The translations under genes and the position numbers were made by a program. From Hyaloraphidium curvatum SAG 235-1 (taxonomy: Eukaryota > Fungi > Monoblepharomycota), in the NCBI GenBank assembly GCA_025558095.1, contig JAIVFI010000009.1, positions 124,001 to 188,000 on the forward strand: a stretch of 64,000 nt of DNA, read 5' to 3'. The first letter of the stretch is position 1; every line of letters starts with the position of its first letter. This document shows positions 1-64,000 of the stretch, piece after piece. The notes below the pieces were generated by a model. The model had not been told where the DNA came from. It saw nothing but the letters and a program-made list of their open reading frames with translations, and searched no databases.

Positions 1-1416
1 CCCGCCGGAAAAGTCGAGCGTGCCGAGCGGCTTGACGCTGACGGCGGCCGGGGAGCCCGGCGGGCACAGCGGCGAGTCGAGGTTGCGCGAGGTCATCAGC
101 AGGTGCGAGGCCGGCACGTAGGCGGATGTCGATGCGGGGTCGGCGCACGGCGAGTGCAGCACGAGGAAGCTGCGCGGATCGGGCGGCGACAGCGGCGCGT
201 TGAAGTCCAGGAAGCGCGCCGCCGACGCGCGCAGGGCGGCCACGCGGGCCTCGCCCGCCGACAGCGACACGCCGATGCGCATGCCCGCGCCGAGGGGGCC
301 GACGCCCGACGCCGACACGGTGCGCACGGTGCATCCCCAGGTTTTGGAGGCGGCGGCCTCCTGCGGCGTCAGCTCGACCTGGATCGCCCGGTACGGCGTC
401 ACGAAGGCCTTGCTGATGCGGCCGTCGGGCACCGGGTCCGATGCCGAGGCGGCCGAGAAGCAGTCCACGGCGAAGCCGGTCACGCGCGAGTCCGAGTCCC
501 AGAAGCGCGAGCCGTATGCGCGCACGCCGCGCCCGTTGGCAAAGGTGCCCCAGCCGATCGAGAAGGCGGTCTCGGAGACGAGCAGCACCGAAAGCGGGCC
601 CGGGGGTATCGGCAGCGTCGGGTCCTGCGCGTCCTTGGTGGCGATCGCGGCCGCCGGGGGAGGGGGCGTCGGCTGCGGGTTGATGGTCGACTTTGGCGCT
701 GATGGCGATGGCGGAGGTGGAGGCGGGGGAGCGGGCGGCGGCGGGGGTGGCGGGCTGGGCGGCCGCGTCGTCGTCTTTGCGGGAGGCGGGGGCGGCGGGG
801 GGGCGGGCGCCTTTGTCGTCCGCACGACGGCCGGCGGCGTGGTGACCTTTGGCGCGGCCGTCGTCGGCCTCGGCGCCACGGCGTCCCCGGCGCCCCGCTT
901 CGTCGTCAGCCGCCGCCTGCTCGTCGTCAGCCGCCGCCTGCTCGTCGTCTTGCGCCTCCGCGACGTGGTCTTCCTGACCGCCTTCCTCGTCGTCTTCCTC
1001 GCCGCCCTCTTTGTCGTCTTCCTCGCGACCAGCTGCCTCCGCGCCATCCGCCGCCGCTCCGCCTCCAGCGCGCCCACCGCCGCGCCGCCCTTTGCCCGGC
1101 CCTCCTCCGCCCTCAGTCTGCGCTCCTCCATCTCGCGCCCGCGCCGCGCCCGCTCCTCGGCCAGCAGCGCCGAGCCCTCCTCGACCGTCCGCGCCCGCTC
1201 GTACGCCAGCTCGTCCCAGAACCCCGGCACCTCGCGGTCCGCGTTCCCCTTGCCGTGCGCGAACGCCGGCGCCCTGCTCCCGCCGTGGTTGTGCAGCGCC
1301 GCCGACGCGTCCGACCGCCGTTTGTGGAGGAGAAAAGGCGTGCCCGCCGCGAGCGGCAGGAGCAGCAGCAGCGCCGCCGCCGCCCACGCCGCGGCACGGA
1401 TCTCGCTCGGGCGCAT
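1..1416 (-). CDS. Secreted protein with signal peptide, Arg/Lys/Thr-rich and Pro-rich linker, and a C-terminal globular domain; runs off the left window edge
   Basis: Manual minus-strand translation from ATG 1416 gives MRPSEIRAAAWAAAALLLLPLAAG (signal peptide), then KTTSRRRKTTSRRRLTTSRRRLTTKR and poly-Pro, open to base 1. The + strand ORF 200..1543 is its antisense shadow. Confidence 0.75.
   Translation of the reverse strand, partial: MRPSEIRAAAWAAAALLLLLPLAAGTPFLLHKRRSDASAALHNHGGSRAPAFAHGKGNADREVPGFWDELAYERARTVEEGSALLAEERARRGREMEERRLRAEEGRAKGGAAVGALEAERRRMARRQLVARKTTKRAARKTTRKAVRKTTSRRRKTTSRRRLTTSRRRLTTKRGAGDAVAPRPTTAAPKVTTPPAVVRTTKAPAPPPPPPPAKTTTRPPSPPPPPPPAPPPPPPPSPSAPKSTINPQPTPPPPAAAIATKDAQDPTLPIPPGPLSVLLVSETAFSIGWGTFANGRGVRAYGSRFWDSDSRVTGFAVDCFSAASASDPVPDGRISKAFVTPYRAIQVELTPQEAAASKTWGCTVRTVSASGVGPLGAGMRIGVSLSAGEARVAALRASAARFLDFNAPLSPPDPRSFLVLHSPCADPASTSAYVPASHLLMTSRNLDSPLCPPGSPAAVSVKPLGTLDFSGG
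901..948. repeat. 21-bp coding tandem repeat (tcgtcgtcagccgccgcctgc, ~2.3 copies; encodes TTSRRRL)
   Basis: Seen directly in the sequence. Confidence 0.8.
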
Positions 1417-2086
1417 CTCAGGAGCGTGCGGGAAGACGGCGGGACCGCCCGGGGGGGCGCACGGGCCGGGGAGCCATTCTGGGATGTTGGCACCGCCAGA
1501 GGGTCTTTTGCAACGGCAAGGTGAGGTCGGCGGCTGGTGCTGATGACGGCAACCCCCAATCCCCCCCGACCTTCCGACCGCCCGGATTGGCTCCGGAGAG
1601 CCGCCCAAACTCGTCCGGAGGGATCAACCGGACCATTCGTGGGGCAGCGTGACCGGGGAGGTGCGGATCCCGGATGACTCGCCGTCCCTCTGCGGCGTCC
1701 CCCCAGGCAGGGCCGGGGACCACAGCCCTGCGCTTCCCCTGGCGAAAACGGGACCGTCGGAACGGCGGGTGCCACGGGCATAATCTCCGGAAATCGCTGG
1801 TGCGGGAAAAGTAGGCCGGACCGGTGGGGATGGGGACGGTGAAGCTCGTCCGCAAGCTGCACCCACGAGCCGCGCCCGGAATGGGACCGTGGTGGCGCGC
1901 ATCGCGCGTCCGGCAGGTCCGGCGCCGGCACGATCAGGATAAAACGGTCCGGTGGGGAAGTGCAGAGGGGCGATTCGGCTGGACTCTGGGAAGCGGACCG
2001 GTTCTGAAGGCTTCCGTGATCAGTGATGAGCCGTATAACAGACGAGCGCGGGCGGAGCCCACCAACCCGAATTGACGATTTGAAAA

Positions 2087-2497
2087 ATGCCGAAGCCCGG
2101 TTCCAAAAACCACCAGATTATGAGGACGTTCCAGCAGAAGGCCGAAGCGCACGCCAAAAGGTCCGGGGAGATTGCAGCCCGCCGGCGGAACGGGGCAGCT
2201 GATGGTGCGGACGTGCTGAAGCGGGACAGGCTGGCCAAGGAGTTCCTCGACGGCTTTTCCGAACCGCGGGATGCACTCCTTGCCCTCGACTTCCGCATGG
2301 TCAGAGAGGACATCCACGACTGGTACGAGCGCACCGCTCCCGACGGGACCCGGCAGCATGTCTCGCTTCCAAAGACCCCAAGCGACAATGCCCGTTGGAA
2401 GAAGAACAAGTTCAGCGAGATCAAAGGCAAGGCCTCCGAAGGAATGTTGCGCATGCCTTGGGGCAACTGCAGGCTCAGCTCTACAGTAGAGGCGTAG
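2087..2497 (+). CDS. Hypothetical 136-aa protein
   Basis: ATG in AAAATG context; balanced charged composition unlike the GC shadow ORFs; no family recognised. Confidence 0.5.
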   Translation: MPKPGSKNHQIMRTFQQKAEAHAKRSGEIAARRRNGAADGADVLKRDRLAKEFLDGFSEPRDALLALDFRMVREDIHDWYERTAPDGTRQHVSLPKTPSDNARWKKNKFSEIKGKASEGMLRMPWGNCRLSSTVEA

Positions 2498-2728
2498 GAT
2501 GTCAGGCAGAATCCAATAGACGATAGAGCAAGAACCCGGGATAAGGCTTCGGAAGAGCTTTTCTGCTCAAGACAAGTGATCGGAGGTTGAAGGCGGAGCG
2601 AACAAGATGTCGCTGCTCAGCCACCGCAGCTCTCAACTCCTCAAACGTCCGATTCCCGGCGCACCTTCGAGCCGTGCCGCAGTCTCCGGCCCGAAGACAC
2701 GCCGCCCAATCAACCCGCCGTCACCCCG

Positions 2729-4598
2729 ATGGATCTGCCTGGCGCCGCGGAGCCCGCGCCCGAGCCGCGCACGGCGGCGGCCCAGGCGCTGGAGCGCGGG
2801 CTGCGCGCCCCGCTGGAGGTGCCGCTGTGGATGCCCAACGCGGGTGTCGTGCTGGAAGCGTTGGACGCCGACCGGCCACTCGCGGTGGTGACCCTGGAGG
2901 GGCTGGCGGAGGCGGCGGATGCGGTGGCGGAATGCATCTTGTGGACGGCCGAACGCGGCCACGTCCAGCCTGCCGAGGGGGCCCTGGTGCCGGCCGCCCG
3001 CACGAAGCCGGTGGCCGTGAGAGGCGTGTTCAACATGCCCGGCTCCAGCCCCCTTCCGTGGCCTCTGCGGAGGGGCGGTCCGGCGTCGTCGCTTGCCGGC
3101 GACTCTAAGCAGGCACCTCGGCTGCACCCGGACATCTGGTACCAGATCGCCCAGTACGTGGACCGCAAGGTCTGGTTTCAGCTGCACATGGTATGCAGGG
3201 AAGCCTACGATGCCTCCGAAATGCTCCCGCCCTGGCGCACGCTGGCCTTCAAGCAGGCCTTCCTTTCGCGAAACCTGAGCATGCTCCTCTCACTCGCGGC
3301 ATCGCCGCGCAAGTTTGGTCACCAGATCCGCGAAGTCGTCCTCGACGGGACGGTTTGGGCCGCGGCTGACCTGTGCGGGAGCCACCAAGTGGAGCAGATG
3401 CGCGGGGTGTTTGGGAACGTGCTCGTCGCCGAGCGCGATCACCTCCTCCCACTCCTGCCCACCCTGCTGCCCAATGTGCGCAGGCTTTCGTTGCTCGACT
3501 ACTCCATCCCCGACAGTTCCCTCGACGTCCTGCTGCGCAGCTGGCCCCGGCTCGAGGTGTTCCGGTGCAACGGACATGGCGACTTTTCGCGCTCCGGCAA
3601 GGCGGTCATCTCCGTCCCTGTGATGCCCGGCGACCGGGGGTTCTTCGATGGCTGCACGCCACACCAGCGGCACCTCCGCTTCATCGACCTCTCCGGCATC
3701 CACCTGGCCCCGCACGCAGCCGGCCCGGCCGCCGATCTGGCGAGGGACATGCCGGCATTGCCGGCCCTGCGGTGTCTGGATCTGTGCGGGACCGACGCTC
3801 CCGTTGAGGTGATGACGCGCTACCCGGGGCTGTCCGCATAGCTGACGCTCCGCATTCCATGCACAGCTCGTCACAGCCCTCCTCGACAAGTCCCCCGGTC
3901 TCCGCTGCTTCGGCTACGGCCGCACGCCCGGCCAGCGCTCCCCCCGCAACCGCCGCCCCTCGGCCCCCGACGTCATATCCCGCTGCCGCGGGCTCGAGGT
4001 CCTTGTGCTCGCCGAGATCGCGCACGATTTCTTCCCTCCCATCCAACCCGGCCAGGGGCACCTGGCGTCGGGGCTGCGCAACCTCCGGTCCCTCTCAGTG
4101 CGGCAGGAAGGACAGGCCCACCCCACGTGGGCGGGGGAATACCTATCCCAGGCCGCCGGCCTGGCCACCATCGAATGGGACGCCCTCGCCGGGTCCGGCC
4201 TGGAAAGCCTCCTCAGAACCTGCGGCCACCCCCTGCGCCGCCTGGTGATCACCTCCTCCCGCCCCCGCGTGCGGCATCCCGGGGACAAGGAACCCGAGCC
4301 GAGGGACGGCGACTTCCGCGCCATCATGTCCGCGTGCCCCCTGCTCCGCGAGGTTGTGTTTGACGGGGACGTGCGCGTGGACCCCTGGAGGGCGTCGGAC
4401 CTGGTGTTCCGGTGCACAGACGTGCGGGTGATGCTTGCGCCCCCGAGTGGGGAGGATGGGGTGCAGATCGGGCTGCCCGAAGACCCGCGGATGAGGGGAC
4501 AGGTGGTGCTTCTGCGGGAGGAGGTGCAACCGGCGCTGCGGTTAGCAGAGTGCGCGGAGGCTCGGGGATGGATGGAGGGATCTGTTGCGCATAGGTGA
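2729..4598 (+). CDS. F-box-like / RNI-type LRR protein (intron ~3809-3866)
   Basis: F-box-like segment LHPDIWYQIAQYV...LHMVCRE; LRR-like units (LRFIDLSG, LRCLDLCG). An intron gtgatg...gctgac...gcacag joins ORF 2729..3841 to the frame of ORF 4005..4598. Confidence 0.7.
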
Positions 4599-5282
4599 GG
4601 TTCCCCAACCGTTTTAGTGATCGCCCCCCCGGGCGCCCGGCAGTAGGAGATCCGCCCACCAGCGGGTCCAGAGGGCCAGTGAGCCTCGCAAGAAATCCGT
4701 ACGCACGATTCGATGGGTTTCGCATCCGCGCGGGAACCCCGTTGCCGGCGTCCGACCGACCGATCGATCCTCCCCCGGCGAAGCCCCTGTCGATCCCCGA
4801 GCCGCCATCGGGAAGGCTGAGCGGATCGCGTGGCATCCTCTGCCGGCTCCGCGAGCCGAGGATGGCGCCTTTAGAAAGCCTCAACTGGACGCGTGGGGTC
4901 GGGCACTGGAAGCTCAAAAGCGCGCGTGTGTAATGAGGAGCTAGCAATCCCACCGTACACTTAGAAATCCCCCTACGCCCCAAGAATCAGCTCCTCATCT
5001 ACATTCAAACCAAAGCGCGCGCGCACACCTCTCAGAAATTAGGCGACCTAATTACATCAGGTCATCACATCAGGCCAGCACATCAGAGAAAAAATGTTTT
5101 GATCGAACAGAACACGAAACTCTACCATCAAGGCATAACATCTGCACAAAACCTGATACGAACCCAATTACTGCAGACACAAAAGGTAAATGGACCACAA
5201 GTCAGAAGTCAACTCTGGACACTGACTTCCTACCTCCTACAGACTCGTCGATCCTATCCATCAATCCGACTCAGACAAAGCC

Positions 5283-6131
5283 ATGGCTGCGATGCCGACC
5301 CTGCTGATCAAGTTCACCGACCCCGCCAGCCCAGCCCCCGAGCCAACCCAAGCCGCCGGACCCCTCCGCCCGCCGGCGGGCCCCGCGGTCGGCGGCGTCT
5401 TGATGGAGCTCTCCGATGCCCTCGGAGCCTTCTGCCGCGGGAGGATCACGAGGTTCGGGCTCCTGGTGGACTTGGAGCGCTTCCTCTCCGCCAACGGGTA
5501 CCACGCCGCCGCCAATGCCGTGAGTGCCGCGATCGGCGCGGAGATCGGGGCCGAGAGGCAGGAGCGCGTGGGGGTGCAGATGGCGGCCATAGAGGAACTT
5601 GAGGAGATGGCGCTGGCGGCGGTCAGGGAGGAAGTCGTTGCTGAGATGGCTGGGAAGGTCGCCGAGGCCGAGAGGGAGGCCGCCGAGAAGATAGAGCGGG
5701 AGGTGGACAAGGCCAGGAAGTAGGCCGTCGAAGCAGCGAGCAAGGTCAATGGTGGGTCCTTTGTGGATATCCGGGCGGATCAGCCAGCGTGCGAATAACC
5801 GGCGCGTGCAGCCGAACTCAAGGTCGTGGCTGAGAAGAAACTCAGGATGCTGGTCAACAAGTTCAAGCAGATGCGGCACGTGTCTGGCAAGGAGGTGCCC
5901 GACACCATCCCGCCCACCATCGACCCGGAGTTCTTGCAGACGCTATTGGACAAGTTCCAGAGGGCGAAGTACGCGGAAATCATCCAGATCTGTGAGAAGG
6001 TCAAACGGCAGGCTGTTGCCGGCGGTGTTGAGGGTGGGATCGTCGGCCAAGGAACGCCGGTCGATGTCGCTCAGGCCATGGAGGAAATCATCGACAAAGT
6101 CCGCAAGCTGGATCTGGTTGCAGCTGCCTAG
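5283..6131 (+). CDS. Hypothetical helical/coiled-coil protein (intron ~5720-5822; probable 5'-UTR intron 5186-5242)
   Basis: ORFs 5283..5723 and 5826..6131 can be joined by a gtaggc...caag intron. An upstream gtaaat...actgac...tacag intron-like segment is also present. Confidence 0.5.
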
Positions 6132-6246
6132 AGAACATGTAGATGGCCCGAGCCTCACCAGAACAGGTCTAGCATTGCCAGTCGGCGACGTCGCGGCTGT
6201 AGATCAGCTGTGCAGTTCCTTCCGTCCTCCCTCCTTTGCGACAAAG

Positions 6247-6981
6247 CTAGTCGTCCGTGTCGGGCCGAAGGCAAGTCCGAAGAACAGGCTCCGCGACTCT
6301 TAGCGCGCTCATGAAACCCTCGTTGGGCTCCACGGTGCCCCGGAACCTTCGCACGTGGGCCAGCGCCTCGTCCACCCCCATGTCCAGGCACGCCATCACG
6401 TACGCCACCGTCACCGCGCCGCTGCGGCTCTTGCCCTGGGCGCAGTGGACCAGGCAGTTGGTAACGCCCGCCCGCACGCGATGGACGAACCGCACCGCGT
6501 TGACCAGCAGCTCCGGCGGCAGGGCCTGCTCTGCGTAGTCCATGAGCTCCAGTCGGAGCACCTCCAGCTGCCCCAGCTCGAGCAACGGGCGCACCTCGAC
6601 GGCCCATTTCGGAAACATGGCTTCCAGCCCCTTCGCACAGTTGACGGCGTGCGCGATGTCGTGCTCGCGCAGGAACCGCGCCCTGCACGCCTCAAACCCG
6701 CCGATCCAGAGTTTCCCAGCGAGCCCGTCGCCCAGCTCGACCCGGTTCGCGGGTTCCCCGGCCTGCCCTGCCGCGATGAACTTCCCGACCTGCTCGAGGC
6801 CCTCGGCGCCCAGTGCGACGGCGGTGGGCGCGTGGTCCGTCAGCCAAAGGCCGCATTCACGGCATTGGCGGGGTCTGAACGCGTGGGTGGTGAAGCGGGA
6901 GCACGCGTGGGGCAAGGAGCGGAACTGGAGCTGGCCGAGGAAGTCCGGCGTCGAGGTCGCGTCCGGCGGCGCGGAGACCAT
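6247..6981 (-). CDS. Dual-specificity protein phosphatase with an N-terminal Cys/His motif
   Basis: Catalytic loop LVHCAQGKSRSG, then AYVM and VEPNEGF (DSP signatures); upstream LWIGG...IAHAVNC; intronless. Confidence 0.9.
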   Translation of the reverse strand: MVSAPPDATSTPDFLGQLQFRSLPHACSRFTTHAFRPRQCRECGLWLTDHAPTAVALGAEGLEQVGKFIAAGQAGEPANRVELGDGLAGKLWIGGFEACRARFLREHDIAHAVNCAKGLEAMFPKWAVEVRPLLELGQLEVLRLELMDYAEQALPPELLVNAVRFVHRVRAGVTNCLVHCAQGKSRSGAVTVAYVMACLDMGVDEALAHVRRFRGTVEPNEGFMSALRVAEPVLRTCLRPDTDD

Positions 6982-7555
6982 GATACGGAGATGGAGAGCG
7001 CGCCGAAAATGGCAGACAGAAAGCCGAAACGGGGCAACAAAGGTGGGCTGCAACGCGGTCCTGCGACAGCGAGTCGCGCCCCGTAGACCAGGCCCGCCCG
7101 TCCGTCAAGGAAAACCGTCCCACGATGCCGGCTTCCCGCTTTGCGCCTGGAACGAGGCCACGTCGGCACGTCGGGACGACGGATATCTGGCCAACAAAAT
7201 ACCAGCTACCTCGACTCTTGCCTTCGGTGTCGCGGCTGCGTTTGTGGACCTCCGTCCGGGTATACTTCGCGCTTCCAACCGCGCTTGGTAACTAGGGAGA
7301 CTTATAGACTAACCAATGTGTGGAAAATGATCAAACATGTTCTGTGGACTTTGAGACTTGATTCAAAACAACCAGTATTGAGGCCTGTCTTCTCCTGATT
7401 GACAGAGGTTTGGCTTACATGGGCTAGACAGGATGCGTAGTGAAGGGCATAGACTACTAAAGAGAGTTGCGAGATCGCTATATGAATAAGTGCCACATAT
7501 AAAAGGACATTGCACCAGCTGCGTACACAAGTGGGTATCGCCTTCATGCCATCCG

Positions 7556-10523
7556 TCAGACCCAGACCACGATGCCCCCCTGGACCCAGCTCTCGATCAC
7601 CTCCTCCACCTCCCCTTCCCCCAGCCGGCAAATCCGCACCGCATCCGCCAGCTTCCTCGCCTTCTTCCCCGCCGGCGACACCGGCACCGCGTACGACAGG
7701 CGCGCCGAGGCCGTGCGCCCGGGCTCGAGCACGCGCGGGCCGAACGAGACCGCGGGATCGGCGAGGTACGCGCGGGCGTCCCAGTCGGGCGCGGCGGCGG
7801 GGGAATCGCGAAGGGGAGGGACGTGCAGGGCGAGGTCGCGGAAGGAGAGGTGCGAGGAGCGGTTGGAGAGGCTGACGTTGAGGTGCACGGTCTGCGCCGA
7901 GGCCTTGCTGGCGACCTGGGGAAAGGTTGCTGGAGAGCAAGGAGTGTGAGCAGGCGGCACTGATTGTTCCCTGGCCGATGGGTGCAGCTCACCTTGCCAG
8001 GTCATCACCAGGATGCCCGCCTCGAACGCCGCCTTGAGCTCCCCGCGCGCCTGCTCCGCGAGCCCACCGTCGGACACGGGCAACCGCACCTCGCCGTCCA
8101 CGAACATCGACCTCCTCGCCAACCGAAGCGGGAACAGAGGCACCGACGGCACCATCGGGGTAAAGTCCAGCACCGCGGCGAACCTCGCCGTCCCGGTCTC
8201 GGCGCCCCTCCGCCAAGCGATCCTGACGGCGCACTCCCTCTGCAATCTCGTCTCGTTCAGTCCCCTTGCGGCCGCGAGCTCGAACACCCATTCGGGCCCG
8301 GCGTGCACCGCGAGCACGGCGCACCCGGGCGCCGACAAGCCCACGGAATCCACCTCCACCGCCGGATCCGACGCGAACGGCACCACCCTCACATCCCAGA
8401 GGTTCCCCATTCCGTCCCCCCTCAGGCCCCTCTCCTCGAGCCTCACGTCCACCTCCACCGGCTCCATCACCCCCGCCGCCGCCGCCGCCCTCCTCGCCGC
8501 CGGCGCGGGGAGCGGCACCGGCGGGAGCAGCATCAGCTCCGGCGGCGCTTCGCGGCCCGACGTGCGCGGGGGGGCGGGGAGCAGCCTCACGGCGTGGGTG
8601 TTGTGCGCGTGCCGGACGAGGGCGAGGGCGGTAAGGGTGCGTGAGAAGCGGCGCGCAGAGGGGTCCGTGCCGAGTTCGGGGTGGCGCGGGCGGAGGCAGG
8701 TGTCTTCCGCGGAAGGGTGGGAGGGGATGCGGGAGTGTGATGGAGGGAGGGAGAGGTCCACCGAGGCTTCGAGGGCGAGCGGCGCGGTAGGAAGCCACAC
8801 CCCGTCCGTTGCTTCACACGCTTGTCAGCATCGAGCACTTCAAAGGGCAAGCGCATCGACGTACCTGTATCCAAGGGCACCTCGACCTTCACCTCCACCC
8901 TCCTACCCTCCCTCCCCTCCCCCTCCTTTTCCCACAACACCCTCACCCCCATCCCCTCCATCTTTCCCACCCTCCCCACCCTCGTCGCCAGATGCACCCT
9001 CCCTCCCGTCCCATGAACAATCCTTACCCTCGGATCCCCCGCGTCCCCCTCGTCGGCTGCGGTGTCGGGGGTCCCCGCCGACCCCGCGCTCTCCTCGCTC
9101 CCGCGCTCGGCGATGGTTTCGAGGGAGTCGGAGCGGCCGATCCAGGGTTTCGGCGGGGGGCGGGGCGGGGGCGATGAGGAGGAAGAGGACGATGAGGAGG
9201 ATGAGGAGGTGCCGTAGAGGCCCGGATCGCCGTCGCTCTCGGTGTCCGATTCCGTGCCCGACGACGAGACCTCGGAATCCGACGCCTCGGCGTCCGATCC
9301 GGAGCCGTACGCGCCGTCGGATTCCGTTTCGCTGTCCGACACGGCGCCGCGGACGAAAAGCTCGCCCAGGAGGCCCGTGAACACGGTCCCGCGCGGCGCT
9401 TCCTGCCGGCCCGCGCGGCGCGGTCCCCGCGCACCCCTTGCGAGGCGGTCGGTGCCGCCAAAGGAGCTCCGCGACGGCGGTGGTGCAGCGACGATCGTCG
9501 ACGGATGGGAGGAAAGCAGCTCCCATATCGCCGGGCGTTCCTCCCCCCCGGGCAGGTCGTGCGGATCGTCGGCGCCGGGTGCGGCCAGGGAAGCGTCCAC
9601 GCGCATCCGCAGGTTCGCGAGGAAGGCGGCGAGGTCCGGGTTCTCGTCGGCGCGCTCCTCGGGGGTATGTTCCGCGAGCTCGGGGATGAGCGGCGGCAGG
9701 GGCGGGGAGGCGAGGGGGCCGCGGAAGGGGAAGGTGAGCAGGACTTTCAGGGTTGCGCGCTGGCCTGTGGGCCAAAGATGCGACAACGCGGTCAGCACTG
9801 CAACTAATCGCAAAGAGCGGCAAAAGACCCACCGAGAAAGATGGGCTGGTCCGAAAGACCGCCGACCGGCTCGATGCCTAGTTCCACGGTCGCGGCTTCC
9901 AGTGCGGAATGCCACCGGCCGTGGAGTGCCAGCAGCTCCTCCAGCGCCCGCACCTTGCCCAATGGATGGAGATCCGCCAGCGGCTCGCCGAGAAACCCCG
10001 CCGGCTTTGTCTTGGCGGCATCGTTTTCGCCCGCAGAAGGCGTCCGCGGGGTCGCGGGCGTTCCCCCTGCGGAAAACGAGCCCCGCGGGGACGCGGCAAC
10101 TGTCCGGTCGCCCGCCGATGTCCGGCCTTCCGCGTGAGGCGCAGCGGCCCGCACTGCGGCCTCGATCTGCGCGGCGAGCTCGCGCGAGGCGCGTTCGGTG
10201 CGGATGCGGCACGGCGGCCTCGCGGGGCCCGCCGTGGCCGCGGGCACCCGCCGATCCGAGACTTCCCACTCGCGGTCGCCGGAGAACCGCTTCGAGGCGT
10301 GCGGCGCGCGCGTCGGGGTGCCGTGCGACGGCAGCGAAACCGAAGCGTCGCGGCGGACGAGCGGCGGCCGCGCCCCGCGGCCCACGGAGCCGCCCGCCGC
10401 CCCGCCGCCGTCCGCGGCAATCGCCTTCGCTGTCCGCATTTCCGCACGGTCGCCGGGCGCGGGGCCCCACGGCGAGGAGCCGCCGCCGCGCGATCCCTGT
10501 CGAGTCACGGCCGGGCGACTCAT
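7556..10523 (-). CDS. Large hypothetical protein with a Ser/Asp-rich low-complexity centre (~3 introns: ~9767-9832, ~8811-8865, ~7930-7992)
   Basis: ORFs 9804..10655, 8587..10470 and 7556..8800 join in frame via GT-AG introns with GCTGAC branch sites (FLG|QRATL, DT|ATDGVWL); no family recognised. Confidence 0.6.
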
Positions 10524-10749
10524 CGCGTCAGGCGCGCGGCATTCCGGCCTGCCGACGCCGGGCAATCGCGCCGGGCATATTTCAAGGTCTGCCGAGGGCG
10601 GCTCTTTGGGTATAGAGGGCTTTGCGTGCCGGCGGTGGGAGCCGGTGCACTGCAACAGGACCCGTGAATGGACCGGCCCACGCGCACGTCGGAGACGGGG
10701 ACCTCAACACCCCACTTCTGCAGCCATACCCCCATTTCTCACCGCCAAA

Positions 10750-11334
10750 TCACTCGGACACCATCGAATAGCCCGCCTCCCTCATCCTCTGGGGGTCCGA
10801 CACCGCCACGCTCGCGCTGCGCTCCCCGAGTCCGCAGAGATCGCACTCCATACCCCACTCCTGGGTCCATTCCTCGGAGGACGCGCCCGTACGCACGAGA
10901 TCGAACGAGTGCCGGTGCCGGGCGATGAGGTGCGAGCAGTTGCTGCAGATGTCTGCGATTCGTCGGTCAGAGAGCGAACTAGACGGGGAGGAATGGCCGA
11001 ACCCACGTTCGTACGTCGTCCGCTCCTCGTCCTCGCCGTACGTCTCCTCTTCTTCCTCTTCCTCGTCATCATCTTGAGCACCGTTGGGCTGCCTGTCCGT
11101 TCTCGACGCGTTCGACGCGTCCTCCCCGTTCTGCCCCCCGGCCCCGGCTCCAAGTCCACTTTGGCCCGTTCCCCTGACGACAACCTCCACACCATTCAGC
11201 TTCCTCCCGCGCACCCCCGGCAGATCGCGCTTTCCGCACGCCCGGCAGCCCTTGAAGTTCACCAAATAGGCCCCCGAGTCCAAAGCGGTGGTACCGCGCT
11301 CGGGGAGCACCGAGACCAGGCAGCCGTGGCACAT
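10750..11334 (-). CDS. CHURC1: Churchill-domain zinc-binding protein (intron 10953-11006)
   Basis: Spliced product MCHGCL..LPERGTTALDSGAYLVNFKGCRACGKRD...TYEHICSNCSHLIARHRHSF...QEWGMECDLCGLGE..SV..DP follows, motif by motif, the animal Churchill pattern as recalled (MCxxC..PxRG..LENGSFLLNFxGCxxCxKRD..TYDHLCxNCHHVIARH..QEYTMxCLLCGKAE..DP). Confidence 0.9.
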   Translation of the reverse strand: MCHGCLVSVLPERGTTALDSGAYLVNFKGCRACGKRDLPGVRGRKLNGVEVVVRGTGQSGLGAGAGGQNGEDASNASRTDRQPNGAQDDDEEEEEEETYGEDEERTTYERGFGHSSPSSSLSDRRIADICSNCSHLIARHRHSFDLVRTGASSEEWTQEWGMECDLCGLGERSASVAVSDPQRMREAGYSMVSE

Positions 11335-11535
11335 CGCTGCCTTGCGGTCGGGAACGAACGGGCCGTTGCCGGGAGTTCCGCTTACACGCGTGGCGAGGTT
11401 CCCGCCGGGTGTATCGCGTTCAAGCGGTGATGGGATGGGGTGCACAGCCGCCCACCTCGGCGCCGACGCGTAGCCGGCCACCAGCTCCCCGGCACTCTGC
11501 GGGGCCAATCGACGATTCGGACGCGGAAACACGCG

Positions 11536-13569
11536 ATGGACGGCCGGCAGAGCGAGTTGGCGGGCTCCGCCCCGCCCCCCGACGACGCCGCCTCGGACTA
11601 CGCGGACGAGGTCTCGCTGGAACCGCTCACGGACCCCGCCCCGCCTGCCGGCGCCCTGCGCCGCCGCAGCGTCGCCAACCCGCCTCCCCCGCTCTCAAAA
11701 CCCCTGATCAGCCAGTCCAAATCGACCGGCGACCTCCGCGGCCCCCCCTCCTTCGCCGAGGAACCCCCGCTCTCCCCCGCGCCCTCGGTGCCCATGGCCG
11801 AGGCATTCCGGTTCGCGCGGCGGAGGTCGACCTTTGCCAGCTACGACTACACCCCGGAGCTGAGGAGGAAGATCGAGGACCCGGGGTACCTGCCGCCGGA
11901 GAAGGAGCTGGCGGCGGTGCCGCTGACCATCGAAGGGGCCGTGGGGGACGTGGAGGTGCCGGTGAAGGAGCCGTCGATACACATGCCCCAGGCGGACGAC
12001 GCGCCGCCGGACGGGGGGTACGGATGGGTGATCGTTGCGATCGTGTTTCTGGTCCATTTCCTGCCGCTGGGCGGGATCCTCTACACCTTCGGCGTGTTCC
12101 AGAGGTGCAGCCAGCTCCGCCACGTTCCCTGGGGTCACTAAATCGACATCTTGTCCAGGTACTATGTCAGCACGAACACCTTCCCCGGCGCCACCAACCT
12201 CCAGATCTCGTTCATCGGCTCCATCGGCTCGGCCGCCATGCCCGGGCTCGGCCCGCTCACGGGGCGGTTCGCGGACAAGTACGGCTACAGGCTGGCGACC
12301 CTCATCGGCAGCATCGTGCTGCTGCTGGCCATGGTGCTCGCCAGCTTCGCCACGCAGCTGTGGCAGGCCTATTTGACGCAGGGGCTGCTCTTTGGCGTCA
12401 GCATGTCCCTCGCCTAGTGAGTTTCCCATTGGGCACGCCATGCACACTGGCCCTGAACCCCTTGGCCAGCTTCCCAAACATCTCCTGCGTCCCGCAGTGG
12501 TTCTCCCGCCGCCGCGGCCTCGCCGTCGGCCTCGCGGTGAGCGGCGCGGGCCTGGGCGGGCTGGCCATGTCGCCCGCTGTGCAGGCGATGCTGGCCTCGC
12601 TGGGCCACGCGTGGACGCTGCGGATCCTTGGGATCCTGGGGTCGTCGGCGACGTTCCTGTCGGCGGTGTTTCTCAGGACGAGGGTGCCGCCCAAGCCGAG
12701 GGGGCCGGTCGTGGCGTGGCAGTACTTCAAGATCCCGAGCTTCTCCGTGCTCTTCGGGGCTTCCTTCCTCGGCGCTTTCGGGTACTTTACAGGTTGGCAC
12801 ACCGCCCCCGCAGGCCGCCCCCGCCGCCGCGCTGACGGACGACGCCAGGCTTCTACTTCGTCTCCCCGTTCGCCACCTCGAACGGCATGACGGCGTCGCA
12901 GGGCGCCCTCGCCGTCGCCTTGATGAACGGCGCCTCGGCCGTCGGCCGCGTGTTCCAGGGCCTCGTGGCAGACGCCTACCTGGGCCCGTTCAACTCGTTC
13001 GTCGCCTGCCAGGTGCTCGCGCCGCTGTCGACGCTGGTGATCTGGCCGTTTGCGACGAGCTTCGGGGTGCTCATCCTGTACTCGGTCGTCTACGGCTTCT
13101 TTGCTGGAGGTCGGGGGCCGTCGTTCGCCGGATCTGCAACCGTTTCTCACGCTTCCTGCGTCCGCAGGCTTTGTGTCGCTGTTCCCTGTCGTCCTTACCA
13201 TCATTTTCGGGACGGAGGAGGTGGCGACAGTGTTGGGCACGCAGGCACTTTCCGGGGTAGGAGCCGGAGCTCGATCGTATTTCTTGTGCCTAATCCGCTT
13301 CGCATAAGGTTGTTGGCAATCTTGCAGGACCGCCGCTGGCGGGGCTGATCCTGGACTCGACGGGGAGGTGGGCATGACCGGCCTGTCGCTGACCGTTGCC
13401 CTCTGATCGCCCTTTCTCGCATTCCCATTCTTGTTCTTGCTTCCCGTCACGCAACATTAGCTACGTCCCGTTGCAGATGTTTGCGGGCTTCGTCATGCTA
13501 TCCTCGGCCCTGCTGATCGGTTGGGTGCGGCACCAGCGGGCCGGCGGAAAGATCTTTGTCAAGCTCTGA
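11536..13569 (+). CDS. MFS transporter, monocarboxylate porter (Mch-like) family, multi-exon
   Basis: PPDGGYGWVIV, GRFADKYGYR, QWFSRRRGLAVGLAVSGAGLGG, NGASAVGRVFQGLVAD; about 6 short introns. Confidence 0.92.
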
Positions 13570-13699
13570 GGCGTGGCCAGAAGAGGAGACGAATGAGAAT
13601 CTTTGTCATACCCTAGATACCACGATAGAACAGATCGGTCAATCTCCTTCCGCGAATTGATGCGATTAGGGCGTAAAATCTTTGCCAACTTATTTTAGA

Positions 13700-14118
13700 C
13701 GTACGGGCAGAAGCTCTCCGGGACGCCGGGACTTCTTCCTCTACCTTCGCCTATTGCTCACTCGGCTGTCCGACGCTTTCATCGGCACCAGCTGGGCAAG
13801 CGGAGGTGCCAACGATCAGCTGCCGTTCGTTGTTTACGCCGTGCACCATCCCGATAGCCCCTCCCCATCTCCTACTCTCGGCGCATTTTTCTCCTGATGT
13901 TTCTCTTTTTCGGCGCCCGCGTGCACCCTCCGCGCGGCTGAAAAGACTCCGCAAGGAAGCTGGGGACTCACCCGTACCGGGATGGATGGCGTGCTCGAGG
14001 TAGCCCTGTTGTACACCTGTGGAAGCGGTGGATCGATAATCGGTCGATCGGAGGGCTGCCCCCGAAGATCATTGCGCAGGAGATCATGTTTGAAACGTGG
14101 ATCGAAATGCTGCGGTAG
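13700..14118 (+). pseudogene. Frameshifted 3' fragment paralogous to the gene at 45739..47106
   Basis: PGRRDFFLYLRLLLTRLS versus PGRRDLFLYLRMVLTRLS; near-identical ending WKRWIDNRSIGGLPPKIIAQEIMFETWIEMLR-stop; internal frameshifts and no 5' part. Confidence 0.85.
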
Positions 14119-14334
14119 CAGGTCTGTCTGCTGGTAGTTAAAGAACGGTTTCCGACAGTTGCTTGATGAACATCCGATAGTGCTACTTCGTACGTCTTGC
14201 CGTTTGGCGACTGTTTATTGGGAACGGAAGACGTCGACAACAAAGGCCCCGTACGTAACCGAAAGCTAAAGATACACGACGAAGCTAAAGACACATGACG
14301 TTCCAAGACGAAGAAGGCGATAAAGTCCGATGGA

Positions 14335-15192
14335 TCACTTGCATTTGGACCTGGAGCATGAAAGGCCAAAGTTGCACTGCTTGCTTGAGCTGCACCTCCC
14401 TCCCCTCCCCACGAGCTGCCAAGCGGCCCATCTTGAACTGCAGACGCCATAATTCGAGTTGGCAAAGACGCAGTGGTCCCTGCTCGTTCTCTTGTTGCCG
14501 CACTTTCCCTGGTTGCCGGAGGTCCCGATGCACATCCCACTGCGGCATTCTTTGCTGTTCCAGCAGGATGCTCCGTTGGCCTTGGGCCAGCAAAACCATC
14601 CCCAGCACCCGTACGTGTGCCAGCAATAGTCGTAGCTCTCGTTGTCGCAGAATCCGCCGCATTTCTCGCAGTTGTCGCCGCAGGGCCAGTAGATGCCGAG
14701 AGGGCCACAACCCCACTCCCAACACGAGTTCTGGATAAGGTAAAAGACGAGGCGTTACACGTACTATCCGGATGATATCAGTAGAGCTGTGCGATGATCA
14801 CATACGCAGTTGGCGCAGCGGCGGCTATCGCAGTCTCCGTGGTTCATGCAGTTGGTCCCGCCGTCCCTGCATGTCGTACTGATGCAGCCGTCTTCCTTCC
14901 AGCAATAAACACTTCCCCGGGGAGTTGGAGCATTTGCGGTAAGGTTGGCCGGGGACGTGTTGTTGACGCGGCCGGCGGGCCGCGCGGGCTTAGGCGTCGG
15001 GGCCGCCGAGAGGGCAAGGTGAGCTCCGGTACCGTTGCTGACGAGCTGTGAGTCGGCGACGGAGAGCAGGAGGGCGATGACCAGAAGGAGGAGGGCGACG
15101 ATGTGCGCCACTCTGACAGGAGGCCGCGGCGCCCGCGTCAGCGCCTCGCCCCCGAGCGGATCTTGACGAGCGCCAGCATCTCACCTCTCCAT
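14335..15192 (-). CDS. Small secreted Cys/Trp-rich protein (introns ~15113-15184 and ~14731-14805)
   Basis: Spliced model MERVAHIVALLLLVIALLLSVADS (signal peptide), then CMNHGDCDSRRCANC|NSCWEWGC...CWNSKECRSGMC...CSSSKQCNFGLSCSRSKCK. Confidence 0.75.
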
Positions 15193-15382
15193 GACGAGAT
15201 CCAGCGAGTGCTAATGCTTGCGAAAGTGCTGTTGCGTTTGTCCTGTCACAGGGTCCGCCACAGGATTTGGCTCCGTGCGGCCCTAGTTTGGGCTGAGCGA
15301 CAGGGACACAAAGTTCGATGACGTAGTGAAAGCCTCTCCATCCAAGTGGCCGTTTTCGTATCAGATGCCAAAACAGAATAAT

Positions 15383-18300
15383 CTACTGCTTCATCACCTC
15401 CATGGGGATCGACTCCGCCGCTCCGTTGCCGACCGTCGACCCGTTGCCGACCGTGGCCCCGTTCCCCGCCCCGTTCCCCGTCGCCGCCGCGGAGCCGTTG
15501 GTCGGCGCGCCATCCTTGTTGTAAACCAGCGCCGCCGCCGAGCTCGCCCGCCGCTTGACCCGCTGCATCTCCTCCTCGAGCGCCGGATCCAGTCGGCCCT
15601 CGACCTCGCGGATGAGCGACAAGAAGACCTGCAGCACGGGTCAGTCCGGTCTACCGCGCTCCCGTCCGCCAGCGACCCACCTCCTCGAGCGTCGTCTGCG
15701 ACAACCCCCACGCCTTGATCACCCCGTCCGGATCCGAGTCCAGGTAGTTCACCAGCCCAGGGATCTGGTCCATGTCCTCCGTGGCCAGGTTGAAGATGAG
15801 CGCGCCCGCCGAGTCGTCCTCGAGCTTCAGGCCGGGGGCCTCGGCCAGCATGAGCGCCTGCACGCGCTTCAGGTTGGCCTCGTCGGCGTCCGTGACCACC
15901 GAGACGCGGTAGCCGGTGCCGAACTTGGACTTGAGGCGGATGGAAGAGCCGATGGCGCGCAGACGGCCGTGGGCTGTCGCAGGAGGTCAGCAGCGATCCT
16001 CAAGCGGTGAGAAGGCAATCGTACCCATGATGGCGATCTTATCGCCGAGCACGTCCGCCTCCTCCATGGAGTGTGTCGTGAGCACGATGACACGGCCCTT
16101 CTTGAAGGCCTCGACGAAACTCCACACGTGCCGCCGGTTGACGGGGTCCATGCCGGTTGTAGGCTGTGGGCGAAGGTCAAGGCAAAGAGTGTTAGCGTTC
16201 GAAACGCAACGCAACCCCACGTCGCCCACCTCGTCCATGAAGATGATCCTCGGGTCCCCGATCGTCGAAATCATCATCGACAACCGCCGCTTCATCCCCC
16301 CCGAATAGGTCCCCGCGCGCTGCGCCTTGACGTTCCACAGCCTGACCGCCTCCAGCCTCTCCTCCGCCAGCTTCTTCATCTCCTCCTTCGGCACCCCCTT
16401 CAGGCCGGCGTAGAGCGCAATGTGCTCCTCGGCGGTGAGGTCGTTGAAGAGGATGTCGTGCTGCGGGCAGATGCCCATGTTGGCGCGGATGGCGTCCATC
16501 TCCTTGGTTACGGAGCGCCCGTAGATGAGGGCGTCGCCGGCGGTGGGGGGCGTGAGGCCGGAAAGGATGTTCATGGTGGTCGTCTTGCCGGCACCGTTCT
16601 GGCCGAGCAGGGCGAGGCTGGCGTTCGGGAGCATTAGCGAAAGCGAATGGAGCAGCAAGTTGCGGCGCAACGTACAGGCTCCCCTCCTGGAGGTTCAGGT
16701 ACAGCCCGTCCAGCGCCACCTTGTCCTTATCGCTCTCCCAGAACGGGTTGTTCCTGTACACCTTCCGCAGCCCCAGGATCCTCATCTCGGCCTCGGACTC
16801 GGGGTCCAGCGCCCGGCGCTTCTCGGCCTCGACGTCGTCGTCCTCCTCCAGCCCGTCGGGGTGGCGCACGGTCTTCTTGCCCGAGGAGCGGGTGAGGGTC
16901 TCGGACATCCACGCCTTGTGGCCGTCGCCGTCGGCGCCGACGGCCGAAGGGCGCTTCTTGAAGCCCCAGTAGGAGGGGAGGAGGAAGAAGTAGAAGGGTC
17001 TGGAGCGGCCGAACTCGTCGGGAATGACTGCGAGTAGGCACGTGTTCAGCCGCACGTCCGGCAGCGAGCCCGCAGTGCTCACCGTTGTCAAAGTACCACA
17101 TCAGCAGCATGTAGAACGCGATGTTCATGATGAGCCAGTACCAGCTCTGCACCGGCGGCGGGACCACCGGCTGCGCGCCGTTGCCGTAGTAGGGCAGGTA
17201 CAGGCTCGGGATGGGCTGGTACAGTGCCGACCAGGGGAAGCCGGGGCCGGGGATATACGAGTCCGTAAGGAGGTCCTGCCGGCCGGTCGTGAGAATGGTG
17301 ATATCGAGGAAGATCTTGCCAAAGTTGAAGAACTGCGGCAGGTGGTCAGGGGGACGCCGGAAAGGCTCGCAGGAAGAAGCCCACCGGAATGAAGATGAGG
17401 ACGATCCAGCCCGCCGGGTCGACCGTCCCGGGCTCCCACCACACGTAGCCCACGAACGCGTTGGAAAAGATGAAGCTCATGAAGAGTAGCCCGAGGATGA
17501 ACATGAAGATGCCGAGCAGCACGGCGACCCTGCTCTTGCGGACCATGGTGGTGATCCAGAACGCGAACGCGTTCATGGCCACGCCAAAGAGGAAGAAGGT
17601 GATGTAGAGCACGCCAAAGTTGCAGTTCCGGAAGGCCTGGAACCCGAAGGCGAGCCCGAACACACACGTGACGAGGGCCGCAACGGCGATGGCGATCATG
17701 TAGGTGATGAAGTACGAGAGCCAGTAGATGTGCGGGCTGAGGCCCATGACCTCCATCGCGTGCCGCAGGCGCTGCTCCTTCTCCGCAACGATGGTGTTGA
17801 GGATGTTGATGAAGACGACCATGGCGGCGCAGAAGAAGAAGGTCGTGCCGAGCTGCTGCACGATCGAGTCGTTGGTGCTGTTGGGCGGGATGCGGGGCCA
17901 GTCCTTGAGCGTGACGTCGAAGCGCGGCGTGGGGATGCCGGCGGCGATCGAGACTGTGCGTGCGGCCGGTCAGCTGGACCGCCCCGAGCCCGCCAAGGAC
18001 GCCTCTTACTGATGCTCTGGTCCATCATCTTGGCAAAGGCGAACGCGCCGGGTCCGTAAAGGTCGGATCCGTTGCCGGTTTGCGAAGTATTGAACCAGAC
18101 CTGATACCGGTAGTCGGGCGCGCCGAGCGGCGTGGTCGTGATCTCAAAGACGACACCTGGGGGAGCAAGAAGGCGTCAGATGATACTTCAGACGGCGATA
18201 AAGAAGAGATAGCCACCCCAGGATGTGTAGTTGGGGTGCATGACGGTGTAGTTGTATATGGCCTCAGCGTTGGCCGCTGGCACCATGCCGAGCACGCTGG

Positions 18301-18835
18301 TCGGCAGATCGGCCGGCGGCACGGGGGCATCGAACTGCCACGCCGGCTGCTTCGTCTTGCGGGCGTTCTCGTCCGCGAAGCCCCGCAGAATGGCGCGCAC
18401 GTCGGGCGTGTCCGGCGTGAAGAGCAGGTTGATGCACGGGTCGTTTGCCTCGGGCCCCTGGCACGTCAGCAGGCCGGGCAGGTCGTAGGCGGCGGGGTGG
18501 CGGTTGGAGCGCAGCTGCTGGCGGTAATCCGCCTGCTGCAGGCCCCACAGCAGCAGCAGGAAGAAGAGCGGCGCGAGCAGCACCTGCGCGAGCGTCGACT
18601 TCCAGTAGCGCTTGATGTACAGCGTGTAGTTGCGCTGCAGCATCACCGCCAGCTGCCGCAGCGGCGACGTGCCGGTGCGCGTCGTCGCGGGCGGCGCGCC
18701 CAGCGGGTGGGCCGGGGGCGCCGCGGCCGCCGCCACGTAGTCCGCGGGAGGGAGCGGCGCCCCGCCGGCAGCCGCGCCCGGCGCCGCCTTGTCGGCCGGC
18801 CACACCACGCCCTCGTCTGGCGCCGCGCTGGCCAT
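15383..18835 (-). CDS. Half-size ABC transporter, subfamily A (one TMD plus one NBD), multi-exon
   Basis: QLAVMLQRNYTL N-terminus; IVAEKEQRLRHAMEVMGL; Walker A GQNGAGKTT; signature YSGGMKRRL; DE|PTTGMDP; LTTHSMEEADVLGD; QTTLEE|VFL. Confidence 0.93.
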
Positions 18836-19074
18836 TGCGGGGGTCCGGGGAGTTTAGGCGGATTCTTCGCCTGACGTGACGCTGTCCACGAGGCGGCGTT
18901 TCTCCAACCTCCGAAGGTGCGCTAACTCGGGGTTGCACCTGGGTCGCCCCGGCAAACTCAGTAAGCTTACTCTTGAGACTGGATTAGGCGGTTTCCGGGG
19001 ATCGGCTCCCGCGATTCCTTGCTACAGCGGGTATCTCATTGGTGCAGACTGCTCCAGACCTCCCCAGCTACGGA

Positions 19075-20211
19075 TCAAGGCTTTCCAAGCACCCGCTCCC
19101 ACTCCAGCATCCCACCGGCCAGGTTGTACACGTCCCCGAACCCCATGGCGTTCAACAGCGCCGCCGCCGTCGCGCTCCTCACCCCCGCCCGGCACACCAG
19201 CACGACCCTCTTGCCCCTGTGCGGCTCCAGCTCGGCGATACGCGACGGCAGAAGGTGCAGCGGGATCTCGATCGCGCTGGGGAGTTTAGGTAGCTCCGCG
19301 AACTCCTCGGGGAGCCGCACGTCGACGGCCACGGCGGCGTCGGGGCCCGATGCGAGCAGCGCGGCGAGCTCGTGTGGGCGGATCTGGCGGATCGCGTTGA
19401 GCTGCGGGTAGGTGGGCAGCTCCTTCAGCTGGTGCTTGTCGTCCAGCGCCGTGGCGTTCATCTGCAACGACTCCATGATCTTGTCCGGGAGCGGCAGCCC
19501 GAGGTTCTCCATGATGTGCCTGTACTCCTCCAGCGTCTTGCCGGCCAGCCGCGGGTTCGTCGCCCTCTCCCTCCCGATCGTGCTCGACGTGTTGAACCTG
19601 TAATCGTGCGCCGGGAACACCAGCGTCTCGTCCGGCAGCGAGAAAAGTCTCTGGGCGCTCGCGTAGGACTGGCCCGCGTCGCCGCCTGCAAAGTCCGTCC
19701 GCCCCGTGCCCCCGATCAGCAGCACGTCCCCCGTGTATGCCGCGCGCCCGGCCAGGACGGTCAGCGAGTCGGGAGTGTGCCCCGGGGTCGCCCACACCAG
19801 CAGCTCCTGCGTGCCGAGAGGGAGGGAATCCCCGTCGCGGAGGTGCACGTCCACCCTCGGCGCGGGCGACTCCCGGGAAGCGGCGTACCGCGCTCCCGTC
19901 AACCGGCGCAGCTCAAACGCCCCCGACACGTGGTCCGCGTGGGTGTGGGTGTCCAGCACCGTCTCGAGCTTCAAGCCATGGTAGGCCATGTAGGCGAGGT
20001 AGAGCGGCACGTTGTCGCGGAGGGGATCAACCAGCGCGCACGCGCGGGAGGATGGGTCGGCGAGGATGTACGTCTTGCACGAACGGTTGTTGAGCTCGAT
20101 CGAGGTGAGCGCGCCGAGGGAAACGGCGGGCTGCGCGGAGGTCGCGTCCGGAACGGAGGCGGAGGAGGTCGCGTGGCCCCGGAAAAGGGGGCGGCGGAAG
20201 GAACGGAGCAT
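19075..20211 (-). CDS. Persulfide dioxygenase (ETHE1-like MBL fold)-rhodanese fusion with a putative mitochondrial presequence; intronless
   Basis: THTHADH, TPGHT, YTGDVLLIGGTGRTDF, VFPAHDY, STIGRERATNPRL; C-terminal rhodanese DVRLPEEF...VCRAGVRS...NLAGGMLEW; N-terminus MLRSFRRPLFRGHATSS. Confidence 0.92.
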   Translation of the reverse strand: MLRSFRRPLFRGHATSSASVPDATSAQPAVSLGALTSIELNNRSCKTYILADPSSRACALVDPLRDNVPLYLAYMAYHGLKLETVLDTHTHADHVSGAFELRRLTGARYAASRESPAPRVDVHLRDGDSLPLGTQELLVWATPGHTPDSLTVLAGRAAYTGDVLLIGGTGRTDFAGGDAGQSYASAQRLFSLPDETLVFPAHDYRFNTSSTIGRERATNPRLAGKTLEEYRHIMENLGLPLPDKIMESLQMNATALDDKHQLKELPTYPQLNAIRQIRPHELAALLASGPDAAVAVDVRLPEEFAELPKLPSAIEIPLHLLPSRIAELEPHRGKRVVLVCRAGVRSATAAALLNAMGFGDVYNLAGGMLEWERVLGKP

Positions 20212-20438
20212 TGAGAATGAAAGAGCTACGCGAGGAGACGCGCAAAGCGGCATTCTGACTGCCGAGATTCGAGACAGGTGCTCAAGAACTTCGTGGTCGA
20301 CTCTGTTTTTGAGACGAAACCAATCGCGCGCGCGGGTGCGCGATCGTAAACGCCCTCCTTCGCTTCTGGGGACCTTGATATGGCGTCGAATCCTTTTTAT
20401 CTTTGATCCCCGTCGTTTGACGAGTGACGCCACCGGCG

Positions 20439-21410
20439 ATGGCGGCACAGCGACCCCAACTCGCGTTCCAGCATGCCCTCCGATTCGGCATCGTCTGTCT
20501 CCCCCTGTGCTCAGCGCCTAGACAACGCTAAACCTGTCGTTTGATTGTAGATCCGGGCCAGGCCGAATCGGTTCAAGATGGTCGTCGACGTGGACGGAGA
20601 ACAAATTGAGGCCCACTGCCCTGCGACCGGCCGCATTGGCAACTTGACCTTTACCGACATCGTGGGCTCAAGGCCTTTATGTGCATCCTGTTCTCGTCTG
20701 ACGCTCCTTTCGTGCAGCCCTGCCTCGTCTCCGACTCCCATTCTCCCCCGCTTCCCGCCCTCGGCAAGCCCAACGCATCCCGAAAGACCCGCTTCACCGT
20801 CGAAGCCATCTCCCTCTCCCCCCTCGAATCCTTCGGCACCGGCGCCCCCTCCCCCGACGAATCGTGGATCGGGATCAACCAGGGCCGCACCAACCGCTTC
20901 GTGGAGCACTTCCTCCGCGCCGGCAACCTGCCCGACCTCATCCCTTCTTCGACCCCGGGCGCGGAAACAACGATCAAGAGGGAGCAGACCGTCGGCGGCT
21001 CCAAGATCGACCTCGTCGCGCAGAGCTCCACGGGCACCGCCTACATCGAGGTCAAGACGCCGCTCATCCACCTTCCCACCGCCGGCCACCCGCGCGCCTC
21101 GCCAGACACGAAGAAGCTCGATTCGTACCACCGCCTCGTGAAGCACTTTGGGGACCTGGGCAACGCGCTGCCGGCGCCGGGGCGGGGTGGCCGGAAAAAG
21201 CGCACGGCGGACCGGTCGGTGCTCCTACTGACGTTCCAGTACGACGCGCCGCAGTTCAGGCGGCCCCCGGCGACGGCGGTGATCAAGGCCATCAGCGACG
21301 CGGCGGATGCGGCGGTCAAGAGAGGGGTGGAGTTCTACCAGCTCAACCTGAAGCTGAGGAGGGACGGGGTGGAGCTGATCAGATGCTGGAAGCTGCCCGA
21401 TGACTACTAG
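20439..21410 (+). CDS. sfsA: SfsA (sugar fermentation stimulation protein A) family DNA-binding / PD-(D/E)xK nuclease-fold protein (introns 20493-20550, 20662-20717)
   Basis: Spliced product MAAQRPQLAFQHALRFGI|IRARPNRF..AHCPATGRIG..|PCLVS..RKTRFTVEAI..WIGIN..IKREQTVGGSKIDL..YIEVK..RLVKHFGDL..AVKRGVEF reproduces the SfsA motif order. Confidence 0.88.
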
Positions 21411-21534
21411 TGCGAGGGGCAATGAAGTGGTCGGATTTCTCTCGACAAGGGGAACTGCTGACATGGTAGTGGTGTACTAAGTCGCTCGGCGGTCGGAAGG
21501 AAAAGCAGTCTCATTGCAACATCTCCGCTTTACT

Positions 21535-23862
21535 TTAGAGCCTGCCCGCGCGGCTGTCCCTTTTCAGGTGCACCACGACGGGAGCAACATCGCCGCGCCG
21601 GTACGGAGCCACCAGCCCCCTCGCCATTAGCTCCTGCCCCGACATGATCCGCCGCGCGCCGCCGTAGTAGTAATCCAGCGAATACCTGGCGTCCGCGTCC
21701 AGCCCGTGCAGCCTGACCGTCGCATCCTTCTGGTTCGCCGAGCCCGAGGGCCGGTAGTGCAGCACCATGGCTTCCGATCGGTCCTTGGTCACGAACATCA
21801 CCGCGACCTCGTTGGACTTTGCGTGGGATCCGTACGGCGACCGCAGCCGGAACATGTCCCCCAGCTGCACGATGTGCCGGCGCTCCTTGAACCACGCCAC
21901 GTCCCTCGCGACCTCGTCCCACTCCTTGGCCGGCATCTTGGTCAGGTCCAGCTCGTATCCCAGCACGCCGGCCATCGCCACCGCCGTCCTGGCCCTGAGC
22001 GACGTCTGCCTCCCGGTCTGGTGGTTGGGCACCGCGCTCACGTGGCTCGACATCACCATCGCGGGCAGGAAGAGGCTCGCCCCGTGCTGTATCTCCAGGC
22101 GCGCCACGGCGTCCGTGTCGTCCGAGATCCAGTACTGCCCGAAGAAGCTCATGAGCGCGTAGTCGGACCGCCCGCCGCCGCCGGCGCAGCCTTCCCAGAT
22201 GATGTCGGGGAACGCAGAGGTGAGGCGGAAGAAGAGGGTGTAGACGCCGAGCACGTGCCGGTGCCTGTACCCTTCGTACCGGGCGTCCCGCTCGGATCCC
22301 CAGGCTTCCGCGGGGCCGGAGTGGGCAAACTGCCTGTTGCTGTCGACCTTGCAGTAGCTTATCCTCGCCGATCGCAGCACCGCCGAGATGGCGTCGAACA
22401 GGTGGTCGCGCACCTGCGGCAGCGACATGTCCAGGATGAGCTGGTTCCGGCCCTCGGTCCGCGGCCGGCCTGCGAACGAGAGGCACCAGTCCGGATGGGC
22501 GCGGTACAGGTCCGAATCGGGGGAGACCATCTCCGGCTCGAACCAGAGCCCGAAGGAGACCCCGCGGGCGTTGATCCTGTCCGCCAGGGGCGCCAGCCCG
22601 CCGGGAAGCTTCCTCCTGTCCACGAACCAGTCCCCCAGGCTCGAATTGTCGCTGTCCCTTTTGCCGAACCACCCGTCGTCGAGCACGAACAGCTCGATCC
22701 CCAGGTCGGCGGCCTTGTCCGCGATCTTCTCCAGCTTGGCCTGGTCGAAATCGAAGTACGTCGCCTCCCAGTTGTTGCACAGGATCGGCCTGACCCTCTC
22801 GGCGTACTGCGGCGGGATCACGGAATACCGCACGTGGTCGTGGAGCATCTGGCTGAGCGCCGTCAGCCCGCGGTCCGATTTGGCGAGCACCGCCTCGGGC
22901 GCCGAGAATTTGGCACCGGGGGCGAGCGTCCACGAGGCCACCTCGGCGTTCAGTCCGCCCTGCACCCGCACGCCCTCGTCCTCGTCCCGCTCGACCGACA
23001 AAGTCCAGTCGCCGCTGTAGGCGACCGCGAACGCCCACGCGTCGCCGGCGTATTCCGTCGTCGACGAATCGCACAGGTATATTCCGGGCCAGGACTGGTG
23101 CGAGGAGATGCCGTTGCGCGAGCGGGTCGAGAAATGGGAGGCGACGGGCTCGCGGACGAGGGAGAACTCGCGGGCCCAGGAGCCGCGCGTGCAAATCACG
23201 TCCGGGGGCGAGCCGGACGTGTTGCGGTCCAGCGAGGAGGACGACATGATGTCGACCGAGAAGGAGTAGGCGCGCGCGAGCCGGATCGGGTTCGTGGGGT
23301 TGGCGTTGACAAAAGTGACGTTCCGGAGGAGCACCGAATCTGCCGTGGAAAACACCGTGTAGTGAATGAGCACCCTGAGACCCGTGACGGCGTCCGAGAG
23401 CGCGATTTCCAGGGTCTCGGCCGCGGCACCGAGGGGCACCCTGCCTCCGGGCAGCACGCCCTCAGCTTCGGGCACCTTTTCGGCCAATCCGGCATGGATC
23501 CGGTGCGATTCGTAGACCAAGTCCAACGCCGGCTTCGTGCCGCCGCCCTCGAGGAGCTCGTAGGCCTTGAACGCGGGCGGGCGGAAGTCGCCGGCTTCGC
23601 CGTACGGGTACTCGAGCGGCAGCCTGTTGAGCGAGAATGGCGGGCCGGGATCGGTCCCCGGGATGGAGTACTCGCGCGGCTGCGCGGGAATCGCGTCCAA
23701 CACGAACGAATCGGGGTGGTGGGAGAGGTCGCCGAGCGGGGAGCCCCAGTGCACGAGGACGGGCCATTTGCCGTGGTAGAGGCCGACGACGTACTCCTGG
23801 CGCCCGGCGCGGATGCGGAAGATGCCGAGGCGCGCGTCGTGAGAGATCAGCGGCGATGCCAT
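21535..23862 (-). CDS. Alpha-galactosidase, glycoside hydrolase family 36; intronless, no signal peptide
   Basis: NNWEATYFDFD, ELFVLDDGWFGKRD, FGLWFEPEMVSPDSDLYRAHPDW, nucleophile region KVDSNR, EGCAGGGGRSD, acid/base WISDDTD, HVSAVPNHQTGR. Confidence 0.95.
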   Translation of the reverse strand: MASPLISHDARLGIFRIRAGRQEYVVGLYHGKWPVLVHWGSPLGDLSHHPDSFVLDAIPAQPREYSIPGTDPGPPFSLNRLPLEYPYGEAGDFRPPAFKAYELLEGGGTKPALDLVYESHRIHAGLAEKVPEAEGVLPGGRVPLGAAAETLEIALSDAVTGLRVLIHYTVFSTADSVLLRNVTFVNANPTNPIRLARAYSFSVDIMSSSSLDRNTSGSPPDVICTRGSWAREFSLVREPVASHFSTRSRNGISSHQSWPGIYLCDSSTTEYAGDAWAFAVAYSGDWTLSVERDEDEGVRVQGGLNAEVASWTLAPGAKFSAPEAVLAKSDRGLTALSQMLHDHVRYSVIPPQYAERVRPILCNNWEATYFDFDQAKLEKIADKAADLGIELFVLDDGWFGKRDSDNSSLGDWFVDRRKLPGGLAPLADRINARGVSFGLWFEPEMVSPDSDLYRAHPDWCLSFAGRPRTEGRNQLILDMSLPQVRDHLFDAISAVLRSARISYCKVDSNRQFAHSGPAEAWGSERDARYEGYRHRHVLGVYTLFFRLTSAFPDIIWEGCAGGGGRSDYALMSFFGQYWISDDTDAVARLEIQHGASLFLPAMVMSSHVSAVPNHQTGRQTSLRARTAVAMAGVLGYELDLTKMPAKEWDEVARDVAWFKERRHIVQLGDMFRLRSPYGSHAKSNEVAVMFVTKDRSEAMVLHYRPSGSANQKDATVRLHGLDADARYSLDYYYGGARRIMSGQELMARGLVAPYRRGDVAPVVVHLKRDSRAGRL

Positions 23863-24305
23863 GGCGAATGCGGCCTCAGAATGCGGTGGTGACGACGCGT
23901 CGACGGTCTCGACGGGGTTACTTGACTTGATCTGCACTCGTCCGATCACCCAAGATCTTCTGCGCCGGGATGGAAAGCTAAGAGATCCGAGAGCACGAGC
24001 TCGTCTTCCTTCTTCCTCGCTGTTGAGATGGGTCAATTGAGGAGCGTCTTTGCGGGTCCGAACAAGCATTCGAGGCTACAGGGGCCCATGGCAAGGATGC
24101 AGGCATCAAAGCAATCGGCAAAGTCCTGTTACGAAAGCATCCATCCTGTCTTTCGAGGTTGCTTCGGTGGCATTTCCTGCCGCTTGCCGGGGGTGGGCGA
24201 GAAATCGGTCATCCGCCGCCTGCCCGCCGCCCGTGCCCGTGTCGATCGGACTCCGAGGGCCGAGGACGGCATTCGCCCCCGGAATCCCCCGCGCATCCGG
24301 AGGCG

Positions 24306-27300
24306 ATGTCGCAGCAGGACACGATGGCGCTGCTGCGCAGCCTGCAGGCGGCGGGCGTCGGCGTCGGCGGCGGCGGCCTCGCGGGCGGCGGCGCGGTGTA
24401 CGGCGTGCCGCTCGCCGGCGCCGCGCACTTCGGGCAGTTCGCGCCGCCGCCGCAGCCGGACGTGTCGTCGGCGCAGCTCGCGCAGCTCATGTCGAACCCG
24501 GTGTTCCAGCGGATGGCGTCGCAGAACCAGCTGGCCGCGAGCCGCCAGGCCAGCCAGCAGGCCGCGCTGAACGCGGGCGCCCCCGGCATCGCGGCAAACA
24601 TCGCCGCTGGCATCGGCTCGGGCCTGGGAGCCAGCCTGGGTGCGAATGTGGCCGCCTCGTTGGGCAGCCTGGCCAGCATCGGGGGCCTGGGCAACCTCAA
24701 CATGGCGAGCCTCGCGAACCTGAGCGGCCTCGGCAATTTCGGACACTCGGTGGCCACGACCGCCGCCGGGGGGCCGCTGGGCATGGCCCCCATGGCCCCC
24801 GCCCCCGCATTCGCGTACCAGAACCAGCAGGCGTCCGTGCCCGGGTCGCAGCCCGCGTTCGGCATGCAGGTCAAGGTCGAACCCCAGCAGCACGCGGCCC
24901 AGGCAGGGCAAATCATCACGTCGCCCTACTCCGCGTTCCGGGACATGGCGCGGCCGCATCCCACGGAGCACGGCTGCCCGCACCTTTTCCAGCTCTTCCA
25001 GCAGCCCTCGCCCAACCGGCCCGCCGACGGGGAGGGCCCGCGGACGCGGAAGCAGGACCTGATGGACGACTACGCGGCCGCGGTGCGGTACAGCCTGACG
25101 TGCAGGTACCGTTCCGAGCTGAAGAGCGGGCTCGAGGCGAGGGCGGGGAGCGCGCGGAAGCGGAAGCTGGACGAGGACATGGACGAGGACGGGCATGCGA
25201 CGGACGAGATGCGGGAGAGGAGCAACCTCGAAAAGGCATACCGTGCCTTGGACAAGGTAAAGAGCAAGCGCTTCACCCGCAATCTGGCTAAATGATTCGG
25301 ACTTCGTCAGATCAAGGTTCCGTCGTGCTCGACATGCAAGGCTTGCGTCTCGAGGATCCATGCTTGCCTGGAGTGCACGGCAATGGGATGCTGGTCATCT
25401 GGCAAGGGCGGCGAGAACCATATCCGTTCCCATTTGGACCAGACGGGCCACACTTTCGGTCGGTTCCACCCTGGGTTTCGTTCCTGCCTTCGTCTCACGT
25501 CTTTGTTCCATTCCTTCAGCCCTGGACATGTCCGCGCACACCGTCTACTGCCGCCAGTGCCGCGACTACGTCTACGACGTGGAGCTCGAGCGCCTCCTCG
25601 CCCTCGAGCGCGTCGGCATGTCCGAATCCGTCGCCTTCCTCCTCTCCTCCCTCGCCCCCGGCGCCACCTCCTCGCAGGACACCCCCCTCTCCCCCTCCGC
25701 CTCGCGCAGCGCCTTGATCCCCCTCATCGCCTCCAAGCGGCACCGCTACTCCCCTCGCCCCCTGCCGACCCCGGCGAGCCTGCAGGCGGTGCGGCAGCAC
25801 TTCAAGCTCCCCCCGCAGTGCCCCCGTGGCCTGCGCGGGCTGCGCAACCTGGGGTCGACGTGCTTCATGAACGTGGTGCTGCAGACGGTGGTGCACAACC
25901 CGGTGCTGAGGAGCTGGTGGCTCGGGGACGGGCACAACGGCAAGACGTGCCCGAGGGGGAGGGACGGGGTGTGCATGGCGTGCCAGGTGGATTCGCTGTT
26001 CAGCCAGGTGGGAGCGTTTGCGAAGGGCGATGGTCGTTCGTTGACGGAGTCATCGGGCTCTTGCTCGGCGTGTTCCCACAGTTCTACTCGGGCATGAAGT
26101 ACCCCTTCGGCCCCTCCTCCTTCCTCCATGCGCTCTGGGTCTCGCAGATCCACCTGGCCGGCTACTCGCAGCAGGACGCGCACGAGTTCTTCATCTCCCT
26201 CCTGAACCAGCTCCACCTCGACCTCGCTCCCGGCCAGGGCGAGCGCCACCAGCCCGGGTGCCGCTGCATCGTGCACCAATCCTTCGGCGGCGTGCTGCAG
26301 TCGGACGTGCGCTGCGAGCGGTGCGGCGGGACGACCACGGCGTGGGACCCGATTTTGGACCTGAGCCTGGAGCTCAAGGGGCTCGCCAGGCCCGGCGGCG
26401 CGCCCGTCAACCTGGACGACCCCGGCGCGCCGCCCCCGGCGCTCACGCTGGCCGAGTGCCTCGACCGGTTCACGCACCCCGAGCGCCTCTCCGCGGGATC
26501 ATACACCTGCACGCGCTGCGGATCCAACAACGGCGGCGCGACCAAGCAGATGTCCGTGCGCACGCTCCCGCAGGTCCTGGGGATCCAGTTCAAGCGGTTC
26601 GAGCACCGCTTGGGCCACGTGTCGGTGCCCGGCAAGCCGGCCAAGGTCAAGGGCGAGGGGCGCAAGGTGGACACGTACGTGCGGGTGCCGGTCAAGCTGG
26701 ACATGGAGGGGTACACGGCGGCGGCGGTGCGCAGGCGGAGGCAGAGGTCCGACGCGATTGCGCCGTCGGTAGGGCCCATGTCGCCGCTCATGTCGCCGAC
26801 GGCGTCGCCGGCGTCGATGGCCTGGGCGGCGACGGGGAGGAAGGCCGGGGAGGAGCGCGAGGGGGGGAGGGTGCATCCGGATCCGGGGTACCAGTACTCG
26901 CTGTTCGCCGTCATCGAGCACATCGGCAAGCTGGATTCGGGGCACTACCGGGCCTACGTCAAGAGCCGCGGGCAGGTTCGTCGTTTGGCAATCCGACGTC
27001 GGTGCTGTGGCCTGACTTGCCCTTCTCGCACAACAGTGGTTTGCGTTCGATGACCACGTCGTCACCCTCACGTCGCAGAAGCACGTCTTGGACTGCAAGG
27101 CCTACATGACGTTCTACGTCAAGGACACCTTCGATTTCGGCGACGAACCGGAACCGCTGCCGGAGAAGCTGTCGCCGCTGCAGCAGTTCCTCCCCCAGGC
27201 GCCGATCGTCTTGGACGACGACGACGACGACCTGCTGCCCATGCAGTCGCACGGCTCTGTCACGACCGGGCACGTGCTCCTCAACACCCCTCCCCCCGGA

Positions 27301-27759
27301 CCGGTGCCGATCCACCGCTCGCCGAGCACCGTGTCCTCGGGTGGCGCGCGGCCGTTGCCCAAGGTCACGATCCTCCCCCCGGCACCCCCCAGGAACGGAA
27401 TGGATCCCAGCAAGAAGCCAAAGGTGGCGCCCTCCCCCTCCCCGATGCCTTCCATGGCTGGCAAGACCCTGCCTGGCTACGTGCCGGGCGCCAGCATGGT
27501 GCCTCCGCCGACTGGCACCTTCTCGCCCTCCCCGGGCACGCCTCCGGGCCGCGTGGGGATGAGCCCCGGCACGCCACCGTCCCAGGGTGCCAAGAACGGG
27601 ACGGTGAAGAGCACGGGCAACTCGCCCGTCTCGACGGGGCCCAAGTCGGGCAGGGCGTCGCCGATGGTGCCGCCGCCGCCGGTCAGGCAGATGTCGGAGG
27701 AGGAACTGGCGGCGCAGCAGTGGAGCGCGGTGATCCAGAGCAAGAATAAGAAGATCTGA
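24306..27759 (+). CDS. UBP8: Ubiquitin-specific protease Ubp8/USP22 (SAGA DUB module) with a long Ala/Gly/Gln-rich N-terminal extension, multi-exon
   Basis: ZnF-UBP (GCPHL; CSTC..IHACLEC..GCW..HIRSH; YCRQCRDYVYD), Cys box GLRNLGSTCFMN, QQDAHEF, CIVHQSFGG, KRFEH, His box HIGKLDSGHY, AYMTFY. Confidence 0.9.
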
Positions 27760-27852
27760 ACGGACTTTGATACCCTCGACGACACGTGCAGATGAACCTC
27801 TGTCACATCACTCAAATGTGTACATCTTCAAGACAACTACACTCGATCTAGA

Positions 27853-29039
27853 TCAATCTTTGTTGGCAACGGGCCCGTCCGGCCGCGGAACAAAGACGCC
27901 TCCGTCTTTGGCGATCAGCGCCACAGTCTCCGGTTCGATTGAGGCCAGGAAGTCCGCGACCGTCTTCTTAGGCTTCCAGCCCAGGGCGCGCGAGCGGTCG
28001 GCGTGGCACCGGGAGTTGGTTCCAAGGTATGGCGACCTGCTCATTTCATCAGTACGATATCCCTACAGCAGCGGGATAACAACGCACCCGAAGTACTTCA
28101 TGATCTCGGCTTCCGAGAACGTGGTCACCTCGTCCGTCGAGCTCCGTCCGAGCTTCTTCATGGCCTTGCCGATCTCGACTGAGACGTCTTTCATGACGTG
28201 CTCGCCGTTCTCGAGGAAGTAGAAGCCGTCGCGCCCTGTGGCTGTCTCGCCCTTCAGGGCTTTCTCGAGAATCACGATGTAGCCGTCGGCGCAGTCGTCG
28301 ATGTGGACGTCGGCTGAAAGGACTATCAGCGACTGTTCAGGTTCGCGACACTAGACAACTCACGCCAGTGATTCAGCCCCTCACCGACCATTCCGGCCTG
28401 CTTCCGGTCCAGCGACGCCCTGATGAGGGTCGGAATCTGTATGCTGTGGGGGTTCGCGATACCCTTTTCGTAGACGATGCCGGACGCGACGCCGTAGATC
28501 GTGCAGGGCAGGATGATGTGTGTCTTGACGTGTCCTTTCTTACCGACGGCGACGATCTCGAGATCCACATCCCGGTGCGGCTGCGTGTCCTTCAGGGACT
28601 CGATGAGCGGAATGTCCAGGTCCGAGTAGATCTTGTACTCGGGGACCGGAGCTTCTCCGGGATGGTCTTTGATCATGACCAGGACGCCGGTGCCGCTGGT
28701 GTGCAGGAGGATGGGGGGAGTGGGCCGCTTCTCCATTCCCTTCAGAATCGCCTTCGCTGCGACCATGTGGTCCGCGTGGGCCGTGTGGATGACGAGGTCC
28801 ATCTTCGAACAAATATCCTCGATCTTGTCCGCATCGGAGAGCGAGCCGATGAGCGGTGTGCAGTGCGGGAGCTCAGAAATGAGCTTCGCCTTCTCGGGCG
28901 ACCGCACGAGCGCGGTTATCTCGTATGTGTAGCCGTGCTCCGGATCCTCATTCAGCGCGAGCAGCCTGTTGAGGACTGATCCACCAATGTATCCCGTCGC
29001 GCCCGTGAAGAACGTCGGAATCGTCTTCCTCGGCGCCAT
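27853..29039 (-). CDS. NAD(P)-dependent epimerase/dehydratase-like (atypical SDR), multi-exon
   Basis: FFTGATGYIGGSVL, LHTSGTGV, NPHSIQIP, VHIDDCADGY, LGTNSR...SRALGWKP. Confidence 0.88.
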
Positions 29040-29214
29040 CTGGCCTGTGTATGCCTAGATCGAAGAAAGAGGTTCGACCGGTCGCGACACAAAAGACTAA
29101 AACGCGTCACAATGCGAACAGCGAGCGTGCCGGGATCAGTGCGGTCACGGAGATCGTCGGACCGCGGGTTTCTGAGAATAAGGCCGCGTCGCATTGTTTA
29201 CACTTGCAGGTGCG

Positions 29215-30790
29215 ATGGCGGAGGCCGAGATCTACGGCGATGGCTTCTTCGATCTGCAAAAGGGGCCGTCTGAATCGTTGGAGGCGACTTCTCCGGCCGC
29301 GACTGCGGAGCCCGTCGCGGGAAAGGTCGAAGGAGCTCCGGACAAAGCTGCCTCTGGCGACGGGAATGAGGCCACATCTGCTCCTCCGGAAAAGGAACAA
29401 CCGAAGCCGGCTCGGAAACGATTTGTTGGCGCAGGGAGATCGACCCGGACAGCTCAGCCGGACGGGGTCGCGTCGATAGAGGACTCGACCACCCTGACGG
29501 CTGCCCCGCGGCCCAAGGCCGCACCCCGGCTGGCCTCATCCGTGCCGGCATCGATTCTGGAGAATGCCCAGCTGAACGAGGCCATTGCGGTGCTGCCAAA
29601 GAACTACAACTTTGAGATCCACAAGTCGATCCATGCCATCCAGATGGCCGGGGCGAAACGCGTGGCACTGCAGATGCCCGAGGGGCTCCTGATGTACGCG
29701 TGCACGATCGTCGACATCCTCTCAGGCTTTGCGGGTGTGGAGTGCGTTGTTCTCGGGGACGTGACCTACGGAGCGTGCTGCGTGGACGACTACACGGCTG
29801 TGGCCGCGGGCTGCGACTTTCTCATTCATTACGGACATTCGTGCCTTGTTCCCGTCAGCGTAACCAAGATCAAGGCACTCTACGTCTTTGTGGACATCCA
29901 GATAGACCTGCCGCACTTTGTGGAGACGATGAAGCTTAACTTTGTGGACGCCAAAACTGGCAAGGGCGGCAGAGTCGTGATGGTTGCGACGATTCAGTTC
30001 ATTGCGAGCCTCCAGGTGGGATTTCTCGAGTCGCGCTTCTTTTGCACTGCTGATGGCGATTCACCAGCTGGCGAAACCGCTTCTTGAACCCTTCTTCGAA
30101 CTGCTCTACGTTCCGCAGACGCGCCCGTTGTCTCCTGGAGAGCTGTTGGGCTGCACTTCGCCGGTGCTGCCAAGCTCGATCAACCCGGACTTTGTCATCT
30201 ACTTGGGTGACGGCCGCTTTCACCTGGAATCGATGATGATCCACAACCCGGATCTGGCCTACTACCAGTACGACCCGTACGGACGGACCATCACCCGGGA
30301 GTACTACGACCACGGCGCCATGAAGTCGTTGCGCCTCGGCGCCATCGAGCAGGCCAAGAAGAACGGCCGATCGTGGGGCCTGATTCTCGGAACCCTGGGC
30401 CGCCAGGGAAACCCGAACGTCTACGCGCACATCAAGTCCCAGCTGGACGCCCGACAGCTTCCCCACACCACCATCCTCCTTTCCGAGATCAGCCCGGCAA
30501 AGCTGGCGAATTTTGCCGACATCGACGTCTTTGTGCAGACCTCGTGCCCCCGTCTTTCGATCGATTGGGGCCACCAGTATCCGAAGCCGCTTCTGAGCCC
30601 CTACGAGGCGAGCGTCGTGCTGGGCAGCGCCGAGTGGAAGGAGCGGTACCCGATGGACTACTACTCCAAGGAGAGCTCAGGGCCTTGGACTCCTTACTGG
30701 GATCCGAAGCGCGCGGAGCAGGAGGCAGAGCGGAGGGCGAAGAGGGAGGCGAGATCGGCGGAAAGGGCTTCGCTGGTCCAGGATTCTTGA
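29215..30790 (+). CDS. DPH1: Diphthamide biosynthesis protein 1 (intron ~30016-30067)
   Basis: [87 protein letters not shown]. Confidence 0.97.
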
Positions 30791-30958
30791 TATCCAGCTT
30801 TGCTCTTTTGGATTAGAGCTTCGACCTCGAATCCGAGCTCACATCGCGATTCCTTGCGGTCCGATTTGATCTTCGGGGGCCTTTCGCGGGTCAACTCCGG
30901 CTCGACTCCCATTTCTCAAAACCTCGAGACACAGCGCGAGCACAGCGTCAGCTGCTTT

Positions 30959-31727
30959 ATGAGCCTGCGTGCTCTGCTTTCTCAGCAGTCACTCGGACTC
31001 TCCCGAAGCCTTTCCGTCCTTCCCGCGCAACGAGCTCTCTCGTTCCTGTCTCCCGCTCCCGCTCGGCTCCACATCGCATCGTCGCCTTCTAGCGCCAATC
31101 GGCGCTCTTTCCACGTTTCCTGCACAATGTCGGCCCCGAAAGCTGCCAAGAGCGAGTCGGAATGGCGCGCGGTCCTCACGCCCGCCCAGTTCAAAATTCT
31201 GCGCGAGAAGGGTACAGAACCTGCCTACACCGGCGAGTACGACAAGCACTACCCGAAGCAAGGTACAAGACGCTTGCAGGAGTCCTCCGGGATGTGCTGA
31301 AACGCTTCTTCTAGGCGTCTACGCTTGCGCGGGCTGCGGAACACCACTCTACACTGCCAATACCAAGTTCAACAGCGGATGCGGCTGGCCGGCCTTCTTT
31401 GACGCGATTCCCGGTGCTGTATCGCGCCACGAGGACAACTCTTTTGGTATGAGGCGCGTGGAGATCACCTGCACCGCGTGTGGTGGCCACCTTGGGTGCG
31501 TGGAGTTCCGCCAGCGTACTGGAAGATCCACTGACGCAGATCTTCCCTTGAAGGCACGTTTTTGAGGGAGAGGGCTTCCCGACGCCCACGGACGAGCGTC
31601 ACTGTGTCAACTCCGTAGGGATCTCCCTGTTCTGGACCTAGCCAGGGCGAAAGAAACTGACGTCGTTGTGCCTCGCAACCAGATCTCGCTCAAGTTCCAC
31701 GAGGACGCTCCCAAACCCTCCGCATAG
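30959..31727 (+). CDS. msrB: Peptide-methionine (R)-S-oxide reductase MsrB (3 introns); upstream in-frame ATG adds a mitochondrial-type presequence, second ATG at 31127
   Basis: EWRAVLTPAQFKILREKGTE, YACAGCGTPLY, KFNSGCGWPAF, EITCTACGGHLG|HVFEGEG, ERHCVNS. Confidence 0.95.
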
Positions 31728-31806
31728 TTGCTGTCGATCTGTGTCATTCATTTCTTGATTTCAACACGAGTAATCAACATCGAAGTTCATTCTTGGGTAT
31801 CGCTGC

Positions 31807-32792
31807 TCATTGGCGGAACACCGGCGGCCGATGCTGCCGATTCCGCTGTATCCTGTCCGCCAACCATTCCACCGCCTCCTTGACGTTCTCCCTGTTGGTT
31901 CCCCCCAAATGAGCACCATTCCGACCTCCGTGGGAAGGAGACTCACCCCGTCAAGGCACTAACGCCCCGCACGGCGCTCTCCCTGGCACCGAGCCGAAGC
32001 GCAATCCGGTTGAACACCTCCTTGATCTCGTGAACCTTGAGAGAGTTCGGCAGGTCCTGCTTGTTGGCGAGGACGATGATTGGGACACCCTCGGTCGTGT
32101 CCGAAGTGATAATCTTCTCTGTATATGTCATGATCAGTTAAGATGTGGCCAGATTCCGAGCTGCAGTTGCCAAAGAGTGCCCACCGAACGCAACACGGCA
32201 TTCCTCTAACCGTTCCGCATCCCCGGAATCAATCACAAAGACGACGCCGTGGCTCTCGGCGTAGTACTTTTCCCACAAACTCCGGAGGTCGCGCTGGCCC
32301 CCGAGGTCCCAGAAGTTCAAACGGGATCGGCCATCGGCGAGAGAGATCTTCCCGACTGCGGGCGGGCGAGTCGTAAGGCGTTTCGCTGCGCCAAACCAGA
32401 CCTGTTGCCTACTGTTCAATCCCACAGTGGGCGCTATCTTCTCGGGCGGTATCCCTGGCGTCCCGGAGAAGATCGACTTGATCTTTTCCAGCAGCGTCTG
32501 CGAAGTGAGAGGTGGGAATTAGTGAACCACAGATGTCGTGTTCCCCTTGGGGCCGTGAAGGCGCCAAATCGCTCCGCAGCGAGCCCAAGTAGGCAACAAG
32601 GCGAACGAAGAGCACCAAAAGGTGGTCCAGTCCGATACTGGGCTCCGTGCTCGCCTCTCGGAACTTCGCCTTCGGGTCTCCAACTGAAGGTCCACGCACC
32701 GTCTTGCCCGCGTTGTCCAGTCCGAGAATGATGACATAGTACTCCTCCTTCTGCGTCAGGTGCTTGTAGAGCCCCGAAAAAAGCGTGTACAT
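31807..32792 (-). CDS. ARFRP1: ARF-related small GTPase ARFRP1 / yeast Arl3, multi-exon
   Basis: MYTLFSGLYKHLTQKEEYYVIILGLDNAGKT, PTVGLN, FWDLGGQRDLRSLWEKYY, LANKQD, VSALTG. Confidence 0.95.
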
Positions 32793-33002
32793 CGTCCGAT
32801 TCCGACGCGGCGCCGCCGAGCGAGTTACGAGCGCGTCCGGCCGGCTCTACGGTGAGCCCGGCCACGGGCGCCTCATGTACCGTTCCGTTTCGAGGTTCCC
32901 CGTGCCCTCTGACTAGCGGCAGGGCCACGCCCGTGGTGGTTGTGAAGAGCGCGTGATCGCGGCCGCGCGACGCGTCTCGTCGGAACTTGGAACTCCGTCG
33001 CG

Positions 33003-33927
33003 ATGTCCTACAGAGTCGCAGGCTTCGCGACCAAAGCCGGGAGGAGGCTGAAGGAGGCCGAGCATTTCGTCACGACGGAGATCCGCGCCGTCCCGCCGTG
33101 GTCGATTCTGAAGGACCCGCTGGGCCACCTCCTCCCGTTCTACGGCTCGACGCGACCGTTCCCGCCCCCAATACCCCTTCTCGGCGGCGAGACGACACCG
33201 CGGTTACGCGCTGCCGGAGATCGACCCCACTACGAGCGGCCGCGTTACATTCCGTTCCAGTCTTCCGCGAGCCCCATCGTCGATCGCGAAGCGGTCGTGC
33301 GGAGGCCGGCAGACGAAACGGGACCGGGCTTGGTCGGGGAGAGGGACCCTGGGGACCTGCTGAGGACCTACTACAGGCGGCCTTCCTGGGTTTGGGCCGC
33401 CGTTGGTGTCGTCGGACTGTTCGTGGGAGGTGGGTCTAGTTTGACCCGCCAGTGAAGCCATTGCTGGCGACTGATTCGAGGCCGTTTGCCAATCCTCGAT
33501 AACAGCTCTCGTGTACAGGAGGTCTCCGTTCTCTTCACTTGGCCAGGACAGCGCGAAGCAGCAGCGTCAGGAGATCCGAGAGCTGGCCCAGATCGTTGCA
33601 GCGTCCAAGGCGCGGGAAGCCCATTATTCTGAAGCAGAGCGCGCAGCTGCCATCGTTTCGACCGAAGCCGTGGTCGAGGACACTGGAGTCGGCGGCAACC
33701 AGTCTTCTTTAACAAATGCGGCCGACTTGGCGGTTACAAGTGCCTCGATCGGGGCCAACGGTGACAGTGCCGAGTCAGAGGATGGTTTGCGAGTTTCTGT
33801 GATACCCGTGCACGATGTTTCGGGCTCAGAAGAGGGGCGGGAGGGCGACGAGGAGAAGGTCGGCTGGGTCATCGTAGACTCGAGCACGATCCCGCCATCC
33901 GAGGAAGAGATCTTTGGCAAGGATTGA
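33003..33927 (+). CDS. Hypothetical single-pass membrane protein (intron ~33430-33504)
   Basis: ORFs 33003..33455 and 33511..33927 join via gtgggt...ctgat...taacag; hydrophobic stretch WVWAAVGVVGLFVG. Confidence 0.55.
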
Positions 33928-34141
33928 TGCCATGCTTGTACTCTTCTTTCTGATTCATTCTTTGTCCCTTTCTGAAGAGCGATGACAGCACGGTGGGAGA
34001 CGTCACCGCCTCGTGCTGGGCCCCGGCGCCGCCAACGCAAACACGGAATCGTCGCGCCACAGCGCTCAGCAAGCCGCTGCCGTGGCATATGAGCGGGCGC
34101 TACTGGGCCTCTCCGTCTACTTTCGCATTTGCTTCGCGACG

Positions 34142-35188
34142 ATGCTCGCCTTGGAAGTCTCCGGCACCGCGGGAAGCGACGCTGAGGTTCGCGCAGCGGG
34201 CGAGCCGCCTGGCGACCCGCTGCTCCCTCCCGAGCTCTTCGTTCCGATAATGGAGTACCTCGGAGCCGACTGCAAGGCGACTCTGGCCAATTTCATGCTG
34301 GCCTCGAAAAACTGCTACCACCTCGGCTTGCCGGTTCTCCTCCGACACGTCGAGCTCACGTCCTACCGGTTCGACATGGCGGCGGCGGAGATGCTGCGGG
34401 ATCCGGAACGCTTTCGACACGTTCGATCGGCGCAGATCCACAGCCCGCGCGGCCTGGTGTTCCTGAAGCACGCGATGCCTTTCCTGGAGCGGCTCACGGT
34501 GGAAGTTTCGGATGCCGAGTTCTCGAAGAAGCTCTTCGAAATCATGTTGCTCGCCTCTGGGAAGCTCGTCAAGCTGGAGCTCGCCGTCTGGCCGCAGGCG
34601 CTGTTTATCGACGAGAGCACGGCGCTGCCTCCTAGCATCGAGGTGCTGGACTGTTCGTTCCATTGCCGCGACAACGCGAGGCGTTTCGCGGCGGTGCTGA
34701 GCAAGCTCGACGCACTGAAGCAGTGGAGCCTGAAGACGTCGTGCCTGCAGCTCTTGTGCCTCGACAGCCACCCTGGGCTCATGGACCGCCTGCAGTCCCT
34801 CCAGATCCCCGGACGCTGCCTCCAGGAGCTTGCGGCGCTCCGCGGCCTGAAGATCACGCGACTACGGCTGTTGCTGATGAACGTGGTCCCGCGGAGCGAC
34901 GCGGAAATCTGGGAAACCGTGTCCGCCATCGACACCCTCCGCCACCTGGTGCTGTCGGACGCCAGGACAACCATGCTCGCTGGCTTGCGCCATCTCTCTC
35001 ACCCGCTGGACACCCTGACCGTTGAGAACCCGTGGCCGACGGTCCACTGGGCCGACTTTGGGGCGCTGAGGGAGTCTGTGGGGGCGTGCCGGACGGTGCA
35101 GGCGATCGAGTTCAGGGGCGAGTGGAGGTTCGACCAGTTCAACGAGGAGGGGCTGTGGCGGTCCCTGCCGCGGGTGACGGTGCTTTGA
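34142..35188 (+). CDS. F-box-like / LRR protein, intronless
   Basis: LLPPELFVPIMEYL...LANFMLASKNCYHLGLPVLLRHVEL (fungal F-box-like), followed by LxxLxL repeats. Confidence 0.7.
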   Translation: MLALEVSGTAGSDAEVRAAGEPPGDPLLPPELFVPIMEYLGADCKATLANFMLASKNCYHLGLPVLLRHVELTSYRFDMAAAEMLRDPERFRHVRSAQIHSPRGLVFLKHAMPFLERLTVEVSDAEFSKKLFEIMLLASGKLVKLELAVWPQALFIDESTALPPSIEVLDCSFHCRDNARRFAAVLSKLDALKQWSLKTSCLQLLCLDSHPGLMDRLQSLQIPGRCLQELAALRGLKITRLRLLLMNVVPRSDAEIWETVSAIDTLRHLVLSDARTTMLAGLRHLSHPLDTLTVENPWPTVHWADFGALRESVGACRTVQAIEFRGEWRFDQFNEEGLWRSLPRVTVL

Positions 35189-35880
35189 TTAATCGAACAC
35201 GTCGCTTCGTCGTGTCTCCAGAATGTCACTTAGACAGTCCGACGGCTCCCCGGGGTAACTCAGCCCGGCTGCCGTGAGCTTTATCTTGTTTTCCAGCACA
35301 TCCATTACCTTCCCGTGTTTCTCCTTGCTATGGTCCAAGTCCAGCTGCCCGGCTTTCACCCTCTTGAGCTTCTTGGGCAGGCCCTTCTCGAAACTCGGGT
35401 AAGATAGTAAACATCCAGAACCTCCACACAGTCCATTTTCCGCAAGTTTGCCAACGAGAGTTCAAATTCCTCCAGATCAGGGGTGTCAGACCGCACCCGG
35501 ACCGTGTGTGGCTTTCCTAGCACCGGCGCACCGGCCAGGATGCGGAGATCGGGCCAGTCCCTGCATTCCAAGATGCTCACGAGCGACAGGATGCGGGGAG
35601 GGATGGTTCTGCCTCTGGAGAGCTCCTGCACATCGAGAACAAAGTCATTCAACAGCGGCAAGCCCTTGTCGGGCGCTTCCAGAATGTCCCGCAGCACGTC
35701 AGGGAACTCGGTCTTTGCGGGACGCATTGCGGGCGAATCGGCCTCGCAAGTCAAGCTCCTGGAGAGAAGGCAGCCTAAGCAAGCTGAACATCTCCACATC
35801 ATCATCAGAGCCGAGCGAGACATCCAACGTCCGGAGGTGCGCGATCATGCAAAATACGTCCGGCTTCTCGTGGACGATGT
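35189..35880 (-). pseudogene. Frameshifted LRR-like gene fragment, paralogue of the gene at 63080..64000
   Basis: LRTLDV..FSLLRLPSLQELDL / IPPRILSLVSILECRDWPDL / GLPKKLKRVKAGQLDLDH align with LRSLDC..FLSLPQLEELEL / VPPRLAFWVSRLTCYDWEDL / GLPRRLRRLRVGCFDLDH, and lie in different reading frames. Confidence 0.7.
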
Positions 35881-36775
35881 GGCGCGCCGCGATGACCTCC
35901 TGGGCCTTGCTGTCAACAAGCTGCCCCGCAAGGCCGCACAGATCCCGGAGCTCGCACAGGGAGCCGGCGGCTTCGCCTAGTTCTTTCTGGATTTCGCGCA
36001 GCAAGGCGACCGAGTCGAGCGGATTTTCCTGGGCAGCCGCAAGGACGGCGGTGGACACAGCGACCGAAGCCCCAGCGGCTTCCAAGACGGCGCGGAAATC
36101 GGCGGCCAGGGCGTGCGCGCGGTCGGAGAGCGACGCGAGGGTAGGCGGGAAGGGCGCGGAAGAGGTCGGTAGTGAACGAAGTTTCGTTTTCGGCAAGTTA
36201 TGCTGTTCCAGCGCCAGCAAGACTCCTCGCATACCGCGAAGGCGTCGTGTCGATCCACCCCACACGAGGAACGGCGGTCAGCCGGCCTCGCCGCCGCCGC
36301 TGGAGGCCATCAGAAGGCGGGGCGTCGTCCGTGCTCGTACCGTACCGCAGTCGTCGGCGCCGCCGCGCGCCAGCCTTGACACCGCGTCGCAAGAACAAAA
36401 GCTCACCTGAGAAGGCGGATTCCCCGCGGGAGGACCGAAGCCGTTAGTATGCCCGCCGAAAGGGCCGTTGCCGACGGGATTCATGATGAGGAAGGCGGCG
36501 GCGCGGTGAGTGAAGTGCTCGTGGCGGCGGCTGGCGCAGGGCGGCGACGACGACGTTGGTGGAGGTCGGGCACGGGAGCGATGGCGCAATCGCGTGGGCA
36601 CTATCGGCAGCAGTCGGCCGATCGGCCGGCGATACGGGCTGGTGCAGGCGTCGTCCGCAGTAGGCGGGAAGGCGGACGGGGCCGTGGCGCTCGGCGAGGC
36701 GGTCGCAAGTGCGATCGGCCGGCGGGGGCGAGCGCAGGACCGCCAGGCGGTGCTTCAGGGCAAGTAGCGGTATAT

Positions 36776-38343
36776 TTAGGCATCGGTGGTGGCACGGAGG
36801 CGGCGGATGTCGCTGGGCGACCAGTGGAGGCGCCCGCGATCGACAGCACGGGAAAGCCCGGCGTGGAGAACACGACTGGGATAGCCGCGCTCAAGCCGCA
36901 GGTGGCGGAGGAGAGTGTCCGCATCCGTCAGCGCATCCGCGAGTTGCGAGCAGTTGGCATCAATGGCGCGGAGGCCCATCGCAATGGTGTTCACGAACAT
37001 GTGATCGGGCAGGGTGTTGAAGCCGTAATCGGGGAAGAGGCGAACGGGAAAAGGAAAGGAGAGAACCTTGTTGTAGTAGCGCCGATGGACGCGGCCGTCC
37101 GCCGTGAGGGTGTACGTGCACCGAAGGTGCGTGCCGCCGCGATCGGTGGCGCTGACACGCTTCAGACCGAGGCCCGCAGCCTCCCGCCGCACGGAAGATG
37201 GGAAGCACCAGGGCCTCGAGGATGTGCCACGGCGCGTTCCAGATCAGGATGTCGTCGACGTAGCGGTGCCAGTCCCATGAGAGGCGCGGCAAGGTAAGGT
37301 AGAGAGAGCGGAAGACGTCGTACTCGATCATCAGCACCACCAGGTCCGCGAAACGGCCACTGCCAATGCCACCGATCGGCACGCCGCGGATTTGGAGGAG
37401 TACGGCGGTGCCCAGGGTGCAGTAGAGATTGGAGAGCAGCGTGCGGAGGAGGCGGCCGAACTTTGCCGGGGAGTAATGGAAGAAACAGTCGCGCCGGTAC
37501 GATGCACGCGGCCGGAACGCCCCGCGGTATCTTCCTGTGCGCTCGCGCCAGATGCACAGATAGAGGCCGGGAAAGAGAAAAGCCAGGCATGAAGGAGCCA
37601 GGGTAGCAGGGTGTGCAGAAGGCCGACAGCCGGAACCGACTCCTACATCTGGTCGACGTCGGTGACAACCACCGACGTCGCGTGCTGCGGCGCCACGTCA
37701 TGAACGGCGTCATTGGTCTGGTACGAGTTGAAAAAGTTGATGTGCTGGCCGGCATCGGCGCGTTCCGCGGTCAGCAGGGCACGGAGCGGGTCGGCGACAT
37801 CGTAAGGCCGCAGAGGGCCGCGGCATCGACCTCCGAGTGCGCAACCTCGTGGCAGGCAACGATCACCCGCACAGGAAAGCCGGGTTTGTGCAGCTTGAGC
37901 GAGGCATAGATCCGTGGGAGGCGCTGGCGGGCAGGGGGGCCACCAGCTCCGAGCGCGGCAAAGTCGCGGGCCATCAAGCCAAGGGCCGTGCCCGTGGAGA
38001 CGCCATGTTGCACGGCATAGGAGGGCGTGTCGAGGACGGCTTTGGCGACCAGGAAGCGGTAGAGATCCGGGCATATCCAGCCGAACATGGTGGGGGCTTT
38101 GTCGATCATGATCGTTGCCAGGATCGGGAGAAGACGCCGAAGCTAGTCGCGGAAGCCCGGGGCGGCAGCCGGGGACGGCGCAATCACCGGTTCCGGGGCG
38201 GCCAGGAGCGCGGCAGTGAGCCGGCGGAGCCAGGAAGCGGCATCGCGAAAGGGGACGGTAGGCTCGGCCTCCCGTGCCTGCCCAGCCAGCGCACTCCCAA
38301 GGCGAACGGGCCGCGCCGCCGTTAACCAGGCGCAGGCCCGCAA
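36776..38343 (-). mobile_element. Degenerate Penelope-like retroelement reverse transcriptase (apparently 5'-truncated; stops and frameshifts)
   Basis: IDKAPTMFGWICPDLY (DK motif), PRIYASLKLHKPGFPVRVIV, TDVDQM*ESVP (motif A, TAG at 37643), QIRGVPIGGIGSGRFADL (motif B), RYVDD (motif C), thumb YNK..FPFPVRLFP...NCS...RGYP. Confidence 0.88.
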
Positions 38344-38375
38344 ACGTCGGAGCCGTCGCCGCTACAACCGGCAAA

Positions 38376-40349
38376 ATGGACTCCGACAGCGAAGTCGCAC
38401 GGGCCCGCGCTGTGGTCGCGCTAAAGCAGGCGAACCTGGACTCTCTCGGGGCCGCTGCGCCGGCACCCGAGCGCCTGGTGGCGGAGGCGCGCCTCAACGT
38501 GGCGCTTGCGGCCCTCGATGTCGCGGAAGCGGTACACGAAAGTGAGCTCGCGGCGGACACGGTCGCGGCGGCGGCGGCGGCTCTGGAATCGGCAGAACGT
38601 GCTTTGCAACTGGCCGTCGCCGACGTCCCCGCTGCCGAGGATGGTGGCAACGGCGACGCCGGCGAGAAGGCGAGAACAGCTCTCGCACAAAGGCGACTCG
38701 AGCACGTGGAGAGGCAGCGCGCATTCGAGGCACGGAAGCTCGAACTGGAGGAGAGACGGCGCGAACTCGGGGACAGGCGGCGCGAACTCGGGGACAGGCG
38801 GAGCGAGCTCGCAGACAGGCAGCGCGCTCTTGAGGAGAGGCAGAACCGGGATCTTGGAAGCGCTTCGCCGCCACCCGCCCCGAGGGAGCTCATATCTTCG
38901 CCGAGCCAGCGCGTACGCTCCCAGATCCAGCACAAGCTCCTCAAACGCTGGATGCCGACGGCGCAGATCGTGGCAGCAATGGTCGAGCTCCACTCGCCGC
39001 GGGCCAGAGACGATGCCGCTGTCCGAGATTGGCAGCGCCTGGTCACATGGATCGAAAAGGGCCCGCCTGAAGGTGCCTTTTCGCGAACTGAGTTCTTTTC
39101 ATCGCAATCCGATGAACACCGGAAGCAGGTCGCTATGGTGTCACAGGTCGCGCTGTATCTCGAAAAGCGTCTTCGCGATCGTCAGCGGGGCAGAGACAGC
39201 GGCATCGGCTCTACACCCGTTTGGATCAACGAATTATCGACTGCGAAGTCAAACAGATTGGACCTCGCTCTTTTGGCTGTAGAGGACAGCGGTATCGCCA
39301 ACGTTCGAGTCGTTGTGGACGGCGTGGTGGGGTCCAGCTCGATGAACAAAGAGGCACCGATTGATGCCTACGTCTACGAAGTGGCCTCAACCTCTCTGCC
39401 GGACCACAGGCCCTACTACATGTTGGGCATCGCGCTTGGTCTGCCCCGGAACGGTGCGATGGAGGCCAGTGTCTGGGCGTTCTCCGGCTTCAACGACAAG
39501 AGGCAAGAGGATCAACATCGATCTCTCTTGTTTTCCGGCACCGGGGGTTGCTCGGCAGGGGAACTTATGGCACGACTCGAAGCCGCGGCGTGTGCCTTTG
39601 CCGAAGCCGAGCCCGAGGACGCGCTAGTTCAGTTTGAGAACGAGGCACACATCTTCCGGACGGCAAACGGGATGCTTCGGAAAGTTGTTTTCAATCCGGA
39701 ACGGTTAGAGCAGTGGAGGGACGTAACTGAGGCTGCCGAGAGGCTGTATGAGAAGCGCGGAGGAGCCGTCTGTCGCTTGCGGGACCGCCGGCCCCTTTTC
39801 GTCGAGTATCCCTTTTGCAAAGGACAGCACCTGCCGGGCACTGCCGCGGAGACTGCGAGTGCAGCACGGGCACTCGCCGAGTTGCACGCCGTGGGATTCA
39901 TTCACGGTGACATCCGCCTGTCGAACATCATCTTTTCCGGAAGCGGCGCGGCCCATTTGATTGATTTTGACCTCGCGGGAACAGTGGGCTCGCCGTATGT
40001 GTCGAACTACAACACCGAAGTCGCGGACGGCGTGCGGGCAGCCGGTGCAGATTCGGGACGACGGATGGAGTTTGATCACGATTGGGAGGCGCTTGCAGGG
40101 ACGTTTTCCAAGTGCCTGAAGCCACCGGAAGACCAGCGGAGCGCATGGGAAGCCGCCTTGGGACTGCTGCGAAGCGGGAACTTCAGCGGACTCGATGCGC
40201 TGGGCCCCTTGCCACTGGAGCCGACGGCCGCTGCTCGGGAGCTGTTCGGGGAGCCCGCAACAAGAGCACGTGGAACGGCATCTCCGGCATCGCTTGGGTC
40301 ACCCGTTACCGGGGAGCCGCCGTCAAAGCGTCTGCGCACGGAGACTTAG
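38376..40349 (+). CDS. Crinkler/CR-like protein: coiled coil, PD-(D/E)xK-like fold and C-terminal protein kinase-like domain; intronless
   Basis: Heptad repeats (RRELGD); E..SNRLDLALL..VVVDG; kinase motifs LHAVGFIHGDIRLSNIIF, LIDFDLAG, HDWEAL; C-terminal basic PPSKRLR. Confidence 0.75.
   Translation: MDSDSEVARARAVVALKQANLDSLGAAAPAPERLVAEARLNVALAALDVAEAVHESELAADTVAAAAAALESAERALQLAVADVPAAEDGGNGDAGEKARTALAQRRLEHVERQRAFEARKLELEERRRELGDRRRELGDRRSELADRQRALEERQNRDLGSASPPPAPRELISSPSQRVRSQIQHKLLKRWMPTAQIVAAMVELHSPRARDDAAVRDWQRLVTWIEKGPPEGAFSRTEFFSSQSDEHRKQVAMVSQVALYLEKRLRDRQRGRDSGIGSTPVWINELSTAKSNRLDLALLAVEDSGIANVRVVVDGVVGSSSMNKEAPIDAYVYEVASTSLPDHRPYYMLGIALGLPRNGAMEASVWAFSGFNDKRQEDQHRSLLFSGTGGCSAGELMARLEAAACAFAEAEPEDALVQFENEAHIFRTANGMLRKVVFNPERLEQWRDVTEAAERLYEKRGGAVCRLRDRRPLFVEYPFCKGQHLPGTAAETASAARALAELHAVGFIHGDIRLSNIIFSGSGAAHLIDFDLAGTVGSPYVSNYNTEVADGVRAAGADSGRRMEFDHDWEALAGTFSKCLKPPEDQRSAWEAALGLLRSGNFSGLDALGPLPLEPTAAARELFGEPATRARGTASPASLGSPVTGEPPSKRLRTET
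38757..38822. repeat. 21-bp coding tandem repeat (ggcgcgaactcggggacaggc, ~3 copies)
   Basis: Seen directly; encodes RRELGDR units. Confidence 0.8.
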
Positions 40350-40648
40350 CGCTCGCTCGTTGCCTCCCGAAGACAGTGTCTGTCGCGGTGGTGCCGCGAA
40401 CACGTCCCTGTCTTCCAGCTATCTTCCATTCCACTTCCGGGACGTCAGTTGCCCCTGTGATTTGTCGACAAACGAGTAGAATGACTAATCAAGCCATCTA
40501 CTTTGCCCCGGAGACGCCCCGACGGCAAACGTGGACACTCCCCGACTTCTGATGGTTGTTGCCTCCGTGTCAAACGGTGGACGTTCGGACGAGCCGTGTC
40601 CACCTCCACCGTCGCCAGCAGCGCCAGTCCCCTGGCCCCGATCCACCT

Positions 40649-41252
40649 TTACTTGCCCTCCAGCCCCACCAACCTCTCCACCAGCGGCCTCGTCGGCCGC
40701 CCCGTGATTGCCCCCCTCTTCAGGTCCCGGGTCCGCCTCCCCCACCGCCATCACCCCCTTCCTTGAACCTGGACATGAGCTGTTGGCAGCCCAGCCGCCC
40801 GCGCTGAACGACGGCGCGCAGACGGCCAGTCTGGCGGGCCATGAGACCATCGACATCCCAGTCTTTGCCGTCCGATTTGGTGCGCGGGGGGGCAATCTCC
40901 CGGGACCAAATGCGAAGCTGCTCGTCCGCCGCCGGGTGACGCCGGCCGTAGGTCGTGACGGCGAACCAAACGAGGTTGTGCACGAGGGGATCGGGAACGT
41001 AAAACTGGTCCGCGAGGTCCTTGGCCTTGGCTTGAACGGCCCGGTGGTCTCGTCGCGGGAGTTCGTCGACTGCGAAGTTGCGACGGCGCAGGGTGACGAC
41101 GGTGACGTCCACGAGATCCCTCCCCATCATCTTTCGCGAGGCCGTCGACGAACTCCCGCAGGAACGCGGCGGCGGTGCACGCGGCCCCCGGGCGCCCGCC
41201 AACGTTCTTCAGATCGGCGGTCTGGGATTTCATCTGAGAGAGGTACGTCGCG
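40649..41252 (-). pseudogene. Inverted partial copy of the leucyl aminopeptidase last exon (45293..45569), split by a ~345-bp insertion (40759-41104)
   Basis: 40649-40758 and 41105-41252 are reverse complements, with substitutions, of the aminopeptidase 3' end (ATYLSQMKSQTADLKNVGGRPG.ACTAAAFLREFVDGLAKD; GAITGRPTR..LEGK-stop). Confidence 0.9.
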
Positions 41253-41699
41253 GGAAGGCGGACGCAAGGGTCGGCTCCCGCAAGGGACGCGGAGGCAGCT
41301 TCCATGAGTCCGAAACGAAGGAGCGCCGGACCATGGGTGACAACGTCCGCATTTCAGCTTCAATCGGCGGGGCCGCAGGGTGCATGCAAGCTGAAAGGCG
41401 GGCAATCCTCCCCCAAAAGGGCAAACGGGGGTCATTGCGTCATGTACCGCGGTCGGGACCGGCGATGGGATGGGCCGGATTTCCCAGACGGATCGATCGG
41501 GGTCGGAGGCCGACGGTGCGATTTGTTGCATGGATCCGTGCTCCTACCATGTCGGGTGGCACATGCAGCCGACAACAACGCTGCTCAACTTGAGGATGTC
41601 TCCCGGAGCGACGGGGAAACGAGGGCAGCGAGAATGCGGATCCGATCGGCATGCAGTCGCACTGGGACTGCGGATCGCCGTCTTTTCGACCTCGTTTCA

Positions 41700-43622
41700 T
41701 CACGACCTGGGCACGGCCACCACGAGCACCGCTTCCTCCTCGCCTCCCCCGTCTTCCCCATCGTCCTCGACCAGCATCCCCGACGGCACCTCGACCCCGA
41801 ACCTCTCGACCGCCACCGCCGCCAGCGCCATCCTCCCCTCCGCCTCCGCTTCCGATCCCAGCAATGCGCGCGCGACGGGGAGCAGCTCCTCCACCGTCCC
41901 GCGCCACCCGTCTCCGATGATCCCTGTTGCCGCCTCCCCACCGAGGGTGCGCTTGACCTCCCCCTCGAGCCACCCCGCGTGGCGGTGGGCGAGGTACAGC
42001 GCGAGGATCTCGTCCTCCGCCGCTTCCAGCCTCCCTGCTTCGGGGTCGACGGCCTGAACGGCGGCAGCGAGCTCCTCCGCGAACCCCGAGTCCCCGAACG
42101 CGCTCCCGGCCGTCAGCATCATTGCCCTCCCGGCCAAGCTGCGCACCGCCTCCCCGCACGCACGCATCGCCGACCCCAATATCTCCAGTTGTCCCTCCCT
42201 CAATATCTTGGCCATCGCAGCGCGGTGTCCCCTGTCCCCGCCGCGCTTCCCGAGCCGCCGCCGCCAGTACCCCTCCGCCGCCCCGTGCGCCGCCTGCAGA
42301 GCGTCGCGCTTGCCGGCCAGCAGCCCGTGCAGCCTCGCGTACGCCCTCAGCACCGCCGCCGGCCTCGCCAGGACCGCATCCGCCGCTTCCCCGGCATCGA
42401 CCGCGTCGAGCTCCCACCCCTCGAGCGAAAGCACCCCCACCAGCCCGACCAACCCCCCCGGCACCCCGCCCTCCCCGCGCCGGATGAGGAACGGGTGCTG
42501 CCCCTCCCCCGTGCCCTCCCCCAGCACCGCGTCCCGCGCCGGCAGCAGCGCCTCCCTGCGTTCAAAGAGCGGGTCCGCCGCGCGGCCGTCGTTGGCGAGC
42601 ACCCTGACCGCGTCGGCGGGGTTGCCGGGGAGACAGAATGCGTAGCCGACCAGGAGCTCCTCGTTCGTTTTGCCGCCGTAGTTGTTGAGCGCTTCCTCCC
42701 CCTTGGCCAGCTCGACGCCCGTGGGGAGGGAGAACGAGACGGAGGGGGGGGTGGACCGCCATTCCACCCTCGCGGTCGGGGAATGGTTGAGCATGTCGAG
42801 GAAGGGGAGGAGGGCGAGGCCGCACGGTTCGCGGGAGGGATCGCCGAGCTCGAACGTCGCCGTCCCCGAGGGAGCGGGGGAGGAGAAAGGAGTGTTCCGG
42901 GCGGGGAAGGCGCGCGAGTAGACCGCCGAGTAGGCCCACAGCCACTTGTCGTACTCCAGCGTGCCGGGAGAGAACAGGGAGCCGGCGGCGAGGCGGGCGT
43001 GCTCCATGTCGGCGCGGAGCTCGGCGACGCGGGCGGGGAGGAAGCCGGGGAGGTTTGTGCCGGCGAGCTCGCGGGAGACCTCGTCCTCGGTCCAGTGCAG
43101 GGGGTCGTCGAATTCCCTTGGGAGGATGGCGAGGTAGGGAAACCACGGGGAGGGAAGATCGGGCGCGGTGGGAGGCGCGTCGACGCCGCCGTGGGCGTCG
43201 AGCGAGAAGTCCGAGTTGGGCCGCTGGAACATCTCGTGGACGAGGAAGGCGAGCAGCAGCGTGCGGTGCCGGTTGGGCATCTCACCGCCCTTGGCTTCCA
43301 GGTCCGACAGGTATGCGACGATCTTCCCGCCGACTTGGCTTTTGGCCGCCACCAGCTCGTCGAGCACCAGGGCCGAGGGGATTGAGGCAAACTCGCCGAC
43401 CAGGGGGGTTGCGGCGACGACCGTCCGTCCCGTGGGTCCTTGGACCTGCTGCAGCGAGTCCATGCCCTGTGCTCCGTTGAGCCGGCACCACGACAGGAAG
43501 AGATCCATCGATGGGTCGTTGATGGGGACGAAGGCGTCGACGGGGTTCGCATTGCCTGATTCCGGCTCGCCGGCGGCGGTCAGTTCGGCGCCATCGTCGG
43601 CAGGGACCTTCCTCTTTCCCAT
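41700..43622 (-). CDS. SET-domain lysine methyltransferase, Rubisco-LSMT/SETD3/Rkm-Efm1-like; intronless
   Basis: FLSWCRLNGA, SPWFPYLAILP, WLWAYSAVYSRAF, LLPFLDMLNH, GEEALNNYGGKTNEELLVGYAF. Confidence 0.9.
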   Translation of the reverse strand: MGKRKVPADDGAELTAAGEPESGNANPVDAFVPINDPSMDLFLSWCRLNGAQGMDSLQQVQGPTGRTVVAATPLVGEFASIPSALVLDELVAAKSQVGGKIVAYLSDLEAKGGEMPNRHRTLLLAFLVHEMFQRPNSDFSLDAHGGVDAPPTAPDLPSPWFPYLAILPREFDDPLHWTEDEVSRELAGTNLPGFLPARVAELRADMEHARLAAGSLFSPGTLEYDKWLWAYSAVYSRAFPARNTPFSSPAPSGTATFELGDPSREPCGLALLPFLDMLNHSPTARVEWRSTPPSVSFSLPTGVELAKGEEALNNYGGKTNEELLVGYAFCLPGNPADAVRVLANDGRAADPLFERREALLPARDAVLGEGTGEGQHPFLIRRGEGGVPGGLVGLVGVLSLEGWELDAVDAGEAADAVLARPAAVLRAYARLHGLLAGKRDALQAAHGAAEGYWRRRLGKRGGDRGHRAAMAKILREGQLEILGSAMRACGEAVRSLAGRAMMLTAGSAFGDSGFAEELAAAVQAVDPEAGRLEAAEDEILALYLAHRHAGWLEGEVKRTLGGEAATGIIGDGWRGTVEELLPVARALLGSEAEAEGRMALAAVAVERFGVEVPSGMLVEDDGEDGGGEEEAVLVVAVPRS

Positions 43623-43731
43623 CGCAGCGTCGCCTCCGGTTTGCAGCTGGTTCTGAAGCCTGGACAGCGGGCTCAGTGCGTGTTTACAGTTGTTGTGGGC
43701 GCGTCGAGCCGCCGATCGCCGGGAACCGCGA

Positions 43732-45569
<1,838 letters not shown>

Positions 45570-45738
45570 CGCGGAGCGGGGAGGGTGTGCTATTGCGCCG
45601 GTAGCGGGGAAATCGACGATGTAGTACGACGCCGGTCGGATAGACCAGACCAGACCAGACGAGACGCGGCGGCCGGGTGTCAATGGGCCGGGAGTCCCAC
45701 TTGCATCACTCGTCGGATTCCGGCTCGCTCTCCGAACG

Positions 45739-47106
45739 ATGTTCCCCGAATACCACGTGGTTTACAAGGCCCTTCATGGCGGCGCGGATGTGCCGCCCGT
45801 CATCGCGGCCGCGGCCGCGGGCAGCGTCGAGATGCTGCGCGCGCTGGTGCCGCCCCCCGGCGCGCCCCGCCGCGCGCACGCCATCCAGGTGCTCCGGGCC
45901 GGCAGGTTCACGGACCCGCAGCCGTGGGGCGTGGTGCAGGCGGACGACACGCACGTCTACTCGCCCGCGCAGATCGCCGCCGCGGGGAACCACACGGGAT
46001 TCCTGGCCGCATGGGCGGAGCTCGTCGGCCCTTTCAAGCTCTGGGGAGCGTTCGAAGCCGCGTTGCATTGGTTCGCCGACGAGTCTGTGGCCTGGTTGCT
46101 CGAGAATCTGGCGACGTTGGACGATGCGGCGGACGGGAACCGAAGTCTGCGTAGCATCGTGGCCGACCGGAACGCAGCCCAGGAGCTCCTCCTCAAACTA
46201 GCGGTTTGGGACTACAGATTTCACAGAAAAGAGGCGAGAACCGGGCCCTTGGCAGCGGCGAGAGACTATGCGCGCAGTCAGGAGGCGTGCCGGCGATGCT
46301 TTCGAATCCTCGGACACCATGTCTTCGCTAGATTCCAAGGGTACCCGAATCAGAGTGAGCAGTTCGTCGGGACGGAACATTTGCGAAGTCTTCTTCTCGG
46401 AACCGGGCTATGGGTCACCTACGAAAGCCTCAAGGAGCTTGGACATGGCCCCACAAATGATGATTGGCTGCGTTACTTGAGCTACCTGAAGACTACGATT
46501 CGTAAATCCCGACCATCGTCTAAATATTTCGTTCGCGTGCTCTGGGATTTCTTCCGGGACGATGCTGGGACGCGTTTGCAGATCTTGAATTGGATCCGCG
46601 ACTACGCACTGCTCAGCTGGAGGAATCCGGACGTCTTGAAGCAGCTTCTGGACTGCGGTGCCGTCAGTGTGGATGGCGCCCTCCTTTCGTCATCCCTGCA
46701 CCTCAGCCAGAAACTGAGCACATACGTTACCGGGTTTCCTGGACGCCGCGACCTTTTCCTCTACCTTCGCATGGTTCTCACCCGCCTGTCTGCCGCCGTG
46801 GGCTGCGCCGGCGCGGGAGCCAACGACCTTGCGGCCGCCATCGACGCCTCGCAGGACCCTAAGGGCCCGATCTCGGGGCGGCGCAGCTTCGTGCTGCTGC
46901 TGCTCTTTTTTGGCGCCCGGGGACCCTCCGCGGTGCTGGAGAAGATCGTGAAGGGCGGTGGAAAGAACGCGTACCGCGGGCTGACAGACGACCTGCTCGA
47001 GGTCTCGCGGTGGAAGCGGTGGATCGCAAACCGCTCGATCGGAGGGCTGCCCCCGGAGATTGCGCAGGAGAACATGTTCGAGACCTGGATTGAGATGCTA
47101 CGGTAG
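45739..47106 (+). CDS. Hypothetical helical-repeat (ankyrin-like) protein, lineage-specific family; intronless
   Basis: 455-aa ORF with ankyrin-like segments (AAAAAGSVEMLRAL; SPAQIAAAGNHTGFL); a paralogous fragment lies at 13.7-14.1 kb. Confidence 0.6.
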   Translation: MFPEYHVVYKALHGGADVPPVIAAAAAGSVEMLRALVPPPGAPRRAHAIQVLRAGRFTDPQPWGVVQADDTHVYSPAQIAAAGNHTGFLAAWAELVGPFKLWGAFEAALHWFADESVAWLLENLATLDDAADGNRSLRSIVADRNAAQELLLKLAVWDYRFHRKEARTGPLAAARDYARSQEACRRCFRILGHHVFARFQGYPNQSEQFVGTEHLRSLLLGTGLWVTYESLKELGHGPTNDDWLRYLSYLKTTIRKSRPSSKYFVRVLWDFFRDDAGTRLQILNWIRDYALLSWRNPDVLKQLLDCGAVSVDGALLSSSLHLSQKLSTYVTGFPGRRDLFLYLRMVLTRLSAAVGCAGAGANDLAAAIDASQDPKGPISGRRSFVLLLLFFGARGPSAVLEKIVKGGGKNAYRGLTDDLLEVSRWKRWIANRSIGGLPPEIAQENMFETWIEMLR

Positions 47107-47475
47107 CCGACTTGAAGGTTTGGCCAACGACGGGAGGGAAGAGGAGGGGGGCGGGTGGGCCCACGGGGACGGGGCGCGGTTGATGGGGGCGGGGCAGCGA
47201 GGCGGATCCGCGGCGCGGCTTCGTCCTGCTGCTCCTATATCTTTCGGCGCCCCCGGGCCCTTTACGGTAGTCAATACTCTCGCTGGGTGATGCTCCACGG
47301 TCTGCAATTGCAGTTCCTGCCCGCGACCTGTGACGGGGGAGCCGTAGCACTGCAATCTATTGTTGGTGGAATTCCGGCACCCTTGACCTCCCCCGCCCGG
47401 CGCTGGAGCCCTGCGCATCCTCCATGTCCCCTTGGTCCTTCCCGTTGCGTTGAGCATTCACAACCGGATCCAGCT

Positions 47476-50449
47476 TCACCAGTGCCCGTTGCCAGGCTTG
47501 CTACCGGTCGACGGTGACCGGCCGCGTCCTCCTTGGGGCTGCGGCCCGGTCCTGCCCGCGTCGGACCTCAACCTGCCACCGCCCGCACCCCCCGTACGAC
47601 CCGTGCCGGATCCGCTCCCGCCGCTCGGCGCATCCCCATCCGTTTCTCCCCCTCCGCCCTCCTCGGCACCGCCCGCCTCATCGGCGCCCTTATTCCCACC
47701 GCCCTCCTCATCACCGCCCGCCTCATCCGCGCCCTCATTCCCGCCCTCCTCAGTCCCGCCCGCCTCATCCGCGCCCTCATTCCCGCCCTCCTCAATTGCA
47801 TCCGGCACATCGAGAGGCGCATCGTTGCCGGGCCTGCCGCCGGGGGACGCCGACCTCCCGTTCCCGCCACCCAGGGGCCTCCGCCCGATCCTCCCATCCG
47901 CCCGCGATCGCCCTCCTTGGCCTCGCTGCGGGCGCTGCGGGCGCTCTTGCGGTGCATCCGTGCTGGGCCTCCGAGGCAGCTGCGTATCGGCGTTCTCGGT
48001 TTCGCCGACGTCCTCGCCTCCTCCCTCGCCGCCGGCGTCGCCGCCTCCTCCCTCCGTTCCGCCTCCGCCGTCCTGCGTCGGCAGTCCCGCCGTGCTCAGC
48101 CGCCTCTGGGCCTCCTTGACAGTGATACCGGAGGTGATCCGCCGGATCAGCGGAGCCGGGACGGCGATCCCGACCGGCGTTTGGCCGCCCCAGGATTCCG
48201 ACGGATTCCTCCCGAGCCCGCTGTTGCCCTGTTTGCCCTCTTTGAGACGAGCCCTGTTCTCTTCGAAGCTTTTGTCGCGGGTGGGCATCTGCCGCTCATC
48301 CCGGTACTGCTGGACCTGCTCCTGGGCCTGATCCTGCTCCTGGTCCTGCTCCGGTGTTGGCACATTCCACTTGGGCTTCCCATTCCCGCCCTTGTCCTGC
48401 ACGGCCTGCTTCTTCCTTGCCCAGGGGTCCATCCCCGTCAACTGCCGCCACATCCTCGCCGCCGACGCATCCAGCACGACCAACAAGCCCCCCTTTGGCG
48501 CTTCCTCCACTACGTCCGTCTCGGGTTCCAGCTCGTTCTCCATCACCGTTCCGAAGTCGGAGCGCCACGGTCCCAGCCTTTTGTTAGTCATGGTCAACGT
48601 TCCCTCGGCCCACGGATCGTCATCTTCCAACCGCCTGTTGAACCACCCGTACGGCGAAAAAAGGCCCGGCTCGGTTTCGTTGCCGGAAAAGCGCTTCGAC
48701 GCGTACGAAAAGCCACACACGTCATCGGCGCGGCTAAGCTTTGGGGGGCAGCACAAGGCTTCGGTGCGGGCTTCGTACCTCGCCAGGGCGAAAAGGTGCT
48801 GGTTCCTGCGGAAAGGATCTCAAGGATGAGCGCGAGCGGAAAGGAGCGGCAACATCCCCGACCCACCAGCAAGAAACGATGTTGCGCAAGCCTTTGATGT
48901 TGAACGAGGCCATGTTCATGCAGTTTTCCCTGTTTTTTGGGTCCGCGTACAAGCACACCGGCCCCGGCTGGACGCCGATCTTCGGCACCCAGTCGAACAT
49001 GGCGATGTGGTTGACGAACGCGACTTCGCCCCGCGCTCGCCGCTTCCAGAGGCGAGCGGGCACGACGTCGCGGCCGACAAAGTCGTCCCCACGGTCGATG
49101 TAGCTGCGCATTGCCCCCGGGGCGGCCACGGTGCGACACACGACCCGGCCGCGGTGCCCCGAGACGTTGAGGTGCAGGGCCAGCAGCTGCGCGAGGAAGC
49201 CGCCGAGCGAGACGCCGCACACGTAGACGGGGATGTTGGGGAAGTCCGCCAGCAGCGGCTTGAAGAACTTGAAGTACCAATCCCGGAAGAAGTCAATGTA
49301 CTGCCAGCCACCGTTCGCCGTGCGTTTCGACACGGCGAGCTTCAGCAGGTCGTGCAGCAGCGTGCTCTTGAGCGAGAACCTGCCCTGGCGGAAGGTCGTG
49401 GCCCGCTCCACGAACGCGCCCTCCATCAGGTTCAGGTCCAGCTGCGCGTCGTTCCAGTTCTCGGTCCCCCGGAAGTGGACCGCGATGGCGGAAGGCTCCT
49501 CCTCGGCCGCGTTTTCGTAGATCCGTGCAGTGGCGATGGTGTCCCAGTTCGTGGTGAACATCTTTCCGCTCCATTTCTGGAACGCCCCCGTCCACTGGAT
49601 CTCGGCTTTGTACTTCCTGTCTTTCGGCCACACGCGGATGCGCGGCCCGTCCCGGACCTGGTATTTCCCTTCCGCGGGGGTCACGCGCTTGGCGTTGCCG
49701 TACTTGGGCCACAGGCACACGCCGAGGAGTTCCAAGCCGCTGATGCCCCTCAGAGGCCCCTCTTCCCCGGCCAGCTCGTGGTCCAGGCCCGGCTTCGCTC
49801 CCCGCTTCCTCTCTACCCTCTCCACGGCCAGAGCGTTCTTGCGGGCAGCCGATCGTTGCCCGAGCAGCTCCCTGAGCGTCCGCATCTGGTTCGAGACCTG
49901 CTCCGACGACGTGCAGATGACAAAGAGGTGGGACGGGCCGGGGTCATCGCTGAGCTCGGTGCGCAGCTCGAACGAGAAGCAGGCCACGCGCTGCTTGTGC
50001 TTTAAGAAGTTTTCGTCCGCGAGTTTCTCGGCCCATTCGAGCTGGGGGTTGTGGATCATGAGCCACACCGAGGAGAGCGAGAAGGCGATGGCCTCCGTGG
50101 GCTGGTCGCTGCCGGGATCCCTAACGGGGCGATACAGGACAAGGGGCCTGCCGTTCTTGCCGAGACCCAGGAGGTGCAGCTCGCCCGTGCGCGCGGCCAG
50201 TGCGACGGTGTCGTCGGGGCCCGGCCGCCGCGACTTGCCGCCCTTCCTCGCCGCCTTTGCGGGGACGCGCGATTCGTCGATGACGCGCCGCTCGGCGCCC
50301 GCCGTGACGATGGCGACCTCCGGCCCGAATGCCTTGCCCGCGGTCTCGGAAACCCCCATGTAGGCCGATGGCGACCACGCGACCCACGTGACCGCCGACA
50401 CCGCCGGCGCCAGCAGCAGCGCTACGAGGACGGGCAGGGCCGCGCGCAT
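47476..50449 (-). CDS. Secreted class-3 lipase-like alpha/beta hydrolase with a long Gly/Glu-rich disordered tail (intron ~48806-48866)
   Basis: Signal peptide MRAALPVLVALLLAPAVSA; AVHFRGTENWND; nucleophile GVSLGG; FDWVPKI; SCW|NQH; joins ORF 47476..48756. Confidence 0.75.
47645..47795. repeat. ~39-bp coding tandem repeat (~3.5 copies; EEGGNEGADEAGG on the minus strand)
   Basis: ccgcccgcctcatccgcgccctcattcccgccctcctca units seen directly. Confidence 0.85.
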
Positions 50450-50904
50450 CGCGGGCAAGTGTGAGGTTGGATGCCTGAGGAGGTCGGTGGGTTCGTGGGT
50501 CCAGTCGGACGGTGAGGTGTCGGCAAAGCGGGGCGGACTTCACGCGCACCTGTTCCCGCGTTTACTTCCCCAATTGAGAGGCATCCATGTGTCTCTAGCG
50601 TCCGCCGACGTGTCCCGGGGGGCCCGAGATGTGATTTTTGAGGATCTGTGGCCGCACGAGACACGGTAGGCAAAGGAAGTTGGTCGCAGACCGGAGGATT
50701 CGCAATGACATGCTAGAGGCAACAAAGAGGGCTAGCTTTCACAAAGAAACATCGCATGAAGAATGCGCTGCATGTTTAGCGCTGAGACAAGAAGCACCTC
50801 CGGAAAATCCGGTGAACCGCCGGGAATCGCTCAAGGCTACTGATCTCCGACACGAACCTCCTCGCCGCCGCGCCCGCGATTCAACACAGCGCCACCTGCC
50901 TCCC

Positions 50905-52475
50905 TCACGCCTCCCACACGAACCTCCTGGCCCCGGCGCCCGCGATCGAAGACAGCGCCACCAAGCTTCCCGTGCCCCCACCGCACTTGCCGCCCTTGGG
51001 ATCGACACCCTGCGCCGCCAGATCGGACGCGTTCCCGAAGAACACCACCTTGGACGAATCGACCCCCTGGAAGATCGACTGCAGCTTTTGATTGCTCGGT
51101 TTCCCGTGAATGGTGTCGAACGAGTCGTCGGTCTGCGTGGTGTTGCGCACATAGATGCACGATATCGAAGGGGCGTATTGTCTGGCGATGTCGGCGTACC
51201 CGGAAAGCGCGGTCGGCGAGGAGGTGTCGCCCACGAGGATGAATTTGCGGAGGGAGGCAAAGGTCTCGAAGATGCGGGCGAGGCCTGCCGTTTCGGACGG
51301 AGCGGCGTGAGTTACTTGATGCGTCGGTCGAACCGGTCACGCACCTTGCGATCGGGCCTCCAGCACCTCGCCCGGGTTGAGCACGTACAGCGGTCGCATG
51401 TCAAGGGAGCCCGGTGGGTAGTACGTGGCCAGGAAATCCTCGTAGGCGCCCACCAGCGGGAACGGCGTGGTAGTGAGGTAGTGGAAGATGACGGGTCCGC
51501 TGGCTCCGTCCAGGGTCGAGTTCCATGAAGCAAACACGTCCGGCATCCCCGGCAGCACCTCGTACGGGTTCTGCGTGAACGTGGCCTTGAGCCCCTCGAG
51601 CGGATGCCAGATCCGGGTCACGCGCAGCAGGTCGTCGATGTCCGCGACCACGGAAACGGGGACCGAGGCGTTGTCGGAAGGCAGCTGCGCCGGCGCGACG
51701 TGCACGTAGGCGCGGACTTCGGTCCTGTTTGCGCTCGATCCCGCCGCCTCGGCGTCCGCACCCCCCGATCCCGCGGTGCTGTTGGCGAACTCGAGCCGCA
51801 GCGCGACGACATGTCCGCCCGATCCCTGGGCCTGCGGGAGCTGCAGTTCCCCGGCGATGGGCACCATGGTGTCAAAGAAGCCGTTGATGTCCGTGGGCCC
51901 GGCGGTCAGGTTGGTCTGGACAGGCGGCGAGGCGGGACCGGAAGTGTTGGCGACCGAGTCGAGGAGCGTGGCCTGCACCGTGACATTCTCCCCGACCTTG
52001 CCGACCACTAGAAAGCCATGGGTGCGGTTCTTAAGGGCATCTTTCTAGAAGCCGCAAGAATCGAGATCGAATCGACTGAGCCGAAAGGCCGATTAGGCTT
52101 ACCTCGGTGTCGTTCAGGCCACCCGAGAGCAGCGAGCCAATCGCAGAGACGAAGCCGCTGAGCGCCTCCTCCCCGCCCGAAACGGGGGTCGAGAACAGCT
52201 GTCCCTGGAGCCGAAGGTGCGTCTGGTTGCCGTAGGACGGGAGCCTGTGGTAGTCATGCTCGTGAGCGGGCCCGGTCGTGAGCGCACGGCGAAGCGTCGG
52301 CTTACAGGAGCGCAGTGACGGAGCCCTGGGAGTTTTCGGGGCTTCCCTGCCGGGCAAGCAGCTGCGAGACTGCCGCGGCCTCCGCGGGGCCGATGGCAAT
52401 TCCTGAAGCCTCCTTGAGGGGAAAGAAGAGAGCGAAGATGACCAGGACGGTGACGAAGGCCGGCGAGTGCATCAT
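50905..52475 (-). CDS. App1-like phosphatidate phosphatase domain protein (DUF2183) with signal peptide, multi-exon
   Basis: VSVVADIDDLLRVT, PGMPDVF, FHYLTTTP, PPGSLDMRP, RKFILVGDTS..GYADIARQY..CIYVR; hydrophobic N-terminus. Confidence 0.8.
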
Positions 52476-52726
52476 TGGTCGGGGACGCGAGGTGGGAGTT
52501 TTCGAGCAATGCTGGATTCGGGTCCTCGAGTTCTGGAGGTCGCCACGTCATCACCGTGAACCGTCAACTTTCACGAGGCCATACAAAATGTATCAAATCA
52601 CGATCGCCCGTCGACTTCGACTGCTTCTTCCAGCCACGAGGCAAGCGACAAATGGGCGAGTTCGGCGCCTGTATTCGCTAACGGTAATGCTTCCTTTATC
52701 GAATCACGAACTACATGCACAAAGGC

Positions 52727-54244
52727 TCATTCCACGACGGGGCACACGGTCTGTATCGTGATGCCAACGCTCAGCGACCGGAAAACGGACCACAGCGCCA
52801 CGGCCAGCGACACCACCGTCGTCGCCAGCGCGCGGATTACGTCGCCCGTGATCGGAAACCCAAGGAACCTCGCCCGTGCCCCGTCCAGCTGCGCGAACCG
52901 CTTGAGCAGCGACCGGTGGGATCGAATCGAGGCCTGCACGGCGGACGGCGCGAGCGCGGCCTCGTCGGCGAGCGCGGTGAGGTCCAACACGGCCCCGCGG
53001 TACGCCGCCGCCGCCGCGTCGCACTGCCTGTTGACCGACGCCGTGTTGAGCATGGTGGCGCCGGTGAGGCACAGGTTGACGCCGATGCTGAACAGGTACG
53101 AGGCCGGCACGCATGAGGCGCCGGCGGCGTTGAGGAGGATGGCGGCGCAGTCCGAGAGGAAGAGGGAGCGCGTCAGACGGCCGGTGGCGCGGGAGAATAT
53201 GAAGTCATCGCTCCACTCGCTGAGCAGACTCGCGTGCAGTGCGATGTATTGCGACGAAGTGATGGAGGGCAGCTCCACGGGATCCGCGTCACGCAGTGCG
53301 TGCCGCAGCCTTTCGTTCAGATCATCCAGAGCCATGCTTAGAGCTCGCATGCGCAGACGGAGCTCCAGGTCCAGCAGAGGTCCACTGAAGGTCAGTACCG
53401 GCAAGAAGGTGGCTGCAAATACATAAACTGTCATTGCCGTCAAGGCGAGGCCCAACAGAATGGCCGACCAGGGCGTCCTCCAAACGAACGGCCCCAATGT
53501 AACAAGGGAGGTCCAGTTCTTGAACAAGACAAAGGCGAGCAGGCCGAAGATGGAGAAAAAGGCGCTGAAGAGCGTCACCAAGATCGCTCCCCAGCGAAGG
53601 ACGCTCTGCGTGCATTCGACACAAGGACACAGGTCCACGTTTGTGGGATCGTGCTCCAGCATGGTGGATTGCGATGCATCCTCGGCGCGCAAACTCTGCA
53701 CGAGCTGCTGGTACCGCACAGCACCGGCGAGTACCCCGGCTTCGTTTGGAGCCTCCGAAGGGTTCTGAACCTCGGTAGCCCCGTTCTCAAGGTCATTGGG
53801 CTTCAGCGAGCGGTCCGCAAGGGCCCCATAGAAGTCGAGATTCCCGTAGAAGGTCCAGGTCCACCAGGCCGCTTGGAGCACAAAGGCCACTGTCGCGACA
53901 GCGAGGCCTCGGGTCGCGAACATTCCGTTGTTGAAGGGGTACACGAGAAGGAAGATGAATATCTCGGGGACATTCAGGAGCAGCAGCCGCGACCAAAGAA
54001 GCGAGAGGAAAGGACGCAGGCGGATGGCGATGCCCACGGTGCCAGCCAGCGTGGGAAGCTTCTTGAGCATATCGAGCGTCGATTTCGCGTCCAGCTGCCT
54101 CTCGGCGCGGAGTTCCGCGGCGTCGGGCGGGTCGGCAAAGCCCGCTGCGAACGCGGGCGGGAGACCTTTCGGAGCTTTCGCCGGCGGGGGCGCGGGGAAG
54201 CAGGCGAGGAACGCGGCGGGACCCGGCAGCGGCAACGGCGACAT
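52727..54244 (-). CDS. Multi-pass membrane protein, candidate gustatory-receptor-like (7TM ion channel superfamily); intronless
   Basis: About 6-8 hydrophobic segments, a long helical loop, and C-terminal ARFLGFPITGDVIRALATTVVSLAVALWS. The CDS call is solid; the family call is inference. Confidence 0.6.
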   Translation of the reverse strand: MSPLPLPGPAAFLACFPAPPPAKAPKGLPPAFAAGFADPPDAAELRAERQLDAKSTLDMLKKLPTLAGTVGIAIRLRPFLSLLWSRLLLLNVPEIFIFLLVYPFNNGMFATRGLAVATVAFVLQAAWWTWTFYGNLDFYGALADRSLKPNDLENGATEVQNPSEAPNEAGVLAGAVRYQQLVQSLRAEDASQSTMLEHDPTNVDLCPCVECTQSVLRWGAILVTLFSAFFSIFGLLAFVLFKNWTSLVTLGPFVWRTPWSAILLGLALTAMTVYVFAATFLPVLTFSGPLLDLELRLRMRALSMALDDLNERLRHALRDADPVELPSITSSQYIALHASLLSEWSDDFIFSRATGRLTRSLFLSDCAAILLNAAGASCVPASYLFSIGVNLCLTGATMLNTASVNRQCDAAAAAYRGAVLDLTALADEAALAPSAVQASIRSHRSLLKRFAQLDGARARFLGFPITGDVIRALATTVVSLAVALWSVFRSLSVGITIQTVCPVVE

Positions 54245-54417
54245 GGCGGCCGCGTTTGAGGGTGTCGATGAGATTGGAAAAGAGCTCCTCGTTTGCCTTC
54301 GTGAGGGAGACGAGGAGAGGAGCGGTGGGTGAAGGGATTGCGCGGGTCAACTGCACAGCCCCTCCGCAGGGTGCTTTCGGCGTGCCCTCTGGGTAGCCTC
54401 GCGTCGCTCTGGTCGCG

Positions 54418-54858
54418 ATGTCGGAGGCAACGGCGTACCCGGTACAGCCGGCCATGACGCCCGGCCCGCGCCCCGAATCCCCGCTGCGGAACCCCGTCGC
54501 CCGCGCCTTCAGCAACTGCTGCGAGCTCCTCACCACGTGCTTCGCCGGCGCCACGATGCTGTGCTGCGCGCCGTGCGCGATGTGCTGCATGCGAATCTGC
54601 GGCGACAGGGAGGAGCCGTGCGGGGAGTGGTGCGTGAACTGGTTGGGGATGACCGGGCTGCTGTGCTGCGGGCCGTGTGTTTACGTGTGGGGTTGGGCGA
54701 GGGACTCGTGCGACCGATGCCGGCAGGAGGAGGAAGAGGAGGAGGAAGTGCAGGGCGCGAAGGAGGCTGGGAACGGCGCGGGCGGGGCGAAAGCGGACGC
54801 GGAGTTGCCCAGACCTGAACCCCGATACGGACCCGAAGGAAGCCCGGAGACGCGGTGA
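54418..54858 (+). CDS. Small Cys-rich membrane-associated protein (CYSTM-like)
   Basis: NCCELLTTC..LCCAPCAMCCMRIC..LLCCGPCVYVW..CDRC, with a Pro-rich N-terminus and acidic tail. Confidence 0.6.
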   Translation: MSEATAYPVQPAMTPGPRPESPLRNPVARAFSNCCELLTTCFAGATMLCCAPCAMCCMRICGDREEPCGEWCVNWLGMTGLLCCGPCVYVWGWARDSCDRCRQEEEEEEEVQGAKEAGNGAGGAKADAELPRPEPRYGPEGSPETR

Positions 54859-55220
54859 CGATTGACGGCAGGAACAAAGCAGAAGGTAACGAGAACATCA
54901 CTCTCCATCAAATGAAAATACCAATAAACGCTCCGGAAAGCAGGCTGGACTGTCACCCGACCGAACTCGGGCATTGACTGCCGCTCCGTAATGGGGCAGC
55001 CGGCCGAGGCGAATGAAGAGCCCCCTTCTTCGTGCGCCATGTTTAGCGGAGCCTCTTTCTAGGGCGTTGCTCACCCCTGCGGTTTGTGGATTCGCAATCT
55101 TCGCGTGACAACTGGCAACTCAATCGACATAGACACAATCCATACACCTCTGCCATTCCATGCCCCTGCCTCCCTGCCTCCCTTCCTTCCTTCCCTTCCC
55201 TGCCCCCTTCCAAGCCCGCG

Positions 55221-56789
55221 CTACACTTCCCCCCACGCCACCCCGCTCTGCTCGCTCGGCGACCCCTTCCCCCCTCCCTCCCAGACCACCCCCTGCCCCG
55301 GCGTCCCCGGCATCGCTTCGGGATCCGGCGCCGGGCTCCACGCGTCCGGCGGTGCCGCCACCTGCTGCGCGGCCCACGGATCCGCCGCGGGCGGATCCGC
55401 AAACGGCGATTCCGGCGCGCGGGTGACCACTTCCTTCCCCTTCCACGGCCTCCCCCCCTCCTCCACGGGCGACCCGAGGGACAGCGGGGACCCGAGCTCG
55501 CCCGTGCCCACCGACGTCCGCGGGCCGATCGACGGGGACACGCCGGAGCGGACCATACGCCGGGGGAGGGGCGTCTTGCGACCCTCGGGCGGAGGGGGCG
55601 AGAGCGGGTCCGCGGAGAAGGTGGAAGGGGTGGGAGAGGCGAGTGAGGCTGGTGCGGGGGAGGAGAGGAAGGCCGGTGTTGGGGTGGGGAGGGGTTCCGT
55701 GCTGGCGAGGAAAGCTGGTGCCGAGGAGGGGAGGGGTTCGGTGGGTGTCGGGGGTGCGTCGGCCGGGGGATTCAGCGGGATGGAGTACCGCACCGGCGCC
55801 GGTTGCGGGGGCAGGGAGGCCGGCGAGGCAGGGTAGGGAGCCTGCGCGGGGGAATACGGAGCCTGCGCCTGGGAATAAGCGTACCCGGACGACATGCGTG
55901 CCTGCATGTCGTTCCAGTCCCCCCCGCCCGGTTGCTGCGGTTGCGGCGGCACCAGGAACGGATTCGAGGCCTGCGCGGGGGCCATTGCGGGCACAGCGGC
56001 CGAATTGAGCGGGTCGTCGAGGATCCCCACGCCCTGCAGGCTGGGCCTGCGGCCCGTGCCGACGGTGGTCCACGGGCCGACTTGGGTCTTTTGCCTGCCC
56101 CTCCGCGGCGGCTGGGCCTGCGAGGTCCAGTGGTCCGGCGGCGGGGCGGGCTCTGCGATGCCGTCCTGTCGCGGCACGACGGCGTGCGGGTCCGAGGTGT
56201 CGGGGAGCGGGGCGTAGGTGTTCAGGGGCGGCTGGGCGTCGCCGTCGCGGCGCTTGGGCGCCGTGAGGAGCGAATAGATTTCGGCGAGCCAGCCGAGGGC
56301 GAGCGTGGCAAACAGCATCCACATGATTGCCATCTCGGTGGATATCAGCTGCTGCAGGTAGCGCACGATTGCGGTCTGGCAGGCGTCGACCGACGGGCAG
56401 TTGTTTCTGAACAGGAAGTCCGCCTGCTGCTCGCGCGACAGCGAGGCCCACCAGCGGGCGGCCGAGGCCGGCGCGCCGTAGAAGGCGGCGGTGACGAGCG
56501 ACGCCGACAGGCCGGCCAGCGCGGCGGCGGCGAGCAGCGCGACGCGGTTCAGCCGGCGGAAGACCGGGTCGCCGACCCACGCCGCGAGCATCGTGAAGAG
56601 CACGACGCCCAGCGAGGCGACGCCGACGAACGTGCCGATCGCGAAGCCCGCGATGCCCATCGGCCCGACCGCCGAGATGCGCGCCAGGCAGTACGACGAC
56701 ACGCCCATCGCAAACGACCCCAGCGGCAGCTGCAGGCACATCAGCGACGTCTGCAGCCCCTGCAGCCCCGGCCCGACAAACGAGTTCAT
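55221..56789 (-). CDS. Four-TM (tetraspanin-like topology) protein with a Pro-rich cytoplasmic tail; intronless
   Basis: Three clustered TMs, a loop containing NNCPSVDAC, a fourth TM, then NPF and PPxP-rich tail. Confidence 0.6.
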   Translation of the reverse strand: MNSFVGPGLQGLQTSLMCLQLPLGSFAMGVSSYCLARISAVGPMGIAGFAIGTFVGVASLGVVLFTMLAAWVGDPVFRRLNRVALLAAAALAGLSASLVTAAFYGAPASAARWWASLSREQQADFLFRNNCPSVDACQTAIVRYLQQLISTEMAIMWMLFATLALGWLAEIYSLLTAPKRRDGDAQPPLNTYAPLPDTSDPHAVVPRQDGIAEPAPPPDHWTSQAQPPRRGRQKTQVGPWTTVGTGRRPSLQGVGILDDPLNSAAVPAMAPAQASNPFLVPPQPQQPGGGDWNDMQARMSSGYAYSQAQAPYSPAQAPYPASPASLPPQPAPVRYSIPLNPPADAPPTPTEPLPSSAPAFLASTEPLPTPTPAFLSSPAPASLASPTPSTFSADPLSPPPPEGRKTPLPRRMVRSGVSPSIGPRTSVGTGELGSPLSLGSPVEEGGRPWKGKEVVTRAPESPFADPPAADPWAAQQVAAPPDAWSPAPDPEAMPGTPGQGVVWEGGGKGSPSEQSGVAWGEV

Positions 56790-57641
56790 CGCTGCGGGCC
56801 CGCGGGCGGGGGAGGAGGGGAGAGGGCGGTGGGGAGAGGGGAGGATGAAGTCGGAGCTGCGGCAAACTCGCCTGCGGAGCGCCCAAGGCATCCCCTGCCG
56901 GGATTCATCGCCCTCGCTGTCCATTGCCAGTCTTGTTCAATGCAAATTCGGGATTTCATCGACATGAAATGCTTAAATCCGTTCATAACGGATTCGCTGC
57001 GTCCGGGCGTCCGGAGTCGAGGGCCAGGCGCAAGGGCGAGATGCACCCGGCAATCGGACACGAAATCACCACTTCAGGGGGCCATGGTGGCGTCAGGAGC
57101 GAATAATTCTTCTGGTTTTGGTCTTGCCGGTCCCGAAAGACCCCGATCGGTTGTTTCCCGGGCTCGACGGCCGCCTCCGCCAGGGCGCCGTAGGGCGCAT
57201 CTGGTCTGGTCTGGTCTGGTATTTTCCGCCGGCTTCGCAGTACACTAGGTAGATCGATGCCACTAGGTTATCGGATCACGCTTAAGGCGCGTGTCAGGCC
57301 ATTCCGTCAATTCCTTAGAGAAGTCCGCCCCAGTGAGTTGCCTCAGTGAGGTGGCGGCACCGTGCAGCGGGGCAAACCCGACGAAATCCGCCGCTGCATG
57401 AAAACAATCCAGAGTGCCACGAGTAGACTGTCGGTCGCGGCACTCTGTGGTGCCTCTCAACTTTGGCGCGAGGAGCATCAAGCGGTGTTCACGAAGCAGG
57501 AAGAGCTCAAAGCATCGCCACCGCCACGCAACGCGAACAACCCCGCAATCCTCGCCTGCAGCACCCCTCCAGAACCCCGCCGACACCCGCATCACGCGTC
57601 TTCCCTCCCTGTGTTCCCCTTCTGCGCCTCTCTATCCCGCG

Positions 57642-58842
57642 ATGCCCCTCGTCGTCCCCACCGGCCTCACCCTCCTCCCCGCCGCCCCCTTCGGCGCGAC
57701 GGGCGAGCAGCTCCCCCGCCTCGGCTTCGGCTGCATGGGGCTCACTCCCATTTACGGCGCCGGCGCGGACGAGGAGGCCGCGATGCGGACGATAGAGGCG
57801 TGCCTGGACATGGGCGTGAAGCACTTTGACACGGCGGTGAGTCGGCGTTCCGGCGCAAGGAACGGGGTCCCTGACACGTGCTCCGCGTGTCGCGGGTGAA
57901 GGACGTCTACGGCCTCGGGAAGAACGAGGAGCTCGTCGGCCGCGCGATAAAGAAGTTCGGGCGGGACCGTTTCTTCCTCGCCTCCAAGTTCGGCTTCGTC
58001 CGCGACGCCTCGGGCAAGCTGATCCGGTTCGACGCCTCCCCCGCCTACATCAAGCAAGCCTGCGCCGCCTCCCTCGCCCGCCTCGGGGTCGAGACGATCG
58101 ACCTGTACTACGCGCACCGGATCGACCCCAAGGTGCCCGTGGAGGAGACGGTGGCCGCGATGGCGGAGCTGGTGAAGGAGGGCAAGGTGCGGTATCTGGG
58201 GCTGTCCGAGTGCTCGGCCGAGACGCTGCGGAGGGCGTGCAAGGTGCACCCGATCGCGGCGGTGCAGAGCGAGTACTGTGGGTCGCGCGGCATTACCTCC
58301 GGGTCGCAGGGGGTGACCTCCATGGCAGCGCTGTTCTCCCTCGACCCCGAACAAAACGGCGTCCTCGACGCCTGCCGCGAGCTCGGCGTCGCCTTTGTCG
58401 CCTTCTCCCCCCTCGGCCGCGGCTTCCTCTCCGGCACCCTGACCAGCCCGGAGGACTTTGGCGAGAGGGATTACCGCCGGCTGCTGCCGCGTTTCCAGGG
58501 CGAGAACTTTGAGAAGAACATGGAGCTGGTGCGGGCGGTGGAAGTTATGGCGAAGGAGAAAGGGTGCACGGCGTCGCAGGTACCTTCCCCGCCCTTGTGC
58601 GCGCCGGCAGGACGATGGATTGAACCCCCCGATCGCAGCTCGCAATCGCATGGACCCTGCGCAACCCCGTCGTCTTCCCGATCCCCGGAACCAAGAGCCC
58701 CGAGCGCGTAGTGGAGAACGTCGGGTCGGCGCTGGTGGAGATCACGGACGAGGAGGACAAGCAGATTCGAAAGATGCTGGAGGGGATGCCGCCGGCGGGG
58801 GAGAGATACAATGCCGAGATGGCGGCGCTGGTGGAATCGTAG
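57642..58842 (+). CDS. Aldo-keto reductase (YakC/AKR13-like), 3 introns
   Basis: [13 protein letters not shown]|[41 protein letters not shown]|SL, FSPLGRG, PIPGTK. Confidence 0.95.
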
Positions 58843-59097
58843 GGCGTGTCGCTGGGCTGTCGGCCGATCAGGATCAGTTGCTCCGTCCGGAAAACGATGA
58901 CGGCATCATCCAGGGCGGTGCTATGCAGGCCTCGGTAGACTAGTAGACGGCCCGTTCAAGAGACGTGTGTGCGAGACTTCAGGGACCGGGCGGCACAACG
59001 CGGCACTGCGCCACGGCCCTGAAATCCTTCCCTCCTCCAGCGGTCTGCGACCGCCCAAGCCCCCGTCGAGAGGCGACGGTCCAAGCCGCGTCCCGCA

Positions 59098-60528
59098 ATG
59101 CGCAGAGCTCTCCTTGCCGCCGCCGCGGCCCTCGGTTTCGGGGTGGCCAATGCCGGCACGGCGGCCGCGCAGGCGCCGTTCCCGTTCTGCGCTTGGTGGT
59201 TTGAAACGACCGCGACGACGACCAATGTCGCCTTCCCCGACACCTCGGCGACCTACTTCACCACGCCGTACACCGTGACAGAGCCGGGGATGAAGATCGT
59301 CGTCAACGGGAGCTATCCCGAGACCCGCTTCATGAGCCTGACGACGTACGCCAACACTTTCGGATACTTTTCCGTCAACGGCGTTCAATCGCAGCTCACG
59401 GACTATCAGATCCAGCCCTTGCCGGGTTCCCAGAATCCGTGGGCGACTGTGAACGCCAGCACCGGCGGAAGCTTTTCGGTCGCTGTGCAACAAGATGTCG
59501 GGCCGGGCGTGGCGAACGTCCTCCCGATCTTGCCCGTCAACTCGACCGCGAACAACAACCTGCCTGCAAACGTGGGCTTCCTCGTCATGCGCGTCTATCT
59601 GCCGACGGGAGGTCCGGAGAATGTGGCCCTGCCGCAAGTCTCGATTGTGTATTCGAACGGGTCCTCCGCGGTCCTCGAGAAGTGCTCGAGGAAGGACTCG
59701 GACGACGCTCAGCAATCGGGGCTGGGAGCACAGGTCGCGAAGGCCATCAACTCGATCAAGAACTACGACGGCCCGCCCCCGGCACCTTGCGCACCGACCT
59801 GCCCTCCCGACTACCAGTTCTTCCGCGCCACCGCAGCAACGACGGGTTCATTCTTCCCTAACGCCGCAAACGCGTACCTCAGCATGCTTTTCACGCCCGA
59901 GAAGGACAAAATCGTCGTGATCAAGATGCTGGCTCCCACGTCGCCCTCGGTTGCCGGCGGCACTGGGACCGTTCCCGTTGCCTGGCCGAACGCGGCGTAC
60001 GACGTGCGCTACTTCTCCATCTGCACCAACGTCTACGCCGCCCCGTACCCCGTTGTCGCCAACAACAACACGGATGGCGGCGCAGGGGTCACGTTCGGTT
60101 GCGTCGCGGACAACGAGGTAGTCCTTGTCAACGGTACAGCCACGATCGTCATCTCTCGGCCCAGCGACAGACCGAGCAATGCAAACGTGGCGAACGGATA
60201 CAACTGGTTGCCTACGTCGGTGCTTGCTCCCCTAGCCGTCGAAATGGTCGCCATTAGGAACATGCTCACGACCTCTGGGTTCACGCAGTCGGTGCTGAGC
60301 GTGCCGCAGGATGCAAACCCGGCTTCCGCGCAGAAGGCCATGGGACCATACTATCCCGTCGTCGCAAACTGCACCAAGGCCCAGTTCGAGAGCGGCGCGA
60401 GTGCTTGCGTACCGAAACAGAGCCAGGTATTGCCTTCTAGTGGGAAAAGGCCGCACGACCAGCTGTCGTTGAAGTACTCGTCTGTGCTGGCTTCATTGGC
60501 AGCTCTTGGTGTTGCTTGGGGTCTCTGA
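59098..60528 (+). CDS. Secreted, possibly GPI-anchored, beta-rich protein of a bacterial-looking uncharacterised family; intronless
   Basis: Signal peptide; NVAFPDTSATYF, GSYPETRFMSLTTY, DYQIQPLPGSQNPW, MRVYLP, DVRYFSIC, MGPYYP; hydrophobic C-terminus. Confidence 0.75.
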   Translation: MRRALLAAAAALGFGVANAGTAAAQAPFPFCAWWFETTATTTNVAFPDTSATYFTTPYTVTEPGMKIVVNGSYPETRFMSLTTYANTFGYFSVNGVQSQLTDYQIQPLPGSQNPWATVNASTGGSFSVAVQQDVGPGVANVLPILPVNSTANNNLPANVGFLVMRVYLPTGGPENVALPQVSIVYSNGSSAVLEKCSRKDSDDAQQSGLGAQVAKAINSIKNYDGPPPAPCAPTCPPDYQFFRATAATTGSFFPNAANAYLSMLFTPEKDKIVVIKMLAPTSPSVAGGTGTVPVAWPNAAYDVRYFSICTNVYAAPYPVVANNNTDGGAGVTFGCVADNEVVLVNGTATIVISRPSDRPSNANVANGYNWLPTSVLAPLAVEMVAIRNMLTTSGFTQSVLSVPQDANPASAQKAMGPYYPVVANCTKAQFESGASACVPKQSQVLPSSGKRPHDQLSLKYSSVLASLAALGVAWGL

Positions 60529-60620
60529 GTTCATGGAAGCGAGGCTCAGGTAGTCACGTCGGTGGATATTTATGACCGATACAGAGATATCTCCGCCTGA
60601 TGCCATCCTTCCCCGCATCG

Positions 60621-61416
60621 TCACCCCTTGGTCCCCACCGCGTACCAGAAGAACCTCCCCGTGGAGGTCCATTTCCCCTCTATCCCAGCCCTCCCCAAGG
60701 TGCCCTCCAGCTCCGGCCCGTAAAACACCTTGACGATCGTGAAGCCCCTCCCATCGTTGAGCCGCCTGGCATGCCAGTGCTCCGGATGCCTGTCGGGCGT
60801 CTCGTCGTTGGCGGAGGATGTGCCCTCGGCCTTGAGCGAGTCCACGGCGAAGAATCTGCCTCCCGGCTTGAGCGCCCCCGAGACGCGGGAGAGGAAGCCG
60901 TCGAGGAGCTCGGGGGGAACGTGGGAGAACCAGAAGCCGGCAAAGACGGCGTCGTATGCGCCCGGCTCGGGGGACCACGAGGGGGAGAGGAGGTCGGCGA
61001 CGGCGTAGGTGACGTTGGACGCTCCGACCTTGGCGCGGTTGACTTCCAGCGTCTCTGGGGATGCGTCGAGCGCGTCCACAGTCTCGGACTGCCTACCCCG
61101 AAGGCGAAGACGCGTGGCCGGTTCGCGTCAGCGCGTCCGCAACTGGGTTCCCGGCGGCATATCAACCCACGATTGCAGCCAGCGCCCCCGTGAAGTTCCC
61201 CGTCCCCGCCGCGAGCTCTAACGTCCTCCCCACTGGCCCGATGGCGGCCAGCGCGGCGTAAACCGCATCGCGTTCGGCGAACCAGCGCTCCCGCCCCTCG
61301 GGGCCGAGCTCGTACCGCTCGCCGACGCGGTCCCACCATTCGTCATATTCTGGGGCACGCGCAGCATAGTATGCCTTTTGCTCCTCGAGGCGGGCGTCGA
61401 GCGCGGCAGGATCCAT
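60621..61416 (-). CDS. Class I SAM-dependent methyltransferase of bacterial type (intron 61089-61170)
   Basis: EQKAYYAARAPEYDEWW, motif I LELAAGTG, ALDASPETL, YDAVFAGFWFSHVP, ALKPGG, RRLNDGRGFTIVKVFY. Confidence 0.88.
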
Positions 61417-61553
61417 TTTCGTTCTGCAGGAAGCGCGATCGTGTCGCGATCGTCGCGGTTGTTTACGTCCCGCCTCCGCTTCGGTCGCTCGTTCCGGCAG
61501 CGGCCTATCTGCGCAGCGGCCTATCTGCCTTCTTTTGCTCGTTATCCTGACCA

Positions 61554-62972
61554 ATGTGGCGCGTTGCTCGCCTCTGCCGGCGGGTTTCGCCCTGGCTGGT
61601 CCCGCTCCGGCCCCGCTTCCACTCCTCCGCCCCCGCACACCCTCCCGGACCCCCGCCGGCCCGGCCCCGGCCCCGCTTCCACTCCTCCTCCTCCTCCCCA
61701 CCTCCCGGCCCCAGTGCTCGCCACGTCACCGCCTCTGCTCCCCCGGAAACCTACGTGGGCGGATATACTCCCATTACGAAGCTGCTCTGGGCCCGCCGTC
61801 TGCAGTGGGATCCCTCGGCGGCGCCTGGCGACGGGCGGTTCACTGTCGCGCTGCCCTTTACGACCGACAGCGTGCTCAGGGAGGAGTATGCCAACCCTTG
61901 GGGCGCGGTTCGCGTTGGGCGGACGCTGGAGGATCTGGATTCGCTGTCGGGCACGGTGGCCTTCGCCCACGTGGCGGACGGCATGGGGGAGGGTTCGGCC
62001 AAGCCGACGTTGGTCACGGCCAGCGTGGACGAGGTACGGGTCAACAGGAGACTAGCACTCGACAAGGACATGGTGATGTCGGGGAGGGTGGTGTGGACGG
62101 GCGCCTCGTCCCTGGACGTGCTTATGGAGGTGCGGCAGGACGGCCCGGCCGCGAAACGCGATGGAGGCGACGCTGCTGCGTCCGCACCTCAGACCGAACC
62201 CTCACTGGTTGCTCTCTTTTCCTACGTCGCCCTGGACCCGGTCACTCGCAAGCCCACGCGTGTGCCCCCCGTGGTCCCCAGCACGGACGCCGACCGCGCC
62301 CTCTTCGCCGAACGGCAGGCGATCGCCGACGCCCGGCGACAGCGACGCAAGCTCCCCCCCTCCTCCGCCCCTCCCTTGGCACCCCCCGCTTCAGCGCTCC
62401 TGGCCCGCCTACGCCGCGCCTCCTCCCTGATGTTTGACCTTCCCGCTCTCACCCCGCCGCGCTTCCTCCCAGTTCCCTCGACCCGCCTCGACGACGCCTT
62501 CCTCACGCACCCCCAGGACCGCAACACGGCGGGCCGCATCTTCGGGGGCTTTCTCCTCCGCCGTGCGTTCGAACTCTCCTTTGCTGCCGCCTTCCTGTTC
62601 TCGGGTGCCAGGCCGACGTTCGTACGCTGCGACGAGGTCAGCTTCGCCGCACCGGTGGACGCGGGGGAGCTGCTACGCTTCTCGGCACGGGTGCTGGCCG
62701 CGTGGCCCGAGCCCGAGGGCAAGGAGGGGGATTGGCTGGTGGCCGTCGAGACTGTAGCGGAGAAGTCGGACCCCGGGCGGCGCACGTCCGAGGTGGCCAA
62801 CGTGTTCAGCTACGTGTTCCGGTGCGCTCCCAAGGGGAGGCCGAGGGTGCCGGTGCCGGCTTCGGCGGAGGACGCGGCGAAAATGGCGGGGCTGCTGGCG
62901 AGGCTGCCGGAGGAAGATGCGGCGGCGATCGCCGGGGAGGTGGAGGCAGCGGAGGCTGAACGTTGCGACTGA
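61554..62972 (+). CDS. Acyl-CoA thioesterase 9-like (double hotdog fold), mitochondrial-type presequence; intronless
   Basis: LREEYANPWGAVRVGRTLEDLD, LVTASVD, WTGASSLDV, HPQDRNTAGRIFGGFLLRRAFEL, FAAPVDAG. Confidence 0.92.
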   Translation: MWRVARLCRRVSPWLVPLRPRFHSSAPAHPPGPPPARPRPRFHSSSSSPPPGPSARHVTASAPPETYVGGYTPITKLLWARRLQWDPSAAPGDGRFTVALPFTTDSVLREEYANPWGAVRVGRTLEDLDSLSGTVAFAHVADGMGEGSAKPTLVTASVDEVRVNRRLALDKDMVMSGRVVWTGASSLDVLMEVRQDGPAAKRDGGDAAASAPQTEPSLVALFSYVALDPVTRKPTRVPPVVPSTDADRALFAERQAIADARRQRRKLPPSSAPPLAPPASALLARLRRASSLMFDLPALTPPRFLPVPSTRLDDAFLTHPQDRNTAGRIFGGFLLRRAFELSFAAAFLFSGARPTFVRCDEVSFAAPVDAGELLRFSARVLAAWPEPEGKEGDWLVAVETVAEKSDPGRRTSEVANVFSYVFRCAPKGRPRVPVPASAEDAAKMAGLLARLPEEDAAAIAGEVEAAEAERCD

Positions 62973-63079
62973 TTACTACTTCGACGCCGCTTTGTCGGAC
63001 CCACAAACGATCAAGACATCGGTCCATGACGCGCGGGAAGCTGATATGCGTATGCTGTCTATTTCAGTTTTGATGGGGA

Positions 63080-64000
63080 TCACGGTCTGGCAAGCACCGA
63101 GCCTAGGTCCAGGTGTGGCCCGTCGTGATAGCGCACCTCGTCCGCCTTGAGCCCGCCTCCCAGCCTTGCCAGGACGGCCGACACCCTCTTGTTCTCCGCC
63201 GGATCGTGGTCCAGGTCGAAGCATCCGACCCGGAGGCGCCGCAACCTCCTGGGAAGCCCCATGGCTAGCGCGGAGGTTGACACATAGTCCGCCTCGAGCT
63301 CCTCCAGGAAAGACAGGCGGATCATGTCGGTCCAGCAGGCCAGCAGAGGACCCGGTTCGAACGTTTCGCAGAGCAGCTTCACGGTGTTCGGCCTGAGGTC
63401 TGGGTTGTCCACGGCCGAGACCTGCAGGTCCTCCCAGTCGTAGCAGGTCAGCCTGCTGACCCAGAACGCCAGCCTTGGGGGAACGCAGTAGCCTTCGATG
63501 AGGTTGAACTCCAAGTCGACGTCCTTGAGCAGCGGAGACCGGTCCCCGATCGCATCGAAGAGGTCGACCGCGTCGAACCCGATGTACTTGAGCCGGCAGA
63601 GCGAGGGGAAGCTGGTGCTGAACTTCCTTGGTCGCCGTTCAAAGCCGATCTCCCCGAACGCATCGATCTGGAGCTCGAGCTCCTCCAGCTGCGGCAGGCT
63701 GAGGAAGGCAAAGCGGCCAGGTCGTCGACGTCTTGGAGCACGCAGTCCAGGGAGCGCAGGTTCGAGAAGGCTCCCAGGAAGGGCGGCAGGGTGTGGCGCA
63801 GGTGGATGCCGTCCAGCCCATTGGTGCCAAGCCGGTTGTGCGAGAACCCGGCAAGGAAGCCACGGAGGTGCCCCGTGTTGCCGTAGAACGACACGTCCCG
63901 CACGAACACGTGGTAGGTGCTCCGGTACGTCTGCCATGAGGCCACGCACAGCCGGCGCCGGTCCTTCTGAATATCCAGTCGCGCCGCGATCATGGCCAGC
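63080..64000 (-). CDS. LRR/F-box-like hypothetical protein, 5' end at or beyond the window edge, with an apparent 1-nt frameshift near 63710 (pseudogene or sequence error)
   Basis: Frame of ORF 63448..63993 (..NLRSLDCVLQDVDDLA) must switch to the frame of 63080..63949 (FAFLSLPQLEELEL..) with no room for an intron. Confidence 0.6.
   Translation of the reverse strand, partial: AGHDRGATGYSEGPAPAVRGLMADVPEHLPRVRAGRVVLRQHGAPPWLPCRVLAQPAWHQWAGRHPPAPHPAALPGSLLEPALPGLRAPRRRRPGRFAFLSLPQLEELELQIDAFGEIGFERRPRKFSTSFPSLCRLKYIGFDAVDLFDAIGDRSPLLKDVDLEFNLIEGYCVPPRLAFWVSRLTCYDWEDLQVSAVDNPDLRPNTVKLLCETFEPGPLLACWTDMIRLSFLEELEADYVSTSALAMGLPRRLRRLRVGCFDLDHDPAENKRVSAVLARLGGGLKADEVRYHDGPHLDLGSVLARP

What the first reader, a model, noticed from the sequence alone, without database searches (positions are those of the whole stretch)
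20439..21410. Spliced eukaryotic SfsA-family nuclease-fold gene
Seen: two GT-AG introns (20493-20550, 20662-20717) whose removal gives a complete SfsA, with the OB-fold start (RPNRF, AHCPATGR, RKT), catalytic-type motif E...SKIDL...YIEVK, RLVKHFGDL and RGVE. Known: SfsA is a widespread but poorly understood bacterial/archaeal DNA-binding PD-(D/E)xK protein and is not a standard fungal gene. Inference: a horizontally acquired, intron-domesticated nuclease. It carries a basic insertion (PGRGGRKKR) that could be a gained nuclear localisation signal, suggesting an undescribed nuclear DNA repair or defence role.
Basis: partly seen in the sequence, partly recalled or inferred. Interest (0 to 1): 0.8.

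Follow-up and report, generated by a model that had tools for sequence, protein, structure and literature searches.

The report
Old fungal SfsA nuclease gene, spliced
This is a real, expressed, correctly spliced SfsA-type nuclease gene of the chytrid-like fungus Hyaloraphidium curvatum, but it belongs to an old intron-bearing gene lineage shared by several early-diverging fungal phyla, not to a recent bacterial import.

Summary
Three exons (20439-20492, 20551-20661, 20718-21410, + strand) encode a 285-aa protein. It is identical to the deposited 'hypothetical protein DFJ74DRAFT_661808 [Hyaloraphidium curvatum]'. Both GT..AG introns are missing, to the base, from a contig of a public run whose RNA label is only a guess. 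Pfam SfsA_N and SfsA both score above their cut-offs. The E144/D153/E166/K168 nuclease motif is invariant in 60 homologues. An AlphaFold model (pLDDT 91.6) matches the solved E. coli and Pyrococcus SfsA structures.

Homologues occur in Gonapodya, Spizellomyces, Syncephalis, Thamnocephalis, Bifiguratus and Endogone. The 11 rows taken as fungal (two are unnamed near relatives) form one clade (98/95 support). The named fungal genes share up to six intron positions across phyla, and three have a CBF/Mak21 gene nearby. Any prokaryote-to-eukaryote transfer was ancient, and the donor is unresolved.

The basic patch (GRGGRKKRTA) lies in a loop absent from prokaryotic SfsA. K/R clusters recur in that loop in other eukaryotic members, which fits a nuclear localisation signal but is untested. 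The genome also holds a second, alga-like SfsA gene. Verdict: a new member of a known kind, of modest interest.

The parts
20439..20492 (+). Exon 1 (M1-I18), the start of the OB-fold region
   Evidence: Translation. The same N-terminus is contiguous with exon 2, with no intron, in relatives L003 and P0004. The transcript-derived contig joins 20492 to 20551.
20493..20550 (+). Intron 1, 58 nt, GT..AG, phase 0. It is specific to this lineage.
   Evidence: Skipped exactly in the run X1 contig. GC is 0.53 against 0.66 for the exons. It is absent in close relatives L003 and P0004 and matches no intron position of the other fungi.
20551..20661 (+). Exon 2 (I19-I55), OB-fold strands with RPNRF and HCPATGRIG
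   Evidence: Pfam SfsA_N, E 4.1e-7, 30.4 bits, above the cut-off of 25.
20662..20717 (+). Intron 2, 56 nt, GT..AG, phase 0. It is shared with near relatives.
   Evidence: Skipped exactly in the run X1 contig. The same position holds a 104-nt GT..AG intron in L003 and is read through in P0004.
20718..21410 (+). Exon 3 (P56-Y285 plus TAG): the end of the OB domain and the whole nuclease domain
   Evidence: Translation. Pfam SfsA, E 1.1e-9. 100% identical to P0001.
20560..20813 (+). SfsA_N OB-fold domain (residues 22-87, interrupted by intron 2)
   Evidence: PF17746, 41.1 bits on P0001. Beta strands 15-61 and 81-86 in the model.
20889..21362 (+). SfsA PD-(D/E)XK nuclease domain (residues 113-270)
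   Evidence: PF03749, 37.8 bits on P0001. The six-frame genome hit falls at the same coordinates. Fold match to 4dap and 4dav.
20982..21056 (+). Catalytic residues E144 (20982-20984), D153 (21009-21011), E166 (21048-21050) and K168 (21054-21056)
   Evidence: Invariant in 12 eukaryotic and 60 mixed homologues. They align with the ID...EVK motif of E. coli SfsA (PMC1189080).
21180..21209 (+). Loop insertion GRGGRKKRTA (residues 210-219), specific to eukaryotic members: a candidate nuclear localisation signal
   Evidence: Under 20% of prokaryotic rows have residues in these columns. Confidence in the model is lower here (pLDDT block about 70). Basic clusters occur in the same loop of P0002, P0003, P0007, P0009 and of P0122, P0178. 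P0140 also has a KRKR, but its position relative to this loop was not checked.

Best explanation
The locus is a functional, transcribed nuclear gene of Hyaloraphidium curvatum. It encodes a divergent SfsA-family protein with an N-terminal OB-fold nucleic-acid-binding domain and a C-terminal PD-(D/E)XK nuclease domain. It is one member of an old fungal SfsA lineage that already carried introns in the common ancestor of the chytrid-type fungi, Zoopagomycota and Mucoromycota. No Dikarya protein appeared in the hit lists, which would fit a later loss. Hyaloraphidium lost the ancestral introns and carries two of its own. Inferred mechanism: a metal-dependent endonuclease that holds DNA (or RNA) with the OB domain and cleaves it with E144/D153/E166/K168, as modelled on the Pyrococcus SfsA-DNA complex. 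It has no N-terminal targeting peptide and has a K/R-rich surface loop, so it most likely works in the nucleus or cytosol. Shown here: gene structure, splicing, family and fold, conserved active site, fungal clade, shared introns. Inferred: catalysis, substrate, localisation, cellular role.
For: The gene model equals the deposited protein. Both introns are removed in a transcript-derived contig. Pfam SfsA_N and SfsA score above their cut-offs. The AF2 model has pLDDT 91.6 and pTM 0.90. Its best PDB matches are E. coli SfsA 4dap (E 3.6e-14, TM 0.78) and P. furiosus SfsA-DNA 4dav (E 2.5e-12). The profile also finds 4dap by sequence at 1.4e-18. Catalytic residues are invariant. The fungal clade of 11 rows has 98/95 support and appears in 99% of bootstrap trees. 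Shared intron positions: CHCP|xTGRIG phase 1 in five genera; EVK|TPL phase 0 in four; RLVK|HFG phase 0 in four; F|TVEAISL phase 2 in four. A CBF/Mak21 gene lies beside SfsA in Thamnocephalis and Endogone and three genes away in Syncephalis. GC is 0.661 and GC3 is 0.874, equal to the neighbours and the window. The gene lies on a long scaffold of the 31.9-Mb assembly.
Against: No biochemical activity is known for any eukaryotic SfsA, and the literature found leaves even bacterial SfsA without a defined role (PMC1189080, PMC3424549). The protein scores only 45.6 bits against the NCBIfam equivalog TIGR00230 (cut-off 126.45), so it is not an equivalog of E. coli SfsA. Hyaloraphidium shares none of the ancestral fungal intron positions, so intron evidence for vertical descent is indirect for this species. 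Branching inside the fungal clade does not follow the species tree and is poorly resolved. Absence from Dikarya rests only on their not appearing in capped hit lists. The RNA nature of run X1 is a guess by the tool; the spliced contig is the only argument for it.
Confidence: 0.8

Rival explanations
1. Recent horizontal transfer from a bacterium or archaeon into the Hyaloraphidium lineage, followed by intron gain.
For: SfsA is mainly prokaryotic (PMC3424549). Both Hyaloraphidium introns are lineage-specific and short. The neighbouring genes were noted by another reader as bacterial-type (s1-712506). Prokaryotic hits reach about 40% identity.
Against: The protein groups with 10 other rows taken as fungal at 98/95 support. 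Those fungi carry shared old introns. Composition is fully host-like. The neighbour genes are not linked to SfsA in a close relative (L003) or in six other eukaryotic loci.
Confidence: 0.04
2. One or a few ancient transfers from an uncultivated prokaryote (relatives named as DPANN archaea or Patescibacteria) into an early eukaryote or early fungus, or from eukaryote to eukaryote, followed by vertical descent. This rivals descent from the first eukaryotes and is compatible with the best explanation's fungal history.
For: The eukaryotic distribution is patchy: early fungi, Hondaea, Botryococcus. The closest named prokaryotic hits are Woesearchaeota, Altiarchaeota, Micrarchaeota and Patescibacteria. 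Fungi plus Hondaea sit next to that group in the tree. A single clade of all 16 eukaryote-like rows is not rejected (p-AU 0.238).
Against: The deep branches are weak (88/0 and 66/64). The tree is unrooted and built only from the best hits. Long branches (Botryococcus, Elusimicrobia) are involved. No donor can be named.
Confidence: 0.5
3. The protein is a non-catalytic DNA-binding regulator, as first proposed for E. coli SfsA, not a nuclease.
For: E. coli SfsA was described as binding DNA non-specifically and as affecting mal gene expression (Takeda 2001, as cited in PMC1189080 and PMC3424549). No nuclease assay was found in the papers searched.
Against: All four catalytic residues are invariant across 60 very divergent homologues. 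That is hard to explain without catalysis.
Confidence: 0.12
4. The gene is an assembly contaminant or a decaying pseudogene.
For: None beyond its prokaryote-like family.
Against: It has spliceosomal introns. It lies on a long scaffold of the assembly, between genes of the same composition. It is transcribed and spliced. The reading frame is intact and the conserved residues are all kept.
Confidence: 0.01

Closest known systems
SfsA (sugar fermentation stimulation protein A, NCBI name 'DNA/RNA nuclease SfsA') of E. coli (PDB 4dap) and Pyrococcus furiosus (PDB 4dav, with DNA); Pfam PF17746 plus PF03749
   Same: Same two-domain layout (OB fold plus PD-(D/E)XK), same catalytic E...D...EVK motif, and the same fold over the whole length (TM 0.78 normalised to the solved chains).
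   Different: Only about 20% identical, and well below the TIGR00230 equivalog cut-off. It has five insertions relative to prokaryotic members (residues 65-74, 93-99, 134-138, 157-159, 210-219), one of them a K/R-rich loop. It is encoded by a spliced nuclear gene.
Unnamed SfsA homologues of other early-diverging fungi (for example Gonapodya M427DRAFT_59085, Syncephalis BDF22DRAFT_682669, Endogone BC937DRAFT_90599, Thamnocephalis THASP1DRAFT_23683)
   Same: Same clade (98/95). Shared motifs FTVEAISL, WIGINQ, VKTPLIHLP, RLVKHFG, YDAPxFxRPPAT and the C-terminal LxDDY. Basic patches in variable loops.
   Different: Those genes keep 4-8 introns at positions shared across phyla. Hyaloraphidium has lost them all and has two different ones. 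It also lacks the long N-terminal extensions of the Zoopagomycota and Endogone proteins.
Second SfsA-family gene of the same genome (P0203, DFJ74DRAFT_688259) and its green-algal and alveolate relatives
   Same: Pfam SfsA nuclease domain with the RVDY...LLEVK motif.
   Different: 408 aa, intronless, with a long N-terminal extension. It is too divergent to be found with P0001. Its relatives are in Chlamydomonas, Volvox, Scenedesmus, Vitrella and marine protists, not in fungi.
YraN / Vsr-like PD-(D/E)XK endonucleases and NucS (PDB 2vld)
   Same: Same nuclease superfamily. YraN is the closest family by profile (PMC1189080). YraN gives a faint hit and NucS a weak fold hit.
   Different: No significant sequence or whole-fold match (TM 0.23-0.27). 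Domain partners differ.

Membership tests
SfsA family (Pfam PF17746 + PF03749) | N-terminal SfsA_N OB-fold domain above the Pfam gathering score | tested here: met
   41.1 bits against 25 on P0001. Exon 2 alone scores 30.4 bits.
SfsA family (Pfam PF17746 + PF03749) | C-terminal SfsA restriction-endonuclease-like domain above the gathering score | tested here: met
   37.8 bits against 22.8 on P0001. Exon 3 alone scores 38.7 bits.
SfsA family (Pfam PF17746 + PF03749) | PD-(D/E)XK catalytic signature (E, ID, EVK) | tested here: met
   E144, D153, E166 and K168 are invariant in alignments A1 and A2. The motif is as defined in PMC1189080.
SfsA family (Pfam PF17746 + PF03749) | Three-dimensional fold of the solved SfsA structures | tested here: met
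   Foldseek gives 4dap at E 3.6e-14 and 4dav at E 2.5e-12, TM 0.78 by target length. The model has pLDDT 91.6.
SfsA family (Pfam PF17746 + PF03749) | DNA binding or nuclease activity | not testable with these tools
   Needs purified protein.
NCBIfam TIGR00230 sfsA (equivalog of E. coli SfsA) | Whole-protein score of at least 126.45 bits | tested here: not met
   P0001 scores 45.6 bits. The fungal relatives score 19.6-52.5 bits and an archaeal relative 91 bits. It is a divergent subfamily, not an equivalog.
Recently transferred (xenologous) gene | Nested within a prokaryotic clade to the exclusion of related eukaryotes, with foreign composition | tested here: not met
   It falls in a fungal clade with 98/95 support. 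GC and GC3 equal those of the host genes.
Known anti-phage or defence system component (PADLOC) | Match to a defence-system protein model | tested here: not met
   No PADLOC family at E <= 0.01.

The most novel reading that the evidence does not exclude
Eukaryotes have their own ancient SfsA lineage, present in early-diverging fungi, labyrinthulomycetes and some green algae and lost in Dikarya and animals. It is marked by a K/R-rich disordered loop that acts as a nuclear localisation signal. This would make SfsA a nuclear structure- or damage-specific DNA nuclease, whose study in a tractable early fungus could finally reveal what SfsA does in any organism.
Probability: 0.3. Interest if true: 0.5.

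Novelty: new member of a known kind. Interest (0 to 1): 0.3.

Why it matters
SfsA is a widespread two-domain nuclease-like protein, and the papers found give it no agreed function. This work shows a well-supported, intron-bearing fungal clade with an intact active site and eukaryote-specific basic loops. The family is therefore not purely prokaryotic, and it has been kept under selection in nuclear genomes for a very long time. That offers a second, independent setting (fungal genetics, localisation) in which to ask what SfsA does. For the scan itself, the result is a caution: a 'bacterial-type' family, short introns and absence from model fungi do not show recent horizontal transfer.

Tried and rejected
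1. Giant-virus vector. The protein atlas listed an SfsA cluster dominated by Nucleocytoviricota. One viral homologue was found on a 325-kb IMG/VR contig. In the tree it is a very long branch beside a Patescibacteria row, not near the fungi, so this is unsupported.

2. Three-gene transfer block (PDO-rhodanese, SfsA, GH36; note s1-712506). Neither neighbour is found near SfsA in L001-L007, and a close relative (L003) has other neighbours.

3. Defence role. No PADLOC hit.

4. PDB search with the single protein sequence found nothing. The profile search was needed.

5. A simple NLS regular expression does not separate eukaryotic from prokaryotic members. It matches 26 of 47 prokaryotic or metagenomic rows, and P0001 itself does not match K[KR]x[KR], having only four basic residues in a row (RKKR).

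6. Paper searches found no functional study of a eukaryotic SfsA.

7. The search of protein representatives was not used. Its library has no names, so it could not test absence from Dikarya.

Exons were searched one by one by reference. Full-length analyses used the database protein P0001, which the exon-3 search returned.

Full report
OBSERVATION

The + strand between 20439 and 21410 reads as three exons. These are 20439-20492 (MAAQRPQLAFQHALRFGI), 20551-20661 (IRARPNRF...GNLTFTDI) and 20718-21410 (PCLVSDS...LPDDY, stop). They are separated by a 58-nt and a 56-nt intron, both GT..AG and both in phase 0.

- Exon 2 alone hits Pfam SfsA_N (30.4 bits, cut-off 25).
- Exon 3 alone hits Pfam SfsA (38.7 bits, cut-off 22.8).
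- The word search with exon 3 returned a 285-aa database protein, P0001, 'hypothetical protein DFJ74DRAFT_661808 [Hyaloraphidium curvatum]'. It is 100% identical over exon 3. Its sequence equals the three exon translations read side by side.

All later full-length analyses used P0001.

EXPRESSION AND SPLICING

One public run holds the stretch. Its 4923-nt contig lies on 19000-22000 without a mismatch. It skips exactly 20493-20550 and 20662-20717, both GT..AG.

The genome assembly contains these 114 bases and the run does not, so the contig derives from spliced RNA. The tool's own label for the run is only 'RNA?'. The contig also runs through both neighbouring genes, so it says nothing about transcript ends.

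Independent support for exon 1 comes from two relatives at 57-58% identity: a 49.8-kb Logan contig (L003) and a JGI metagenome protein (P0004). In both, the same N-terminus is contiguous with exon 2, without intron 1. Intron 2 sits at the identical position: a 104-nt GT..AG intron in L003, read through in P0004.

FAMILY AND FOLD

- P0001 hits SfsA_N (41.1 bits) and SfsA (37.8 bits).
- It reaches only 45.6 bits on the NCBIfam equivalog TIGR00230 (cut-off 126.45). It is therefore a divergent subfamily and not an equivalog of E. coli SfsA.
- A 60-sequence alignment gives an AlphaFold model with mean pLDDT 91.6 and pTM 0.90.
- The best PDB matches of the model are E. coli SfsA 4dap (E 3.6e-14) and P. 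furiosus SfsA bound to DNA, 4dav (E 2.5e-12). Both have TM 0.78 by target length. Everything else is far weaker.
- The alignment profile also finds 4dap by sequence (1.4e-18). The single sequence does not.
- The PD-(D/E)XK signature defined for SfsA (ID...EVK; PMC1189080) is present as E144, D153, E166 and K168. It is invariant in 12 eukaryotic and in 60 mixed homologues.

ORIGIN

It named 'a broad vertically inherited eukaryotic clade' as a refutation.

Distribution. The searches found homologues in:
- Gonapodya prolifera and Spizellomyces (chytrid-type fungi);
- three Syncephalis species and Thamnocephalis (Zoopagomycota);
- Bifiguratus and Endogone (Mucoromycota);
- Hondaea (a labyrinthulomycete) and Botryococcus (a green alga).

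Tree. In a careful maximum-likelihood tree of 77 proteins, the 11 rows I took as fungal form one clade. Two of these are unnamed near relatives of the window's protein. Support is 98 ultrafast bootstrap and 95 SH-aLRT, and the clade is present in 99% of bootstrap trees.

Introns. I mapped the introns of five of these genes on their genomic loci. Positions are shared across phyla:
- CHCP|xTGRIG, phase 1: Gonapodya, Syncephalis, Thamnocephalis, Endogone, Bifiguratus.
- EVK|TPL, phase 0: four genera.
- RLVK|HFG, phase 0: four genera.
- F|TVEAISL, phase 2: four genera.
- K|RPNRF, phase 2: three genera.
- GV|E.WQ, phase 0: three genera.

The gene was therefore already intron-rich in the common ancestor of these phyla. 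Hyaloraphidium has none of these introns. Its two are lineage-specific.

Synteny. A CBF/Mak21 gene lies next to SfsA in Thamnocephalis and Endogone, and three genes away in Syncephalis.

Composition. The exons have GC 0.661 and GC3 0.874. This matches the window (0.657) and the flanking genes.

Taken together, a recent transfer is not supported. An ancient entry into eukaryotes remains possible but the donor is unresolved.
- The fungi plus Hondaea sit beside a group whose few named members include DPANN archaea and a Patescibacteria row, with weak deep support.
- One clade of all 16 eukaryote-like rows is not rejected (p-AU 0.238).
- I saw no Dikarya protein among the listed hits, but those lists are capped, so absence is not shown.

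THE BASIC INSERTION

Relative to the prokaryotic rows, P0001 has five insertions. One of them is GRGGRKKRTA (residues 210-219, window 21180-21209). It lies between the RLVKHFG helix and the next strand, where model confidence drops to about 70.

In the same loop, other eukaryotic members carry basic clusters:
- P0002 TKRKRG, P0003 KKRKKP, Gonapodya SPKRKRKRT, Bifiguratus SRGRKRG;
- P0122 a run of lysines, and P0178 SKKKQK.

Zoopagomycota lack this insert. They have basic patches in the first insertion or in N-terminal extensions. This recurrence fits a nuclear localisation signal.

Two cautions apply. The usual K[KR]x[KR] pattern also occurs in 26 of 47 prokaryotic or metagenomic rows. P0001 itself has only a run of four basic residues. 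P0001 has no N-terminal extension beyond six residues, so an organellar presequence is unlikely. Localisation is an inference.

MECHANISM (INFERRED)

The OB domain holds nucleic acid, and the PD-(D/E)XK site cleaves it with a divalent metal, as in the DNA complex 4dav. The cellular role is unknown for any SfsA. The papers found report only non-specific DNA binding and an effect on mal genes in E. coli (PMC1189080, PMC3424549). A defence role has no support.

OTHER CHECKS

- The genome holds no second copy of this type.
- A Pfam search of the whole assembly found a second, very divergent SfsA-domain gene on another contig: L010:625-1851, 408 aa, intronless, equal to DFJ74DRAFT_688259. Its relatives are in green algae, Vitrella and marine protists.
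- A giant-virus route, suggested by an atlas cluster, was tested with one IMG/VR homologue and not supported.

VERDICT

The family assignment and splicing are right. The evolutionary story must change from a 'horizontally acquired novelty' to a 'member of an old SfsA lineage of early-diverging fungi'. It is a new member of a known kind, already annotated as a hypothetical protein with SfsA domains. Interest is modest (0.3). The open points are SfsA's unknown function and the possible nuclear targeting.

Noticed in passing
L010:625-1851 (+) = G000:C32:450294-451520: Second SfsA-family gene of the same genome: 408 aa, intronless, equal to DFJ74DRAFT_688259, Pfam SfsA 72.8 bits, with a long N-terminal extension beginning MLLRSSSAKRSL. 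Its relatives are in green algae (Chlamydomonas, Volvox, Scenedesmus, Tetradesmus), Vitrella and marine protist transcriptomes, not in other fungi. This is an odd distribution for a fungus.
   Followed up: partly
window 19075-20211 (-): Divergently transcribed neighbour: a metallo-beta-lactamase-fold (persulfide-dioxygenase-like) protein fused to a rhodanese domain, beginning MLRSFRRPLFRG. Steczkiewicz 2012 notes SfsA next to Lactamase_B genes in archaea. Here the pairing is not conserved in relatives, so it is probably chance.
   Followed up: partly
window 21535-24069 (-): Convergent neighbour: an 844-aa intronless alpha-galactosidase-like ORF that ends 124 nt from the SfsA stop. One run X1 contig runs through all three genes, so neighbouring transcripts probably overlap.
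   Followed up: no
L006:1-2151 and 3001-4376; L007:1-3179 and 3001-4430; L002:1-605 and 4001-5493: A CBF/Mak21 (PF03914) gene lies beside or near SfsA in Thamnocephalis, Endogone and Syncephalis. This is microsynteny kept across two fungal phyla.
   Followed up: partly
L013:2989-3735 (+), IMGVR_UViG_3300045988_177154 (325 kb): A 248-aa SfsA homologue on a very large viral contig, next to a 498-aa ORF that looks transposase-like by eye. The protein atlas also lists an SfsA cluster that is 96% viral (Nucleocytoviricota).
   Followed up: partly
L003 (Logan SRR26194948 contig, 49.8 kb), 4797-5831: An unnamed relative of Hyaloraphidium (57% identical SfsA, same intron 2, no intron 1). P0002 and P0004 are further such relatives, so environmental kin of this poorly sampled lineage exist in public data.
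   Followed up: no
L004:3001-3004 (Bifiguratus), P0006 (Spizellomyces), P0007 (Gonapodya): Several deposited fungal SfsA gene models look truncated at the 5' end and miss part or all of the OB domain. The Bifiguratus model starts with a 4-nt first exis followed by the conserved phase-1 intron, so these are probably annotation errors.
   Followed up: no
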